From a virus (taxonomy: Duplodnaviria; Caudoviricetes): a stretch of 64,000 nucleotides of DNA. Position 1 is the first letter of the stretch; every line of letters begins with the position of its first letter. Location: IMG/VR virus record IMGVR_UViG_3300036971_000112, positions 4,536 through 68,535 of that record; one strand, given 5' to 3'. A model generated the notes under the pieces. It made no database searches and was not told the origin of the DNA. It was given only the letters and a program-made list of their open reading frames with translations. Positions 1 to 64,000 of this stretch are shown here, piece after piece. The position numbers were made by a program, and so were the translations under genes.

Positions 1-8
1 ACTCAACT

Positions 9-191
9 TCAACTTTTTCGAGTTTTGTTCTCATCTTTCAACCAGTCTGCCAGTTTAAGTAGCCCTGTAACCGCTGCATAACTCACTGCAAAGTGCAGCA
101 GAGCTACGGCAACACACAGACCTGCCAAAAGAATTAAAGCAACCCGCGTCAACCATCTAGGCAGATTCAACAAGTTGTGCAAGGTAATCAT
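9..191 (-). CDS. small hypothetical membrane protein
   Basis: 60-aa ORF with one hydrophobic stretch, co-oriented with neighbours. Confidence 0.45.
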   Translation of the reverse strand: MITLHNLLNLPRWLTRVALILLAGLCVAVALLHFAVSYAAVTGLLKLADWLKDENKTRKS

Positions 192-825
192 CCAGCACCT
201 TTTTAAGGTTGGGTTTAAAGTAGTTCGGTCCTTTCAAAATCTTACCGTCTTCACGGTAAATTGGTAGACCATCTGCGCCAAGTTTGCTCATGTTTGAAGC
301 GTGGACTTCAAGGAAACCCAGCTCAAATGGGAAGTTCAGGCTATCGGCAATGCCGATACAGTAGTCGAGCAAATTTTGCAGGTTACGCAGAATCGTGCTG
401 ACCAAATAGCTTTTGGTTGACGGGAACTTATTCAAGTCCATTAAGTTTTCGCTTAATAAGGTTAACTCAGCCGCTAAAGGTTGAAAGATGTCATCCATTA
501 GCTGAAGCTCTTCAAACATTTCCTGACTAACATCAGAGCTATCTAAATGCAAACCGAAGGCACAGGCAGTACCGATGGTCACAACCGCTACATCAACCAG
601 CGAGTCGAAGATTTCGATGATGGCCGCTTCTTTCGCTTCACCATCTTGCTCAGGATCGTTCAGGATGATTTCCGCATCCATGCCCTCTTTCAGTTCCTCA
701 GTAATTAAATTGAGGCGAAGGCCAACTAGCTTTGGGTCAAGCAAGTTTTTCATCGACACCTGAGGCTCATTTGGATGGCCAAACTTGGTATGAAATTCAG
801 CAATTAACTTTTGTAAATCTTGCAT
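157..825 (-). CDS. MazG-like (DR2231-type) NTP pyrophosphohydrolase
   Basis: FH..F, LR..LI.EE..E, D.L.D, EVH.SNMSK and REDGKILKGPNY motifs. Confidence 0.8.
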   Translation of the reverse strand: MQDLQKLIAEFHTKFGHPNEPQVSMKNLLDPKLVGLRLNLITEELKEGMDAEIILNDPEQDGEAKEAAIIEIFDSLVDVAVVTIGTACAFGLHLDSSDVSQEMFEELQLMDDIFQPLAAELTLLSENLMDLNKFPSTKSYLVSTILRNLQNLLDYCIGIADSLNFPFELGFLEVHASNMSKLGADGLPIYREDGKILKGPNYFKPNLKKVLDDYLAQLVESA

Positions 826-834
826 ATTAAATCC

Positions 835-1191
835 TTAAAACTGCGAAGCGGGTCGGGTAACGACCTGTGTGGTTGGGAAAGCATAGTAGATAATAAAGTC
901 GTTAGTACACTTACTGCACAAGTTGACTAGACCGTTAATTTGGCGATCGCGCTGATGAAACTTAGCCGAGTCATCACGGTGCGGAAACTGTGAAACTTCT
1001 GTCCGAGCCTGAATGGAGTAAGCATAAATCAAGTCCTCATGGCGGCCTAACTCTTCTGAAACCATCTTCAGTTTCACAGCTTCAGCCAACGGGGATAGGT
1101 CACGCCAATCCATCTCATAACAAAGCTGATTTACACCAGCGTTTCTTTGCAGAATCAACAACGCGGTTGCAACTTCTTTGGGACTTAGCAT
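835..1191 (-). CDS. hypothetical protein
   Basis: 118-aa ORF in the minus-strand operon. Confidence 0.6.
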   Translation of the reverse strand: MLSPKEVATALLILQRNAGVNQLCYEMDWRDLSPLAEAVKLKMVSEELGRHEDLIYAYSIQARTEVSQFPHRDDSAKFHQRDRQINGLVNLCSKCTNDFIIYYAFPTTQVVTRPASQF

Positions 1192-1261
1192 CTTATAATT
1201 TCCAGTAACGGTTAATGATTACGTTGAAGTTTATCATTAACCGTTTTGGGGTTTGTTGGAG

Positions 1262-1423
1262 TTAGGTAAGTAAGGCTTCCAGTTCTTTAATCAGTTGCCT
1301 TACCTCGGCGGGGGTTAGCTCCTCTGTGAAGTGCTTATCACACTGCTCCTCAAAAATAAGGTTGCCGTTAGCTTGTTTTTTCACTGCAAAAACATGATCG
1401 AGCCTATCTTCTAAAATCGACAT
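1262..1423 (-). CDS. small hypothetical protein (53 aa, not in ORF track)
   Basis: Manual translation MSILEDRLDHVFAVKK...ELEALLT*; GAGG RBS; fills the gap after sbcC. Confidence 0.55.
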   Translation of the reverse strand: MSILEDRLDHVFAVKKQANGNLIFEEQCDKHFTEELTPAEVRQLIKELEALLT

Positions 1424-1432
1424 AAAAACCTC

Positions 1433-3538
1433 TCAAGAAAAAATAACACGTTTCAAGTTCTCAATCTCAACAGGCTCGTCCTCGTGACTCACCAACACAA
1501 CCTGCTCAACCGAACCGCTTTTGATTAAGTTTGCCAAAGCCTGCCACAGTAAACCTGTACGGTTCACATCCATCGAAGCATCTAACTCGTCACCGATAAC
1601 GACGCTGAAAACCTTATGGGTTAACACTTGTCCTAAAGCAATCCGCAGCGCAATGTTAATCACCGCCTGTTCACTGCCTGAGAACAACTCAACTCGTTTA
1701 CCGTCAGCTTTGACCGAAAAATCATCAAGCATTTGGATTAAGCGAATGACACCATTAGTCATCACGGTTACTAACGCGCTCGCTGCTCTATTGAGAGAAG
1801 GTAATAAGAAACTTTTAATGCGTTTCTTAGTCTCTTTTAAGCCAGCAATCGCAAGCTTATGGTCAGCAACGGTTAGTTCTAACTCGGCAATCCGTTCAGT
1901 ACGTTTTAAAAACTTAGCGGCTTCCAGCTCATAAGTAGCCAACTGGTAATCGTATTGCTCCGAAGCTTTAACCCAACTTTCCATGCTTCTTAGGCTTTCC
2001 TCACAACCTTCAAGACTTGTAACGTGAGCTACCAAAATCGCATTCTTGGCCACACTCTCTTTGAAGTGAACCAAGTTAGCTTCGTAGGTTGCGAAGGCCG
2101 CTACAAGGCTATCTTGATGCTTGAGGGCTTGCTCTAATTGGCCACAATACAAATGGTCAAAAGTTACGTCGCCTAACTCATCAAGCTGCTGCATGATTTC
2201 GGTATAGCGTTTTGATTTGGCTTCGTAAGTCACCACATCGCGTTCAAATTTATCTAAACGCTCTAACTGGAGCTTATAATCGGTAGCGAAGACTTTGTAC
2301 AGTTTCAGTAACTCGGCTTCAACTTCAGAGATACGAGCCAAGTTAGGTAATCGCATTTCTTCGACGATGAGGGAGGCTTCGGAGTATCTTCCGTTTTCCA
2401 CAATGTCGTTCGTTAAAATGGAAGTTAAATCCTCGGGTTTAACCAAAAGTCCTAAAGCTTTGCTGACGGAAGCTAACTCATGTTCAGCATTAGGTACAAA
2501 CTCATGCTCGCAAACAGGGCAGGTAACAAGGTGAGCTGAAACCTCTTTGAACCGTTCTACCAGTTTGTAAACTTGACTACACCAACGGTCGTTATCAATC
2601 TCCTCCCGTGTCAGCCGAGGTTTATCCAGCAAGCCACGCTCTTGTTCAAGCAAGCCAATCTTTTTATCAAGGTCAGCCATTGCCAACAGTGCTTCTCTTG
2701 GCAGCGTGTCAGGACGTATAGGGGCAGCAAGCTTGAAGCTGTCACGCTCTTGGATTAAGCGTTTTTGCTGGGAAACTTTCTGACCGATTTCTGCTTTACG
2801 AGCAAGCCAAGATTTCACGTCTTCGCGCAACTTCTCCAAGCTCTCTTCATCTAAGATAACCCCGTTTGGTTTTACAGGCTCAACCAAAGGTACGATCTTA
2901 GCCTTAGCTGTACGGTAACTGAGGACGACACCTTTTAAGCTTTCAAGTTTTTCGACTCTCTCATTAGGCAACAAAAACTGAGCTGGCATCTTAGGAACGA
3001 CAGGCTGTGAATGAAGTAGCGTATTCGCTTTCAAGTCTGCCGACGCTTCTAAAAGTACCTTATTCAGTTCACTAATAACCTTGTCGATAACTGTTAACCC
3101 TACAGTGTTCTCCAGCACTTGACGACGGTCTTCGGGGCGTAGGCGGTCAGTGAGGGCGTTAACCTGCCCTTGGCGGATATGGTTCGCTACGTTATAAACC
3201 TTCAAGCCGTAGCCCAAGAGTTTTAGCATCGCGGCGTTGACCGCTGTTGTACCAGAAGCTGTGGGATTTTTACCTTCGTACAGCATCGTTTCCTTTTTAC
3301 TGCGAACGACACGGAGGTCTTTGCCGCGCACTTTGAAGAGAAGCTGTACATCTAAGGTCGGGAACTCTTCCAGCGTACCCCGTAGGGCGGCAGTCCCGAA
3401 CAGGCAATAGGAAACCATCTCCAGTATCGTGGACTTGCCACGTCCGTTGGGGGCGGTGAGAAGGTTAAAGCCCTTCTCGAAATTGATAACGGCATCAGCA
3501 ACCGTAGGGTGGCCTTTGAGGATGAGTTTTTGTAACAT
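1433..3538 (-). CDS. sbcC: SbcC/Rad50-like SMC ATPase
   Basis: Walker A NGRGKST, coiled coils, CPVC zinc hook, FSGSE signature, Walker B VIGDELD, H-loop VSHE. Confidence 0.9.
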   Translation of the reverse strand: MLQKLILKGHPTVADAVINFEKGFNLLTAPNGRGKSTILEMVSYCLFGTAALRGTLEEFPTLDVQLLFKVRGKDLRVVRSKKETMLYEGKNPTASGTTAVNAAMLKLLGYGLKVYNVANHIRQGQVNALTDRLRPEDRRQVLENTVGLTVIDKVISELNKVLLEASADLKANTLLHSQPVVPKMPAQFLLPNERVEKLESLKGVVLSYRTAKAKIVPLVEPVKPNGVILDEESLEKLREDVKSWLARKAEIGQKVSQQKRLIQERDSFKLAAPIRPDTLPREALLAMADLDKKIGLLEQERGLLDKPRLTREEIDNDRWCSQVYKLVERFKEVSAHLVTCPVCEHEFVPNAEHELASVSKALGLLVKPEDLTSILTNDIVENGRYSEASLIVEEMRLPNLARISEVEAELLKLYKVFATDYKLQLERLDKFERDVVTYEAKSKRYTEIMQQLDELGDVTFDHLYCGQLEQALKHQDSLVAAFATYEANLVHFKESVAKNAILVAHVTSLEGCEESLRSMESWVKASEQYDYQLATYELEAAKFLKRTERIAELELTVADHKLAIAGLKETKKRIKSFLLPSLNRAASALVTVMTNGVIRLIQMLDDFSVKADGKRVELFSGSEQAVINIALRIALGQVLTHKVFSVVIGDELDASMDVNRTGLLWQALANLIKSGSVEQVVLVSHEDEPVEIENLKRVIFS

Positions 3539-4506
3539 TATGTGTTCTCCATCTTCAGTTCAGTTAAACGGTCTTTCACCCAGCTTGTTAAGCCTTCGGA
3601 AACCCCCTCTAAGCACTCGGTTAAAATGTTGTCGCTGTTGAACGAGTCGTAAGCGACTTCCAAAGGTTCGGCCTCGTCTTCGGCGATATGTTTGAAGACG
3701 AGACTTAGACAATCAACCTGCTGGTCAAAAACTTCATCACCTTTGAGCAAAATCCGAAGGTTCACATCTAAGAAGTCTTCAGGGTCACGAGCATTAAACT
3801 CGTCCAAAGTGAGTGTTTGGTAAAGTGGATCACCTTCCGCCTGCTCCCCATGAGCGTAAGGCTGCATCGAACCGACTGCGTGAACCGTAACACCATGACG
3901 TTCAATCGTTTGCGATTTATGAATATGTCCTGTGTAAGCGACAGGGATTTTAAGGGTTGCGAAAACGTCGGTCGGCACTAAATTGAAGTCAGAGACATGA
4001 GAGGTTAAGTCGTAGTGACCAAAGGCAGCTAAGTAGTTGCAATTTGCCGTAAGCTGGTTTGCGAGTTCCGCTGCTGATTTAAAAGCATCGTAGCCGAACA
4101 AAGCAAGGTAGCCGTTTTCGAGTTGAATCTCGTAAACGCCTTTAACAAAAACCACCTTAGGGCAAAGTCTTTCGAGAACGTCAAACGAGCCTTTCCTAAC
4201 ACTATCTCTACTGGAATCGTGATTGCCACGTAGAACGTAAATGGGTTTCCATCCCGCGGCTTTGTTCAACGTCTCGGCGACATCAAGAACAAGGTTTTCG
4301 GGAACACTGTACTTATCAAAGAGGTCACCCATAATAATAATAGGGACATCATCAACAGTGAGAACTCGCAGGTTAAAATCCAGCAGTACGTCAGCTTCGC
4401 GCTCGCCTAATCTGTGAACAGGTACGCCTGTTCTAAAGACACGGCCAAGATGGGGGTCACCGATTAACTTGAAATGGTGACCTGCAATTTCGATTATTTT
4501 GGACAT
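3538..4506 (-). CDS. sbcD: SbcD/Mre11-like metallophosphoesterase nuclease
   Basis: GDPHLG, GDLFD, GNHD, GHIH motifs; adjacent to sbcC; start moved to ATG 4506 after GGAG. Confidence 0.9.
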   Translation of the reverse strand: MSKIIEIAGHHFKLIGDPHLGRVFRTGVPVHRLGEREADVLLDFNLRVLTVDDVPIIIMGDLFDKYSVPENLVLDVAETLNKAAGWKPIYVLRGNHDSSRDSVRKGSFDVLERLCPKVVFVKGVYEIQLENGYLALFGYDAFKSAAELANQLTANCNYLAAFGHYDLTSHVSDFNLVPTDVFATLKIPVAYTGHIHKSQTIERHGVTVHAVGSMQPYAHGEQAEGDPLYQTLTLDEFNARDPEDFLDVNLRILLKGDEVFDQQVDCLSLVFKHIAEDEAEPLEVAYDSFNSDNILTECLEGVSEGLTSWVKDRLTELKMENT

Positions 4507-4572
4507 GGTTAACTCCAATAAGTGAAACGCCTCAATTGAGGCGTGTTGCGGTGTAACTTAGTGTAAGTCAGT

Positions 4573-4779
4573 TTAATTTTCTAAGGTGGGAGGTTCTGTA
4601 AGCCCTTGTTGGTTTTCTGTAACCGTAGGTACATCTCTCCAGACCCCTTTACCTGACACCCCGAGAGGGTCTGACCAATACTGCTGTAACACTGACTCCC
4701 CCTCAGCACTGAAAGGCTTTCGAGCTTTCTTAAACCACCGTAACTCGGCAGTCGCCACTAACAAACTATTCGCACTCAT
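4573..4779 (-). CDS. hypothetical protein
   Basis: 68-aa ORF, overlapping start/stop with upstream gene. Confidence 0.55.
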   Translation of the reverse strand: MSANSLLVATAELRWFKKARKPFSAEGESVLQQYWSDPLGVSGKGVWRDVPTVTENQQGLTEPPTLEN

Positions 4780-5060
4780 ACTATTTCCTCCAAAGAAACA
4801 AGATCACGCCAGCCGCGGGTTTCGCCGTCGATTACCTCATAATTTTGACGTAAAACGACTTTGAAAACCTGCTGTTCAGCGAGGTCTTTAACGTAAACGG
4901 TATGTTCCCCTTCAGGAACGTCACGATTCCAGCCAAGAAAGTGACTGGCGGTAAAAGGCACATCTACTTTGGCATTGTTGGTGGTGAAGTTTTCCCAGAA
5001 AGGTTTCCCCTCAAGTTTGCACTTCCACGACTTTTGGCCGTTAACGAGTTGGGGCATCAC
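4776..5060 (-). CDS. hypothetical protein
   Basis: 94-aa ORF, 4-nt overlaps on both sides. Confidence 0.6.
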   Translation of the reverse strand: MMPQLVNGQKSWKCKLEGKPFWENFTTNNAKVDVPFTASHFLGWNRDVPEGEHTVYVKDLAEQQVFKVVLRQNYEVIDGETRGWRDLVSLEEIV

Positions 5061-5692
5061 AGTACCTCGTTTCCGCCAACGGCGGTGTGGGTGAAAGGGG
5101 TAGGTTCAGGCCGAACCGCGCTAATACCACAATCAGTTTCCGCCATCAGTAAATACTTCAATTGATGAAGTACGTCATCGACCGCATCGTGCGCTGTACC
5201 CTCAAACGGGACGGATTTTTTCGATTTCATCGGTAAACCTTTCCCTTTGTACAACCCGCGAACGTAGGAGAGTAAGTCAATCGTGTCCCAGTATTTGATT
5301 GGGAAAGCCACGCCTAAATCTTTGAAATAGGATTGGAGAAACATGAAATCGAAACCGTTACGGTTAGCCCAGAACGTAGGCCGTACCTGTCCCAGCCAAT
5401 TATTAAACGCAAGGCAGGCAATGTGTGGGGCAATCTGGTTCATCGTTGCCTTTTCATAGGCTTCAGGCTTACCCAGCCACCAATCGCGTGTTGACTCCGA
5501 CCACATACGATGGTGCATCGTAGGGTGCAAGCACACGTTGAAAGGGACAGGATCGTATTCCTGAGTTCGCAAGTTAAAGCGAATGGCAGCGATTTGCAGA
5601 ATATGGCCGCGGTCGGGGGCAACATCAGTTGTTTCTAAATCGCACATCACATCGGGGAAGCTTGTGGGTGGTAGGTCAGGTCTTGGAATCAT
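5057..5692 (-). CDS. DEDDh 3'-5' exonuclease (Rv2179c/ExoVIII-like)
   Basis: MCDLET, WANRNGFD, HDAVDD motifs; start moved to MIPRPD. Confidence 0.85.
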   Translation of the reverse strand: MIPRPDLPPTSFPDVMCDLETTDVAPDRGHILQIAAIRFNLRTQEYDPVPFNVCLHPTMHHRMWSESTRDWWLGKPEAYEKATMNQIAPHIACLAFNNWLGQVRPTFWANRNGFDFMFLQSYFKDLGVAFPIKYWDTIDLLSYVRGLYKGKGLPMKSKKSVPFEGTAHDAVDDVLHQLKYLLMAETDCGISAVRPEPTPFTHTAVGGNEVL

Positions 5693-5810
5693 TTTCTTCA
5701 CTCGCTTTAATGTGTTGTTTTTCAGCTTCAATAAGCAGGTGGTCAACGCGTTCTAAACGACGTTCAGCTTCTTGGTAGAGCTGGGCGAAGTATTCATCAG
5801 ATAAGGTCAT
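5676..5810 (-). CDS. small hypothetical protein (44 aa, not in ORF track)
   Basis: Manual translation MTLSDEYFAQLYQEAERRLE...; ATGA overlap with upstream stop. Confidence 0.55.
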   Translation of the reverse strand: MTLSDEYFAQLYQEAERRLERVDHLLIEAEKQHIKASEENDSKT

Positions 5811-6022
5811 ATCTTCGTTACCTTCAAAAATGTCACCATTGTTTCACCGAGAAAGGTAAAAACGTGAGCTAAAATCCACGCAATAAAACGTGGGACGAGG
5901 AGCAGCAGAATCGCTAAAAGAAGCGGGAAAATTGTCCAGCCGTAGTCTCCCCAAAGCTGTTCGATTTCATTCTTTTCCATTTCAGGTTTCCATTTTAGGT
6001 TGTGGGGTTTGGGGGCGGTCAT
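5807..6022 (-). CDS. small membrane protein
   Basis: Hydrophobic segment; GAGGGG RBS before ATG 6022. Confidence 0.6.
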   Translation of the reverse strand: MTAPKPHNLKWKPEMEKNEIEQLWGDYGWTIFPLLLAILLLLVPRFIAWILAHVFTFLGETMVTFLKVTKI

Positions 6023-6135
6023 AAACACCCCTCGCATCGTTTTGTGTAGCGAACCAGTTTGAGCAGATATTTGCTGCTCCGCTTTGAGAGGTCTTTGTGG
6101 CGAAATTCAGCCCAAAGGTTTTGTCGATAGCTCAT
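6019..6135 (-). CDS. small basic protein (38 aa, not in ORF track)
   Basis: Manual translation MSYRQNLWAEF...; ATGA overlaps at both ends. Confidence 0.45.
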   Translation of the reverse strand: MSYRQNLWAEFRHKDLSKRSSKYLLKLVRYTKRCEGCL

Positions 6136-6290
6136 AAACACTTCAACTTTGTAATTTCACAGCTTACAGCAGGAATAAAATCTCCCTGCGGTGAACTGCA
6201 ACGAACTAAGAAAACGCAGAACGCTAAATAAGAGCCGACTGTGAAACCGATTAACGCGCCTTTGGATAAGGACTTTAGACTTTCAATCAT
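6132..6290 (-). CDS. small membrane protein (52 aa, not in ORF track)
   Basis: Manual translation MIESLKSLSKGALIGFTVGSYLAFCVFLV...; overlaps resolvase stop. Confidence 0.45.
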   Translation of the reverse strand: MIESLKSLSKGALIGFTVGSYLAFCVFLVRCSSPQGDFIPAVSCEITKLKCL

Positions 6291-6672
6291 GTCTATAAAT
6301 CTCCAATTCAGTAAGACTTAAACTTTTAATGCCTTCCTTAGCTTTGTTTAAGATAACGAAGGCTGGGATCAAATACCATGTTTCAGTTTCTTTCTGAAAC
6401 AGGTAGAACAAGTAAGGCTGCTGTAAAGCGTGAATCTTAGCCGCCCATGCAAATTGCGAAGACTTGATATTTGAAAACGGGAATCTCGTACCTTTAAAAG
6501 ATTTGACCTCACAATAGATAGAGCCATTAGGGTAAACGCAGACAAAATCGCTCGGATTACTCTTTAGCCAACTACCGTTAGCATTTCCAGTGTCCTGAAA
6601 TCTGATCGGTAAACCACCGTTGAGTTTCACTCTATCTTCAAAAAGAAGCTCTACTTGTTTTGGCGTAAGCAT
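6283..6672 (-). CDS. RecU-like Holliday junction resolvase (PD-(D/E)XK)
   Basis: NPSDF...CEVKS, RFPFSNIKSSQ motifs. Confidence 0.75.
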   Translation of the reverse strand: MLTPKQVELLFEDRVKLNGGLPIRFQDTGNANGSWLKSNPSDFVCVYPNGSIYCEVKSFKGTRFPFSNIKSSQFAWAAKIHALQQPYLFYLFQKETETWYLIPAFVILNKAKEGIKSLSLTELEIYRHD

Positions 6673-6741
6673 GGTTTGTTACTCTAATTGGTGTGCTTAG
6701 AGTAACAAGATTCTACGTTCCAAATGTCGGTTTTATGTAAG

Positions 6742-7050
6742 TTACTGCTTAATTGCATGGATGCGAACGTACCTTATTACATCACCCTCAACACACTCGG
6801 TTGCTGCCTCAGCCATTACGGTTTTGGCCAGAGTGTGTAGGCTGATTTTCTCTTTCGGAGCGGCGTAAGCCTTGACTACCTCACGAACAAGGTTATCAGG
6901 TGCAACAATCCCGATCGTGATATGGCAGCTCCAGTGCTGAGGGTGCTTCTCGGCTGATAAGAATGCCCCCTTAAACCTCAAATCTTTACGACTCTCCAAT
7001 GTCAGGGCATCGAACCAACATTCTGTACGACAGGGTTTACGTTTGCTCAT
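6742..7050 (-). CDS. hypothetical protein
   Basis: 102-aa ORF with GGGGAG RBS and TCAAAATG start. Confidence 0.65.
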   Translation of the reverse strand: MSKRKPCRTECWFDALTLESRKDLRFKGAFLSAEKHPQHWSCHITIGIVAPDNLVREVVKAYAAPKEKISLHTLAKTVMAEAATECVEGDVIRYVRIHAIKQ

Positions 7051-7348
7051 TTTGAATCTCCCCTATTTTCTTGATAATCGTACCTAAGTCAGCCTCCAAC
7101 CACCAACCGCGTGGTGTGAGGCCGTCGTTCGCTACGAGGCCGAGGGTCTGTTGTGAGACTCGAAGTAGTAAGCGTTGTAGGGAACGAAGCTGCTTGGTGT
7201 ACCCCGTTTGTCGCATAAGTTCTTCTGTACCGATACGGCGGCCTCTGGGGGCGGCAGCGAGGTAAGCTAGAACTCGGCAAAATTCTACAAAGTTATCATC
7301 AAAACCTTGACCTGATTTACCTGTCTTGGTGAGCTTTTGTTGACTCAT
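7037..7348 (-). CDS. hypothetical protein, possible HTH
   Basis: GAGGAG RBS with TCAAAATG start at 7348; GTEELMRQTGY helix-turn-helix-like segment. Confidence 0.6.
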   Translation of the reverse strand: MSQQKLTKTGKSGQGFDDNFVEFCRVLAYLAAAPRGRRIGTEELMRQTGYTKQLRSLQRLLLRVSQQTLGLVANDGLTPRGWWLEADLGTIIKKIGEIQNEQT

Positions 7349-7569
7349 TTTGATACTCCTCTCAGAAAATTCCCTATGTGCCATTTATGGCAATAGGGAC
7401 ACTTGTAAGCTTGGCGGGGAGTACTCGTCGCAAGACGAGTACTCGCTACCCTCACAGCTAACTTATAGCTATCGAAGGCAACCTTATCCGTACATACGTG
7501 GTACGAATCGTTCGCCCGAACCCTTGAAACTCTCTCGGTTCGGAAGAAATTTTTCTCACGGTTAGCCAT
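7345..7569 (-). CDS. small Cys/His protein
   Basis: C..K..F and AYKCPYCHKWHI motifs typical of a small phage protein family. Confidence 0.6.
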   Translation of the reverse strand: MANREKNFFRTERVSRVRANDSYHVCTDKVAFDSYKLAVRVASTRLATSTPRQAYKCPYCHKWHIGNFLRGVSK

Positions 7570-7807
7570 CTTTGAGCTTCTCCAGTGAGTGTTTAATTTC
7601 CAAAAAGCCGTAGATTTGGCTCACCTCACTGATAAAATCCTTGAAGGAATTGCTTACTCGGTGTAAGTCAGTCAGGTGCAAAGTTCTTTGGAAGAAACCA
7701 GCAGAGCAGGAATTTTCCTGACTGCCAGAGTATTGGGTCAGTTCGCCATTTTTAAGGAAAAAGGCGAGGTACTGGTTATTTGCGTTTAGGCGGAAGATTA
7801 CCCTCAT
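7562..7807 (-). CDS. hypothetical protein
   Basis: 81-aa ORF, overlapping neighbours. Confidence 0.55.
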   Translation of the reverse strand: MRVIFRLNANNQYLAFFLKNGELTQYSGSQENSCSAGFFQRTLHLTDLHRVSNSFKDFISEVSQIYGFLEIKHSLEKLKDG

Positions 7808-8004
7808 TTCTGTGTTTCCTCACTCAAAGCTTTAGTGCAACGGTCAAGCAACCGTTGATATTTACGTTGCTGGATTTCGAGTTCATCCAGCTCATCTTCA
7901 AACTCAATAACGTCAGGACAGCTTGCTACGTGATAGTGAATATCTGCGATAGCACCTTTGATCGCTTCAACAACAAGCGCGAGACTTTTACCTGTGATTT
8001 GCAT
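7804..8004 (-). CDS. hypothetical coiled-coil protein
   Basis: AAGGAG RBS before ATG 8004. Confidence 0.6.
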   Translation of the reverse strand: MQITGKSLALVVEAIKGAIADIHYHVASCPDVIEFEDELDELEIQQRKYQRLLDRCTKALSEETQK

Positions 8005-8212
8005 TTTGTTTCTCCTTTCGTTCAATTAAATACTCACACCTCATACAGTAGAGTGAGTTTGTACCATGTATCTTGTAAAGCCGAGCTAACTCTATTTTGG
8101 CGGCGGAAAGGTTTCCAGCGTCAATCAGGTCGTAGCACTTCTCAAAGTCCCTTTGGATTAAGCTACCAACAGTTAGATAGATAGATAAATTGAAGGATTG
8201 TGAAGTAAAGTT

Positions 8213-8437
8213 TCATTTCGAGACTCCTACTGGTTCAACAGTTTCAAACTTGTGCGTTTTCACCGCACTGCAAAAGAGAACTTCCTTGCCATCCTTTTTA
8301 CGGGAGTTGAAGTTCAACAACATAAACTGGTCATTGACAGTGGTGTCGATCACCAAGTTGCCGACGACACGGAGGTTGATTGCGACAACGTATTTGCCTG
8401 CAATCAAACGTAATAACCATTCACGAAATAAGCTCAT
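8213..8437 (-). CDS. hypothetical protein
   Basis: 74-aa ORF with GAGG RBS. Confidence 0.55.
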   Translation of the reverse strand: MSLFREWLLRLIAGKYVVAINLRVVGNLVIDTTVNDQFMLLNFNSRKKDGKEVLFCSAVKTHKFETVEPVGVSK

Positions 8438-8521
8438 AAGAACCTCTAGCGTTGAAAAAATTGATGTTTTGATAATACAAAATTAGCACAGATAATAGTG
8501 ATGGTTTTGTGTAAAATTAAC

Positions 8522-8580
8522 GGGTCGCAGCGTAGGCCGTACACCGAAAGACAGTCTGCTTAACTGTTTCGCTGCGACTC
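8522..8580 (+). promoter_or_regulatory. structured leader (three-way junction) of HNH-AP2 gene 1
   Basis: Stalk GGGTCGCAGCG/CGCTGCGACTC, two inner hairpins linked by GAAAG, then U-rich tract; homologous element at 32763-32813. Confidence 0.65.
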
Positions 8581-8620
8581 TTTTCTTTAAGCGTTTAACT
8601 TTTTAGCAAGGTTGAAAATT

Positions 8621-9202
8621 ATGTCCTCCAAGTTAATCTATGGCGTTGGCTTCAATGACAGGAAATATCCCGTATCTAAAGAAGGGAAAATCCTCAAAGA
8701 GTATAAGGTGTGGCAAAGGCTTCTTGAACGCTGTTACTGCACTAAGTATCAGAAGTCAAACCCAGCCTATCTTGGCTGTACTGTCAGTGAAAATTTCAAA
8801 AGCTACTCCTTCTTCCATGAGTGGTGCCAGCATCAAGTAGGGTTTGGTAAGGAAGGCTTTGAGCTAGATAAAGACTTAATCTTCAAAGGTAACAGAATCT
8901 ATTCGGAAGATAACTGCCTCTTTGTACCAAAGCGGTTGAATACTTTACTTCTTTCTAGTAGAGCTTGTAGGGGAACTCTCCCTATAGGTGTTTCCATCCA
9001 CAATGGTAAATTCCTAGCGTGTTGCTGTAGAGAGTCTAACTCCCGTTATCTAGGTCATTTCAGTACTCCTGAGGAGGCCTTCTTAGCTTACAAACAAGCC
9101 AAAGAAGGTTTCATCAAACTTCAAGCTGAAAAGTGGAAAGCTCTCATTGATCCGAGAGCTTATGCAGCTTTAATGGCTTATGAAGTCTTAGCCACAGACT
9201 AA
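8621..9202 (+). CDS. HNH-like homing endonuclease with AP2-like C-terminus (copy 1)
   Basis: YGVGFND, W..LLERCY, LDKD..KGN.IYS..NC.FVP..LN, YLGHF.T.EEA..AY; free-standing and antisense to neighbours. Confidence 0.75.
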   Translation: MSSKLIYGVGFNDRKYPVSKEGKILKEYKVWQRLLERCYCTKYQKSNPAYLGCTVSENFKSYSFFHEWCQHQVGFGKEGFELDKDLIFKGNRIYSEDNCLFVPKRLNTLLLSSRACRGTLPIGVSIHNGKFLACCCRESNSRYLGHFSTPEEAFLAYKQAKEGFIKLQAEKWKALIDPRAYAALMAYEVLATD

Positions 9203-10537
9203 ACCGCTTAAAACCTCCTTCCTAGCATCGACAGCATGAGCAAGGAGGCTTTTTTTCTGTATTATCCCTAACACTCTCTGCTCGATAGATTTTTGGTATT
9301 GAGTGATATAAACGGGTAAGGCGGTCTTCCTTACCCCCCTGATCCCTCGTGCTACAGCTTGGGAGAAACTGCTGTCTAAATAATCAGGTGTTAGGAATAC
9401 GCAAACATCCATTAAGCTCCAGTTATAGCCTACTCCTGCGGTAACAGGGGAGGCAATTAACACCTGCACCTCCCCTCTCCTAAATGCCTCATCAATTTTC
9501 ACGCGTTTCTCGCCACTGACAGTCCCGTTGATAAGCTCAACGGTGAAACCTTTTTCGGAAACTAACTTAAAGACTCGCTCTTGTTCGCCCCGAATAGACG
9601 TAAAAATCACTACACGGTTAAACTGCCCACTCAAGATATTTTCAAAGAGCCATAAATCTTTGCCGATTTCAGCAACCTTCAACCCAAGCAACTCAGGACA
9701 AGCCAGTAACTGTCTGCATCTGATGGTATGTACACCCATTTCGGTTGCCGATAACACCGATTCATCGTCCAGCTCTAAAGTCGCCAGCGTTTCAAATTCT
9801 TCATAGGCTTTACGGTGTTTCGGATCAAGTTCGACACTCGCTGGAATATAGACAACATTCTTTTCACCATACGCTTCACGGAAAGTGTGCGAGATAGAAT
9901 GTTTCTCCAGTAATTTACTCACTTTTTCGGAATTTCTCCACCCAACTGCCTTATTGGTGAAGCTGTCCCTTATGCAATGTTGATCCATAAACGATCTATG
10001 ATGGCCGTAATACCTAGGTTCAATGGTGTGTAATATCGGAAAGGCTGAATCTAAACGTCCTTGAATTACCGTAGCCGTTGCAAATATCACCCTGTCAATT
10101 TTTCGACTTAAAGCCACAAAAAATTCGCATCGCTTTGAGGTTATCGAAGAGTAGTACAGATGACTCTCATCGCAAGCGATAAGCGTCAACTTCTTCTTTA
10201 ACATCAGTCGAATCGTTTCGTAGTGAGCCATTAAAGTGTCAGCAGTCGTCAAAATAACGTCAAATTGCTCTCCACGCCATTTATCCTTAGTTGGTTTCCC
10301 GCGATAAATCAACACACTTAAACCTGTCCAGTTCACCAGTTCTTCAGCATTTTTCCCTAACAAGCTTTTTGGCATAACCCAAATGCTGCTGCCATGCTCG
10401 TAATCGTTAACGTACTTGAACATAACACAGGTTGGAGGAGTTTTCCCAACCCCCGTATCACTACGATTTAAACACTTCTTATTGCTAATATAGAAACTTA
10501 AATCGGCCACCTGATATGGCCTCAGTTCTAAGGTCAT
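9188..10537 (-). CDS. SF2 (SNF2-like) DNA helicase
   Basis: LRPYQ Q-motif, TGVGKT, DESH, TAT, AGVGYN, QAVARGIR motifs. Confidence 0.9.
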   Translation of the reverse strand: MTLELRPYQVADLSFYISNKKCLNRSDTGVGKTPPTCVMFKYVNDYEHGSSIWVMPKSLLGKNAEELVNWTGLSVLIYRGKPTKDKWRGEQFDVILTTADTLMAHYETIRLMLKKKLTLIACDESHLYYSSITSKRCEFFVALSRKIDRVIFATATVIQGRLDSAFPILHTIEPRYYGHHRSFMDQHCIRDSFTNKAVGWRNSEKVSKLLEKHSISHTFREAYGEKNVVYIPASVELDPKHRKAYEEFETLATLELDDESVLSATEMGVHTIRCRQLLACPELLGLKVAEIGKDLWLFENILSGQFNRVVIFTSIRGEQERVFKLVSEKGFTVELINGTVSGEKRVKIDEAFRRGEVQVLIASPVTAGVGYNWSLMDVCVFLTPDYLDSSFSQAVARGIRGVRKTALPVYITQYQKSIEQRVLGIIQKKSLLAHAVDARKEVLSGLVCG

Positions 10538-10749
10538 TTCGCCACCTTTAAACAAATATCAGCCACCGCGCCACTTAAAGTTTCACTGTAGACGGCTTTG
10601 GCACAAGCCACTGAGGTTAACTCCCGCTCCGTTGCTAAAGCATCACGAATCAAACAATGAAGGCGGTTCTCCGCTTGAGCTTGGTGGCGATAAGGTGCAG
10701 CTTTCCAGCCTTGTACCAGATTCATTGCTACTTCATCTAGGTCACGCAT
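10534..10749 (-). CDS. hypothetical protein
   Basis: 71-aa ORF overlapping helicase start. Confidence 0.55.
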   Translation of the reverse strand: MRDLDEVAMNLVQGWKAAPYRHQAQAENRLHCLIRDALATERELTSVACAKAVYSETLSGAVADICLKVAK

Positions 10750-10760
10750 AACATTCCCCT

Positions 10761-11237
10761 TTACAAATCGAAAGCTTCAGGAACAACCCACTCAGTATCG
10801 CCGTAACGAAAACTACGGGGAATCAGTCCACCTAAACGGTTAACGTAACGGCGTTCAACGTCAGCCCAGTCCATCGACTGTAATAACTGGCACTGTTCAA
10901 TGTTAAAAAGTTGACTTGCTCCAAATCCGAAAACTTCCCGAAACTTAGAGAAGAAAAACTCTTTAAGCGAACCGTTGAAGGGTTGCTTGATTGAGCTAGG
11001 GTTGTAGCCTTCCGACTCGGCAGCAACTTGAACAAGAAACCTTGCGCCTTCCTCAATTTTCTCAAACAGAGGCAAGGTAAGAAGGAAAACTATCTTCTCC
11101 CTCAAAGGTAAATGTAAGCCTTCCACAAAATGCGCTCCTTGCCCAAACGAGTGAAGGATGGTGTTGCCCTCTTGTTCAAAGTTGTCGAGGGTGAGGATGA
11201 TTTTCTCATCCCCTTTGAAAACGTAAAAATAAGTCAT
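10761..11237 (-). CDS. hypothetical protein
   Basis: 158-aa ORF with TCAAAATG start. Confidence 0.6.
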   Translation of the reverse strand: MTYFYVFKGDEKIILTLDNFEQEGNTILHSFGQGAHFVEGLHLPLREKIVFLLTLPLFEKIEEGARFLVQVAAESEGYNPSSIKQPFNGSLKEFFFSKFREVFGFGASQLFNIEQCQLLQSMDWADVERRYVNRLGGLIPRSFRYGDTEWVVPEAFDL

Positions 11238-11290
11238 TTTGAGTTACTCTGAAAAGTCTCCGCGCCAAGAGTTAGCGCGGAGGGGTTAGG

Positions 11291-11500
11291 TTAAACAAGC
11301 TCAGGCGTTAAGCCGTCAACGCGAGGAAAATCCACGAGAATAAAACCTCGCCCAGCATAGTTACTTTGCTTGCTGATTAACGTACAAGCCTCTTTGTGAG
11401 TCATCGGCACTAAACCTAAGTCGTAGCGAGCATAAATCTCGCCCGTCTTTTTGTCATGCCGAGTTACGTCAACCGTGTATAGTTTTTGTAATTCGCTCAT
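11291..11500 (-). CDS. hypothetical protein
   Basis: 69-aa ORF. Confidence 0.55.
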   Translation of the reverse strand: MSELQKLYTVDVTRHDKKTGEIYARYDLGLVPMTHKEACTLISKQSNYAGRGFILVDFPRVDGLTPELV

Positions 11501-11506
11501 TTTAGA

Positions 11507-12190
11507 TCACTCCGAAGGGTGTTTGTAGGTGTCACAAAGCATAAGCAGCATCGTTTTATGCTTAGACCAGAAGCCAGTAGCTTCATCAGCCATTCGAGCT
11601 ATCTCTAACTCAGAAAAGTTTCTCCAAGCCTCAACACTGTGGTTTTGACAGCCGATTCTCATTTGACCTAAGCCATCTATTTGAACAACCCAGTCAAGTG
11701 ACGTGATAAGCAAGGGCGCGTTTTTAGCTCCCCGAAGGTTAGCTCCCCGAAGGTCAGCTCCCCGAAGGTCAGCTTCCTGAAGGTTAGCTCCCTGAAGGTC
11801 AGCTCCCTGAAGGTCAGCTCCCCGAAGGTTAGCTCCCCGAAGGTTAGCTTCCTGAAGGTTAGCTTCCTGAAGGTTAGCTTCCTGAAGGTCAGCTCCCCGA
11901 AGGTTAGCTCCCCGAAGGTTAGCTTCCTGAAGGTTAGCTTCCTGAAGATTAGCTTCCCAAAGGTCAGCTCCCTGAAGATTAGCTCCCCAAAGGTCAGCTC
12001 CCTGAAGATTAGCTCCCCAAAGGTCAGCTCCCTGAAGGTCAGCTCCCCGAAGGTCAGCTCCCCAAAGGTCAGCTCCCCGAAGGTTAGCTTCCTGAAGGTC
12101 AGCTCCCCGAAGGTTAGCTTCCTGAAGGGAGTCAATCTCCATGTTTAAGATAACCTCAGAAGTAAAACGGTTTAAGATTTGAATGCTCAT
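11507..12190 (-). CDS. pentapeptide repeat protein
   Basis: ~26 (E/G)A(N/D)L(R/Q/W) repeats encoded by 15-bp tandem repeats, plus IGCQ.H....W C-terminal domain. Confidence 0.9.
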   Translation of the reverse strand: MSIQILNRFTSEVILNMEIDSLQEANLRGADLQEANLRGADLWGADLRGADLQGADLWGANLQGADLWGANLQGADLWEANLQEANLQEANLRGANLRGADLQEANLQEANLQEANLRGANLRGADLQGADLQGANLQEADLRGADLRGANLRGAKNAPLLITSLDWVVQIDGLGQMRIGCQNHSVEAWRNFSELEIARMADEATGFWSKHKTMLLMLCDTYKHPSE

Positions 12191-12492
12191 TTTGAAAAAC
12201 CTCTTAAAAGTTGTTCTGACTCCAAGCCAAGAAGATTTGCCGCTTGTTGGCGTGAACCTGCTCGGATAAAATCCTCACAAGCCTCACAAGGTATTCCTGC
12301 TTCGTCATACCAAGCTGCTCTGTAGAGGGGAGTACCCCAACCCCAGTAAGCTCCCCCTGCATCATAGCCTTGCGTTAAAGGCAGACGGTGTAAAGCCACA
12401 TTGTTGGCTGTTGAAACATCGCCGAAGGTGCGGCGACCCATAGGTGCACCAAAGGTGCAGCTAACAGGTGTTAATTTTGGAAACTTGGTCAT
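12187..12492 (-). CDS. hypothetical protein
   Basis: 101-aa ORF; GAPMGR and GYDAGGAYWG motifs. Confidence 0.65.
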   Translation of the reverse strand: MTKFPKLTPVSCTFGAPMGRRTFGDVSTANNVALHRLPLTQGYDAGGAYWGWGTPLYRAAWYDEAGIPCEACEDFIRAGSRQQAANLLGLESEQLLRGFSK

Positions 12493-12683
12493 TTTGAAAT
12501 CCTCTGAAAAGTTCTAACAACTCGATATACAATCCCTTCAACTCTTTCGAGCTTCGTCGGGCTGGAAAAATTAACAAGCCTACTATCTCGTGTGGAAGCA
12601 CGAAATCTAACATCTTGGACTGATACGAAGTCCATACCTTCTAGGTACAACTTGTCCCCTAACTGGAAGTCGTTAGGGGACAA
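12489..12683 (-). CDS. hypothetical protein, possibly 5'-truncated
   Basis: TTG start lacks RBS; in-frame coupled GTG at 12722 is followed by TAA at codon 4. Confidence 0.4.
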   Translation of the reverse strand: MSPNDFQLGDKLYLEGMDFVSVQDVRFRASTRDSRLVNFSSPTKLERVEGIVYRVVRTFQRISK

Positions 12684-12718
12684 GTTGTAGAAAAGTGGTG
12701 GCGGTGACTTTTAAGTAT

Positions 12719-12997
12719 TCACCATTTCGCCCCTAAATCCTGAGAGGTCGGGAGAATATCTTCCCCGTACCACTTGCTGTTCCAAATGATTAACGACTTC
12801 ATGAGATAAGGGAGGTTGCTTGATGTATTGGTATTTGACCATTGATAAAGCTGACCTTCCAGCCAAAAGCTCGGAGCCCAGATACCTGCACGGAACTTCC
12901 AGTCAAAAGGCTCGTAACCTACAAACTGAACATCGTTTGCTTGTTGGGTAACAGGTGCGAGTCCTGTTACAAAGTCGTTTTCGTACCAGTGTTTCAT
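12719..12997 (-). CDS. hypothetical protein
   Basis: GGAGTTTTCAAAATG start. Confidence 0.65.
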   Translation of the reverse strand: MKHWYENDFVTGLAPVTQQANDVQFVGYEPFDWKFRAGIWAPSFWLEGQLYQWSNTNTSSNLPYLMKSLIIWNSKWYGEDILPTSQDLGAKW

Positions 12998-13608
12998 TTT
13001 GAAAACTCCATTGCTGCAAACAGTTGGGTGGGTGGAAACTTATAACCGTCACCGTGACACAAATACTTGCGGAGAACTCCCCGAAGTTTTTCGTCGAACT
13101 CCGAGGCGTAGCAGGCATCCGTTGATAGCCACGTAGCTATGCAGCCTAACAAGTTAAGTTTACCTGCTTCGAAAAAATTCCCGAAGTTGTAGTGCCTTTG
13201 CTCGTGACTCGTGTAATATGAGTTGAAAAAGAAAAAGTCCCTGCCTAACTCAAAGTCAGGCTCTAAACGGGAAACAGCACGGAAATTTTCCGCTCTCCAG
13301 TGGTCAGCTAACTGCCCGAAGTAAGTTCGGACAAACAGCTTATGGTTTGTATCGTCGGCAATAAGCTGAAAAATGTCAGCGATCATAAGGTGAGACACCT
13401 CAGCTAAAGCGATGATGTGGGGCGAGGTCTGCATCGCCCAAAACACATCGGCGGCGGTGCAAACCTTGAGGCAGCCAAGCAAGCTGACTCGCTCAAAGGT
13501 GTCGAACATCTCAGCAGGGAAATGCTGCTCGAAGCGGCGTAAGCCAGTATTACAGGCTTTGTGGAGCTTGACACCTGAGTGGGAAATAGTTGCTGGAATC
13601 TTTTTCAT
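12994..13608 (-). CDS. hypothetical protein
   Basis: GAGGATTTTCAAAATG start at 13608. Confidence 0.65.
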   Translation of the reverse strand: MKKIPATISHSGVKLHKACNTGLRRFEQHFPAEMFDTFERVSLLGCLKVCTAADVFWAMQTSPHIIALAEVSHLMIADIFQLIADDTNHKLFVRTYFGQLADHWRAENFRAVSRLEPDFELGRDFFFFNSYYTSHEQRHYNFGNFFEAGKLNLLGCIATWLSTDACYASEFDEKLRGVLRKYLCHGDGYKFPPTQLFAAMEFSK

Positions 13609-13658
13609 TTTGAAAATCCTCAACCACCTCGGGAAACCCGAAGTGGAAATTTAAAAAG

Positions 13659-13946
13659 TTAGGAGTAGTACGAGGCAACAACGACCGAGTCACTGTTACT
13701 GCAAACGTGAACGAGAACACCGCTCCACGCTGACTGCATATCTGACCCATGCCAATAAGCGTGGTCAAATCGACCGATTTGGCAAAGGTCGTAAACCTGA
13801 CCTTTGAAACGGAAAAAGTTTAAGCCTTCGTCCTCTTGATGGTAATCAAGGTCTTTTTGCTCAGACTTGGTTAGGTCTGACCAGTAAAGGCGAGGGCAGG
13901 TTGTACGGCGTTTCAGTTTAAGGCCGTCGATTTTGATATTTTTCAT
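13659..13946 (-). CDS. hypothetical protein
   Basis: GGGAGTATTTCAAAATG start at 13946. Confidence 0.65.
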   Translation of the reverse strand: MKNIKIDGLKLKRRTTCPRLYWSDLTKSEQKDLDYHQEDEGLNFFRFKGQVYDLCQIGRFDHAYWHGSDMQSAWSGVLVHVCSNSDSVVVASYYS

Positions 13947-13959
13947 TTTGAAATACTCC

Positions 13960-14247
13960 CTATAAAACTTCATATTTGATAGCAGAAGCATCGCCTTCAA
14001 AGACCATGCGGGAGACTTCGGCCACAAGAGTATAGGCCATATCCATGCCTGAGCCTTTTATCAGCACACTTCCCAGTGGGTTGAGCTTTTTACTGGCGTA
14101 GGCGGAAACCTCGTCATTGACGTTGACTAGCTTACCCTCAATGATAACGAAGCAATCGAAACTGCGAAATATTCTTGAGCGGCTAACCGAAGTCAGGCGG
14201 AGGTAGAGCTTGGGACTCGAACCCAATAGTGTTTTGAAGTGCGACAT
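13960..14247 (-). CDS. hypothetical protein
   Basis: GGAGTTTTCAAAATG start at 14247; GSGMDMA motif. Confidence 0.65.
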   Translation of the reverse strand: MSHFKTLLGSSPKLYLRLTSVSRSRIFRSFDCFVIIEGKLVNVNDEVSAYASKKLNPLGSVLIKGSGMDMAYTLVAEVSRMVFEGDASAIKYEVL

Positions 14248-14294
14248 TTTGAAAACTCCTAACAAGGCCGTTCAAAGGGGAACGGCAACCCAAG

Positions 14295-14957
14295 TTAGAT
14301 TTGAGACACCTTAATTTTCCGCTTCTTAGCACCATGCGTTCTGAAACCTATTACATAATCACGGTCAGCCACTTGGCAAAGCTGGCACTGAAGACAGGTA
14401 GGCTTTGCTGCCGTGGATTGATTCGGGCAGGTAATAATCCGTAAACCATCAACGGTAACGTCTTTCGGGGTTTTTTCCGACACCACAACAACAGTCGGTA
14501 AACCTAACTCGAAATAGAGCTTCGCCTGTCCAAACGTATCCGCACTAGCGTTTATTGTCAGCTCTGAGCTATTCATCAACTGCAACGTCTCCAAGTTTGG
14601 CAGCACAGGGTAATGGGTGTAACCAAATCCGCGCTTACCATTGTTAGCGGCGAGTAAGCTAACTACTTGACTAGGCGAAATAAGCTCAGGATTTTCGAAG
14701 GAAGGCTCGAAATCACCTGCCTCAAACAAACGCCAAATAGAATCCTTTGGCAGGGTACGAATCGCGTAGAGGACTGTGGCGAAGTCCACGCCCACAGTGT
14801 CTTGCTTCATCCAGTGCTGGGCGAGCGGGAAGTTTTCTGCATAACACCCATTACCCTTCAAACCACACGAGTCAGGACAGGTTGAACGGGGGGAGCGAAC
14901 TAACAACATCGCTCCAGTTTTTTTGTTACCAGCCGAGAGGCTGTATTTTAATTGCAT
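14295..14957 (-). CDS. Cys-rich phage protein (Gp88/DUF7227-like, from recall)
   Basis: GNKKTG, TCPDSCGLKGNGCYA, RLFEAGDF, YTHY, TCP, CLQCQLC, IGFRTHG motifs. Confidence 0.6.
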   Translation of the reverse strand: MQLKYSLSAGNKKTGAMLLVRSPRSTCPDSCGLKGNGCYAENFPLAQHWMKQDTVGVDFATVLYAIRTLPKDSIWRLFEAGDFEPSFENPELISPSQVVSLLAANNGKRGFGYTHYPVLPNLETLQLMNSSELTINASADTFGQAKLYFELGLPTVVVVSEKTPKDVTVDGLRIITCPNQSTAAKPTCLQCQLCQVADRDYVIGFRTHGAKKRKIKVSQI

Positions 14958-14992
14958 TTTGAAACTCCATGAGGGTTTGGATTTAAGGTGAC

Positions 14993-15021
14993 ATTGTAAC
15001 ACAAACTTACAGAACTGTCAA
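14993..15021 (-). promoter_or_regulatory. sigma70 early promoter with flanking inverted repeat
   Basis: TTGACA-17-TACAAT with TGn; arms TTGTAACACA 14994-15003 and TGTGTTACAA 15024-15033. Confidence 0.8.
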
Positions 15022-15038
15022 TCTGTGTTACAAAACTA

Positions 15039-15653
15039 CTACAAAGTACGGTCAATCGTTGAACTGAAGAACTCATCAAGTAAGTCGCGCAGATCATTGT
15101 CTTTGCAGTTACGGACACGGTGAAATAATTCCTCAAGAAGCTCACGGTTTCCTGTGTACTCCTCAAAGTCTGTGTCCTGCATCCCTGACCAAGGGATAAG
15201 GTCTTTGACAACCTGACTCACGGTGGCAGGCGGAACATCGAACTGGTGGTCATAAACATGGCAAGCCAGTTTCTCAACCAGTTGACCAGCCTGTCCCTGA
15301 CTTAATTCTTCAGGAAGAACAAGCTCTAAAGCTTCGACCTCCTGAATAATAACGGAGGTCGGAAGACCACGGTTGTCTCGGTTAAACTTCACAGCGTAGC
15401 AAGGATGTAGGAAGTAATCCCACTCCGAATTACTCAGTAAGTGGAAATACTGACGAACAGGTTGAAGGTCTTGCTCCTCAAAACAGAGCGAGCCGTCGAA
15501 ATACCAAAATGGTTGGGCTTTCGGATCGGCGAAGTCGTCTTCTTCCCAATTAAGCTCCTCTTTTTGTTCGTCTGTGAGGTTATGGAAACCAATAATTGTG
15601 GGCAGGGTGATCGGCGAACCGATTAACTTGAAAAGTGGTTGTTGTTGTGACAT
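15039..15653 (-). CDS. acidic hypothetical protein
   Basis: 204-aa ORF, GAGGATTTTCAAAATG start. Confidence 0.65.
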   Translation of the reverse strand: MSQQQPLFKLIGSPITLPTIIGFHNLTDEQKEELNWEEDDFADPKAQPFWYFDGSLCFEEQDLQPVRQYFHLLSNSEWDYFLHPCYAVKFNRDNRGLPTSVIIQEVEALELVLPEELSQGQAGQLVEKLACHVYDHQFDVPPATVSQVVKDLIPWSGMQDTDFEEYTGNRELLEELFHRVRNCKDNDLRDLLDEFFSSTIDRTL

Positions 15654-15699
15654 TTTGAAAATCCTCGAAATAAAAGCCGTTAAGGGAACGGCAAACCCG

Positions 15700-15743
15700 A
15701 AAGAAAACCTAAAGAAAACCTAAAGAAAGCCTAAAGAAAGCCT
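15700..15743. repeat. 11-bp tandem repeat x4 (AAAGAAA(A/G)CCT)
   Basis: Read directly in the intergenic region. Confidence 0.85.
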
Positions 15744-15748
15744 AACAG

Positions 15749-16204
15749 TTACACGTCGAATATCTTGTCGATCTCGCGGAAAAGCGAGGGTAACAGCACG
15801 TCGTTGATATGCCGATACTGCTCGGGCGACTTCAACAATTCACGGCAGGGGTTCGACGAGTAATGGGAACCGCCTCGGTTAAAAACTTCCGCTGCCTCCC
15901 GCAAGGTGTAAACCGTTTTTACTAACTCGCAGAATTTCCACAAGTTAGCGTCGTCCTGCAAAGGTTTACCTAATTCGTAATCCGCTTTCAACGCCTCGAA
16001 CATCCCGATGTCTCGATGCTCGCCGATCCCCCCTACTGCTTGGTAGCTCGACAGGTGGTAGTGGAGGCCGCGATTGCCTAAGTAACCGAAACCCCAATAC
16101 CAGCCACAGTCCCATTTTGGTAGGTCGAGATAAATCGCTTCGCCCAGTTCTGTGTGGCCGAAATAGACTTTCTCGCGTGGTGCGGTATAGTTAGTGTTGC
16201 TCAT
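15749..16204 (-). CDS. hypothetical protein
   Basis: 151-aa ORF; WDCGWYWGFGYL motif. Confidence 0.65.
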   Translation of the reverse strand: MSNTNYTAPREKVYFGHTELGEAIYLDLPKWDCGWYWGFGYLGNRGLHYHLSSYQAVGGIGEHRDIGMFEALKADYELGKPLQDDANLWKFCELVKTVYTLREAAEVFNRGGSHYSSNPCRELLKSPEQYRHINDVLLPSLFREIDKIFDV

Positions 16205-16277
16205 TTTAAAAACTCCAGTAAAATCAAAAACTTAAGTGTTAGGCGGAAAGAAAGTTTTCCGCCGAAAAAACCCGCCC

Positions 16278-16505
16278 TTAAAGAATCGTGACACGCCAGT
16301 GAACATCACGGTCACGTTGAAACCAATACTCACCTTCGCCAGTCCAGTCTGTTAGACGGACTTGCTCGACGGAAAGATCGTCGAGACGACCCGAGTCAAG
16401 CAAATACAGAAGCTCAGGCGAGTACATCTCGTCGGAGACAAATTGCTCGGCCTCGTCTTCGTCGCCGAAATAGTCGCAAGCTAAATCGTAAAACCATGAA
16501 CTCAT
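16278..16505 (-). CDS. acidic hypothetical protein
   Basis: 75-aa ORF with GGAG RBS. Confidence 0.6.
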   Translation of the reverse strand: MSSWFYDLACDYFGDEDEAEQFVSDEMYSPELLYLLDSGRLDDLSVEQVRLTDWTGEGEYWFQRDRDVHWRVTIL

Positions 16506-16672
16506 ATTGGCTCTCCTTCATCAATAAAGGCCATGAAGTCAATCATGGCGCTGCGGATTTTCTGCATCCCAACAAGGTGGGAGCTGACTAGAAACAGGAA
16601 ACTAAAGCGACTCCCGCGATAGTTTCCGCGAACGGAGGCTTGCCAGCCTGATTCGGTAGGGATTAAAACCAT
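16502..16672 (-). CDS. small hypothetical protein (56 aa, not in ORF track)
   Basis: Manual translation MVLIPTESGWQASVRG...EPI*; overlaps both neighbours. Confidence 0.5.
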   Translation of the reverse strand: MVLIPTESGWQASVRGNYRGSRFSFLFLVSSHLVGMQKIRSAMIDFMAFIDEGEPI

Positions 16673-16854
16673 GAGGGGTTATGCTCCAAAAACGTAAAGA
16701 GTAAGCAGGTTGCGTTCCAGATAGTGAAACCGACCACTACCGAAAACCAACAAGCTGTCTTCCCCCAGCCGATCCGCTTTGCGGACTCTGATGCTGCAAG
16801 GGTAAAACCCGTAAGGGTGGCGAGAGTAACCAAGCCGAGCCAGATTAAGAACAT
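16663..16854 (-). CDS. small two-TM membrane protein
   Basis: Two hydrophobic segments; GGAG RBS. Confidence 0.6.
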   Translation of the reverse strand: MFLIWLGLVTLATLTGFTLAASESAKRIGWGKTACWFSVVVGFTIWNATCLLFTFLEHNPSWF

Positions 16855-16856
16855 AA

Positions 16857-17408
16857 CTAAACTCCTACCCGAATGTACGGGTTTAACGAGGTGAGTAACC
16901 GCTTACTGATTCGGTAAGCGATTGTTGGCTTGTTCACCGAAGTGTAAAGCCAATAACCACGAGGTTGGCGAGGTACATGAGTGACTCGGAAAAGTCTCTC
17001 ACCTTTACACCAGTCAGGTAACTCCGAGCGTTGCCACTCAATAATCAAATCGTGTTTCGGTTTGAAAGCTTGACGGCGGGTTGTGGCAAAATCACGGCAA
17101 GCTTGCCGCCAACCTGAGGTGTCAGGCAGGGTTGAAGCCTTTAGTATTCTTTCAGGGCAGTCGAAACAGTATGGGTAATCCGACTCACCCATATCCTTGT
17201 AACCCCACTCGGCGGGTCTGCCGCGAGGTGAAAAGTTTTCGATTAAACAAATCACGATACCGAACTCGTTATCGCCGCGCAGATCAGCAGGATAGAGTCC
17301 GAACAGAACCTTTCCGCGAACGGAATGGTCAACTAACTTAAAATTCGAAACGATATGGTCAACCATATCTTGTTTGGTTTCCCAGTTGAAGGAAGATAGC
17401 CAGCCCAT
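16857..17408 (-). CDS. hypothetical protein (DUF6927-like, from recall)
   Basis: MGWL start; WGYKDMGES.YP..FDCP.RIL...WRQAC motif. Confidence 0.6.
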   Translation of the reverse strand: MGWLSSFNWETKQDMVDHIVSNFKLVDHSVRGKVLFGLYPADLRGDNEFGIVICLIENFSPRGRPAEWGYKDMGESDYPYCFDCPERILKASTLPDTSGWRQACRDFATTRRQAFKPKHDLIIEWQRSELPDWCKGERLFRVTHVPRQPRGYWLYTSVNKPTIAYRISKRLLTSLNPYIRVGV

Positions 17409-17454
17409 TTTGAAAACTCCTCAGAAGTCGGTTTGAAAAGGGAAACCGAAGACC

Positions 17455-17667
17455 CTAACCCATAGAAATAAAATGACGATAACATTTGTCCAAAACAGCT
17501 TCCGAAACCTCTATTTGCCTAGCGAAAAGATGCCAATACACGGTAGTCGGCCATGTGTTATCACGCTCTCGCCATTGCTTGATTGCTGCCCAATAGGGCA
17601 ACAACCGATTGTCACACCCTTCAACAGGGTGTGGTGGAATCACACGAGGGAAGCCCTTCGTAGTCAT
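17455..17667 (-). CDS. hypothetical protein
   Basis: 70-aa ORF. Confidence 0.55.
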   Translation of the reverse strand: MTTKGFPRVIPPHPVEGCDNRLLPYWAAIKQWRERDNTWPTTVYWHLFARQIEVSEAVLDKCYRHFISMG

Positions 17668-17917
17668 CTAAAAGCTCCTTAATTTGCGCGGCGTTCAGCT
17701 TAATACAGCCGAAACAGTCGAACGCCGCGTCTAGGTTGTCATTGTTGGCGTACCAACGGAGAATAGCTTCGGAAAATTCCGAAGCGGGGAAAACGTAGAG
17801 GAACTGACCGCAAGATAGGATTGTGGATTTATTTGCTCGACAGAATTTCAAAATATCTGTCTCTGACTTTAATACCTTGCGGAGAATAATCCGCGAGGGT
17901 TTAGGCTGTTGGTTCAT
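17621..17917 (-). CDS. hypothetical protein
   Basis: GGAGG RBS with TCAAAATG start at 17917. Confidence 0.6.
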   Translation of the reverse strand: MNQQPKPSRIILRKVLKSETDILKFCRANKSTILSCGQFLYVFPASEFSEAILRWYANNDNLDAAFDCFGCIKLNAAQIKELLDDYEGLPSCDSTTPC

Positions 17918-18284
17918 TTTGAATAGCCTCCTGAGCAGTAAGGGCGACCGAATAAGCAAGTTGAATATCCAAGTAGGACATCAACTTGCTACACAAATCC
18001 ATGCGGAGACGGAATTGAGAACCACTCCACAATCCGCCTACGTGACCCGTTGATGGGTAACGGACGGGGTAACTACGAGGAAGGTACATATCCTCAAAGA
18101 TGTTGCTCAACAGGTGATAGAAGTCCACATCCCGAAAATCTGGGCGGTTACGCTCCACCCACTCCTCGACGTTGAGACAAAGCCCACAATCGGGTACATA
18201 AACCCCACGATGGCAGGCCATGCCGACGATGGCGTGAATCGCGTCAAAGAGGACGCGGTTCAACTCAGCAGAAATTTTAATCAT
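17901..18284 (-). CDS. hypothetical protein
   Basis: GAGTTTTCAAAATG start. Confidence 0.6.
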   Translation of the reverse strand: MIKISAELNRVLFDAIHAIVGMACHRGVYVPDCGLCLNVEEWVERNRPDFRDVDFYHLLSNIFEDMYLPRSYPVRYPSTGHVGGLWSGSQFRLRMDLCSKLMSYLDIQLAYSVALTAQEAIQNEPTA

Positions 18285-18361
18285 TTTGAAAACTCAACTA
18301 ATTTCCGTTCAAAGGGGAACGGGAAACCCTTAAACTGTCAAACTATCGAATTTGAGGTGAC

Positions 18362-18390
18362 ATTGTAACACAAACTAAACGGGGTGTCAA
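18362..18390 (-). promoter_or_regulatory. sigma70 early promoter with flanking inverted repeat (second copy)
   Basis: TTGACA-17-TACAAT; arms 18363-18372 and 18394-18403; flanks identical to the 14986-15045 block. Confidence 0.8.
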
Positions 18391-18416
18391 GGTTGTGTTA
18401 CAAAACTACTACAAAA

Positions 18417-19274
18417 CTATTCTGAGTCTGAGGAAACCTTCCCCATCATCAACTGAAAGGCTTTGTCGGCTTGCCGAGACGCTTTGAAAAACGCCTTGTT
18501 GTCGTTTCCTAACACCTTCAACCACGAGGACAAATAGCTTTCGTGCTGACAGCCGTATTCGGATGAAATTCCGAACTCAGCACAAAGAAAGGCAGAACCT
18601 AACTCGGCAACTAGCTCCTCGAAAGCGTAGTCAGCGTCGCCAAAACGCTCGCCTTTTTTGCGAGCAAGGCGAGAGGGTGCGCCAGTCGCATGGATCAACT
18701 CATGCGCTAAAACAGCACTGTAAGCGGCATCGGAGACGAAAGCGGTTGACGGCATCGTTACCCTATCGGCAATCCGCTCGTAGTAGGCAGAATCACCGCT
18801 ATGACGTAAACCGACTTTCAAATCTTCTGCCCTTTGCCGTAAAAAGACGGCCATCTCGCTACCTGAAGGCTGAGGTAAGTCAGGTAACGGAGGCAAATCT
18901 AAGCCATCGACTTGCTCAACATTAAAAAGGTTGAAATGCCGTAACAGGCTGTACGATTTACGGTTGCCGTTCTCATCCTCTTTTGAGGACACCATTGGTG
19001 CGTAAAAACAAGCCAAAGTAGCTGACTCACCTTTACGGACTTGGCCGCCGAGTTCGGCGGCTTGCTTATAAGTTAGCCACTCTGGGCGGCTAAACTCGGT
19101 CATGCCGAGCAGCCAAACATTCACGCCACTGTAGGGTTTTTGGGTGGCGAAGTTGATTGGATGGGACGCTTGGCGCGAAGACCAAGATTGAACAAATTTA
19201 GAAAACTCGCCGCTCTCAATAGAGTGGAGAATTTTCTGTGTAACCACAGTCGCCACGTCGAATTTAACTTTCAC
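18417..19274 (-). CDS. ardC: ArdC-family antirestriction protein (ssDNA-binding plus zincin-like domain)
   Basis: YSGVNVWLL, WLTYKQA..LGGQVRKGE, F.LFN.EQ, HELIHATG, YAFEELVAELGSAFL, H.SYL.SWL; GTG start 19274 after GAGG. Confidence 0.9.
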   Translation of the reverse strand: MKVKFDVATVVTQKILHSIESGEFSKFVQSWSSRQASHPINFATQKPYSGVNVWLLGMTEFSRPEWLTYKQAAELGGQVRKGESATLACFYAPMVSSKEDENGNRKSYSLLRHFNLFNVEQVDGLDLPPLPDLPQPSGSEMAVFLRQRAEDLKVGLRHSGDSAYYERIADRVTMPSTAFVSDAAYSAVLAHELIHATGAPSRLARKKGERFGDADYAFEELVAELGSAFLCAEFGISSEYGCQHESYLSSWLKVLGNDNKAFFKASRQADKAFQLMMGKVSSDSE

Positions 19275-19401
19275 TTTAAGAATCCTCAAAAAAAGAAAAA
19301 AAGGTAGCCGTGTCCTTCATAACTGTCACGGCTTGCACGATTGAGTTAGAAATCTCGTGCGGGATTCCGTTCAGCGTTATGCGCTGATAGCTGGACTCAA
19401 A

Positions 19402-19749
19402 CTAAACGCCCGAAAAGGAATACAGCGAGAAAACAAAAGTCGCGCTGGCAACTTCCGAATCCGTGTACTCGTGGCGGTCAGTTAGGCGAGGTAAGCCGCG
19501 AACACCCATAACGATGACAGAATCACCGTCCGCTAACAAAACGCGGGGAGGTTGTTCGGGGATTGCTACATCTAAGCCAAAACGGGTACGCATCGCGGTG
19601 ATGGTAGCCAAGTGGCTAGGATTGCAGCAGCTTACTACGCCGTTTTGAATCAATGCGCTGACCTGCTCAACAGTCAAAGACTTACGCACAATTGTGCCGT
19701 CTGTGAACATTGAATCAGCCAATGCAAAGCCAAAATAGACTTTAGAGAT
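19402..19749 (-). CDS. DUF1874 / STIV B116 / AcrIII-1-like protein with apparent ATC start
   Basis: Extended frame reads (M)SKVYFGFALADSMF...SHLATI...L..GD.V.V...RL...Y..EV, aligning by eye to SIRV1 gp29; GGAG 7 nt before ATC at 19749. Confidence 0.65.
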   Translation of the reverse strand: MSKVYFGFALADSMFTDGTIVRKSLTVEQVSALIQNGVVSCCNPSHLATITAMRTRFGLDVAIPEQPPRVLLADGDSVIVMGVRGLPRLTDRHEYTDSEVASATFVFSLYSFSGV

Positions 19750-19810
19750 AGCAGTTCTCCGATTGTGATACCGTTTACTTCATACGTGAAACGGCTTAAC
19801 GGTTTAGAAT

Positions 19811-20317
19811 TTAAAGTTTAGACCCTTTCCAATCTAAACGAACTACCACAAGGTAGCCGAGATTGAATTTTGTAGCCAAAGCTTTTGCCTTAGCTTTTAC
19901 CTCATCAGAGGCATGACGGCAGACTACTACCGCGTCGTAGACGGGGTAGTCGATGCAAACCTCACCATGCCCTCGATTTTCACCATGGGGGGTTTTAAAC
20001 AAAGGCGTTGCCGCCTTGATAAGCCGCCCTAGGTCACGGAAAGTTTTCCCCCGATTATCACGGCAGGCCGTGAGGAGGCCATTTGCCTCTCTCTGGGTGT
20101 AGGCATCAACCAGCCAGCCTTGTACAAAGACTGACTTTTTCATATCAATGGAGAGGCCGATTAAAGCTCTCTCTTTTTGACTTAGTCGGCTTTCGCCGAA
20201 AAAGCATGGTTCAGCCGCTACTTGGCGGCCTAACCCTTCAAGCTCTTGCTTGACGGACAACTCTAGGCCGCCAGTCGTGCGGCCAAAAGCCCCTAACCAA
20301 CGGACTATTAAGCTCAT
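19811..20317 (-). CDS. hypothetical protein
   Basis: GAGGTG RBS before ATG 20317. Confidence 0.65.
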   Translation of the reverse strand: MSLIVRWLGAFGRTTGGLELSVKQELEGLGRQVAAEPCFFGESRLSQKERALIGLSIDMKKSVFVQGWLVDAYTQREANGLLTACRDNRGKTFRDLGRLIKAATPLFKTPHGENRGHGEVCIDYPVYDAVVVCRHASDEVKAKAKALATKFNLGYLVVVRLDWKGSKL

Positions 20318-20617
20318 AAACACCTCGAAAAATCGTTGGAATCTTTTGGAAAAGGCGACTCACTTACCCAGCTTAAAAGCAAAGCCAAACTAATAACCCT
20401 AGTCTCTGTCGGTTACTTCTCACAGTGTTGACTCACAACAATAGATAGCCAAGCTTACTTATTTTGACCTTTTGATCCGAATCACCGCTATCGGCAAAGG
20501 AGAACAGTCGGGGATACTAAGCTAACCTAACCCCATTAGTGGACGAAAACCATGTGCTAAACCTCTTGGTAAAAAGGGGCGAAATTTAGTGAGAAACTTA
20601 ATAGAAAGTTAGTGTGA

Positions 20618-20855
20618 GAAAACACTTTACTTTGAGGCTAGAGTGTGAATGGCTCAGTTTTTGAGCAAAAAAAACGCTTGACAGGTAATAAAAAGTATGA
20701 AAATGTACGTTTTTTGTACAAAAAAATCTTATATTTTCGTTAGGAATTGCTGTATAAAAACTGAGCAATTTCAGATTTTTTACTACTTGTCAAGCGAAAT
20801 AATCGCTCAAAAAAACAACGCTTCATACTCTAGCCTCAAAGTAAAGCGTTTTTTC
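20618..20855. repeat. long imperfect inverted repeat with motif M at each end
   Basis: 20618-20700 versus reverse complement of 20770-20855; both arms contain inward-facing TTGACA. Confidence 0.8.
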
Positions 20856-21199
20856 AAACTAATTTTCTATTAAGATTCTTAGGCCGTTTTTAGGTGGCAA
20901 TTTCTTTGACTATTTATAGCAAATTTGAAACGGCAACTTTTCCGAGCTACGCGGCGTGAAAACGCGGCGATTTAAGCCTTGTTGACTCAAAAAGATGAAT
21001 CAGGGTAGCGGAAACTTTTTTTAGGCCGCTTAAAGGGTCGTTTCTGAAGCTCTGAGAACCATTTAACAGGTGGCTAAGAGGTCTTTTACCGCGTTGGTGG
21101 CAAAGTAAACGATAACTTTGGCGGTGATTTCCGTTTTTTACGGTGTTCGGGCTGTGGTTACGGGGTAGGCCAAACAGGGTTAAAAATTTAGGGAAAAAA

Positions 21200-21338
21200 A
21201 GGCATTTCACATATAGAAATGTTTTCAAGACCCTTTGTATATTAGAAAATTCTCTATTTCTAATTCTCTATTTTTCTACTTTTCCTTAACTACTCTCTAC
21301 AAGCATCTTTATTTTTATTTTCTATATGTAAAATGCCT
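21200..21338. other. origin-like element A: 20-bp inverted repeat around an AT/pyrimidine-rich core
   Basis: AGGCATTTCACATATAGAAA (21200-21219) and TTTCTATATGTAAAATGCCT (21319-21338), 19/20 match; homologous element at 49.46-49.59 kb. Confidence 0.55.
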
Positions 21339-21633
21339 TTTTTAACCCAAATTTTATCTTGTGGCCTCCCTAACCGAATTAGTTAAGATTTCCTTTACGA
21401 TAATCCTGACTGGCAACCGTCCCCATTCCCAGTTACCGCCACCCTTTACTGGCTTTCGGCCACGTCAAAGGGTGACGTTACTCTTTTAAGCAAGCTGGCT
21501 TTCGGCTATGTCCATGCTTAAAAGAGTCTGGGAAACTTTCTTACCTAGAATCGTAAACTGTTACCTGTTACGGCTTAGATTCAAAGGTTAGGAAAACGTA
21601 AACCGTTACCCGTTACTTAAAAAACCCAAAAAG

Positions 21634-21798
21634 TTTTGAAAAGCCGAGTTTTCGCGGTCTCAAAAACATTTTGAAAAGCCGAGTTTTCGCGGTCTCAAAA
21701 ACATTTTGAAAAGCCGAGTTTTCGCGGTCTCAAAAACATTTTGAAAAGCCGAGTTTTCGCGGTCTCAAAAACATTTTGAAAAGCCGAATTTTCGCGGT
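21634..21798. repeat. 35-bp tandem repeat, 4 identical copies plus a partial copy
   Basis: TTTTGAAAAGCCGAGTTTTCGCGGTCTCAAAAACA starting at 21634, 21669, 21704, 21739; partial at 21774; no spacers. Confidence 0.95.
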
Positions 21799-21959
21799 TA
21801 TCTCTTTTATAAGGTAAATACCCCGTCAAACGTACCACAATCACCGTTAAGCCGTGTTAAAGCTTAAAAGGGTAGATAGGTAACGGGTAGATAGGTAACG
21901 GGTAACGTGCCGTTAAAGCGTGTTTTTCCGACAGGTAACGGGAAAACACGAAAAACAAG

Positions 21960-22004
21960 CAAGACAAAAAGCCTAAACAGATAACTGTTAGGCTTTTTGT
22001 CTTG
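21960..22004 (-). terminator. intrinsic terminator after the 22042-22887 gene
   Basis: 17-bp arms CAAGACAAAAAGCCTAA/TTAGGCTTTTTGTCTTG. Confidence 0.75.
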
Positions 22005-22012
22005 TCAGTTTA

Positions 22013-22039
22013 GGCGGGTATTGCTACCCGCCCTTTTTT
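22013..22039 (+). terminator. plus-strand intrinsic terminator
   Basis: GGCGGGTA-TTGC-TACCCGCC followed by CTTTTTT. Confidence 0.7.
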
Positions 22040-22041
22040 GG

Positions 22042-22887
22042 TTATGCCGCTTTTTGACGTTTAGCGATTAACGCTTGCACACCTTTTAACAAGGCTTGTA
22101 GGCTATCATTGTCTTGAGTGGCAATAACTTCTAGAATCTCGCTAGTAGTTAAACTAGCCAAAATCGACGCCCGTACAATGGCAAAATCTGCAACGGCATC
22201 GGCACCGGCACCGGCATCGGCACCGGCACCGGCACCGGCACCGGCACCGGCATCGGCATCGGCATCGGCATCGGCACCGGCATCGGCATCGGCACCGGCA
22301 TCGGCATCGGCATCGGCACCGGCACCGGCATCGGCACCGGCACCGGCACCGGCATCGGCATCGGCATCGGCACCGGCATCGGCATCGGCATCGGCATCGG
22401 CATCGGCATCGCTAGCCATAAACGACTCAACATTGCCAATAATGGCGAGCAAGCCTTCGAGGGTAGTTTTAAAACTGATTGAGCATGACTCAATCAGCGA
22501 TTCTAAAACGTCGTTATCCTCTAGGGTACGATACCCTTTTAATGAATCGCTAAAAGCGATAACCTTGCTAAAAGCGATTTTATAAGATTTTGCCGTCTTA
22601 ATACTGGTAATACCAATTGATCCAAAACGCGTTGCGATTGCCTTAACGCCCGCATTTTTTGCATCTTGATAACTTGTAAAGATACCCTTAAAAAACATAG
22701 CAAGAGTCCAATAGTCGGTACTTGTAGCGCGTACCAAGCCATTATTTTCACAACACCCTAACCAGCAATTTTTAACCTCTTTTTTGTCGCCATAGCAGGC
22801 GATAATTTTTGATAATTCAGCAATCGCTGAGAAGGATGAATTTGCAGTTTTCACTGCTAAAACGGATAACTCTGTTTGGTAACTCAT
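22042..22887 (-). CDS. hypothetical protein with an internal (Ala-Asp/Ala-Gly)36 tract
   Basis: 281-aa ORF with AGGTAGG RBS and its own terminator; non-repetitive flanks look like folded domains. Confidence 0.75.
   Translation of the reverse strand: MSYQTELSVLAVKTANSSFSAIAELSKIIACYGDKKEVKNCWLGCCENNGLVRATSTDYWTLAMFFKGIFTSYQDAKNAGVKAIATRFGSIGITSIKTAKSYKIAFSKVIAFSDSLKGYRTLEDNDVLESLIESCSISFKTTLEGLLAIIGNVESFMASDADADADADADAGADADADAGAGAGADAGAGADADADAGADADAGADADADADAGAGAGAGAGADAGAGADAVADFAIVRASILASLTTSEILEVIATQDNDSLQALLKGVQALIAKRQKAA
22195..22410. repeat. 6-bp coding VNTR GGCA(T/C)C x36
   Basis: 216 bp counted directly. Confidence 0.95.
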
Positions 22888-23169
22888 TTTAACCTACCTT
22901 TTTTCATTTCCCCGTTACCCTAACGGGATTTTGTGAGTTTTAGACGTACCTTCCCCGTAACTCGTTAAGTGAGTCATTAGACGGATAAAGGACTATCTGA
23001 TTAAAGAACACGTAGCGTGTACACTCGTCATGTAACACACTGACAATAATGCAGTAACCATGCCAACCTTGCGAAAAATCGTATGCTATTGATTTATAAG
23101 GCTTTTTTATAAGTATGTTGTCTTTATGTAACTGTAAAAGTAACAGTCTATTGGCTCAAATGACAAGCG

Positions 23170-23209
23170 AAGTGTTACCGAGGTAACACTTTTTGTTACC
23201 TTGGTAACA
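23170..23209. promoter_or_regulatory. tandem palindromes TGTTACC-N2-GGTAACA
   Basis: AAGTGTTACC-GA-GGTAACACTT (23170-23191) and TGTTACC-TT-GGTAACA (23194-23209). Confidence 0.6.
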
Positions 23210-23612
23210 CTTTGGTTATTTTTTAACCATTGTAGGACAAGATTTTTGTAATACCTTGTTACAATTGAATATAGTGTCTATCGGACACTTGCTTAAATAA
23301 TAGGCAATCAGTATCCAAACCCGTATTTTGTTGTACATTTTTTAGGCAAACGATATAAAGTACAAGTGTCTAGCAACTACCATTCATCGTATCTTGTAGG
23401 ACAATGGGCAAAAAATAACCAAAGTAACACTTAGTCGTAACATTTTGACAGTGACAAGATAAGCCACGGGAAACATGATCCGATGAACGGCATTGACAAG
23501 GGTGGTACGATTATGCTAGGGAAAAAGGCAGCACCTAGGGTGCTATCTCAAAATCCCCTGTGTAATTTTTCGTAAAAAGGGTGTGTGATATTCTCACCTT
23601 ATTATGAAAAAC

Positions 23613-23784
23613 TTCGGCAACCGTAGAAAGAGTCCGTTTTCGGCAACCGTAGAAAGAGTCCGTTTTCGGCAACCGTACCCCGTAACCGATTTTCGTTTTC
23701 GGCACCCGTACCCCGTAAACCCTAAAAAGAGTCCGTAAACCGCCACCGTAAACCGCCACCGTAAACCGCCACCGTAAACCACCG
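23613..23784. repeat. compound repeat (26-bp x2, TTCGGCA(A/C)CCGTA x4, 13-bp x~4)
   Basis: Read directly; ten same-strand CCGTA boxes. Confidence 0.9.
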
Positions 23785-23808
23785 CTACCCCCCCAACCTA
23801 GCCCCACC

Positions 23809-24762
23809 TCACCCCTCCATCTCAGCCCTCGCCTTCCAATGTCGAGGATTCAAATCCAATTTGTCCAAAGGGTTACAGAAGTTGATCCAATAGTGGCCAA
23901 ATAAGGTAACTATCGGGTCTAACTTTTGGCCTTTGAAGTAGAAATACCCTCTAGGGTTACTCCAGTACCCGTTAGACTTTTGGAAACCCCAGCCCAGCCA
24001 ATTTCCCACGAAATACCACTTCCACTCAGGCGTATTCAGCTTGCCACCGCCTTGTTGGATAGCCTCAGATAGCCCCCAAGCAATCAAGCACTCCCCTTGC
24101 TCCTTAACAATCGCTACATTAGGTACAACCAAGTCGCGCCCCTTTTTGTCTAAGCTCTCGTCCATCATGGCTCGAACATAGACAGGAGCTAATTCGTAAT
24201 TATCTAAGGTGGGAAAACTCTTCTGACCTAATTCCCCCTCCTTTCCACTGCGCCGTGTTTGGTTCATCAGCCACTTGAGTGTCGCACCCGCGCCTTGGAC
24301 ACCCTGTAGCCTTACCTCATGGCTTACCTGATATACAAAGACTTGCTCAAAAAGACATTGGGTAAGCTCAGGGTTTCGTAAAAGTTGCGTCCTATTAGGG
24401 AATAACATACATAAGTTTTGCAGGTGCTTCTTAAGAGCTGCCGTTCTCTTTGTCGGTGTCGAAAAAGTATGATCTTGACCGTCAACAATTAAATGAATAC
24501 CGAGTTTCTGTGCTATCGCATGTCGTATATCTGAATGCGGCGTATTTTCTAAGATAATCTTTAAGCGAGCAGGTGTAGTGGCTAAGTTAACCAGTTCCGC
24601 TGTCAACGCCTCTGTTGCTACGGCCAACGCCTTAACATATTCGGTCTTTGTCATGGCAGCGACCTCATAAGCATTGACTGGTATCGGAGTGGGTTTGGGT
24701 TCAGCCTTTTTTGGTCTAAAACTACTTAAATATATGGGGTTAACTGGGGTTTCTGCTGACAT
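23809..24762 (-). CDS. hypothetical protein
   Basis: 317-aa ORF downstream of the primase operon. Confidence 0.7.
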   Translation of the reverse strand: MSAETPVNPIYLSSFRPKKAEPKPTPIPVNAYEVAAMTKTEYVKALAVATEALTAELVNLATTPARLKIILENTPHSDIRHAIAQKLGIHLIVDGQDHTFSTPTKRTAALKKHLQNLCMLFPNRTQLLRNPELTQCLFEQVFVYQVSHEVRLQGVQGAGATLKWLMNQTRRSGKEGELGQKSFPTLDNYELAPVYVRAMMDESLDKKGRDLVVPNVAIVKEQGECLIAWGLSEAIQQGGGKLNTPEWKWYFVGNWLGWGFQKSNGYWSNPRGYFYFKGQKLDPIVTLFGHYWINFCNPLDKLDLNPRHWKARAEMEG

Positions 24763-24797
24763 TTCCTGACCTTTTCTTGGTTTTTTAGTTAATTTTG

Positions 24798-24826
24798 AGG
24801 GTTTTCACATAGAAAACCCTCGCTTT
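24798..24826. terminator. hairpin, probable terminator or processing site
   Basis: GAGGGTTTTC-ACATA-GAAAACCCTC then GCTTTTT on the plus strand. Confidence 0.5.
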
Positions 24827-24831
24827 TTGAC

Positions 24832-25497
24832 CTATTCTACCCGTGTTTTTCGCTTAAAAGCTTGCCCTTCAAGCCGTATCAGCTCGTCCAGTTCTTCCCT
24901 TTCCCCAAAATTTATCACCTCATAAAACTTCAAAGCCCAGAATTTCAAAAGACTTAGCTCGTGTAATGAGGTCATTTCAGGGTGCCGTACCAGTGTTTTG
25001 AGGTACTGGCCATGAATCGGAAGCGTGTCTTCATCATTTAGCACCATGATTAACGGCCTCTCCCTCGGTAGCCGAGCTAGGTCTTTCAAACCACGGTTAG
25101 CTCCGCGCAATACCTTGGCATCCACTATCAATGGGAGTAGATTTGTTCGGCCTAACACTCCTTTGAAGTCGGTAAACCCCAACGCTTTTGGCTCCCGAGT
25201 ATTGAAGAGCACTGGATCATGGTCGAGAATAACAACGGGAGGTATATCCCCTAGCACCGTTAGGTAGGGGATCGGCAGCAATGGCCTAACCCGTTTGTAC
25301 TCTTTGATGTCGAACTCTTGCCACAAGGTATCGCTGATCTGATTTAACCGCGACTGCGTTACCTGAAACAGGCTAACGTGTTTATGGCTAATCCTTTCAA
25401 ATCCCTCGTCTGAGAAGTTCGGAGTCAGTGGGATCGCTGAGTGTCCAAGGTTTAAGCGTACCGAACCTGTTTGGAGGTTAACTTCAATACCTAACAT
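24832..25497 (-). CDS. hypothetical protein
   Basis: 221-aa ORF coupled to the primase stop. Confidence 0.7.
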   Translation of the reverse strand: MLGIEVNLQTGSVRLNLGHSAIPLTPNFSDEGFERISHKHVSLFQVTQSRLNQISDTLWQEFDIKEYKRVRPLLPIPYLTVLGDIPPVVILDHDPVLFNTREPKALGFTDFKGVLGRTNLLPLIVDAKVLRGANRGLKDLARLPRERPLIMVLNDEDTLPIHGQYLKTLVRHPEMTSLHELSLLKFWALKFYEVINFGEREELDELIRLEGQAFKRKTRVE

Positions 25498-27938
25498 TAT
25501 GCGGCTCCTTTGGTCTTTTTGATTCCAACACCATGATACACAGCAGCCCCCGTATCCTGATTTGTTTCAATCTCAAACCCCATACTGACACTTAACTCGC
25601 GCATCCGTTGTCTAAATTCCCCAATGTCCATCATGCGTACCGAACCATGTGTCATCGCCCACGCCCAGAATAGTTCGTAAAGTTTCTTTTCCGACAACTG
25701 TAAATTTGGCTCGAAAGCGAGTTCGTTTGAGTTCTTCGCAAACGCTCTCACGATGTTGTTAATACACGCCATCTCTTCCATTACCGCCATATGTGTCTTC
25801 GGCAACGTGTAACCCTGCTGCTGAACAAGGCGCGGCATGGCTTGGATCGCCCACGCTGCAATGACTTCGCGCTCTTGCAAAATAATCTTGCCTGCAATGT
25901 CGATTTCGACTTTCGACTCAGGTACAGGGTTATTGAAGTTCAGGATTAACCAACGGCGGGTAAAGCCTTCACTTGTGTCCTTTGTCTTTGGAATGTGGTT
26001 ACTGCCAAACCAGTGCATCGCAGTAATGCGAGCGCGATACGGCTCACCATAAGGCATACGGCAGGTGATTTCCGAGCCGTCTACAATATCCTTAAACCGC
26101 TGACCATCAATCTTGCGTTCTTCCGAAAGTTCGCCTGCAATGTTAAGCAACTTGCCAACCATGTGGGCAGGTGTGTACGGCTCGCTCCAAGAGTTCGGGT
26201 TCACCGCGCTTCTCGCGTCATCGCTAACCAGTGCGCTCGCAATGTTGAGCAACTGGCTTTTGCCTGACTTGGCTACACCATGCAGTAAGATTACCCGCTG
26301 GTACTCACTGCCCCAACCGAACAGGGAGACGAGTAAGGCTTCTTGTAACGCATGAACTTTCTCACTGAAGTCCATATCCTGACCCCAGCACGTTTCCAGA
26401 AAATCAGAAAAGAGCGGTGCTTGGTGGTGTAAGCTGATCGGTTTCTCAGGTGCGGTGTAACGGAACGGCAGCGTGTACGTCATACCAAAATTGGCTTGAT
26501 GTGGCAGCAATTCCAGCTTGTCAGTCAGGAAACCGTTAACGAAATTTACACCTTCGAGGTTTGATTTTTTCAAATCCTGTGGACTTAGGCTTTGCATGAG
26601 GGACAAAATTCCCTTCATATCACCATTACGCTTGGCCGCCTCGTACATACCATAGTTTTGGCTGATGTGGCGTATCAACCATGCGTCTTTGATAACCTCC
26701 CAATGGCTGCCGTTAAACTTCCAAAAGTGACCTCGGTCGAAAGCGAACTCGAAAAGGTCGTCCATATCTCGCAAAACAGCTTCGGCAATCTCTGTGTGGT
26801 TTGCCCCAGCCATACCGTCTTCGCGTTTAATCTCGTTGATTTGGCGATTCAGCGTACCGATTTTTACCCCTAACCCGCTCTCTTTCACAATCAACGTCAA
26901 GATTCGCTCAATCTCCATACGGTTTAAGTTCTTAGAGTACGCAAGCTTTCTTAGGATTTTGTCAGCCGCTTCCATGCTTAGAGACGTTCCCAAGCCCTCG
27001 TCTTTGATAAATGTTTCTTTCAGGTAAGTAAGAATGTCTTGGCACTTCCACTCTTCCGTATCACGGTCAAAGTTTAGGCAAAGAGCAAGCTTGTCCTCGT
27101 CAGTCAGCCCTGTGTCCCAGCCTTCAGGCAGGATTTTTTTCTTCTCCACCACATCGCGGGTAAGGAAGCGGATTAAATTTTTCTTGTGCTTCTCAATGTC
27201 CATTGAGTCGCCAACAACATTCTGGATAAACTCATTCGCATAGGATTGAAGCATACCGAGTGCTTCTAAGAGCGTTCTTTCCCCACGCATTACTGCCATA
27301 GCAAACAGGCCAGCCTTTTCCGTCAGGTTTGTATCACGGCTGCCTGAACTGATGTACTCAGTTAGCTTTGAGTGACCTGAGCGTGATAGAGGTATGCCAT
27401 AGTCGCTAATCACCGCACGAAGTTTTTCTTCAATATCACTCGGCAAAGTTAACAGGTTATCAACAACCTCGAACAGATTGCAGTTTGCCGTGTAAGGTAG
27501 TTTCGTATCAGGGTGTAGGCTAGGAGGTAGCACAACCTGAGTCTTCTCAGACAGCAGCTCGCAAATCGTCTCTCCTGTCGTCGCCTTGATACGGAAAGTT
27601 TTCTGCCCTGTATAGCGGTAAGCGAGAACTTTACCCTTCTTGCCGTAACGAATCCACGGTGAGCTGGGGAGAGTTTGCTCAATAATGCGAATCAAGCTTT
27701 CGTCTGTCGTGTCGATGTCGAGCGCGACAACGCGGGATTGCTTACCCAGTGGCAAGCCGATGTTACCGTTTGGGTATTGCTTCAACCACTGAGTCTGAGT
27801 TTTCTCATCAGGCATCGTATCGTGGAGCTTTTGCCACCCTAGTGGAATCGGCTTTTTCTCCATCGAATGAAGCGGGATAACGGGCATGTTAACCGCCCAG
27901 TAAGCGGGGGCATTTGTAACGAAGATATTTTTTGACAT
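25497..27938 (-). CDS. Prim-Pol primase fused to D5-like SF3 helicase
   Basis: NIGLPLG..S..VALDID, QVVLPPSLHP, Walker A GVAKSGKS, NIAGE, FGSNHIP. Confidence 0.9.
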   Translation of the reverse strand: MSKNIFVTNAPAYWAVNMPVIPLHSMEKKPIPLGWQKLHDTMPDEKTQTQWLKQYPNGNIGLPLGKQSRVVALDIDTTDESLIRIIEQTLPSSPWIRYGKKGKVLAYRYTGQKTFRIKATTGETICELLSEKTQVVLPPSLHPDTKLPYTANCNLFEVVDNLLTLPSDIEEKLRAVISDYGIPLSRSGHSKLTEYISSGSRDTNLTEKAGLFAMAVMRGERTLLEALGMLQSYANEFIQNVVGDSMDIEKHKKNLIRFLTRDVVEKKKILPEGWDTGLTDEDKLALCLNFDRDTEEWKCQDILTYLKETFIKDEGLGTSLSMEAADKILRKLAYSKNLNRMEIERILTLIVKESGLGVKIGTLNRQINEIKREDGMAGANHTEIAEAVLRDMDDLFEFAFDRGHFWKFNGSHWEVIKDAWLIRHISQNYGMYEAAKRNGDMKGILSLMQSLSPQDLKKSNLEGVNFVNGFLTDKLELLPHQANFGMTYTLPFRYTAPEKPISLHHQAPLFSDFLETCWGQDMDFSEKVHALQEALLVSLFGWGSEYQRVILLHGVAKSGKSQLLNIASALVSDDARSAVNPNSWSEPYTPAHMVGKLLNIAGELSEERKIDGQRFKDIVDGSEITCRMPYGEPYRARITAMHWFGSNHIPKTKDTSEGFTRRWLILNFNNPVPESKVEIDIAGKIILQEREVIAAWAIQAMPRLVQQQGYTLPKTHMAVMEEMACINNIVRAFAKNSNELAFEPNLQLSEKKLYELFWAWAMTHGSVRMMDIGEFRQRMRELSVSMGFEIETNQDTGAAVYHGVGIKKTKGAA

Positions 27939-27956
27939 TTATGTTTCCTCAGGTTG

Positions 27957-28139
27957 TCAGGTTGGATCGTTCTCGACGGCTGTCATATCATCAGCTTGGA
28001 CTTCAAAATTTTCTAACTCATAAACATCAAACGGCATTTCGTAGGCTTTCTCCTTAGCCTCTTCCTCATCCTGAGCGTAAACCTCAACTGTTAGGTAACC
28101 TAGAATTGGGACTTGTACCGAGTACAGTTTATTTTTCAT
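27957..28139 (-). CDS. small acidic protein
   Basis: V.V.A.DEEEA.EKA motif common in phage proteins. Confidence 0.6.
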   Translation of the reverse strand: MKNKLYSVQVPILGYLTVEVYAQDEEEAKEKAYEMPFDVYELENFEVQADDMTAVENDPT

Positions 28140-28330
28140 ACCAAACTCCCGTCAACCATCTCTCTAAACTTACGAGCTTCTACTTCTGTCGCACCGCAGG
28201 AGCTACCCTTGGTAATCATCCAACGGCGTGTAAAATCCTTCTTAGGCTTAGGGATTACCCCTGTAGCGAACCAGTGTTTACCTTGTATCGTGTCGGCCTT
28301 AAAAGGGCCTTCTTGCACTATCTTTTTCAT
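28136..28330 (-). CDS. hypothetical protein
   Basis: 64-aa ORF with 4-nt overlaps. Confidence 0.55.
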   Translation of the reverse strand: MKKIVQEGPFKADTIQGKHWFATGVIPKPKKDFTRRWMITKGSSCGATEVEARKFREMVDGSLV

Positions 28331-28794
28331 ACCAAACCATCCAAAGCTTTCATAAATTCATTACGTTGATCGGCAGTCAAGTAAGCTGACATTTGCTGGA
28401 TGACAAATTCGCGGAACTGACCGTACTTTTTAACTTCACTTGACCGCTCAAGCTGGCCAAGTAACTTCTCAAGCAATTGCGTCCGTGTCTTGATAGCGTT
28501 CAGAGTCTCCCCTGTGCTTAAACCGCCATCCTCATTTTCGATTGTAAATTCCATTAACTCGTCGTAAAGAGCGCGGGTTTCCGCTTCTAAATCCAACGGA
28601 GTGTCCGATTTAGGGCGTTCTTTTTTTACTTTAAGTTTACTGCCAGTGAAAAGATGTCGTAAGTTTGTTACTATCTCGTCAGAATAGTTGGCATTGTCCA
28701 AGTAAGCCTCACCCTCCGTTTGGATCGCTGCCTTGACAACTAGCAGTGCGCGGAGTGAGCCTTCCTGAAGCGGAGGGTAATAATGATTAGCCAT
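28327..28794 (-). CDS. hypothetical helical protein, candidate terminase small subunit
   Basis: 155 aa, helical/coiled-coil, divergent from terL; function inferred from position only. Confidence 0.45.
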   Translation of the reverse strand: MANHYYPPLQEGSLRALLVVKAAIQTEGEAYLDNANYSDEIVTNLRHLFTGSKLKVKKERPKSDTPLDLEAETRALYDELMEFTIENEDGGLSTGETLNAIKTRTQLLEKLLGQLERSSEVKKYGQFREFVIQQMSAYLTADQRNEFMKALDGLV

Positions 28795-28903
28795 TTGAGG
28801 TGTCCTCTGTGGGTTTATGGGAGACTAAAGCGATTAACGTGTTTAAGAAGATTAAATTGTTCGGTGTGACAATGCAACCTAATTTACAATTGAGTGACAA
28901 AAT

Positions 28904-30613
28904 ATGTCGAACCCTTTTGCCTTAGACCTGCGAAACGAGATAAATACCCGTTTCTCAATCGACTCGATCAATATGAGTTATTCTGATTGGGTTTGCAAGA
29001 ATACCACTCTACGGTCGGCACCCTTTAACTTCAAGCGTTTTCCGTTCCAGAAAGCGATTGTCGATGACCTACACCCAAACCTGCACGTTATAAAAATTTC
29101 GCAGGTGGGCCTCACAGAAACGCAAATCCGTAAAGCCGCTGCCTTCTGCGCCCGTAATCGGGGGGTCACCGTCCTGATGACCTTCCCTAATGAACCGATG
29201 ATGAAGAAAAATTCTCAGACTCGGATCATGCCCATTATCGAAAATGACCGAGTGTTTAACCTGAGTGGCGGCAAACCCATTCGCTCAGTAGATATTCAAC
29301 AAATCGGTGACTCTTACCTTATGGTGGTGCCAGCTACTGAGGGCAGTGCCACCTCAACACCTGCGGATTTTGTTATGGTCGATGAAGTTGACCTATCAAA
29401 TCAGCAAATGGTCGGCTTGCTTGGTTCGCGTATGCAGGCATCCAGCTTCCGTATCATGCAACAATTCAGCACACCCACCTTTGAGAACTTCGGCATCCAT
29501 CAAGGTTACTCGACAACAGACCAGCGCGAATACTTTTTAAAGTGTGATTGTTGTAACCACTGGCAGTTACCTAAGTTTACGAAAGACTTTATCCATATCG
29601 ATGGCTTACCTGAAGAGATTAAGCTGACGGATATTGATACACCCATGATCGACCGCTACGAGTTACAGTTAAATAACGTCGTCGTCACCTGTGAAAAGTG
29701 CGGCTCTGCCCTCGACCTCCATGGTGGTAAACGGGACTGGGTTGCTGAGTTCCCTCATCGTGACCTTGCCAGAGGCTACCGTGTTCGTCCCTTTACAGTG
29801 TCAACATTGACTCCAGCGTACATCATCAGTGAGCTTATCAAGTACCGTGACCGTGACTTCCTTCGCGGCTGGTATAACACCGTCCTTGGTGAAACCTTTG
29901 AAGAGTCAGCCAGTCGTTTAACCGAGGCGGAGTTAAACCCCTGCTTCAGAGTCGGGGACGTTCCCGAAGGTATTGATTACTTTATTGGAATCGACGTGGG
30001 TTCTATTTGCCATATCACTATCGGTTGCAGCGCGGCGGGTTTGAAGTCAGGTGTGGATGTTGTCGAATTTATCCCTGTTCTAGGTGATGACTTACTGGCG
30101 CGTGTTAAAGCTTTGGACGAGAAGTACCACTTCAAACAAGGCTGCGTGGACTTATTCCCTGAGCAAACTCTGGCCAAACAGCTCTTTGATGCAACAAATG
30201 GTCGCATTATCCCTGTCCATTATACTGGCACTGTTGAGATTGCTGATAAAATTGAGACGCGCAAAACCTTACAAGTGGATAGAACAAACCACTTAGATAG
30301 TTTGGCTAACCTTGTGCGCGACGGCCTGATTACCTTCCACAACTATGGCCAACAGAAGGAGGTTATCAAATCTCATCTGCGTGACATGGTTCGGGAGAAA
30401 ATGGGGGAGAAAACTCCTGTTTGGCGTAAACTAACTGGCCATGACCATTACTTCCATAGCCTTGCCTACTTATCGACTTCGGTGAAATTCTATCGTGGTG
30501 AGTTTGTGGGCCACAAGATAGAGGAAGCGAGAACAGTTTTGGCTTATGGTGCCATTAACCTTGGCGGCCAGAGTCGGGCGAATCTGTGGGGTCATCAGTC
30601 TAGGGGTTATTAA
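28904..30613 (+). CDS. terL: terminase large subunit (lambda GpA-like)
   Basis: KISQVGLTE, VDEVD, FSTPT, two CxxC pairs, GIDVG, DHYFHSLAY. Confidence 0.9.
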   Translation: MSNPFALDLRNEINTRFSIDSINMSYSDWVCKNTTLRSAPFNFKRFPFQKAIVDDLHPNLHVIKISQVGLTETQIRKAAAFCARNRGVTVLMTFPNEPMMKKNSQTRIMPIIENDRVFNLSGGKPIRSVDIQQIGDSYLMVVPATEGSATSTPADFVMVDEVDLSNQQMVGLLGSRMQASSFRIMQQFSTPTFENFGIHQGYSTTDQREYFLKCDCCNHWQLPKFTKDFIHIDGLPEEIKLTDIDTPMIDRYELQLNNVVVTCEKCGSALDLHGGKRDWVAEFPHRDLARGYRVRPFTVSTLTPAYIISELIKYRDRDFLRGWYNTVLGETFEESASRLTEAELNPCFRVGDVPEGIDYFIGIDVGSICHITIGCSAAGLKSGVDVVEFIPVLGDDLLARVKALDEKYHFKQGCVDLFPEQTLAKQLFDATNGRIIPVHYTGTVEIADKIETRKTLQVDRTNHLDSLANLVRDGLITFHNYGQQKEVIKSHLRDMVREKMGEKTPVWRKLTGHDHYFHSLAYLSTSVKFYRGEFVGHKIEEARTVLAYGAINLGGQSRANLWGHQSRGY

Positions 30614-30676
30614 GTGAGCCGCTGCTCTGCTATACTCCCACCTAATTAACAAATTTTGTACAAGAGGCGTAACCTC

Positions 30677-32146
30677 ATGGCGACCACCAGCTTAACCAGT
30701 AAACTAGGTCAGATTCTTTTACCTAAGAAGACTCCAAGCCCACAAGGGGTGAGTAATTCGCCTACCTTTCAAAGTAATAACTCGGCTAATGTTTTAACCG
30801 TCCCAACTTATCGTGACCATTTGACGGATATTTTTACGACTCGTTCGGCTGATGATGCTAATACATTGTTGCAGAACTTACTGGTGAACGATCCTGATGC
30901 TTCTGCGGCTGTGAATGCTTACTTAACAACAGCCGACACCAAACCAGTTATGTACGTGAAGGATTTAAACGATAAAATTGATAGAAATGGTCAAAAAGTC
31001 TTAAACGCCATTCTTGACACGTTGACGACTCGTTATGACTACAACACCGTCGGTTTTCAGTATAAGCCTACGCTCCGAGCAATGGCCGAGGAGCTGAGGT
31101 ACATGCTACTGCTGCGAGGTATGTTGGTTGCGGAAGCCATTGTCAGTAAAGAAGGAATCTTTGAAGCTATCAGGCTAATCGACCCAATCAGCTTACAATG
31201 GTTCGAGAAAACAAACGGACGACTGGTCCCTGAGCAAATACCTTCAGGCGGAGGTAATAATATCTCGCTGGATGTTGTTTCTGTATTCGTTTCTTATTAT
31301 AGACAGGACCCAACCAAGGCTTACTCTAACTCACCATTCGTCTCAGCTATTAACACAATAGCTGCGCGTCAACGGATCATCAATGATCTCTACCGCATTA
31401 TGCTAATAACTGGCTACCCCCGTTTGGATATTGAGGTGTTAGAAGATGTGGTTGTTAAGAATGCCCCTCTGGACATCAAAGGTGACTCTGTAAAACTTAC
31501 GCAGTATATAAACAACACCATTACTTCAATAACTAATACAGTGAGTAATCTTAGGGCTGACCAAGCTTTTGTTCATACGGATAGCATTAAGGCCGATATG
31601 ATAAATACAAAATCGGCTGGCATGACTTTAGATATTCAACCGATTATCAAAACCCTAAACGCACAAAATCAGGCAGGTTTGCGTGTAATGGCTACCACCC
31701 TTGGTCGGGGTGAGAGCGGCGTTAATACTGCAAGCGTCGAAGCGTTGCTGTTTGCCAAAAATGCTGAAGCGTTAAACCAACCTATTGCTGAGTTATGGCA
31801 GCAGATATTTACTTTTATTCTGCGTTTGACAGGAAGTACCTCTCGGGTTGTTGTTAAATTTGAACCCGTAGAGATGCGCCCAGCAACGGAACTATGGGCG
31901 CAAAAGGTACTGCAACAATCCTTCTTGCAAAAGGAACTGAGCTTGGGTTCGATAACGGACGACGACTACCACCTAGAGTTATTTGGCCACATACGGCCTG
32001 ACGAGGCCCCGATACTTAGTGGCTCAGGGTTTATGGAAAAATCGGTGGTGGATGCTGGGGGTATTAGTCCCAATCAAGATGCAACGGGAAGATCGGTAAG
32101 CTCTTCGGCTGATAAGTCAGCGAAGAGCAACAGTGTGAAAAAGTAA
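30677..32146 (+). CDS. portal protein
   Basis: ~490 aa immediately after terL and before the protease; helical. Confidence 0.75.
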   Translation: MATTSLTSKLGQILLPKKTPSPQGVSNSPTFQSNNSANVLTVPTYRDHLTDIFTTRSADDANTLLQNLLVNDPDASAAVNAYLTTADTKPVMYVKDLNDKIDRNGQKVLNAILDTLTTRYDYNTVGFQYKPTLRAMAEELRYMLLLRGMLVAEAIVSKEGIFEAIRLIDPISLQWFEKTNGRLVPEQIPSGGGNNISLDVVSVFVSYYRQDPTKAYSNSPFVSAINTIAARQRIINDLYRIMLITGYPRLDIEVLEDVVVKNAPLDIKGDSVKLTQYINNTITSITNTVSNLRADQAFVHTDSIKADMINTKSAGMTLDIQPIIKTLNAQNQAGLRVMATTLGRGESGVNTASVEALLFAKNAEALNQPIAELWQQIFTFILRLTGSTSRVVVKFEPVEMRPATELWAQKVLQQSFLQKELSLGSITDDDYHLELFGHIRPDEAPILSGSGFMEKSVVDAGGISPNQDATGRSVSSSADKSAKSNSVKK

Positions 32147-32149
32147 GGT

Positions 32150-32728
32150 TTAATCAGTGATCGAAACTGTGTACGCCATTAAAGCAGCGAAAGCTCTAGG
32201 ATCAATGAGAGCTTTCCACTTTTCGGCTTGAGATTTGATGTAGGCTTCTTTGGCTTGTTTGTAGGCGTTGTGGGCAAGCTCAGGAGTATGAAAGTGGCCT
32301 AGATAGTTAGAAGGCAAACCACGGTGACATTCAGCCTTAAACTTACCCTGATGAGCAGAAACACCTACAGGGAGACTACCCCTGCAAGCCTTACTGGAGA
32401 TTAGCAAACTATTTAGTTCCCTTGGTAAGAATAAGCACGTATCTTCGGAGTACACTTTATTACCTTTGATGAGGAAGTCTTTATCTAACTGGAAATCTTC
32501 CTGACCAAATCCTATTTGCCTATGACACCACTCATAAAAATAAGAGTAACTCTTGAAATTTTCACTGGCTGAACAACCGATATAGGTAGGACGTTTTTTC
32601 TGACAGATTGGGGAGTAGCAACGGTTTAAGAGACTCCTCCAAAGGTTGTATTCTTTAATATGTTTACGTTCCAGAGATACAGGATATTTTCTATCGTTGA
32701 AACCAACACCACAGACTAATTTAGTCAT
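32150..32728 (-). CDS. HNH-like homing endonuclease with AP2-like C-terminus (copy 2)
   Basis: Collinear paralog of 8621-9202 (GVGFNDRKYPVS, SENFKSYS, QAEKWKALIDPRA identical); AAGGA RBS. Confidence 0.75.
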   Translation of the reverse strand: MTKLVCGVGFNDRKYPVSLERKHIKEYNLWRSLLNRCYSPICQKKRPTYIGCSASENFKSYSYFYEWCHRQIGFGQEDFQLDKDFLIKGNKVYSEDTCLFLPRELNSLLISSKACRGSLPVGVSAHQGKFKAECHRGLPSNYLGHFHTPELAHNAYKQAKEAYIKSQAEKWKALIDPRAFAALMAYTVSITD

Positions 32729-32762
32729 TTTCGATTCCTTATTCAAAGGTATTCTGAAGTGA

Positions 32763-32827
32763 TGCAGCAACAGGTGAATTAGTCCTGCTTTCGGGTGGCC
32801 GCCCTAAGCTGCAAATAAATTATACCA
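32763..32827 (-). promoter_or_regulatory. extended -10 promoter and three-way-junction leader of HNH-AP2 copy 2
   Basis: TGGTATAAT (32827-32819), stalk TGCAGC/GCTGCA, GGG/CCC hairpin, GAAAG linker, CAGG/CCTG hairpin. Confidence 0.65.
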
Positions 32828-32864
32828 CCAATACCAATCCTAATTGTTCAAGTCGTGTAAAAAG

Positions 32865-32895
32865 AAAAAAGCCTCCAAAAAGGAGGCTTTATTTT
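32865..32895. terminator. bidirectional intrinsic terminator
   Basis: AAAAAAGCCTCC-AAAAA-GGAGGCTTTATTTT. Confidence 0.8.
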
Positions 32896-32903
32896 CCCGC
32901 AGT

Positions 32904-33291
32904 AGTAATCTTTACCTTTCGGCAGCCGACGACAGTGCTTTCGATAAAAGGGTTCTTCCGTGAGGTCGATGCACTTACAGTACATTTAAGCTAACCCTTA
33001 ACAGTCGGCTCGATTGTCTCACGATTTACAGAACCACAAACTTGGCAGACGGCTAGAGAATTGAACTCCACACAGCAAGTTTTGGAGACTCGCTCGCCAC
33101 CTTGGAACATGGCCGCCTAAAACCAACTACCCACTTCTTCTCGGCAACGGCAAGTGGTCAACCATCATGTCAAAGGTACTGCTACCCTGCCTTCCTCCTT
33201 TTGGCTACAACCTACACCCACCTATGGAGTATCTTCAGGTCTTGGTAGTTAGCACTATAGGGAGGAAGCCACCCTGTGTTGAAAGATTACC
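32904..33291 (-). ncRNA. candidate ~390-nt structured RNA containing tRNA-Trp
   Basis: 5' GGTAATCTTT (33291-33282) pairs with 3' AAAGATTACT (32913-32904); helical domains on both sides of the tRNA; terminator directly downstream. Confidence 0.45.
33043..33118 (-). tRNA. trnW: tRNA-Trp(CCA)
   Basis: 76 nt; acceptor AGGCGGC/GCCGTCT with G73 and encoded CCA; anticodon loop CTCCAAA; T-loop TTCAATT; D arm atypical. Confidence 0.85.
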
Positions 33292-33401
33292 AAAGGTATT
33301 AAACCTTGTCTGTAATCATTTGTAACTTTTACAATGTATTTGCAAACGCCGCCACGTTATAGTAATCTTTACACATCTACAAAATTCATACGAAAAGTGC
33401 T

Positions 33402-34586
33402 ATGAAACGCATTGAATTAACGGAAAGAATCAAATCTTTTATCACAGCTTCTGTGGGGGATACGATCGACTACGAGAAGATTGCCGCTTTTGAGGCAACC
33501 GCCGTTACGTCTCTGCCTCTCAATAAACGCGGTTCAGTGTTTGATCGTGGGCAGATTACTGCTGAGACTTTCATTGAAGCAGCTAACCTTATCAATACAG
33601 GTACTTTTGTACCCCTTCACACGTTGCACGAGCAAGGTTATGAAATTCCTGTAGGCCGTTTGTTCTACGGTGAACACGTTAAGTCGAATCAGGGTACTGA
33701 CGAGCTTCGTGTGTTGTTCTTTGTTGATGGTACAAGTCCTGACTTAATTAGTCGCCTTGATACAGGTGTCATTGAAGAAGTTAGTGTTGGAATGCAATTT
33801 AAGCGTTTGCTTTGCTCTACCTGTAATATCGACTTGATGGAAGACAATGAGTCTATTTGGTCACAGACCTGTAAGAACGGTCACGTCATGGGTATGGGTA
33901 CAAACCATGTGAAACCAGATGGTGTTGCCAATTTTCGTGAGATGAGCCTAGTTTCCAAAGGTGCCAGTAATGGTGCGAAGGTTCTCGGTGCACAAAAACG
34001 CTTACTTGCTTCTGCTTATTACAAAGATGGCTCCGCTTTAGCCGCCTCTTTAAAAGACCCTGAATTTATGCTTTTTGGTTCTCCCACTAAGCTTGCTGAG
34101 GAAGACCCTATGTTGATTGCTGAGTTACAAGCCAAACTAGCTAAGGCTGAAGGCGACCTGACTTTGACAGCTACAGCTAAAACTGAAGCTGAAGGTAAGG
34201 TTGCTGTTTTAGAAGCAGCTAAAGTTACTCTTGAAGCTGACAAAGTTGCTCTCGAAGCAGCTAAGACTGAAGCCGAAGGTAGAGTTGCTGTTCTTGAAGC
34301 TGCTAAGACTGAAGCTGCTACTCAGCTCGCTGCGCTACAAGCAGCTCAAGTTGAAGCTGACGCTGCGAAGGTAGCTCTGGAAGCTGCCAAGACTGAAGCC
34401 GAAGCGAAATTGTTAGCTGCTGAAACTGAGTTAGCTCCTTTAAAGGCTGCTCAGACTGCCACGCTTACTCAGCGACCATTTAAGCTTCCTATGGGTGGCG
34501 TAGCCAATTTGAACACTACGACTACCGATAGCGAAAAACCAAAAACTGTTACGACTGGCTCCAACGCCTTTCGGACACCCAAGTAA
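33402..34586 (+). CDS. prohead protease fused to coiled-coil scaffold
   Basis: H-containing N-domain, EEVSVG and EMSLV..GA motifs; C-terminal AKTEAE.KVA.LEAA repeats; position before capsid genes. Confidence 0.75.
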   Translation: MKRIELTERIKSFITASVGDTIDYEKIAAFEATAVTSLPLNKRGSVFDRGQITAETFIEAANLINTGTFVPLHTLHEQGYEIPVGRLFYGEHVKSNQGTDELRVLFFVDGTSPDLISRLDTGVIEEVSVGMQFKRLLCSTCNIDLMEDNESIWSQTCKNGHVMGMGTNHVKPDGVANFREMSLVSKGASNGAKVLGAQKRLLASAYYKDGSALAASLKDPEFMLFGSPTKLAEEDPMLIAELQAKLAKAEGDLTLTATAKTEAEGKVAVLEAAKVTLEADKVALEAAKTEAEGRVAVLEAAKTEAATQLAALQAAQVEADAAKVALEAAKTEAEAKLLAAETELAPLKAAQTATLTQRPFKLPMGGVANLNTTTTDSEKPKTVTTGSNAFRTPK

Positions 34587-34621
34587 CTTTGTAAACTAAA
34601 CCCCCACTAGGAGACAACGCG

Positions 34622-35011
34622 ATGACAGAAATCGCATCAGGTGGCGTGACCCTCGTGGGCATTCCCCAACAAGACTTCCGCTTCACTTTCCGCTTAACAG
34701 CGGGTATGGTTGCTGCGGATATTGGCAAACCAGTTGCTTTATCTACTGCTGCCAACAACACGGTCAAATTAGCAGGTGATGGCGATGTTGTTATCGGTCG
34801 CTTGTTAACCTACCGCAATTTGACAACTGAAGGCATTATCGTCGGTACTGTTGAACTGAAAGGCGGCTTCCGCTTTGACACAAATGGTGTTGTTGCTATC
34901 GGTGACAGTGTTGTCGGTTCTGCCACGGCTGGTAAAGTCAAAGCAGGTACAAATCCACGTTCATTAGTAGTGGCCGTTAACGGCACAACTGCTGATGTAA
35001 TCTTCATCTAA
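34622..35011 (+). CDS. head decoration/cement protein
   Basis: 129 aa, Gly/Ala/Val-rich beta protein between scaffold and MCP. Confidence 0.65.
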   Translation: MTEIASGGVTLVGIPQQDFRFTFRLTAGMVAADIGKPVALSTAANNTVKLAGDGDVVIGRLLTYRNLTTEGIIVGTVELKGGFRFDTNGVVAIGDSVVGSATAGKVKAGTNPRSLVVAVNGTTADVIFI

Positions 35012-35022
35012 GGAGTCGGTAT

Positions 35023-36201
35023 ATGCGTCCTTTATCAGATATTAAGAAAACCACTCCCGAAGCCATTGCAGCGATGTTAATGGTTGAAAGCAATAGTGAC
35101 TCCGCTGACAAAGGTATGAAGCTTGTTAAAGAAGCAGCATCCTTTGGCTTAAACCTCCGTGACTACTTGGTGTTGTCTGTTGACACTAAAGGTGCCGAGA
35201 AGTGGAAAGGCTATAATGGCTATGAAGCAATTAAAGTTGCCTTGAACTTGCCTCATGCCAACGACTTTGAAGCTGGCATCACTTTGCAGGCTGCTGCTAA
35301 CACCTTCAATACATACGCGGGTACTCGCGCTATGTTCCCTGAAGTTATCGACGATATGTTGAAGTTCAAAACGCTTCAAGATAACAAAGTTGAAAACATT
35401 GCTTCGATTGTTGGCCAGTCCCGTACTGTGTCGCAGCGTGAAATGATTTCGACTTACTACGAAGATGATTTAGCTGACGGCAGCGTGAACACTTTCACGA
35501 TTGCTGAGTTAGGTAAAATCCCTGTTCGTAGCGTTCGTACAAGCCAAAGCTCGGTTAACTTCGGCAAACGTGGTAGCGGTATTGAGTTGTCTTACGAGTT
35601 CACTCGTGACGCTTCTCTTGACATCGTTACTCCGTTCGCTGCTCGTATTGCCCGCGCTTTAGAAAAATCCAAAGTGGCTGCTGCAACTTCGATTTTGATT
35701 AACGGTGATGGTGTCAACGCGGCTGCTGAAGTTCAAACCTTCTCTAGCTTCGGCGCAACTGGCGGTGTTATCAGTGCAGCGAACTACAAAGCTTTAGCAA
35801 AGTTCTTGATGAGCAACGCTAACAACGGTTATGTGTTTGACACATTCGTTGTGAACTTCGACATGTACGTTGAATTGATGTTCATGGCTCAACCTGTTAT
35901 CGGCGCAGGTGCTATCAGCACTGTTGACTTCATGGTTGGCAAAGGCGCACCTGCAATCAGCACAACCTTACCGTTTATGAACGGCATGGTTAACGTGGTT
36001 TTATCTTCTAGCGTTCCTGCTGGCAAGATTATCGCCATGACTAAAGCTGAGTGTATCGAAGAACTCGTCATGGCAGGTGGCAACATCTCCGAAAGCGAGC
36101 GTTCGATCACTAACCAATCTATCACTTATGTGAAAACAGAAGAGACAGGTTACAAGTTAGCGGTGCCAAAAGCGCGTGTTATCTTGAACGTAGCTGCATA
36201 A
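35023..36201 (+). CDS. major capsid protein
   Basis: 392 aa, strongly biased codon use, GGAG RBS, followed by terminator; HK97-like K.G.GIELSYE segment. Confidence 0.8.
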   Translation: MRPLSDIKKTTPEAIAAMLMVESNSDSADKGMKLVKEAASFGLNLRDYLVLSVDTKGAEKWKGYNGYEAIKVALNLPHANDFEAGITLQAAANTFNTYAGTRAMFPEVIDDMLKFKTLQDNKVENIASIVGQSRTVSQREMISTYYEDDLADGSVNTFTIAELGKIPVRSVRTSQSSVNFGKRGSGIELSYEFTRDASLDIVTPFAARIARALEKSKVAAATSILINGDGVNAAAEVQTFSSFGATGGVISAANYKALAKFLMSNANNGYVFDTFVVNFDMYVELMFMAQPVIGAGAISTVDFMVGKGAPAISTTLPFMNGMVNVVLSSSVPAGKIIAMTKAECIEELVMAGGNISESERSITNQSITYVKTEETGYKLAVPKARVILNVAA

Positions 36202-36237
36202 GCTGTGTGGTTAAAGGAGGTTATAAAAAGCCTCCTA

Positions 36238-36268
36238 GAAAAAGCCCTGCGAAAGCGGGGCTTTTTTA
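36238..36268 (+). terminator. intrinsic terminator after MCP
   Basis: AAAGCCCTGC-GAAA-GCGGGGCTTTTTT. Confidence 0.85.
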
Positions 36269-36297
36269 TGTTAAAATATCCGAAACGAGGTAAACCT

Positions 36298-36573
36298 ATG
36301 TTAGTTATTGTAAAGACCACAGGTTCTTTCATGCTATCACCCTTCGATGGTGGAGCTACCCCTTTGATTGAAGCGAAGCGGCCTACTTTATGTAAGCTTA
36401 CACCCTTCATTGAGTACCGTGTAAAAACAGGTCAACTTAGTATTTTGGCGGAAAATGTTTCTGAGCTGGCTAATCAAGAAGCTTTAGATGCCGCCGAGAG
36501 CATTGAAGAGTACCTTAAAAGTTTAGAGCCTAAAACTCCAACCCCACCCACTAAGACTAAAAAGAGTACCTAA
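36298..36573 (+). CDS. hypothetical virion-associated protein
   Basis: GAGGT RBS before ATG 36298; the track's longer start runs through the terminator. Confidence 0.6.
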   Translation: MLVIVKTTGSFMLSPFDGGATPLIEAKRPTLCKLTPFIEYRVKTGQLSILAENVSELANQEALDAAESIEEYLKSLEPKTPTPPTKTKKST

Positions 36574-36575
36574 CC

Positions 36576-37295
36576 ATGACAAACTGGTTTGAGAGTGGTG
36601 AGTCAGCAACCTTAGGTTTTAACCTAACCCAAGAGGGTGACTTTGTTATCCCTGATGACGGTAGCAATGTTGTTTTAACTATCCGTAATAAAGCTGGGGC
36701 TGTCCTTCATACGGAAACTCAAACCAGTACTGGTAGCCAATATAGTTTTGTGATCCCTGCTTTAACTAATACCCTAACAGGTAGTAATACGGTTGAAGCT
36801 CGCTTCGTTAGATTGAAGTATCAACTAGGGGGCGGAACTCACCAAGAGTTACAAATCTACCAGCTATCGGCGTTTATCCCTTTCACCGTAACAAGTGAAA
36901 GTGTTAGAACCTATCTCGGAATTAGCATCGATGAGTTAGAAGACCATGAGATTGACTTACTTCAGGCATATCATACTTTGGTTGGTACTTACGGTTCAAA
37001 TTTCACCACTCCGTTTGCCACTGAGGGTACTCTTAGCTTCACCGCCAATAAAGCTGTGGCGATCCAAGCAGCGGTTGACCTTGCGGTCGGACTACCTCAA
37101 CGCATCGCGCAAAAGTCGGATGCTGAGAAGGCTAGTTTTCAACGGGCAACAAAATTTGACCCTTACAAACTAATCGCTCGGTTACGTGAAGAGCTGGCTG
37201 AGGCATTGGCCGTCATTTTACCTACAGCAACTACTGAGGTTGGGGCGGCAAACTTCTCTATCTCTGGCGGGGTTGACCCCTTCACAGGAGCTTAA
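36576..37295 (+). CDS. head-tail adaptor
   Basis: Position; VRTYLGI..DEL.D motif. Confidence 0.55.
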   Translation: MTNWFESGESATLGFNLTQEGDFVIPDDGSNVVLTIRNKAGAVLHTETQTSTGSQYSFVIPALTNTLTGSNTVEARFVRLKYQLGGGTHQELQIYQLSAFIPFTVTSESVRTYLGISIDELEDHEIDLLQAYHTLVGTYGSNFTTPFATEGTLSFTANKAVAIQAAVDLAVGLPQRIAQKSDAEKASFQRATKFDPYKLIARLREELAEALAVILPTATTEVGAANFSISGGVDPFTGA

Positions 37296-37297
37296 CC

Positions 37298-37813
37298 TTG
37301 AGAAAACTTCACCATAAACGGTTTAAGTTTGTACTGCGAAACCTAACGCGGGGCGTAAGCTTGATGGGGGAGTTTGTTGACCCAACAGGTGAGCTACTCG
37401 CTACCGAGGAAGTTAATCAACTCCTTCGGGTCACTAAACGAGCTGTTCTAAATTCTGGCGATCACCTTTACTTTCAAGGCAATCACTACGGTGTTTCCTC
37501 TTACAGTCGAGAGGTCTTAGACACGATATACCGCCTAATCCCCTTCCCTGACGTAGTAAGCTGGCAAGTACAGCAAGTCTCTGTGGAAGACCCCTTAACG
37601 GGGCTGCTAAAGCCTGTGGACTCCATTGCTCCCCCTGTCCAAGCTTTGCACTGTAAGAAGAAAACGGAAGGGTTTGAAGGGGACATTCACTCTAATATGA
37701 AGCCAAAAACCTGCTACCTGATGACCGAAGTGGTTAACGTAGGTGACTTACTTGATGGTGTTCCTGTTAAACGGATTTACAAAGAACAGGATATTTATAA
37801 GGTCGAAACGTAA
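37298..37813 (+). CDS. head closure/neck protein
   Basis: Position in neck module; TTG start after GGAG. Confidence 0.5.
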   Translation: MRKLHHKRFKFVLRNLTRGVSLMGEFVDPTGELLATEEVNQLLRVTKRAVLNSGDHLYFQGNHYGVSSYSREVLDTIYRLIPFPDVVSWQVQQVSVEDPLTGLLKPVDSIAPPVQALHCKKKTEGFEGDIHSNMKPKTCYLMTEVVNVGDLLDGVPVKRIYKEQDIYKVET

Positions 37814-38661
37814 TGGCAAAGCCAAGTAAGGATAATTTTGCAGGTATCTTTAGCGAGGTAGCTACTAGAGCTTCTGAGCAAGGTCATGCAAACCTTATTG
37901 GTAAAATCGTAAGCTCCAAAAATAAAACAGCTTTAGCTAAGAAGCTTAATACCAAACTGGACAAGTTTAGAGGGGATGTTGCCCTTTTAATTATCGGCAC
38001 TAATAATGGCTTGCAGTTGAATAAAGAGCGCGGTAGTCAGGAAGACCCTAGTCAGTTTACAGGCGGAAAGACCGAGAGCTACAAAGCCTTATCACCTTCA
38101 TGGTTAAAAAGGAAAGCGAAGTACGGTGTGCCTGTCCCTAGCTTCTTTAAGTTTAGTAAGAAGGTGGAAAGGAAAGGTGAAAATGCTGAGGAGAACACCC
38201 CGCAACAATTCTTAGGCTCCTTCCTAAACCATGAGCTTGCTCACTCTGCTGCTAGGTTCGGACGAGTTGAAGCTAAAGATATTAAGGTGTTCAACGAGCA
38301 AGGTGAGGAGATGACCCTCAAAGGAGGCGGCACAAAAGAGAGTCGTGCTATTAAAGCCGCAGGCGGAACGCATGGTAGCCGCATTCGTAACTTCAGTCCT
38401 AAGAGCAGAAAGTATTACGTCAAGGTTCGACTGATGCAGAAGGTAGCTTACTTGGGTAAAAACCCGATCAGGCTTCAGTATTTTGTGGCCAATTTAATTG
38501 ACCCACAAAACGATGCTGCTTCGGGTTTCGCTCGCTCTAAATTAGGTAAACAGTCGATAGGTCGCCCTAATGTCGGCCATTTACTGCTGTGGTACTATCA
38601 GGTCAAATTACCTGCTGTAATTAAAAGCCATTACAGCCATGCTAAAGTTAAGGAAATCTAA
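37813..38661 (+). CDS. basic neck/tail-completion protein
   Basis: Position; Lys/Arg-rich with YKALSPSWLKRKAK segment. Confidence 0.5.
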   Translation: MAKPSKDNFAGIFSEVATRASEQGHANLIGKIVSSKNKTALAKKLNTKLDKFRGDVALLIIGTNNGLQLNKERGSQEDPSQFTGGKTESYKALSPSWLKRKAKYGVPVPSFFKFSKKVERKGENAEENTPQQFLGSFLNHELAHSAARFGRVEAKDIKVFNEQGEEMTLKGGGTKESRAIKAAGGTHGSRIRNFSPKSRKYYVKVRLMQKVAYLGKNPIRLQYFVANLIDPQNDAASGFARSKLGKQSIGRPNVGHLLLWYYQVKLPAVIKSHYSHAKVKEI

Positions 38662-38663
38662 TT

Positions 38664-39122
38664 ATGTTAATCGGCAATGGTTTACTTAACATCATCGAAT
38701 CAAGTTTACTAGCTCACTCCAAAGCTCTTGCAGGAGCGATTAACGGCACCCTTGGCTACAACGTGAAGTCTGTATTGTTTGATGATTACACCTTAGAAGA
38801 AAGGCTTCCTGAGCAGGACATAATCGGCTGCTGGCAACTGGAGTTTGAGGTCGATGAACATATTGTATCGGGAACATTCCTGCTAACTCTTAGTACCTTG
38901 AATGACGCGGGTTTATTCCGCCTAAGAAATGCCGCCAGCTTAGTTTTCGACGAGATTAAGCCGATGCAGGAATTTAATCTCTATCAACCTGATGGCACTC
39001 AGGTTGAGGGGACAATTATTGTGATGAATGGTGTGAAGATGCTACCTGTCGAGAAAGGGGATGAACGCCCTGCCAAGACGTTCGCTATTCCTTTCAAGTG
39101 TACTCGGACTATTGGGCTTTAA
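38664..39122 (+). CDS. tail terminator-like protein
   Basis: 152 aa, last neck gene before the major tail protein. Confidence 0.5.
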   Translation: MLIGNGLLNIIESSLLAHSKALAGAINGTLGYNVKSVLFDDYTLEERLPEQDIIGCWQLEFEVDEHIVSGTFLLTLSTLNDAGLFRLRNAASLVFDEIKPMQEFNLYQPDGTQVEGTIIVMNGVKMLPVEKGDERPAKTFAIPFKCTRTIGL

Positions 39123-39370
39123 GCGGGAATCCCTTGAACCGATCTCAAGCCAGCCTCTAGCTCTGGGTAGTGTTCTGGGTCGTAAACGGCAGGACGGAAA
39201 GAAACCTGCTCTGTTTTCCCAGCAACTCGTAACCCTAGCTCCAAGTAATGCCGAATAACATTTGTTTTAGTTCGGCCTTCTTTTTCAGCTATCTGGAGAA
39301 CGAGGTCTTCCAACTCTTTTGTGATACGGATGCTGTACATCACATCGACTTTGGCTTTAACTTTGGACAT
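39119..39370 (-). CDS. ribbon-helix-helix (CopG/Arc-like) DNA-binding protein
   Basis: YSIRITKEL..LV..IA.KEGRTKTNVIRHYLELGL. Confidence 0.8.
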   Translation of the reverse strand: MSKVKAKVDVMYSIRITKELEDLVLQIAEKEGRTKTNVIRHYLELGLRVAGKTEQVSFRPAVYDPEHYPELEAGLRSVQGIPA

Positions 39371-39416
39371 GGTGAACTCTCTCAATTCGTGTGTTTTAAA
39401 AACCTGTGGTTGCGTG

Positions 39417-39445
39417 AGTATATCTTTGTTAAACTACAGGAACAA
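39417..39445 (-). promoter_or_regulatory. sigma70 promoter of the RHH gene
   Basis: TTGTTC-17-TATACT. Confidence 0.6.
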
Positions 39446-39474
39446 CCACTTTTTTGTAATTTCGGAGAACAACT

Positions 39475-40314
39475 ATGGCTGGTGAAGCCCGTTCCATTGA
39501 TTTTTTAGCCGGCACCGCTACCATTATGTTGGGGCTTCCTGCTGACTTGCGTGACTTCCGTCCTGAAACTCATTCTATTGGCTTAGTCAAAAACGTAAAG
39601 CTAATGGCTGAGGCAACTTACATTGAGTTAACTCAGGGTCTTCGTAACTCTGTTGTCCACTCTGTTAAGACAGGTGAGCCTGTTCGTGCCTCTGCTGAAG
39701 TATATGAGTTTAATGCTTCTAACTGGAGCTATGCTTTAGGCTTCAGCGGGTATAATGTCGGCATTCCAACTACCAGCGTAGGTTCAGCCGTTATCGTCGC
39801 TGTTGAAGCACTTACACCTGCTAATGGTTTACTGGCTCCAGCCAACACCTCTGGGTATGTTAATTTCACCCTTACAAATACCACCAATTTTGTTGTTGGG
39901 GATTATGTTCTAGTGCAGATGGGGATTAACGACGTGGTTGTTCCCCGCCGTATTGTTGCAAACGCTTCTGGTGCCCCTGCTAGTTCTTTAACCTTCGATG
40001 CCCCTATCAAAAACATTGATATTGGCAACGGTGTAACGGTTACCAAGTGCTTAATTGTACCTGTTGGCCGTAAGTCTGAACAGCCATTCTTGGCGGCCAA
40101 GATTGTTGGTAACATGGCTGATGGCCGTGAGATTGCAATTGAAATTCCAAAATTGCGTATTACTAAAGGTTTTGATGTTACTTTTCAAACCTCTGACTAT
40201 ACTAACATGCCGTTTGAGTTTACTGTTTACGACCAGATTCCTGCTGATAATCAATATGCTCGGTTCCAAGAGCAGTTTGATGGTGCCTCTGCTGTGATAT
40301 ATACCAACCATTGA
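39475..40314 (+). CDS. major tail (tube) protein
   Basis: 279 aa, GGAG RBS, terminator after; precedes chaperone pair and tape measure. Confidence 0.75.
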   Translation: MAGEARSIDFLAGTATIMLGLPADLRDFRPETHSIGLVKNVKLMAEATYIELTQGLRNSVVHSVKTGEPVRASAEVYEFNASNWSYALGFSGYNVGIPTTSVGSAVIVAVEALTPANGLLAPANTSGYVNFTLTNTTNFVVGDYVLVQMGINDVVVPRRIVANASGAPASSLTFDAPIKNIDIGNGVTVTKCLIVPVGRKSEQPFLAAKIVGNMADGREIAIEIPKLRITKGFDVTFQTSDYTNMPFEFTVYDQIPADNQYARFQEQFDGASAVIYTNH

Positions 40315-40346
40315 TAGGTTAGAGAGTCCTCCTCTAACCTTTCGGT

Positions 40347-40380
40347 AAACAAAACCCGCTTTTATGCGGGTTTTGTTTTT
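40347..40380. terminator. bidirectional terminator
   Basis: AAACAAAACCCGC...GCGGGTTTTGTTT between convergent genes. Confidence 0.85.
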
Positions 40381-40387
40381 AGTCGGT

Positions 40388-41098
40388 TTAGGCGTTTAAC
40401 ACGCTCTTTTTCCATTTGTAGTTATAGCCACTCTTATTTCCGCTAACCCATTGGTGGCGTACAGCAAAAGGTTTACCTTTATCAGTCGGCACCCACTCAC
40501 TGTTAATTTTCGCCTGAAACCCTCTTTCTTCTAACCATTGGTTCATCTTAATCGCCGACAAGCCTAGCCGTTTACCTAACTCGGTTGGCTCTACGGCCTC
40601 GTCCTCTAGTCGGATCATGCTTTGAGCCGGAGCGAGTCGAAGTATTTCGGTAAGGTCAATCTGGTAAGTTAGTCTTGCACCTTTCACGGCCTCTACTTGG
40701 GCTAGGTGGGTTGGCACCTCAAAGAGAGCAGCTAACTGCATTACCGCAGTAATGTGATTAACAGCTAAATCAGTAGGGGTTCGAGGGAGTACAGGCGCGA
40801 CAGGGGAGGCGTTGAAAGTTTTCAACTTCTCTAGGACGGTACGGCGTACGCCTTTAGACTCTCGCATTGCAACCAATAAACATTGATCTTGATTAAGAGT
40901 GTAGAAAAAGGACTCCGTGTTGTTCGAATTTTGAACTACATTTTTTTCGTAGTGGAACCCATCCAACTCATCGACGATTCGAGCGTTAAAATCGTTAAGA
41001 CGGATAGCTTTCTCGCCATGTTGTAGGCGAGCATTGTTCACAAGCTCTAGCAAATCTCGACTAGACATCGTAGAAGTTGTTATAGTTAAATCTTTCAT
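40388..41098 (-). CDS. antirepressor-like protein (Rha-like N-terminus, KilAC/ANT-like C-terminus)
   Basis: TMSSRDLLELVN, ESKGVRR.V; C-terminal PTELGKRLGLSAIKMNQWL..RGFQ...W.PTDKG. Confidence 0.75.
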   Translation of the reverse strand: MKDLTITTSTMSSRDLLELVNNARLQHGEKAIRLNDFNARIVDELDGFHYEKNVVQNSNNTESFFYTLNQDQCLLVAMRESKGVRRTVLEKLKTFNASPVAPVLPRTPTDLAVNHITAVMQLAALFEVPTHLAQVEAVKGARLTYQIDLTEILRLAPAQSMIRLEDEAVEPTELGKRLGLSAIKMNQWLEERGFQAKINSEWVPTDKGKPFAVRHQWVSGNKSGYNYKWKKSVLNA

Positions 41099-41278
41099 CA
41101 TCTTCAAATCTCAAAAACGAAAAAGCCGTTTCTTATAGACTGGTAGCAGAGGGTGGAAGTCAAACACCCAACAGTCAAAGAAACAGCTTTTTCGTTGGCT
41201 TCAAATATACCTGAGACTTCGCTGCTACGCTTCTCCTCAGATGTTTAGAATTGTAAACGCAAGAACGACTAACGTCAA
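41098..41278 (-). promoter_or_regulatory. promoter plus two-hairpin CI/C4-like leader of the ant gene
   Basis: TTGACG-17-TACAAT (41278-41250); 5' hairpin; ~19-bp stalk with 8-nt bulge; U tract; homologous to 54184-54371. Confidence 0.75.
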
Positions 41279-41282
41279 TCGC

Positions 41283-41311
41283 TTAACAAAAACCGAACCG
41301 CCTGTTACAAT
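41283..41311 (+). promoter_or_regulatory. sigma70 promoter for tail chaperone/tape measure, back-to-back with the ant promoter
   Basis: TTAACA-17-TACAAT with TGn. Confidence 0.65.
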
Positions 41312-41337
41312 CAAACCTCACAAGAGAGGACAAATTT

Positions 41338-41706
41338 ATGACTGCTTTAACACAAACTTACACCCCACCTGAACCTTACTTTACTCTTGCTAACGGCAAA
41401 GAGTTGAAGATGACCTTTGGTATGCTCAATCGACTCGCCCGTATTGCAGGTAATGTTGAGACGTTAGGTATGGTTATGATCGACAGTGACCTTCAACAAG
41501 CCCTATTAAGCCAGTTGTTTGCCACTTATGATGAGAAAGGTAAGCAGCTCGAAGTAGCCGACATTGATGACATTAACTGCTCTATGGAGGAGCTACTTCA
41601 ATTGTTAGCGTGGGTGTTAGAGAATTTGACCTATTTTTTTCTCAAGAATCTTCAAAACTCGGCGAAGATAGCTCAGCAGTACAAGCCCGAGGAAAAAGCA
41701 CAGTAG
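41338..41706 (+). CDS. tail assembly chaperone (gpG-like)
   Basis: Position after tail tube gene; GAGG RBS; slippery T tract near the 3' end. Confidence 0.75.
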   Translation: MTALTQTYTPPEPYFTLANGKELKMTFGMLNRLARIAGNVETLGMVMIDSDLQQALLSQLFATYDEKGKQLEVADIDDINCSMEELLQLLAWVLENLTYFFLKNLQNSAKIAQQYKPEEKAQ

Positions 41707-42038
41707 AGTTTAAGGCTTTCCAATCTTGGTTTGGCAGCCTGACTTTTCACGAAAGCGTGGCTTGGGCTTACGGTTGCTCTAAGAGCAACCTGAGACTCAT
41801 CTACTGGCAGGAAACTTTTGAGGACATACAGCTAAAGCTTCGTTTCAAGGTGGGTGAGAAACAGATTGAAGCCTCCCAAATGTACGAAGCGATAGTATCT
41901 GTAGCGTCACAGGTCTTCGGTAGTGACGAAGGCAGTAACTCGAAGGACTTGAGTAAGGTCAAGGTAGCCGATCAGAACGTAGCTAAAACAAGTTACGAAG
42001 CAATCAATATGTTTAGTGATATTTTTGGAAGGGGTTAA
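41634..42038 (+). CDS. gpT-like -1 frameshift extension of the chaperone
   Basis: Open -1 frame overlapping the G ORF; T TTT TTT at 41634-41640, alternative G GAA AAA near 41691. Confidence 0.65.
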   Translation, partial: FFSQESSKLGEDSSAVQARGKSTVEFKAFQSWFGSLTFHESVAWAYGCSKSNLRLIYWQETFEDIQLKLRFKVGEKQIEASQMYEAIVSVASQVFGSDEGSNSKDLSKVKVADQNVAKTSYEAINMFSDIFGRG

Positions 42039-42041
42039 GCG

Positions 42042-45000
42042 ATGAGTGAGAATAACGAAAGCAAGTTGGTGTTTGATACCTTAATTGGCTCAGATACTCT
42101 CACTCGCGCCCTTGAGAAGCAGTTAGATATTGCTGTTCACCTTACGACAGAGCTTGGGAAGATAAAGACAAAGGTAGCTGATGCTAAAGCCCCTTTAGAC
42201 GCTACTGGGATAAGTCTTGTTGGAGTATCAAGTCTTAGAACTACAGTCGAGCTTTACCATAAGTTACTTGAGGGTAAAGAAGCTGTAGCAAAAATGTCCA
42301 CTAAGTTGGGCTTTGAAAAGGGCGACTTAACCACCCTTGAGGGCGTTCTTAACGCTATGACTAAGTTGGTTGGAGTTACTGAGAAGTATTCCCAGCTCTC
42401 TAACAAGAAGCTCCAGCTTGCAGCCTTTGACGGAACTCTTACCAAAGAACAATTCGACCAGCATAAAGGGAATATCAACGCGCTGAAGGCGATGAATAAA
42501 GGCTTCGCTCAAGGGCAAGCTCACCTAGATGCTGAAGCTCAAAAGTGGGCTAAGGAAGGCATCAAACTTGTTGAAGAACATACCGCCGCTCTAAGAAAAC
42601 AAAACCAAGAAAAGCTTGCGGGTGAACGTCAAACGGCTGCCGAGCAGCGTAATCGGGTTATAGCTGTTGCTCGTGAGATTAAAGAAGGTAAAGACCACTC
42701 TAAGTTTATCAAAAATGCTTCGGCTTTAGAGGCGAATCAACTTAAATTAAAACTGCAAAACGAGAGCTTAAAGGCTGGTTTAACTGCTGACCAGCAAGTC
42801 CGTATCTCCACTGGTTTAGGGGCAACTTTAAACCGCCTAGAGACGCTTAAAGCTCCTAAGTTAACTGCTCTTAAAGAGCTTGAGTTCTTTAATCAGCTAC
42901 AAGGCGGCAGCTCTAAAGCTAAGGCTCAAGGAACCATTGCTTTGCAGGAGATGGCGCAGCATATCCGTCAACTACAAAAGATGGGTAAAGCTGATGAACT
43001 ATTGAAATGGACTGAAACCTATCAGCAATCTAAGTCTGCCTTTGCAACTAAGTTCGCACCTATCAGCCCCCATCAAGAACAGTTAAAAGAGAGTCGAAGA
43101 GTAGCCGAAGCTCAAAAACTACCTATAGCTGAGGTTCTTAAACTTACTGATAAAGGTGATGTAGCTAAACAGTATCGTCTAAGTGATATTCGTGCTAAAG
43201 CTTTGCCTGAAGGGGATAAAAAGGATGCTGAAATACGGTATCAGGATCAGGTAAAAGCTCATGGTGTGTTTCTGCGGGAGGAAGAGAAGCAACAGAAAGC
43301 TGATAAAGCAGCCGAGCAGAAAATTGATGACACAGCTTCCTTAAAAGCTATCCAGCGTGAAAGAAAGGAGCAGGATAAGCAGAAGGCCATTGATGAAAAA
43401 GCTAAAGCTCAAGATGCAGCTAAAGAGGTTGCTGATAAAGCAGCCGAGCAGAGGGATAGAGACCTAACAGCTAAGAAGGTTCTCAAAGACCGACTACAGC
43501 AAGAATATGCAAGACAAGCAGCAGTTGCTGAAGCACAAGGTAAGGGTGACAAGTTAACTTTAGCTACAGAACCCCCTAAAACAGACTTTGACCTAAAACG
43601 CTCCAAAGACTTAAATATCTTCCAGAAAGCTCGTCAAGGTCAACTATCTCCCCAAGAGCTTCAAGACTTCATCACCAAAGGTTCTCAAGACCCTAAGCGT
43701 CTTGTGCGAGAACTGGGGGCTATTCAGAAACAGAGTCGAAGCGCGGAACTCGACCCCAATGTTATCGCTTTACACAGTAATCGTCCTAGTTTACTTCAGG
43801 GACATATCGGTATTGAGTTAAGCCGATTAACGCAGATAATTAAAGACATCAATAAACATGATGTGGAAGATCGTAAAAAGACGGCTTCTCAACAAGCGAT
43901 TAAAGATAACCGCCTTCTTGAGTTCCAGGAAAAAGCTCGCTTAGGTCAGTTAACAACTGCGGATATTAAGTCTGAGAAGGATAAAACCTTACTTCACTCC
44001 ATGAAGAAAGGCTACGGTGATACAGCCTATGACAATAAACTGTCTCCCACAGTTCGTGCCGATGCTTTGCAGATGCGGAACCTGATTGATGAGCAGCTTA
44101 AAGTTATTTCAGCTAAACCCGCAAAGGTTTTAGATGAGGTTGCTAAACACGCTGAGTTAAACCGTCTTGCTCGCAATATCGAACTACTAGACCCGAAACA
44201 CGCTAACACATCTTCTGAGTTAGGTACTCGCTCAATTGAGCAAAAGACGAAACAGTTAAATAAGACAAAAGAACTAGAGCGGGCAGCAGCAAGCCAATAC
44301 CTCACCACACAGAGTCTAAATGGTTTAAGTGCGGAGGAACTCACTCACGCCAAAAAGATTATTAACTACCGTAATAACATAGCTGGAGCTAATCAAGCTC
44401 AGGCTGATGTTGAACTTAAACTTCTCAGCCATATTCGTGTGATAGAGAAGGCTGCTTCAGATAAAGCGAAAGCAGATAAAAAAGCTGCGGATTATGCTCA
44501 CCGCCTTAACACTGACCCTGCTTTTCACGCGAGTGAGTTACTAAAGCATCAGCAAGGTAACTTGAAGGTAAACAGTCTAACCGATCGTGTACAGTTAGCA
44601 GCTTCCGCAGATAATCGACTCCAAATCAAAGCTGAGAATGAGCGTACCTATCGTCGGGATGCTTACTTCGGCACCTATGGTAACGCAGCAGCTATTCAGG
44701 CTCTAGCTACACCTCAAGAGCATAAAGATGCTCGTAACTCCCTTAACTTTCAAGCTAATAACCTACCGAGTAAAGCTGAACGGGACAATGCGGAGGCTAT
44801 GCTCCGCTTACTCAATGAAAAAGAAGCTCTTGAGAAGAAGGCAATCGCAAATCAAAGCTTAGTTGCCGAGCTAGCTAAGACCCATTACAAAACAGCCGCA
44901 GAGATCAACACGCTTGGACGTGCTGAACTAGACATGGCCAAACAGGTTCTTGCTTACCGTATTAAGAACGCGGCAACCCAAACTGAGGCTTACCACCAGC

Positions 45001-48000
45001 AAGAGTTACTAAATCAGGCTAGTCTTGCCCACCAGATTCAAACTAAAGCGGAACACCGCTTAAATCCTGAGTATCAGGCCGAAAACCGAGCAGGTTCACG
45101 CGAGCGTATCCTAGGTGACGCAGGCGCGAGCGTGTTAACGATTCAAGCAGGCTTGATGCTGAATTACAAACTGCTGGCAGGTATGCAGGGTTTGTTCAGC
45201 AACGCTATCAGCTCAGTGATTGAACTCGACTCCGCCTTCCGTCAACTGCAAGCGATTTCCGCATCGACAAACACCGAAATGGTGTCGATGAAACAGAACT
45301 TAATCCTTGTCGCGCAAGCGAGTAAGTTCAGCGCGGCTGAGGTCGGAAATACCGCTGTTTTACTTGCACAGGCAGGCTTCAGCATTGGCGAAATTAGTCA
45401 GTCGATGAAAGGGGTTATCGCTTTAGCTCAAGCTACAGGGACAGAGTTAGGCAAATCGGTTGATGTGGTGACCTCAGTCCTGTCTGTTTTCAATAAAGGT
45501 GCGGGTGAAACTAATCAGGTTGTTAACCAATTAACCGAAGCGTTGAACAGATCGAAACTTGACATCAACAAGATGTCCTTAGGTATTCAATATGCAGGTA
45601 ACATCGCGGCTGACTCAGGTGTCAGTTTTGAAGAGTTAACTTCTGCCTTAGGCGCGATGGCCAACGCAGGTATCCGTAGTGGTTCGACCTTGGGTACTGG
45701 TTTGCGTCAGATGTTCATTGACTTACAGAAACCTAGTGAGAAATTGAAAGTCCGTTTAGATGCCTTAGGGCTAAGTCTGGATCAGGTAGACCTACACTCT
45801 AATGGCTTGGTTGGGGTGCTGGAGAATCTGCGTAATGCGGGTTTTACTTCTGCGGACGCTTTCCAAACTTTTGAAGTTCGTGCTGCCTCAGCCTTCGCAG
45901 CCTTGTCAGGTAACATTAGTGACTTTAATGATTTAAAGGAAAGTTTAAATGATACCAATGCTGCATTTGAGGCCAATGGGGTTCAACTTGAAGCTTTAGC
46001 AGTTCAATTAGACCACTTAAAATCCAACCTCGGTATTCTTTCAGCCGAAGCGTTAAAACCTGTGGCAACCCTCGTGCGTGATTTTGCAAAAGAAACAGCA
46101 CACATGATGGAAAATACCAAGGAAAGCTCTGGGGCGTTAATGGTTTTCGGTACTGCTCTTGCAGGTATCGGGGTAGCTGTTGCAGTAGGCTGGATGGCCA
46201 AACTCAGCTTTGAACTTGTGGGTTTACTTGCAGGTCTTTGGAGAATGCCTGCTGCCTTTGGAGCGGCTAGAGCAGCCATGATCCTACACAACACAGGATT
46301 AAAAGTATTAACAGGTGAGACCTTAGCAGCTACAGCGGCTACGGCAAGCCTTTGGGGAGCCTTAGTGCGCTTTGCACCACTACTTATTGGTGTTGCTGTG
46401 GGGGTGGGAGTGATTACAGCAGCCTACCGCAGCTATGCGAATGAGCTAGGGAAGCTAAATGATAAATTAGATCAAGCAAAAGCTGCGTTTAATAAAGCCA
46501 AAGAAAATGCCGCTACAGCAAAAACAGCTTATGACAATGTGAACGAAGCGATTGGTAACCTTACCGCTAAATATGGTGTCCTAAGCGAAAGCCAGACTGC
46601 GACAACAGATGAGGCACAATCTTTAGTCACTAAATTTGGTGAGATGGGTTTTGCTATAGATGATTTAGCAAATGTTAAAGTTAGTCAGTTGATGCAAAAG
46701 CTTCAAGAGCTTCGCGGGGAATTAAGTAAGGAATATTCCAGCGAAGTTACAGCAAAGTTTGGGGCAGAGATTAACAGACTGAAAGCGGCCTTGGGTGTTG
46801 CCAACAATGTGTTGGGTAGTAATAAGTTTACCTCTCGAAGCATGGAGGCTGAGGCTCAAGCACTACAAGGTAACCGTAAAGCGGGTAAAGGTGGAGCAGA
46901 GGCTGAGGTATTACGATTACAAGCTTATGACCCAAAAGTCCTAGCTCATGTAGCCAAAAGCCTACTAGCCGTAAAAGACTTTCAAAAGGAAGGGGGTGTT
47001 GCAAGTACCTTTAACGTAAAACAGGCCAAAGGGGATTTGACTAGCTTAATTGCCCACTCCAACCTTAATGCCTTCCAAGCAAATTTGGTCGAACAGTATT
47101 TCAAGAAGTATGTCGAAGATACCTTTGCAGCCTATGATACTCGTCAAAGCTACTCGGCTGATGTGCAAAAAGCTGACTTTAAGCACACTAGAGATAAGAT
47201 GAGCATAAAGGGCATGGCTGATGCCAGCGAGAGCGGAACGGCTTTCTCAGCAGCAACAGGCTCACAGTTAGACTTTATTAAGTTATCTGCTCAGGTGGAT
47301 AAGCAACAAAGTCACGTTTCCTTGCGGGAAAGAACACTCTTAAAAGCCAAACTTGCAGGAGAGGCTAACTCTGTTGTTCAAAGAAATATCAAGATTTATG
47401 ATGATATTATTAGACAAGCTGATACTGAGTTAGAAACCTTAGCTCAGGCAGGAAAAGCTGCAACTAAACCTTATAATGATAAACTGGCTCTTCGGGGAAC
47501 TTGGATTGAGCAGCGTTCTGAATTACAAAAGAATAACTCCCCGCTAGTGGATGCGATGCGTAGAGGGTCTGAATTAAGTGATAAGGACAAACTAGCTCTA
47601 CTTGAGAACCAGCTTGAAACAGAGAAACGCCATCTTGTTAGCATGGAGAAAGTTTATGATAAGGAAACCAGTATCTCTACTTCCAATAAGCTCGCTAAAG
47701 GGATAGTCGGCCAGAATGATGTAATAGGAAACCTAATTCAAGATATTACCCGCTTAAAGCATAAGTCAAGCGTAGAGCTTGAGGCTATGTTAAAGGCTGA
47801 TGTTCAGAAACAAACCTACGTTTTAGAGGATTGGGCGGCTAAGGTCAAAGAGCATAATACTGCGCTGACCCAAGAAAATAGTAAGGAAGCAGTGGATCAG
47901 GAGCTTAAATTGGGTGAGAAGAACTTAAAGGATTATGAGCAATCTTATCGGGACTTCAAAGACCAGTATGACTTAAATAACGAGCTGTTTGATAAAGAGC

Positions 48001-49334
48001 AAAAAGCTATCCGTAGACGTTTCGAGAACCAAGGTAAACGTGTACTTAACTCTGGGGAGATGTTTAAGGGTCTCAACAAAGAGCTATCTGCTCGCGCTCA
48101 GGAAGCAGCCAACAACTCTGGCATCCCTCAAGAGTATGCTCAATATGGCCAAGGTATTGGTGGGTTCTTTGCTCGTCAAGCTGCGGAGGCTAAGAGTGGG
48201 GTCGTCCTCCACCAATTGAAGCAAAAGAAACTGGCTCTGGATTTTATTAACCTACAAAGCGTTGAGGCAAGGTTTAAGAAGGACTCAGCTAACTACAAGG
48301 TTCCAGAAGTGGAGGCTAAACTTGCCGAGCAACGTAAGCGGGTAGCTGACCTTGATGCTCAGATTTTAGACCCGAATACCAGTCGTAAGGATGAGTTAAG
48401 ACAGACTCGTCAAGACCTACAAGCCTCCATTGATCTTAAGATAAAAGCTCTTGAACAGCATAAAGCTTTAGTCAAAGATTATGAGGAGGAGCGTCAACGG
48501 TTACTGGCAGATATTGAGAACCTTAAAGACGACTTGGCTACAGTTGACGAGAATGCACTAGCATTTAAAAACTCCTTCGCCGCAGGCCGTCAAGCGTTAG
48601 ATGCAGGTTTAGGAACTATCGTGAACGACTGGGCAACCCAAACCATTAAGAACATTGATGACGTGGAAGCCGCGTTTAAGGCAATGGGTTTGTCGATCCT
48701 ACAGTCGATGCTCAAAGTGGTCAGTGACCGTACAGCGATGGCGTTTACTAATCTTTTGCTTGGTAAAGCTGACGGTAGCACAGGTTCAGGTTTAGTTGGT
48801 CAGTTGGGGAGTTTCCTTTTTGGAAACATGGGAGCTACAACTGCTACGGGTGGAGCTAACTTGGGGTCAGTCGCAAGCTCACTGGCAAGTACAACTTTTG
48901 GAGCTTTAGCAGGTCAAGGCTCAGGTTCACCTGTTGGTACAAACTCTGTCCTAGCTCCCGTTGGTACAAACTCCGTTTTACGCAGAGCGAGTGGAGGCCC
49001 TGTAAGCGGAACGGGGATTGGCAGGGATAGTGTACCCGCAATGCTTACCCCAAACGAGTATGTTCTAAGACCGAGTGCTGCCTCAGCATTAGGGAAACCC
49101 TTCCTAGACCGCTTAAATGCTACAACAACGGGGTCATTGAAGCAGTTGGAAGAAAAGGCGGCTGCGCCACAAATTAACGTGGTTCAATCGCCCCCTACGA
49201 ATGTTTGGGTAGTTAGTCCTGACCAGAAGCAGCAAATGTCGCCTCAAGACGTGGTTGTTACTATCTCTGATGACATTTCAAGAAATGGTAGCATCAAACG
49301 GCTTATCAAACAGGTGATCTCTGGAGAGGTCTAA
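42042..49334 (+). CDS. tape measure protein (2430 aa)
   Basis: TP901-like core (AIELDSAFRQL...SKFSAAEV...LAQATG...NAGIRSGSTLGTGLR), C-terminal ASGGPV...DSVPAMLTPNEYV. Confidence 0.9.
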   Translation: MSENNESKLVFDTLIGSDTLTRALEKQLDIAVHLTTELGKIKTKVADAKAPLDATGISLVGVSSLRTTVELYHKLLEGKEAVAKMSTKLGFEKGDLTTLEGVLNAMTKLVGVTEKYSQLSNKKLQLAAFDGTLTKEQFDQHKGNINALKAMNKGFAQGQAHLDAEAQKWAKEGIKLVEEHTAALRKQNQEKLAGERQTAAEQRNRVIAVAREIKEGKDHSKFIKNASALEANQLKLKLQNESLKAGLTADQQVRISTGLGATLNRLETLKAPKLTALKELEFFNQLQGGSSKAKAQGTIALQEMAQHIRQLQKMGKADELLKWTETYQQSKSAFATKFAPISPHQEQLKESRRVAEAQKLPIAEVLKLTDKGDVAKQYRLSDIRAKALPEGDKKDAEIRYQDQVKAHGVFLREEEKQQKADKAAEQKIDDTASLKAIQRERKEQDKQKAIDEKAKAQDAAKEVADKAAEQRDRDLTAKKVLKDRLQQEYARQAAVAEAQGKGDKLTLATEPPKTDFDLKRSKDLNIFQKARQGQLSPQELQDFITKGSQDPKRLVRELGAIQKQSRSAELDPNVIALHSNRPSLLQGHIGIELSRLTQIIKDINKHDVEDRKKTASQQAIKDNRLLEFQEKARLGQLTTADIKSEKDKTLLHSMKKGYGDTAYDNKLSPTVRADALQMRNLIDEQLKVISAKPAKVLDEVAKHAELNRLARNIELLDPKHANTSSELGTRSIEQKTKQLNKTKELERAAASQYLTTQSLNGLSAEELTHAKKIINYRNNIAGANQAQADVELKLLSHIRVIEKAASDKAKADKKAADYAHRLNTDPAFHASELLKHQQGNLKVNSLTDRVQLAASADNRLQIKAENERTYRRDAYFGTYGNAAAIQALATPQEHKDARNSLNFQANNLPSKAERDNAEAMLRLLNEKEALEKKAIANQSLVAELAKTHYKTAAEINTLGRAELDMAKQVLAYRIKNAATQTEAYHQQELLNQASLAHQIQTKAEHRLNPEYQAENRAGSRERILGDAGASVLTIQAGLMLNYKLLAGMQGLFSNAISSVIELDSAFRQLQAISASTNTEMVSMKQNLILVAQASKFSAAEVGNTAVLLAQAGFSIGEISQSMKGVIALAQATGTELGKSVDVVTSVLSVFNKGAGETNQVVNQLTEALNRSKLDINKMSLGIQYAGNIAADSGVSFEELTSALGAMANAGIRSGSTLGTGLRQMFIDLQKPSEKLKVRLDALGLSLDQVDLHSNGLVGVLENLRNAGFTSADAFQTFEVRAASAFAALSGNISDFNDLKESLNDTNAAFEANGVQLEALAVQLDHLKSNLGILSAEALKPVATLVRDFAKETAHMMENTKESSGALMVFGTALAGIGVAVAVGWMAKLSFELVGLLAGLWRMPAAFGAARAAMILHNTGLKVLTGETLAATAATASLWGALVRFAPLLIGVAVGVGVITAAYRSYANELGKLNDKLDQAKAAFNKAKENAATAKTAYDNVNEAIGNLTAKYGVLSESQTATTDEAQSLVTKFGEMGFAIDDLANVKVSQLMQKLQELRGELSKEYSSEVTAKFGAEINRLKAALGVANNVLGSNKFTSRSMEAEAQALQGNRKAGKGGAEAEVLRLQAYDPKVLAHVAKSLLAVKDFQKEGGVASTFNVKQAKGDLTSLIAHSNLNAFQANLVEQYFKKYVEDTFAAYDTRQSYSADVQKADFKHTRDKMSIKGMADASESGTAFSAATGSQLDFIKLSAQVDKQQSHVSLRERTLLKAKLAGEANSVVQRNIKIYDDIIRQADTELETLAQAGKAATKPYNDKLALRGTWIEQRSELQKNNSPLVDAMRRGSELSDKDKLALLENQLETEKRHLVSMEKVYDKETSISTSNKLAKGIVGQNDVIGNLIQDITRLKHKSSVELEAMLKADVQKQTYVLEDWAAKVKEHNTALTQENSKEAVDQELKLGEKNLKDYEQSYRDFKDQYDLNNELFDKEQKAIRRRFENQGKRVLNSGEMFKGLNKELSARAQEAANNSGIPQEYAQYGQGIGGFFARQAAEAKSGVVLHQLKQKKLALDFINLQSVEARFKKDSANYKVPEVEAKLAEQRKRVADLDAQILDPNTSRKDELRQTRQDLQASIDLKIKALEQHKALVKDYEEERQRLLADIENLKDDLATVDENALAFKNSFAAGRQALDAGLGTIVNDWATQTIKNIDDVEAAFKAMGLSILQSMLKVVSDRTAMAFTNLLLGKADGSTGSGLVGQLGSFLFGNMGATTATGGANLGSVASSLASTTFGALAGQGSGSPVGTNSVLAPVGTNSVLRRASGGPVSGTGIGRDSVPAMLTPNEYVLRPSAASALGKPFLDRLNATTTGSLKQLEEKAAAPQINVVQSPPTNVWVVSPDQKQQMSPQDVVVTISDDISRNGSIKRLIKQVISGEV

Positions 49335-49372
49335 AACTAAAAAGGTTGTGTGGGTTGCTTATTTTCTGAGCG

Positions 49373-49658
49373 ACTCACACTCTACCCTAAAAGTAAAGTG
49401 TTTTCGTAAACCTCTGAAACCCTTGCGGCTCTAAGGCTGGAGGCATTGTAAAGTTTTGTACAACATATAGAAACCTTTATATAAGCTTGGCTAGACAGCA
49501 ATTTTTATATGTTTTTTCTAATATAGAGAAGGTCTATTTTCACATTCTATATGTAAAATGATTTTCCGAAACCTCTGTAACCCTTGTGGCCGTAGGGCTG
49601 ACCTCCCATCACGAAAACACTTTACTTTGAGGCTAGACTGTGAATGGCTCAGTTTTTG
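49373..49658. other. origin-like element B: symmetric array of motifs shared with 20.6-21.4 kb
   Basis: M reverse 49375-49405, CATATAGAA 49464-49472, TTCTATATGTAAAATG 49545-49560, M forward 49613-49658. Confidence 0.55.
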
Positions 49659-49850
49659 TACAAAATCACCGAAAACTACCGCGTAAAACTGTGGTTTTCG
49701 GACAAACAACACCTTAATCACTATCTTTACAAACCGTTACACTAAACCGATTTACAAAAACTTCCTGCTGAGCCAAACTTACTCCATCGAAACGCAAACA
49801 CAAAACGCGAATCGGTAACACAAACACTTTCACATTTACGAGATAAGATT

Positions 49851-50528
49851 ATGAACCCTGTAGACACTGCAATCGCCCAAGCTGCTGAAGCTGCCAAAAA
49901 CCTCGAAGCACAAGCTCAACAAGTTATCCCTGCACAAACATCAACTGCCGTTTCTACAGCAGTTGGCGGTTTTGATGATGATGACGATACCCCAAGTGGC
50001 TTAGTTGTTGACCGTTGGATTCGTGTTTGCCCTGACGGTGTGTTGTTTGATAAAACTCACACTGCCAAGCAAGCCGTTGACAAACCTTTCCGCGTTGCCA
50101 TCAACACCCAACGTGAGGTCGGCTACCGTAATATGTTTTCAATCGCTTGGGGTAACCCAACGAAGTATGCCAAAACATATAACAACCCGAAAAAGGGTGC
50201 TGCTTTCGATACTGAAGGCCGTCCTTGGACTCAGGTGATTGCTCAAGCCAAAGCTGAAGACCCTAAAGCTTACGACTACCAAACTGCTGAAGTTGCGATG
50301 ACTTTGTTAGCTGACACCTGTGGGGTTACAGCAGGTAAAGTGTTGGCGACCAGTTTCTCGTTTAGCCAATCAAAAAACTGGTTTAGCTTCTTAGATGAGG
50401 TAGCTAAAGCAGGCTTAAAAGGTCAAGTTGTTGAGGTTGAACTAGGACACTTCAAAGAAAACAAAGGCAACTACAAACCTTGGGGTGTCTACACCTTCAA
50501 GTTGATTGGTGCCTATAACCCAGCGTAA
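49851..50528 (+). CDS. putative ssDNA-binding protein
   Basis: Highly biased codons, acidic DDDDD patch, aromatic-rich, first gene of the replication operon; function inferred. Confidence 0.45.
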   Translation: MNPVDTAIAQAAEAAKNLEAQAQQVIPAQTSTAVSTAVGGFDDDDDTPSGLVVDRWIRVCPDGVLFDKTHTAKQAVDKPFRVAINTQREVGYRNMFSIAWGNPTKYAKTYNNPKKGAAFDTEGRPWTQVIAQAKAEDPKAYDYQTAEVAMTLLADTCGVTAGKVLATSFSFSQSKNWFSFLDEVAKAGLKGQVVEVELGHFKENKGNYKPWGVYTFKLIGAYNPA

Positions 50529-50544
50529 AACAACAAAGCTTTAC

Positions 50545-50571
50545 AATACCCACTTCGGTGGGTATTTTTTT
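50545..50571 (+). terminator. intrinsic terminator
   Basis: AATACCCAC-TTCG-GTGGGTATT-TTTTT. Confidence 0.85.
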
Positions 50572-50595
50572 ACCCAGCCCTCCTTTGAGGTGTTT

Positions 50596-51387
50596 ATGCT
50601 ACACATTTATGATGCCAATAACCATATCCGCCGCGCCTTTGAGCGTGGTGACACTGTAACCGATATGGTTAATCCTAACCCTGCTGAGGTTTGCATTTGG
50701 GTCTTTGACGGCGTAGGGGCTAAGAAACCGAGACTTGCTCTCTACCCTGAGTACAAAGCCAAGCGGAATGTTCAAAGTGCGATAGACAGCGGTTTCTTTG
50801 ACTTCCTACGAGCTATCGAAACAGACCTCTTAAAACACTGCAAGAACACGTTTGTGATGAAGCAACCGTGTATGGAGGCCGATGACGTGATTGCAGCCCT
50901 TGTTGAGCAATACAGAGCGTCCCAGCAAATCCTAATCCACTCAAACGATGCCGATTTCCAAGCTCTTGTTGATGAGAACGTAAGTGTTTCTGATCGAAGC
51001 AAGAAGCTATCTCACGTAGAACCTCACGACATACGGCTTTACAAAACGCTTGTCGGTGACGCTTCCGATAACCTTGGGGGTATTGAAGGTTTTGGTGACG
51101 GCAAATGGCAGGTACTTACTGAGGAAGATAAAGCTGGATGGCGGAACTTTCTCAAAGAGGAGATACCAGAGTGGATGGGTGACAACCTTTACCCGCTTAA
51201 CGGCCTCACTAAAAAACCTTTAGAGTGGATGAAAGTTACAGAGAACCAACAATTGTTACGAACTTACTGGCAGATTGTCGGGTTCTTACCTGTTAATATG
51301 CAGGAACTGAGTGACAAATACACCTCAGTTGGAGTTTACAATCCTGTGAAGTTCCAAGAAACGCTCGATAAATTTATGTGGAGTTAG
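50596..51387 (+). CDS. 5'-3' exonuclease / flap endonuclease
   Basis: IYDAN, WVFDG, YPEYKAKR, EADDVIA, SNDADF, LVGDASDN..GI.GFG; GAGGTG RBS. Confidence 0.9.
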   Translation: MLHIYDANNHIRRAFERGDTVTDMVNPNPAEVCIWVFDGVGAKKPRLALYPEYKAKRNVQSAIDSGFFDFLRAIETDLLKHCKNTFVMKQPCMEADDVIAALVEQYRASQQILIHSNDADFQALVDENVSVSDRSKKLSHVEPHDIRLYKTLVGDASDNLGGIEGFGDGKWQVLTEEDKAGWRNFLKEEIPEWMGDNLYPLNGLTKKPLEWMKVTENQQLLRTYWQIVGFLPVNMQELSDKYTSVGVYNPVKFQETLDKFMWS

Positions 51388-51389
51388 CC

Positions 51390-51626
51390 ATGCCATTACG
51401 AACCTTCTGTCCTCTCAGCAGGCTTGATGCCTTCGCTGACTTTGTAATGAGGAAAGGTTGCCCAAACCGTCATGGTAGAGGTAGCTATCAAGCTTTACAG
51501 GTTTACGTCAACCAGAAGTGGGAAATTCTTTACTCGAAGCCCACAGAGTTTCCTGATGTCTGTTTCACCGTAGGAGTTTCACCTCTTAGTTTACTTTTAG
51601 AGGTGTTTCTTAAAAACGAACACTAA
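51390..51626 (+). CDS. hypothetical protein
   Basis: 78-aa ORF with GGAG RBS. Confidence 0.55.
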   Translation: MPLRTFCPLSRLDAFADFVMRKGCPNRHGRGSYQALQVYVNQKWEILYSKPTEFPDVCFTVGVSPLSLLLEVFLKNEH

Positions 51627-51677
51627 ACACTGTTTCCAAAAACGCAACACCAACCACTACTCAAGTGAGTCCATATC

Positions 51678-54203
51678 ATGTTAGACCCGAATAAAATTGC
51701 CAAAACCTTAGTCGATCGCCGTAACCTGAAGGAAGTCTTAATCAAGCTGACCCCGATTTTAGCAAAGACCCAACTACTTGGCTTTGACATCGAAACCCAT
51801 GACGCGCTTCGCCATGAAGGTTTAAACCAACTGATGAAGATTGACGATGACGGTAAGAAGTCAGCAGGTTCAAAGTTAATCTTCGACACCAACCGTACAA
51901 CGGTAACTGGCTTCTCGTTCTACCCTGACGGCACCGATGAATCTTATTACTTCAACCTCGCCCACGCTGATGCCGAGAACTGTATTAGCTTCGACGAAGT
52001 ACGTCACCTCCTTGATAGCTATACTGGTTATTACATCATCCACAACGCGCCGTTTGAGATTGTGATGTTGGAGAAGGGCTTAAATACCAAATGGAAGCTT
52101 CCTCACGGCAAGGTGATTGACACGCTGATTCTATGCGTCACCGCGTATAACTCCGACACCTACACGAAGTCGGAGTTTGCCAAACGCCAACTGACTGGCT
52201 TGTACAAACTAATACCTGACATCATGGTCGCTTATGGTAGCGGCGACGTTGAACGGCAAGAGGACTTGGTGAACAAGTTCTGTGCCAAAGAAAGTGATGC
52301 AGCTCACTCATACAATGGCTTCGTCAAAGAATTTGCGTGGGGTTTTAACCTCAAGAAAGCCAGCAAGCATTGGCTTAATTACACCCAAACAACCTTTGAG
52401 GAAGTCTTACAAGGTCGAGGCCATATGGGTCAGATTACAGGGGCTGAGGTCGTCAACTACGGGGCTGACGATGCGATTACCTGTGTGGGTATTTACCATG
52501 AAGTCATGGCGTGGCTGATGCAAGAGAACCCTAACGCGATTAAGACCTTCTTTAACCAAGAGAACCCTTGCTGCTGGGTTTATGCTCAGATGAACGCAAG
52601 CGGGATGCGTGTTGACGTTGACGCAATCTATCGCGCTCAAGATTCTCAGCGTATCGAGTACGCTGTTGGTTTGCGTAAGATGAAAACTATTCTTGCCGAA
52701 GCGTTAAGCACTGTTTGGACAGGTGAGCCGAGTCAACAACTCCTTAAATATGAGAAGTGGTATGAGAAAGGCCGCGACCGTTATCTCAGTCTGATTAAAC
52801 AGTTCGTTGCGTTACCTGATAACTTATCAGATTATGACCTTGTTAACTTTGGCGTTCGCTCCCCTGTAGGTAAAGGCTGGAGTGGTGAGGAGGCTAATGC
52901 TGTAAACCTCAGCCATTACATGCCCATGCGTGTCATCTTGTTTGAAATCTTCGGTTTAAAGGCGATGGTTGAGGCACGTAAGATTCAGTCTGACGGTGAG
53001 GCGCGTGACAAGTTACGGGCGAAGGCTGAGGAGAGCGGGAACAAATTGGTGGTGGAGTTGATGGATTGCTATAAAACAATGGGGGAGATTGAGGGTTCGC
53101 TCAAGCTTTATATCAACAACTATCTCAAAATGGTCGATCCCGACACTGGAAAACTTTATCCAAGTATCAGTTCTATCTTAGACACACGGCGTACTTCTAC
53201 CTCAAACCCTTCACCGCAACAGCTTACAAAGTTCGGCAGCAGTAAATTTGTTCGCTCGTTCTTTTTGCCTGACGACGATAACTCAATTATCGTCGCACCT
53301 GATTTTAGTGCTATTGAGCTTCTGATAATAGGGGGCTACTCCAACGATGCTGCCTTCCTTCGCGCTTACGGTCAACGGCCTCATGCTGACTTACACAGCC
53401 AAACGGCTGCTTTTATGACAGGACTGAGCTTAGAAGACTTTAATAAGCTGCCAAATAAGAAACAACTGCGGAACGAAATCGGCAAACCTAGCGGGTTTGG
53501 GTATTTCTATTCTGGGTCTTTGAGTACGGTAGGTAAGCCTTTAGGCTGGGAAAAGGAAAAAATCTGGGAAATGACTGAACTATTTCGTGAAGGCTATGCC
53601 GAAGCTGAACAATGGCGTTTAGATACCATAGCGGAAGCAAAGCAACGCGGCTATGTCGAACTCCCTGACCATCTTCGTCGGTATCGTTTTGAGTCAACCC
53701 CAACGTGGGCACAGTTGATGCAAAATAAATTTGAGAAACTAGGTGTTAATGAGTTTGGTAAACAGTGTATTAGACGAATCCAAGCTCGTAGCTCAAACAT
53801 GGCTGTTAACGCGCTGGTTCAAGGGCTTTGCGCCACCTACGCCAAGCGTAAACTCTATCGCGCCATGTTCACAGACTTCCCACGTTTGGGTTTACGAGCA
53901 AGAGTGATGACCTTGATTCACGATGAATTAGTTGTCTCCGTTCACCGTGACGACGTTATGAAGGCCAAAGACTACCTTTATGAGTTAATGATTGACAGTG
54001 AAGGTATCTTTGACAATGTGATGATTGACTCCAGCATGGCGATGGGTCGCAATTACTTGGCTTTCAATGCCGAAAAGAATCCTAAAGGCTTGGTAGAGCT
54101 GATGGAGATTGACAAGGAACTGCCTTGTATCCCTAAAGAGCGTTGGGGTCAAAGAGCTACCGATAATGAAACTGGCTTAATCCTTGATTACCTTTTCAGT
54201 TAG
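51678..54203 (+). CDS. polA: family A DNA polymerase with 3'-5' exonuclease
   Basis: FDIET, HNAPFE, YGADD; TRRTSTSNPSPQQL, motif A PDFSAIE, motif B K..GFGYFYS, motif C IHDEL. Confidence 0.92.
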   Translation: MLDPNKIAKTLVDRRNLKEVLIKLTPILAKTQLLGFDIETHDALRHEGLNQLMKIDDDGKKSAGSKLIFDTNRTTVTGFSFYPDGTDESYYFNLAHADAENCISFDEVRHLLDSYTGYYIIHNAPFEIVMLEKGLNTKWKLPHGKVIDTLILCVTAYNSDTYTKSEFAKRQLTGLYKLIPDIMVAYGSGDVERQEDLVNKFCAKESDAAHSYNGFVKEFAWGFNLKKASKHWLNYTQTTFEEVLQGRGHMGQITGAEVVNYGADDAITCVGIYHEVMAWLMQENPNAIKTFFNQENPCCWVYAQMNASGMRVDVDAIYRAQDSQRIEYAVGLRKMKTILAEALSTVWTGEPSQQLLKYEKWYEKGRDRYLSLIKQFVALPDNLSDYDLVNFGVRSPVGKGWSGEEANAVNLSHYMPMRVILFEIFGLKAMVEARKIQSDGEARDKLRAKAEESGNKLVVELMDCYKTMGEIEGSLKLYINNYLKMVDPDTGKLYPSISSILDTRRTSTSNPSPQQLTKFGSSKFVRSFFLPDDDNSIIVAPDFSAIELLIIGGYSNDAAFLRAYGQRPHADLHSQTAAFMTGLSLEDFNKLPNKKQLRNEIGKPSGFGYFYSGSLSTVGKPLGWEKEKIWEMTELFREGYAEAEQWRLDTIAEAKQRGYVELPDHLRRYRFESTPTWAQLMQNKFEKLGVNEFGKQCIRRIQARSSNMAVNALVQGLCATYAKRKLYRAMFTDFPRLGLRARVMTLIHDELVVSVHRDDVMKAKDYLYELMIDSEGIFDNVMIDSSMAMGRNYLAFNAEKNPKGLVELMEIDKELPCIPKERWGQRATDNETGLILDYLFS

Positions 54204-54370
54204 GTTTACAATTCTCTACATCTAGTGAGTAGCGTGACAGCAAAGCATTAGATATTATTAAACGTATGAGAAAGCCGTTTTGTTTTTAGCTTGTTGGGTT
54301 TACGTTTAGACCCTCTGTCACCAAGCGAAGAAAACTAAAGCGGCTTTTTCATTTTTGAGATTTGAGAACT
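54184..54370 (+). promoter_or_regulatory. promoter plus two-hairpin CI/C4-like leader of the rha gene
   Basis: TTGATT-17-TACAAT (54184-54212); same architecture as 41098-41278 with compensatory changes. Confidence 0.75.
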
Positions 54371-55030
54371 ATGAAAGATTTACTAAGCAGCACCGTAATG
54401 AGTTCCCTTGAGATTGCTGAACTCACAGGTAAGCGTCACGATCACGTTATGTTTGACATTCGCAAGATGCTTGAGGAACTAGGAAATCTCACTCCCGACT
54501 TTTCGGGAGTGAGAAAAGTTCGAGGTAAAGAGTACGAGTGCTTTAATCTACCTAAGCGCGAAACTTTAATTTTAGTCTCAGGTTATAGTACCGAACTTAG
54601 AGCTAAGATTATCGACCGTTGGCAGTTACTTGAGGAGAACTTAGTTTGCGAGCAAGAGCGAATCTTCGCCCGTCAACAGGCTCGCTTGGAAGCCCCACTG
54701 ATGAGCAAGGCTTTACAGGAAGCGCGTACACGGTTAGGGAAGGAATCGCCAAGCCATGTTTACTCAAACGACTTCGATATGATTAACCGCATTGTCTTAG
54801 GCTACCCAGCGAAGAAGTTTAAGGAGTTACAAGGTTTAGATAAGGAAGCAAGCCTGAGAGACGCTTTAACGCCTGAGCAAATCAAAGCCGTTCAAGCCTT
54901 ACAGAACTTAAACCAACTGCTTCACGAGCTTGACATGAGCTTTGAAGATCGAAAAGTTAAGCTTACCACCATCTTCATGAGAAACCACAACGCAGCACTC
55001 GTGGCTGAAGTCTTGAAGTTAAACGCTTAG
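54371..55030 (+). CDS. Rha-family regulatory protein
   Basis: [53 protein letters not shown]. Confidence 0.85.
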
Positions 55031-55071
55031 ATTGTGGTAAACTTGTACCCTAAGACTCTTAGGGTACACTT

Positions 55072-55446
55072 ATGGCTGCCATCACCGACTTTTCCAAACA
55101 CCTAATGTTAAGTGCTTTGCTTACAGCAACTAGAAACCTAAGCACGTTAAAGCATCGGGCTGTTCCTTTACATAATGGGGTTTTAATTGACCCTGCTGTT
55201 TATCTTGGTGCCGATGCCCGAGTCTTTGGCCTCCATGTGTATGGCCATAACCCCCCTGCGGTAACGAACACTGAAGTCATTCAATGGACAGCAATTAACA
55301 ACTGGCCAACAATCACTGAGATTGCTATTCTAAACGCTGGTAGTCAGGACGTGCTTGTCAGAGCAACCCTTCCTTCCCCGTACACAATGACGGCTGGCAG
55401 TATCTTCACTGTGCCAATTAACTCGTGGGAGATCGCCCTTGTTTAG
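55072..55446 (+). CDS. minor tail protein
   Basis: 124 aa at the head of the tail-tip cluster. Confidence 0.5.
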   Translation: MAAITDFSKHLMLSALLTATRNLSTLKHRAVPLHNGVLIDPAVYLGADARVFGLHVYGHNPPAVTNTEVIQWTAINNWPTITEIAILNAGSQDVLVRATLPSPYTMTAGSIFTVPINSWEIALV

Positions 55447-56299
55447 CTCACTAGCGAAGTCTCATGTCAGGTTGAACTACCTACAAAATCTTGACCTGTC
55501 TCTGTTTACGGTTGAGACGGAGTATCAGGAGTTTGCGGCCAACACGTCTTTCAGTGACAGCTATTCTTTCGCGCTCTCCACAAAAGTTCCAAGTGTCCGA
55601 ACCTTCATACTCAAAATCCCTGTCCTGCGTTATTACTTCGACTCCTTTGGCGGCATTGATATTACCGTTAACAAAGACACGAACATGGCTTGGGTAGAGT
55701 GGATGTACAACGTACATAAACTACACAAACCGTTTCTGTTTACGCACCCTGTTTATGGTGTCGTGAAGGTGAGATTCAAAGAGGCATTGAGAGTACCTAA
55801 GGGTGTAGCAGGTGGCCAAGCTTGTGTTGAAGCTTTAGAACTACAGTTGGTTGAGACTTCAAACCCTAGACCGCTCGCTAATTTCACACCTCAATACACC
55901 GACCTGCTCTTTGACTTCCCCTATCACTTGGTCAGTACCGAGTATAAGCCCGAAGGCTTGGCAGTGCCGTTAGGCGGCAACTATGCCTACACCGTGGCAG
56001 GCAATAAGCCTGAACAGAGAAAGTTCACGCTTTACTTCAAAGGTTTTAGGTATATCCAAGATGGGTTGAATCTTCGCACCGATGAAGACGCGCAACTGAA
56101 CATGGCTCGGCTTGAAATGTTTTACAACTTACACAAACTAGACAAACCTTTTGACTATAACCATCCTGTTTTTGGTATGACTAAGGTAAGATTTGACCAA
56201 CCGTTAAAAGTTCCCGCAGGTCTGCAAAACAGTAACTGGACTGGCGACTTACAGCTTAATTTAATTGAGGTAGTCACTGATGCTTCCCGTTACTCCTAA
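55439..56299 (+). CDS. distal tail protein with two tandem gpM-like domains
   Basis: Internal duplication HKLHKPFLFTHPVYG..KVRF / HKLDKPFDYNHPVFG..KVRF. Confidence 0.65.
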   Translation: MFSSLAKSHVRLNYLQNLDLSLFTVETEYQEFAANTSFSDSYSFALSTKVPSVRTFILKIPVLRYYFDSFGGIDITVNKDTNMAWVEWMYNVHKLHKPFLFTHPVYGVVKVRFKEALRVPKGVAGGQACVEALELQLVETSNPRPLANFTPQYTDLLFDFPYHLVSTEYKPEGLAVPLGGNYAYTVAGNKPEQRKFTLYFKGFRYIQDGLNLRTDEDAQLNMARLEMFYNLHKLDKPFDYNHPVFGMTKVRFDQPLKVPAGLQNSNWTGDLQLNLIEVVTDASRYS

Positions 56300-56774
56300 C
56301 CCTACAGAACACCTTGCCGAAGCCCGAAAACTTAATCCAAACCCGTATGTCGAGCTGTTTGAGATTAAGATTCAACAAGATGTTTATATCTGGTGTACTT
56401 CCCACCCAGATGTTAGGTGGAAAGGCCAGCTTTGGGCAAATTACCCCTTAACCTTTAGTGGGTACAACGTGCAGTCAACAGGTGAGCAATCTCGGCCTAA
56501 GCTTCAGATAGCAAACCCAAACGCTATCTTTTCAAGTTTCGTCGCCAAAGATCAGCTAAAGAAAGCCACTGTGACCCGCTACATGGTTTTCAGAGACGAC
56601 TTGGTAAATGATGTCCGAGTTTACATTAGAAACAAATGGCAGATAAGCCGAGTGGCGACTTTAACCAAAGATAGTATCACCTTTGAGTTGAGAAGTATCT
56701 TGGATGGTGTTCGCTATACTTTGCCAGCACGTCAATACTTGCCACCAGATTTTCCTTCTACAACTATGAGCTAA
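56280..56774 (+). CDS. gpL-like minor tail protein
   Basis: YVELFEI, W.G..W..YP..FSG...S.G..RPKL.IAN motifs. Confidence 0.75.
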   Translation: MLPVTPNPTEHLAEARKLNPNPYVELFEIKIQQDVYIWCTSHPDVRWKGQLWANYPLTFSGYNVQSTGEQSRPKLQIANPNAIFSSFVAKDQLKKATVTRYMVFRDDLVNDVRVYIRNKWQISRVATLTKDSITFELRSILDGVRYTLPARQYLPPDFPSTTMS

Positions 56775-56778
56775 AGCC

Positions 56779-57258
56779 ATGCAAGTCAACGAACTCATCA
56801 ACCTACCCTACACGGACGGCGATCAGGACTGTTATGGTCTAGTTCGCCAATACTACTTAAAAGAGTACGGCATCCAACTACGGAACTATGCTCGCCCAAT
56901 CGGTTTTGACCATGAAGGCTTAGACTTAATTGCTGACAATTTTCGTAAAGAAGGGTTTGAAACATTACCTACCTTCAGCCAACATAGCTTGGAGAAGGGT
57001 GACGGTATCTTGCTAAGAATCGCTGGCGGCAAAGCTATCAACCATGTTGGTGTTTACTTGGGTAAAGGTTACTTCCTACATCACTTGTACGGTAAACTTT
57101 CTGAGGTGAGTTACTTCGACCCACGGTGGTTTGCACGAACTGTATTTGTAGTGCGTCACCCCGATATTCGTGAAGCCAACTGTAAGGCAACTAAAGAAGT
57201 TAACCTGCTTGACCTGCTGCCCCCGCACTTAAAAGAGAGAATGGGTTATGGACTCTAA
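56779..57258 (+). CDS. NlpC/P60 tail-tip protein (gpK C-terminal-like)
   Basis: DCYGLV, NHVGVY, FLHH catalytic motifs. Confidence 0.85.
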   Translation: MQVNELINLPYTDGDQDCYGLVRQYYLKEYGIQLRNYARPIGFDHEGLDLIADNFRKEGFETLPTFSQHSLEKGDGILLRIAGGKAINHVGVYLGKGYFLHHLYGKLSEVSYFDPRWFARTVFVVRHPDIREANCKATKEVNLLDLLPPHLKERMGYGL

Positions 57259-57565
57259 ATTACTGCCCTTCTGGAACAGCCACCAAGAACGCTGCGGCTA
57301 TGTTGACCTTAACAACAATGTTTTTGAATTACCCAACATTCACGAAGACAAGAAGAACGGGTTTGAGCTTGCAGAAATCCCGCCTGAGGCTGTAGCCCTA
57401 TGGCACACTCACCCGTCTGGCTGTCCTAACTTGTCGATTGAAGACTTCCACTTATTTAATAGTCTGCCTCACCTACTGCATATCATTGTCGGCATCCGTG
57501 AAATCGCTTACTATTTCGTGGACACTGACGGTTCGTTATTAAGAAAGGAGGGCAGTCGTGTATAA
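57248..57565 (+). CDS. JAB/Mov34 tail-tip protein (gpK N-terminal-like)
   Basis: ERCG, WHTHP, LS.ED motifs. Confidence 0.8.
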   Translation: MDSKLLPFWNSHQERCGYVDLNNNVFELPNIHEDKKNGFELAEIPPEAVALWHTHPSGCPNLSIEDFHLFNSLPHLLHIIVGIREIAYYFVDTDGSLLRKEGSRV

Positions 57566-58100
57566 AGTTACCTTAGGTTCATTGAGCTTAGACATCACCG
57601 CTAATACTCCGCGTGAGGCTCTGTCGATTTTCCAGAGCCACCTACCTCAAGACGTTCGACAAATTGTCCAAGTCAGTGGTATTCACTGTGCTGCTGACTT
57701 AGATGACGTGCGCGAGAGCGGTATTTTAGACATCACACCTAAGTATTTTGGAGCAGGCGGAGGTAGTGAAAAAGGCAGTTGGCTTCAAATCGGTTTAGGT
57801 GTCCTATTGATTATAACCGCACCATACCTGTCAGGAGCTATAGGAACTGCTTTTGGGGGAATAGCTAAAGGGACAATCGCCACCTTCGGTTTCCAGCTCG
57901 CGTTAGGCGGGGCAGTCGCGCTCTTAAATAAAGCACCTAAGGCTGATCCAACGTCAGGCGATAAGAAGAGTCGCTTCATTAACGGTAATGCCAATACCAT
58001 TAAAGAGGGAACACCTATCCCCCTAATTTATGGCCTACAGAAAGTTTACCTACATTTCCTATCCTTCGACCTAGACTCGAAAGACTATAATCCAGCCTGA
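57558..58100 (+). CDS. gpI-like tail assembly protein
   Basis: GAGGG..KG.W.QIGLG.LLI, hydrophobic Gly-rich segment, GTPIPLIYG. Confidence 0.8.
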   Translation: MYKVTLGSLSLDITANTPREALSIFQSHLPQDVRQIVQVSGIHCAADLDDVRESGILDITPKYFGAGGGSEKGSWLQIGLGVLLIITAPYLSGAIGTAFGGIAKGTIATFGFQLALGGAVALLNKAPKADPTSGDKKSRFINGNANTIKEGTPIPLIYGLQKVYLHFLSFDLDSKDYNPA

Positions 58101-58110
58101 GCCTAAACTT

Positions 58111-61100
58111 ATGACTACGACAAAATTACTAAGGCTACGTGGCGCAGGCGGAAAGAAGCCTAAGAACCCAACCTATACAAACGATAACCTGTTTTCGGAA
58201 GACAGTATCGAACTCCTACTTGGTGTAGGAGAAGGGCCGATTAAAGGTTTAGAAAATGGAGCTAAAAGCTTCTTTGTTGGAGATGTACCCCTTGAACGTG
58301 TAGAGGGTGCGTCAACAATTAAGAATTTTGCCAACCTAATTATTAACCCTAATGCTCTAAACGATACAGGACAAGGGGTGGATTACCACAATGGTTTTCC
58401 CGAAGGAATAGCCCACGATGTAGTCTTTCAGAAAGGAGGAACTTCCGCCTCTGTCGAGGTAGGGACACGGGTTCTTTATTCCACTCCTGTTATTCGCTAC
58501 ACCCCAAGCAACATGCGTGGGCGTATCAAGAAGTTAGAAGTTCGAGTTAATATCGCGCAATTGGGTATTGAGGACAGCAATGGGACTCGCAACAACACAG
58601 CAAAGTTCCGTATCGAATATAAAACAAGCGACCCAAACTCTCTCTGGACGATTTTAGATGCTGCCTACAGTTTTCCTTTACTTCCAGCAGCTAAATCCTT
58701 AGCCGTTGTTTCCAGCTCACGCGAAGGGGAAAACGAATACCAATTGGAGGGTAAGACAGGCTCAGGTTTTATTATTGATTTCACTATCCCTGCTAACCCT
58801 CTTGCGACTTTACCCCCTCAGTTTGAGCAAGACTGGATGATCCGAGTCACAAAAAATAGTCCTGACTATTTAGATGGGGGTAGTGCGACGAAAGAGATCG
58901 CTGAAATTATCTTTGATAGTTTTCAGATGATTGGAGATGCAAGGATGGATTTCCCCAACACAGCCGTTATCCATGTTCTTGGCACAGCCTCAGATCAATT
59001 CAGTAGTCTCCCTGATTTCTACGGTATCTATAAGGGTTTGATAACCCCAGTACCTGTTGGCTACGACACCACACGAGCTGACCCCCATGAGTTTGTTACT
59101 TGGACAGGCGCACTCGAAAACAAGTACCACAGTAACCCTGCTTGGGTTCTCTATGACCTGCTCAATAATGAGCGTTATGGCTACCGTAAATACGTTAGTG
59201 ACCTTAACCTAAACAAGCAGGATTTTTATGAGGCAGGCATTTGGTGTGACTCCCAAGTCTTAGGAGATAACCTCCAATCTGAACGTCGATACACCATGAA
59301 CATCACGATTGCTGAAAACCAAAATGCTTGGGACTACCTACAAAATATCGCAGGCGCATTTGACGGCATTCTTTACGATGACGGCGAAGGCACTGTGCGG
59401 CTCAAAGTAGACAAATGGGTAGAGCCTAAAATTATCTTCACACCTGAGACAATCAACGCTGAAGGCTTCGCTTACAGTTTTACCGATGTGGCAACGCAGT
59501 ATAACGAGTTAACGGTCAGCTATGTAAACCCTGCGAGAGGCTGGGAAGAATCTCGTACTGTTGTGAGTTACGGAAAATCTGATGCTTCAATAGATAACGG
59601 CCAAGCTGTTAACGGAGTGATCCCCTTAGACTTCGTTGCTGTTGGCTGCATCACGGAGAGCGAGGCAAAACGCCGTGGGCGTGTAAGGGCTTTGACAGCG
59701 AGTACCGAAAATACACTCATTAACTTTACAACAACAAGATTGGGTTTAGCTTTAGACCCACTTGAGATTTTCTATGTGGCTGACCCTTACATGGACTGGG
59801 GGCAAACAGGCCGAGCTGAAGTAATCTCAGGCCGTAATATCTATCTTCGGGATGAGTTACCGTGGACTGTTACCGATCTCAGTGTCCCTTATCAAATGCG
59901 TATTCAGACTCTCTCTGATGTGCTTTTGTGTGATGTACTGTTACTATCACCGACAAGCCTTTTGGTTATTGACCCCATAAGTTCAGGAGCTGTTGCTGCC
60001 TCTGTTTTTGACAATGCTCACTTTGCTGAGTTCCCTGTATTCGTTCTATCAGGAGGCCGTATTCACTACGGGCAACCTAAACCTTTCCGCGCCACCACGT
60101 TGGAGCCGACAAACAACTATAACCTATTCAACATCTCAGGTTTAGAAGTGAACCCTCGGAAGTTCGATATTATTGGGGACGGGGTTAACATCAGCCTTTC
60201 AATTATTGGTGATCGACTCTCAGGCTTAAATCTTCGCTCTTATTTTAGAGACACTTACATCGCCCCTGAGAACAAGTTCCAAACCGTTACAATTGTACTA
60301 GACGGTACTCAGCAAGCCATTACAAGTGATTTTTTACTTATCACAGCGGCTGACGTGAATAGCTATGCTTTAATGGTAGGGGACTGGAGTGACATTTTAC
60401 CCCCTATGGTCAAACCAAAACTGGTAATTAAGGGGAACGTCAAGATTCTAGGCCGTGGCGGCAAAGGCGGTGATGGTGGAGCTTTGATGGGGATTGACAC
60501 TCAAGGCGGTGGATTAGCCAGCTTTACTTTACCACCTGATTATGGTTTCCCTACTGGCTCTCTAAGCGTAATGGGTGGTCAAGCAGGTCAAAACGGTGGC
60601 CCTGCGGCTAACTTTGAAAGTTTACTCGATCTTGAAATACAGGTAGGGGCTACTTTAGAAATAAGCGGCGGCTACGGCGGCGGCTACGGCGGCGACGGCT
60701 GTTATGTAGCTGTACCTGCCTACTTAACAGGGTTTGGTATTAGAGCCTCAGCTAGTCGGGAGCTGTCCATTTTCCGTCTTTGTGGTGCAGGAGGCAGCGG
60801 TGGCCGCCCATTTGGAGCAGCAGGAGCAGCAGGAGCAACCAACTATGGGGTGTCTTCTGGAACAGTGGGTTTGAAAGGGACTGGAGGCATCTGTCCTGAT
60901 CGACAACTCCACCCTGTAGTTCAAACAGGGTTATTAGTTAAGGATGGTGAAGGCCATGATGGTTTACCTGTAGCTGATACAAATGATCCTAGTCCTGAGT
61001 TTGTTATAAACCCAACTAACGGCCATACAAACCTTTATACTTACGCGGGTTCTCGCGTTAACGGTTCACAGGGCGTGGCAATCACAAACTACGGTAACGT

Positions 61101-61140
61101 AAATATCACAGGCTCAGGCCGCCTTATTATCACACCTTAA
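58111..61140 (+). CDS. gpJ-like central tail fibre / tip attachment protein
   Basis: GAGGKKP, LLGVGEGPIKGL, YHSNPAWVLYDLL..RYG, FVAVGC..ESEA.R.GR; Gly-rich C-terminal domain. Confidence 0.85.
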   Translation: MTTTKLLRLRGAGGKKPKNPTYTNDNLFSEDSIELLLGVGEGPIKGLENGAKSFFVGDVPLERVEGASTIKNFANLIINPNALNDTGQGVDYHNGFPEGIAHDVVFQKGGTSASVEVGTRVLYSTPVIRYTPSNMRGRIKKLEVRVNIAQLGIEDSNGTRNNTAKFRIEYKTSDPNSLWTILDAAYSFPLLPAAKSLAVVSSSREGENEYQLEGKTGSGFIIDFTIPANPLATLPPQFEQDWMIRVTKNSPDYLDGGSATKEIAEIIFDSFQMIGDARMDFPNTAVIHVLGTASDQFSSLPDFYGIYKGLITPVPVGYDTTRADPHEFVTWTGALENKYHSNPAWVLYDLLNNERYGYRKYVSDLNLNKQDFYEAGIWCDSQVLGDNLQSERRYTMNITIAENQNAWDYLQNIAGAFDGILYDDGEGTVRLKVDKWVEPKIIFTPETINAEGFAYSFTDVATQYNELTVSYVNPARGWEESRTVVSYGKSDASIDNGQAVNGVIPLDFVAVGCITESEAKRRGRVRALTASTENTLINFTTTRLGLALDPLEIFYVADPYMDWGQTGRAEVISGRNIYLRDELPWTVTDLSVPYQMRIQTLSDVLLCDVLLLSPTSLLVIDPISSGAVAASVFDNAHFAEFPVFVLSGGRIHYGQPKPFRATTLEPTNNYNLFNISGLEVNPRKFDIIGDGVNISLSIIGDRLSGLNLRSYFRDTYIAPENKFQTVTIVLDGTQQAITSDFLLITAADVNSYALMVGDWSDILPPMVKPKLVIKGNVKILGRGGKGGDGGALMGIDTQGGGLASFTLPPDYGFPTGSLSVMGGQAGQNGGPAANFESLLDLEIQVGATLEISGGYGGGYGGDGCYVAVPAYLTGFGIRASASRELSIFRLCGAGGSGGRPFGAAGAAGATNYGVSSGTVGLKGTGGICPDRQLHPVVQTGLLVKDGEGHDGLPVADTNDPSPEFVINPTNGHTNLYTYAGSRVNGSQGVAITNYGNVNITGSGRLIITP

Positions 61141-61151
61141 AGGAAACCCTT

Positions 61152-62147
61152 ATGACTCTCATGGTAGGAAAAGTTTATAGCGACGCGGGAACGCCAAGCA
61201 ACGCAGTTGGCGATCAAGGCGACATCTTTATGCAGCTTGATGGTTTGAAAACAACCTACCGCAAGGAAGGTGGAGCGTGGACACCTATTGGCAACCAGCT
61301 CGGTACAATCCCTGAGTTTCTAAAAGGGCCCGGTGTGCCAAGTAATGCGGTCGGCGAAGACGGCCAGTATTATCGGGAAGTAAACACGGAAGCGATTTAC
61401 CAAAAAGACGCAGGAGCTTGGTCAAACATTGGATCGTGGACTTCCCTCGGAATTCAGCAATCACTACTGAGTAACGGTATCGGTGCTGATTTAGCGGTGA
61501 CGAATCACGTTTCAAATATCGACACGTTCATTGAAGCGGGTGCAGAAGGGTACTACGACGGTACGACAACTGGCACGAAACCTAGCACCTATGGGCTAGT
61601 AAAAGCGCGGCGGGAAAATACTACCTATATTTATCAAGAGGTTCATACCTCAGATAACCAGTGGGTTACACGCTACAGTTTGAATGGGGGGACTACATGG
61701 ACTGCGTGGCGTGTTACGGCCAGTCAGGATGGAGATAATACTCGTAGATTTAAAGCCTTAGCGGGTGTGGCTTCCGACGATGTTGCGGTGGTGAGTCAGA
61801 TACCTACTATTCCTAACCCACCTGTTTTAGGTATAAAGTATTTTGGTGTACTTAACATCAACGGGGCTTCGATAACATTTGTTCGTCAATTCAATTTAGC
61901 CTCTTTTATAAGAAGTGCGGCAGGGGCTTACGAGGTTACTTTTGCAGGGGTAGGTTTAACGGGTACGGATTACTTAGTGCTTGTCCACGCGAAATCCAAC
62001 TCAGGTGACCCCTACAATGTTGGTCAGACTGTGCAGATTGCTAGAGTGACTAAGAAGTCCACGACAGGCTTCAAAGTGGTATGTGGGGATAACAACACAG
62101 ACATAAATTCCGATTGCCAAGAGTTAACTTTTATCGTTTGGGATTAA
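61152..62147 (+). CDS. tail fibre protein
   Basis: Two N-terminal G.PS..G..G..Y....Y.K..G.W repeats, knob-like TRYS.NGGTTWTAWR segment. Confidence 0.7.
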   Translation: MTLMVGKVYSDAGTPSNAVGDQGDIFMQLDGLKTTYRKEGGAWTPIGNQLGTIPEFLKGPGVPSNAVGEDGQYYREVNTEAIYQKDAGAWSNIGSWTSLGIQQSLLSNGIGADLAVTNHVSNIDTFIEAGAEGYYDGTTTGTKPSTYGLVKARRENTTYIYQEVHTSDNQWVTRYSLNGGTTWTAWRVTASQDGDNTRRFKALAGVASDDVAVVSQIPTIPNPPVLGIKYFGVLNINGASITFVRQFNLASFIRSAAGAYEVTFAGVGLTGTDYLVLVHAKSNSGDPYNVGQTVQIARVTKKSTTGFKVVCGDNNTDINSDCQELTFIVWD

Positions 62148-62153
62148 CCCAGT

Positions 62154-62208
62154 TTTACAAAAACCCAACCAAACCTTATACTCTACTGAACTCACACCTC
62201 AGTAGAGA
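62154..62208 (+). promoter_or_regulatory. promoter and RBS-sequestering hairpin of the holin-like gene
   Basis: TTTACA-17-TATACT; CTCTACTGA/TCAGTAGAG stem. Confidence 0.55.
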
Positions 62209-62217
62209 TTAACCCTT

Positions 62218-62541
62218 ATGGCTGCCGAACCAGCGACAACCCTCTTCGGAGTTAAACATTCCGCCCTGTTAGCAGGTTTCGTAGGAAGCTTAGTTGCTTT
62301 AACCTTCCTACGAGAACTAACACGGTTTCAAATGTTAGCAGCTCTCGGCACAGGATTAGCCACTTCGACTTACCTCACCCCTTTGGCCATGTACTACTTT
62401 AGTGTCACTCAGGACATGAATGACGGGGTAGCTTTTCTGCTGGGTGTCGTTGCCATGAATGTCATCCCTGCTGTAATTGCGGTTTCCGAATCTATCAAGG
62501 ATGACCTTTTAGCGATCATTAAAAAATTCATGTCAAAATAG
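62218..62541 (+). CDS. putative holin
   Basis: 107 aa, 2-3 TM segments, AGFVGSLVAL and VAFLLG motifs, basic C-terminus. Confidence 0.65.
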   Translation: MAAEPATTLFGVKHSALLAGFVGSLVALTFLRELTRFQMLAALGTGLATSTYLTPLAMYYFSVTQDMNDGVAFLLGVVAMNVIPAVIAVSESIKDDLLAIIKKFMSK

Positions 62542-62551
62542 GTAGCCTCCT

Positions 62552-62839
62552 ATGTTCACACTCCCTTTGCTCGTCGTCCTTAACACGTTTGTCTCAGGGG
62601 TCATCTTATTTGAAGCCCTGTGTGCCATGAACCAAATGTCTCGTAAGACCCCACATAAATTGCGAATAGCTTACCTGCTTCTAAGCATCGGGGCTGTATG
62701 CACCCCATTTGCCGCAACATCCCCCTCCCTTCTGATGAATCTGTCAATTGCTTATTTGTTGTTTATTCATCAACCTAAACAGGCTATACTGAGCGGAAAT
62801 CAGAAACATTTTTTTGTAGGCGGAAAGACACATGGCTAA
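62552..62839 (+). CDS. putative holin/antiholin-like membrane protein
   Basis: 95 aa, three hydrophobic segments. Confidence 0.5.
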
Positions 62840-64000
62840 TCAATGGTTAACAGGATCAGGCGTACCGTCATTAGGTATTGGTCAAGTTACAGACTATTAC
62901 CGTGATACGGTAAGCAACCTTGTGTACTACCGCGAGAATGCTTTCACATGGGTAGTTGTCCCCGCTTTTACACCTAGCCCTGATGGCATTGGCACGACTT
63001 GGTTGCATGGTAATCTTCCCCCTTTGACGGGTCAAGGTAGTGATGGCGACTACTTCTATGAAGACACACACAAAATTGTTTACCGTAAGGAAGGAGCTAC
63101 TTGGGTTCCTAAAGGCAGTTTAGATTTTATTGGTCTCTATGGCGTTCAATGGGGCAACGGTTTAGGCGCACCCACGTCAACAGTCCCATTAAATAATCTA
63201 CCAGCAGGCTCTTTTTACTTAGATGTGGAAACCTCCGACATCTATTTCAAAAACTCTACTATGGTTTGGGAGTTGAAAGGTCAGCTAGGCGACGGTGGCG
63301 GTGGCGGAAGTTCAGTCACTGTGGAAGACGTGCTTAATTCAACTAGCACGGTTAATGCTTTATCTGCAAACCAAGGTAAAGTGCTAAACGACACCTTAGC
63401 TCTCACAGCTCCACTAGCCTCTCCAGCCTTAACAGGCACCCCAACTGCCCCGCTTGCCCTTCCCAACACAAATACCACGCAGGTTGCGACTACTTCGTTT
63501 GTCCGTCAAGAAATCAATGCGATAACACCTAGCTCTATTGGAGCTGAGAACCAAGCTAATAAGGTAACTAATCTTAGTGTGCCTAGTGATACTACTTTTC
63601 CTAGTACAAATGCAGTAATTGCAGGACTAGGAAATAAACAAGCAGCAGATGCAACTCTGACAGCACTTGCAGGATTAAATGCCACAGCAGGGGTTCTTGT
63701 AGAAACTGCTGCTGATACATTCACTAAGCGGACTATTACAGGCACAGCCTCGCAGGTTACAGTTACTAATGGGGATGGTGTAAGTGGTAATCCTACCATT
63801 AGTTTACCTGCAAGTGGAGTTACTGCTAATACTTATGGTAGTGCTAGTGCAATACCTGTGGTGACTGTTAACGATCAAGGTGTGGTTACTCTTGTAACAA
63901 CGGCTGCCGTAACGTCCCCCACAGTGTTCAGTGACTCTGCCTTCCGCATACAAGACAACGCTGATGCTAATAAGATATTGGCTTTTGAGGTAAGCGGCAT
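62832..64000 (+). CDS. second tail fibre/spike, truncated by window end (not in ORF track)
   Basis: Manual translation [17 protein letters not shown]...; open to the window end; [23 protein letters not shown] and [11 protein letters not shown]...TTQVATT.FV fibre motifs. Confidence 0.8.

Follow-up and report, generated by a model that had tools for sequence, protein, structure and literature searches.

Genomic setting of the ant and rha cassettes

The window, that is, the whole stretch of 64,000 nucleotides analysed here, is part of an IMG/VR virus record of 68.5 kb. It carries the gene set of a siphovirus (TerL, portal, major head protein (MCP), tape-measure chaperone and a J-like tail protein), together with a tape measure of 2,430 aa, and it encodes the replication proteins primase, helicase, exonuclease and PolA. 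The last of these is approximately 40% identical to the PolA proteins of Achromobacter phage JWF, Acinetobacter phages TCUP2199 and EAb13, Xylophilus phage Lumi and Caulobacter phage Seuss, and these PolA relatives are siphoviruses of about 80 kb. Neither an integrase nor a repressor was found among the window ORFs scanned, in a record which is 84% complete, and the phage is apparently virulent.

A promoter and a long structured leader precede two genes of this phage, ant and rha (Table 1). The ant cassette is encoded on the opposite strand and is flanked by the tail genes and the gene for the tape-measure chaperone; its product has a pRha-like N-terminus followed by a KilAC/ANT C-terminus; a homologue of this protein (L054:1666-2373) matches both Phage_pRha and ANT. 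The rha product possesses a Phage_pRha domain (PF09669, E = 2.4e-16). In one relative a KilA-N cassette follows the tape measure and has the same orientation as it, and the location of the cassettes in the genome varies among relatives. Because they occupy differing genome sites, the cassettes behave like movable morons which carry their own promoter.

Table 1. Features of the ant and rha cassettes, with coordinates given as positions in the window
Feature	Coordinates	Strand	Remarks
sigma70-type promoter of ant, TTGACG-17-TACAAT	41278-41250	minus	10/12 consensus matches
Hairpin P1 of ant leader, 8 bp, 18-nt loop	41209..41242	minus	predicted fold
a1 GTAGCAG in loop of ant hairpin P1	41228-41222	minus	exact complement of a'
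b1 candidate GAAGTC in loop of ant hairpin P1	41220-41215	minus	complement of apical-loop GACTTC
Linker segment GAAGCCAAC of ant leader	41194..41202	minus	putative equivalent of usual b1 position of family, by hand comparison
ant stalk: P2 (19 bp) + P3 (GACTG/CAGTC) + P4 (GGGTG/CACCC)	41116..41196	minus	fold, covariation
b' GACTTC in ant apical loop	41161-41156	minus	
8-nt 3' bulge of ant stalk, U + a' CTGCTAC	41150-41143	minus	a' itself 41149-41143
GGC + U5-CG-U5 tail at base of ant stalk	41112..41127	minus	presumed intrinsic-terminator U-tract
Weak SD (GAGA), then ant gene	40388..41112	minus	ATG at 41098 (ATGATG)
sigma70-type promoter of rha, TTGATT-17-TACAAT	54184-54212	plus	overlaps polA end
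Hairpin P1 of rha leader	54220..54253	plus	predicted fold
a1 GTGACAG in loop of rha hairpin P1	54234-54240	plus	exact complement of a'
b1 TTAAACGTA in rha linker	54258-54266	plus	adjoins 5' base of stalk
rha stalk: P2 + P3 (GCTTG/CAAGC) + P4 (GGGT/ACCC)	54267..54351	plus	fold, covariation
b' TACGTTTAG in rha apical loop	54301-54309	plus	
Bulge of rha stalk, U + a' CTGTCAC	54314-54321	plus	a' itself 54315-54321
GGC + U5-CA-U5 tail of rha stalk	54342..54357	plus	presumed terminator U-tract
SD region, then rha gene	54357..55030	plus	ATG at 54371

Structure shared by the two leaders

In a pairwise alignment that starts at the promoter and runs through codon four, the leaders of ant and rha are 80% identical; the Ant and Rha proteins are barely alignable past MKDL...MSS. 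The leaders have a common fold, in which an 8-bp hairpin (P1) with an 18-nt loop is followed by a long interrupted stalk made up of P2 (17-22 bp), P3 (5 bp) and P4 (4-5 bp). Both stalks possess an apical loop and an 8-nt bulge on the 3' side, and both end in GGC + U5-N2-U5. The calculated energy is -50.2 kcal/mol for the ant leader (z = -4.5) and -48.0 kcal/mol for the rha leader (z = -5.5), and in each case none of 200 shuffled sequences folded as well.

A sequence-only reading of this DNA had aligned the two upstream regions from promoter to start codon, and every element that it listed was found in its place. It had also noted that a word in the loop of hairpin P1 (a1) is complementary to the bulge of its own leader (a'), and that the two change together; these are indeed exact 7-nt complements, and the codes differ between the copies (GTAGCAG/CTGCTAC in ant, GTGACAG/CTGTCAC in rha). 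The complement that it had seen upstream of each apical loop, here termed b1/b', was likewise present as GAAGTC/GACTTC in ant and TTAAACGTA/TACGTTTAG in rha. With respect to b1 the ant leader is exceptional, its best b1 (GAAGUC) lying inside the P1 loop and the segment at the usual b1 site, GAAGCCAAC, being only an imperfect complement (4+3 bp) of the ant apical loop. No second site resembling a1+b1 occurs elsewhere in the 68.5-kb genome.

A family of leaders in metagenomic phages

Homologues of the Rha protein number about 2,800-2,900 in metagenomes. Eighty loci around Rha homologue genes were fetched and searched with a leader profile, which yielded 47 unique and 31 trimmed-distinct leaders from metagenomic phages (alignment A5). 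In these related phages the leaders precede genes of the Rha, KilA-N and Ant types, the cargo gene classes being Phage_pRha, pRha + KilAC (ANT) and KilA-N. Near-identical ant leaders are present on three other viral contigs, and one of these precedes an HNH-AP2-like gene rather than ant; a diverged third leader, with yet another code (GUGGAAA/UUUCCAC), precedes an rha that is 62% identical. Among family members the element is always oriented between promoter and start codon, and the position of the promoter is conserved, many members having an extended -10 (TGTGnTATAAT). The leader measures about 125-135 nt and its U-run lies 10-20 nt before the start codon.

A covariance model (R1) built from the leader family detects two copies, no more, in the window and likewise two in each of the larger related contigs. 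Its extra weak matches (window 21958-22035 and 40314-40383, and L017:4971-5052) proved to be ordinary terminators. Comparison of the three leader types by blastn with 50,697 phage records gave no match, so that at that sensitivity no cultured phage was recovered. In IMG/VR the pattern TTTTTGAGATT-N6-8-ATGAAAGA returned only close relatives and four chance matches. The pattern GGCTTTTTYGTTTYT(N)GAGA was discarded, being swamped in the same database by a conserved but unrelated terminator that P2-like prophages carry ahead of their sheath gene (MSFFHGV...). The leader is absent from Thiopseudomonas MAG contig L217, which codes for a 55% Rha homologue and was the only contig from the genome-contig scan with Rha proteins.

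Covariation of the pairings

The covariation that had been noticed between two copies persists in this larger alignment of 31 distinct leaders. The a1/a' helix is 100% paired across the 31 sequences, with six of its seven pairs changing on both sides and one column showing CG, UA, AU and GC; altogether there are 11 different 7-nt a codes. Complete leaders carry a perfect 7-nt complement of a' in the P1 loop, one having 6 bp + G-U instead, and in all complete leaders a1 is located 50-55 nt upstream of P3. In all codes a' takes the form YYNYY-A-C/U and is preceded by U.

The second pairing is of the same nature. The b1 word is usually UUAAAC + 2-4 variable nt, lies in the linker 0-2 nt from the 5' base of P2 and, with few exceptions among the family members, occupies -27 to -31 relative to P3; its pairing with b' comprises 7-9 bp and covaries, nine or more variants occurring at this fixed position. 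Hairpin P1 is formed in 29/31 members and all 8 of its pairs covary. Within the stalk P2 is paired to 99%, P3 to 100% and P4 to 98%, with compensatory changes in all three, and only 2 nt (UU or UA) separate P3 from P4 in 31/31 members. For the structure as a whole 95.5% of cells are paired as compared with 81.3% after shuffling (0/500 shuffles reach the observed value), and when the partners are slid against each other pairing falls to 42-58%. G-U pairs are frequent and are valid only in the sense orientation, and the structure therefore belongs to the RNA. Based upon this covariation we regard it as virtually certain that the a1:a' and b1:b' pairings are real.

A reading of the element as a riboswitch was also considered and rejected, the nucleotides of the supposed "pocket" being exactly the hypervariable ones.

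The stalk as a presumed terminator

Among the family members the stalk has a calculated stability of -29 to -40 kcal/mol, and in 31/31 it ends in GGC/GCC + U5-6 + N1-2 + U3-5. The GGC clamp does not vary, and the same holds for the A5/U5-6 pairs, with AU at columns 58/134 and 59/133 in 31/31. Since the neighbouring stalk pairs vary, this invariance points to a constraint beyond pairing. A stable hairpin, a GC clamp and an adjoining U-tract are the sequence hallmarks of an intrinsic terminator and all are present, so that to judge from its sequence the stalk looks like one. A simple terminator scan called neither of the window stalks, because the hairpin is unusually long and interrupted. The U-run argues for an RNA which would be terminated rather than processed by RNase P, and we consider it somewhat more probable than otherwise that control is exerted at the terminator.

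Relationship to c4, CI and IsrK RNAs

The classic cases of immunity switching by RNA alone are the c4, CI, CA and IsrK RNAs of the P1, P4, N15 and Gifsy phages, and the cargo genes of the leaders belong to the classes which these RNAs control. The sequence-only reading had taken the leaders for a new RNA family or one related to C4 and CI, and this stood up, in that the layout is shared with phages P1 and P4 and Rfam finds nothing. The Rfam C4, c4-a1b1 and isrK models gave no match in the window at gathering, in either leader at E <= 10 or in 10 other family members at E <= 5, and these scans returned only miRNA-precursor noise from the long hairpin. Positive controls were recognized: RF01695 scored 68.8 bits with phage P1 and 74.9 bits with P4, RF01394 (isrK) 60.8 bits with P4 and RF03163 (c4-a1b1) 51 bits with phage P1. 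The leader family is absent from Rfam 15. In the reverse direction, model R1 did not match c4 when applied to phage P1 immI. The case for common descent is therefore one of layout only, and on that footing kinship with the c4 clan appears quite probable.

In phage P1 (NC_005856, Rfam and GenBank annotation) the promoter is followed by a hairpin with the 7-nt a1 in its loop and by a single-stranded 8-nt b1. The c4 RNA, about 70 nt beyond a1b1, is a three-way junction in which the loop of the second hairpin holds b' and the junction UCUGUCAA (a') leads to the closing stem, and a2/b2 overlap the icd ribosome site. The leaders have the same succession of promoter, a1 hairpin and single-stranded b1 (7-9 nt) as phages P1 and P7, and as in c4 (RF01695) b' in a hairpin loop is followed by a single-stranded U + 7-nt a' and then by the 3' arm of the closing stem. 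The a' of phage P1, UCUGUCAA, and the rha bulge, UCUGUCAC, differ by one base, and the format U + YYNYY + A + C/A is common to the leaders, c4 and CI. As in phages P1 and P4, an upstream a1 is presented in a hairpin loop; in the leaders it covaries with a', and b1 with b'. As in the modules of phages P1 and P4 the cargo genes are of the ant/kil/rha class, the copy before the HNH-AP2-like gene being the exception.

Unlike phage P1 c4, the leaders are without hairpin 1, in place of which there are 2 nt, and they therefore form a bulged stem-loop, not a three-way junction. The a1b1 segment adjoins the effector, whereas in phage P1 it lies about 70 nt upstream, and the closing stem is extended, unlike that of c4/CI, into a stalk of approximately 28 bp ending in a U-run. 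Their 3' end is GGC + U-run, as against the CCACC tail (...GCCACC) of the phage P1 RNase P product. Unlike phages P1 and P7, the phage that carries the leader is apparently virulent. Nor is there, unlike in phage P1, an a2/b2 pair over the RBS: when a'/b' complementarity to the 45-60 nt downstream was scored in all family members, cognate equalled non-cognate. The absence of a seqC-like target, noted already from the sequence of the window, extends to the whole genome and to the region downstream of any family member.

In P4 an isrK-family hairpin with GUGAGAA in its loop is followed by UUCACAGG and then by a small intrinsic terminator; the CI RNA has CCUGUGAA in a loop and U-UCUCAC at the junction, and both words recur in seqC, across the SD that follows. 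As summarized in PMC4825925, the CI RNA brings about premature termination via pairing with seqA upstream and seqC downstream. The present leaders resemble P4 in having an upstream target hairpin, then b1, then an intrinsic terminator (here presumed), and in the format of a' (U + YYNYY + AC), members L026 and L023 having the identical code UUCUCAC. They would also resemble it in that the RNA factor is encoded in the leader which it controls and that control is by premature termination. In P4 a1b1 has its own small terminator, and some 100 nt beyond it CI is processed as an RNA of its own, with a three-way junction; here, unlike P4, the effector stalk itself is the presumed terminator hairpin, and there is no seqC.

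In Gifsy-1, IsrK is a promoter-proximal short RNA ending at a Rho-independent terminator, and the mRNA for the antirepressor anrP arises when this terminator is read through. The long transcript is in turn the target of the short form, which in trans switches anrP on, by way of a small upstream ORF (orf45, STnc1160) and unmasking of the RBS (PMC4825925). The arrangement of Salmonella Gifsy-1 isrK - orf45 - anrP would find its likeness here in a promoter-proximal short RNA ahead of an antirepressor gene; unlike IsrK, the leaders have no small upstream ORF like orf45 and no complementarity to the RBS.

A functional parallel is offered by the plasmid rep leaders of pT181, pIP501 and pAMbeta1, where a small RNA recognizes the nascent leader through loop-loop contacts and so determines if an intrinsic terminator is formed upstream of the gene. 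The countertranscripts of these plasmids are true antisense RNAs from the opposite strand, whereas regulator and target are here on the same strand and the same transcript.

Codes and specificity

For the two window leaders the predicted pairing energy is approximately -18 kcal/mol with the cognate code and -11 kcal/mol with the other, so that the ant and rha cassettes would not be expected to cross-talk. It had been proposed that the unit was duplicated with re-coded seeds in order to avoid such cross-talk. The codes do differ and cognate pairing is better by about 7 kcal/mol, but selection for orthogonality need not be invoked, because with 11 codes chance predicts differing codes at about 0.9 per pair; the 3/3 co-resident cassette pairs which have different codes are accordingly not significant.

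At moderate divergence the codes change about three times as fast as the rest of the leader (0.30 as compared with 0.10-0.15). Leaders that are about 90% identical differ at 3/5 variable code positions, on both sides, with P3 and b the same, and from scaffold to scaffold the a code varies independently of the b code. If the codes were under diversifying selection, this would favour trans action; the data are only suggestive of such selection, since P3 is as variable as the a helix.

Proposed mode of action

We propose, at about even chances, that each region is an attenuator which works in the manner of P4 CI, is specific for its code and serves its own cassette only. A host-type promoter would drive a leader of about 125-135 nt which may be viewed as a compact c4/CI relative fused to its own a1b1 (seqA/IsrK-like) target. 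Most transcripts would stop at the stalk and be released as a short RNA, the gene being read only by read-through. In the nascent leader the cis pairings b1:b' and a1:a' would form first and delay closure of the stalk, resulting in read-through; short RNAs made earlier would pair in trans with a1/b1 of newly made transcripts bearing the same code, upon which the stalk would close and transcription stop. The outcome would be a code-specific negative feedback. For the trans action of the short RNA, which is suggested by analogy with the known systems, we would put the chances slightly short of even.

When transcripts were cut after P4 or after a', the MFE structure held b1:b' or a1:a' in 5/7 leaders; the full-length RNA of the same seven leaders always folded into the stalk. 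The nascent folds thus make the cis pairings a candidate transient antiterminator. As about 70 Å separate b1, which adjoins the stalk base, from b' in the apical loop, the cis b1:b' pairing and the complete stalk of about 28 bp presumably exclude each other.

Covariation is alike for cis and trans pairing, which counts against the proposal. The terminated RNA would carry target as well as effector, so that self-pairing or the formation of dimers could blunt its effect, and this counts against trans action. Against repression of the CI type counts the fact that the related IsrK short RNA activates (PMC4825925).

A narrower statement, which we make tentatively and think less likely to be right than wrong, is that the leader is a one-transcript c4/CI system: the effector is the terminator hairpin, the sole target is a1b1 upstream, shut-off occurs in trans, and each cassette has a private, protein-free loop whose codes were diversified by cross-silencing between relatives.

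The principal alternative is a structured leader or attenuator that acts in cis only. The pairings would then be intramolecular, as a transient antiterminator or a tertiary clamp, read-through would be fixed or dependent on some factor, and the codes would be the result of neutral drift. The nascent-transcript folds contain just such cis helices, the targets lie 25-55 nt from the effector on the same RNA and no a2/b2 site is available to a trans RNA; furthermore P3 covaries as much as the a helix, which makes fast neutral covariation plausible, and the code difference between co-resident copies is the chance expectation. Against it stand the leaders about 90% identical in which P3 and b are unchanged but 3/5 variable code positions differ on both sides, and the independence of the a and b codes from scaffold to scaffold. 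All four words are moreover single-stranded in loops, bulge or linker, as in kissing antisense RNAs, and the closest known systems (phage P1 c4, P4 CI and IsrK) act in trans. We consider action in cis only a serious but rather doubtful explanation.

Less probable again, and in our opinion unlikely, is a post-transcriptional role like that of IsrK or of a sponge, in which the short RNA pairs with a1/b1 of the read-through mRNA near the ribosome site and alters its translation or stability, whether by activation in the manner of IsrK or by occlusion of the ribosome, or a1b1 titrates the stalk. Its model is the IsrK short form, whose trans target is the read-through transcript of its own locus and which activates anrP (PMC4825925). 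The geometry would suit it, since only about 5-10 nt separate the SD from the stalk on the 3' side and 0-2 nt separate b1 from it on the 5' side. Yet there is no complementarity to the SD/AUG region above background and no small upstream ORF resembling orf45, and the invariant U-tract suggests control of termination. Finally, a non-RNA explanation (a duplicated promoter-terminator segment, or DNA-level inverted repeats serving as origin, recombination site or protein operator) can be set aside as highly improbable: the stalk is palindrome-like, for which reason R1 scores the opposite strand weakly (32 bits), and the cassettes occupy different genome positions in relatives, but non-contiguous pairings covary with 11 codes, the G-U pairs are valid on the sense strand only and the element always lies in the direction from promoter to start codon.

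Significance

To our knowledge the purpose of the conserved upstream a1b1 (seqA) sites in c4-type modules is still unclear. The code-specific attenuator proposed here has a distinct architecture on one short transcript, since only a1b1 and the effector are kept and the effector is fused to the presumed terminator. Because the family keeps nothing else of such a module, the covarying a1b1:a'b' contact must carry the whole function, and the role of a1b1 becomes directly testable with a 135-nt RNA and 11 natural codes.

The family extends the c4-type design past the reach of the Rfam models, to uncultured, apparently lytic siphoviruses in which it takes the form of portable promoter-leader-gene cassettes. 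Its code is small and programmable (about 5+3 variable nt) and might provide orthogonal attenuators for synthetic biology. If the one-transcript trans reading is true, the role of the a1/b1 sites in c4 modules of the phage P1 type would be revealed, and co-infecting relatives could silence each other's cassettes.

Gene order and terminators

In the window, an exonuclease-like gene and a family A DNA polymerase gene are flanked on one side by the tape-measure gene and on the other by the distal tail genes, an unusual location for replication functions; the same gene order occurs in a relative (contig L017). The tape-measure chaperone ORF and a second ORF overlap each other ahead of the gene for the 2,430-aa tape measure, an arrangement which is the usual setting of a programmed frameshift.

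Two hairpins with U-runs in the window gave weak scores, 19–24 bits, with the covariance model of the leader family. One of these, situated between a convergent ORF and ant, looks like a bidirectional terminator. In more than 100 prophage-like IMG/VR contigs (L100–L216) GGCTTTTTCGTTTCTGGAGA stands immediately 5' of a gene beginning MSFFHGV, which probably encodes the tail sheath in P2-like prophages, and is accompanied by a conserved upstream region of ~110 nt. This element is a highly conserved terminator or leader, unrelated to the ant/rha leader family.

Leaders, cargo and codes

One metagenomic contig (L006, IMGVR_UViG_3300020046_008203) carries an ant-type leader with the identical code, but in place of ant the next gene begins MSKLVYGVGWNDGKY. 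Its product shows 50% identity across 40 aa to an HNH-AP2-like ORF of the window. The cargo behind the same leader appears to have been exchanged for a homing-endonuclease-type gene. Cassettes also occur in tandem, as in L054 (Ga0209277_10007003), where two leaders lie 680 nt apart.

Coordinates of the features discussed
Feature	Location	Strand	Remarks
HNH-AP2-like ORF	window 32150-32770	minus	
Exonuclease-like and polymerase genes	window 49851-54203		
Chaperone ORF	window 41338-41706		
Second ORF	window 41610-42038		
Hairpin + U-run	window 40314-40383		putative terminator
Hairpin + U-run	window 21915-22035		
Convergent ORF	window 39475-40314		
Ant-type leader region	L006:8879-9190		
Leader pair	L054:826-1700		
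First leader	L054		rha code; upstream of truncated pRha ORF, 133 aa
Second leader	L054		code CCGCTAC; upstream of pRha+ANT gene
P4 immunity code	L219 (phage P4) 8692-8420	minus	seqA GUGAGAA / CI UUCUCAC

The immunity code of phage P4, composed of the seqA target and CI RNA words, is identical to that of two family members (L026/L023), and the a' (bulge) format U + YYNYY + A + C/A is common to P1, P4 and the leader family.
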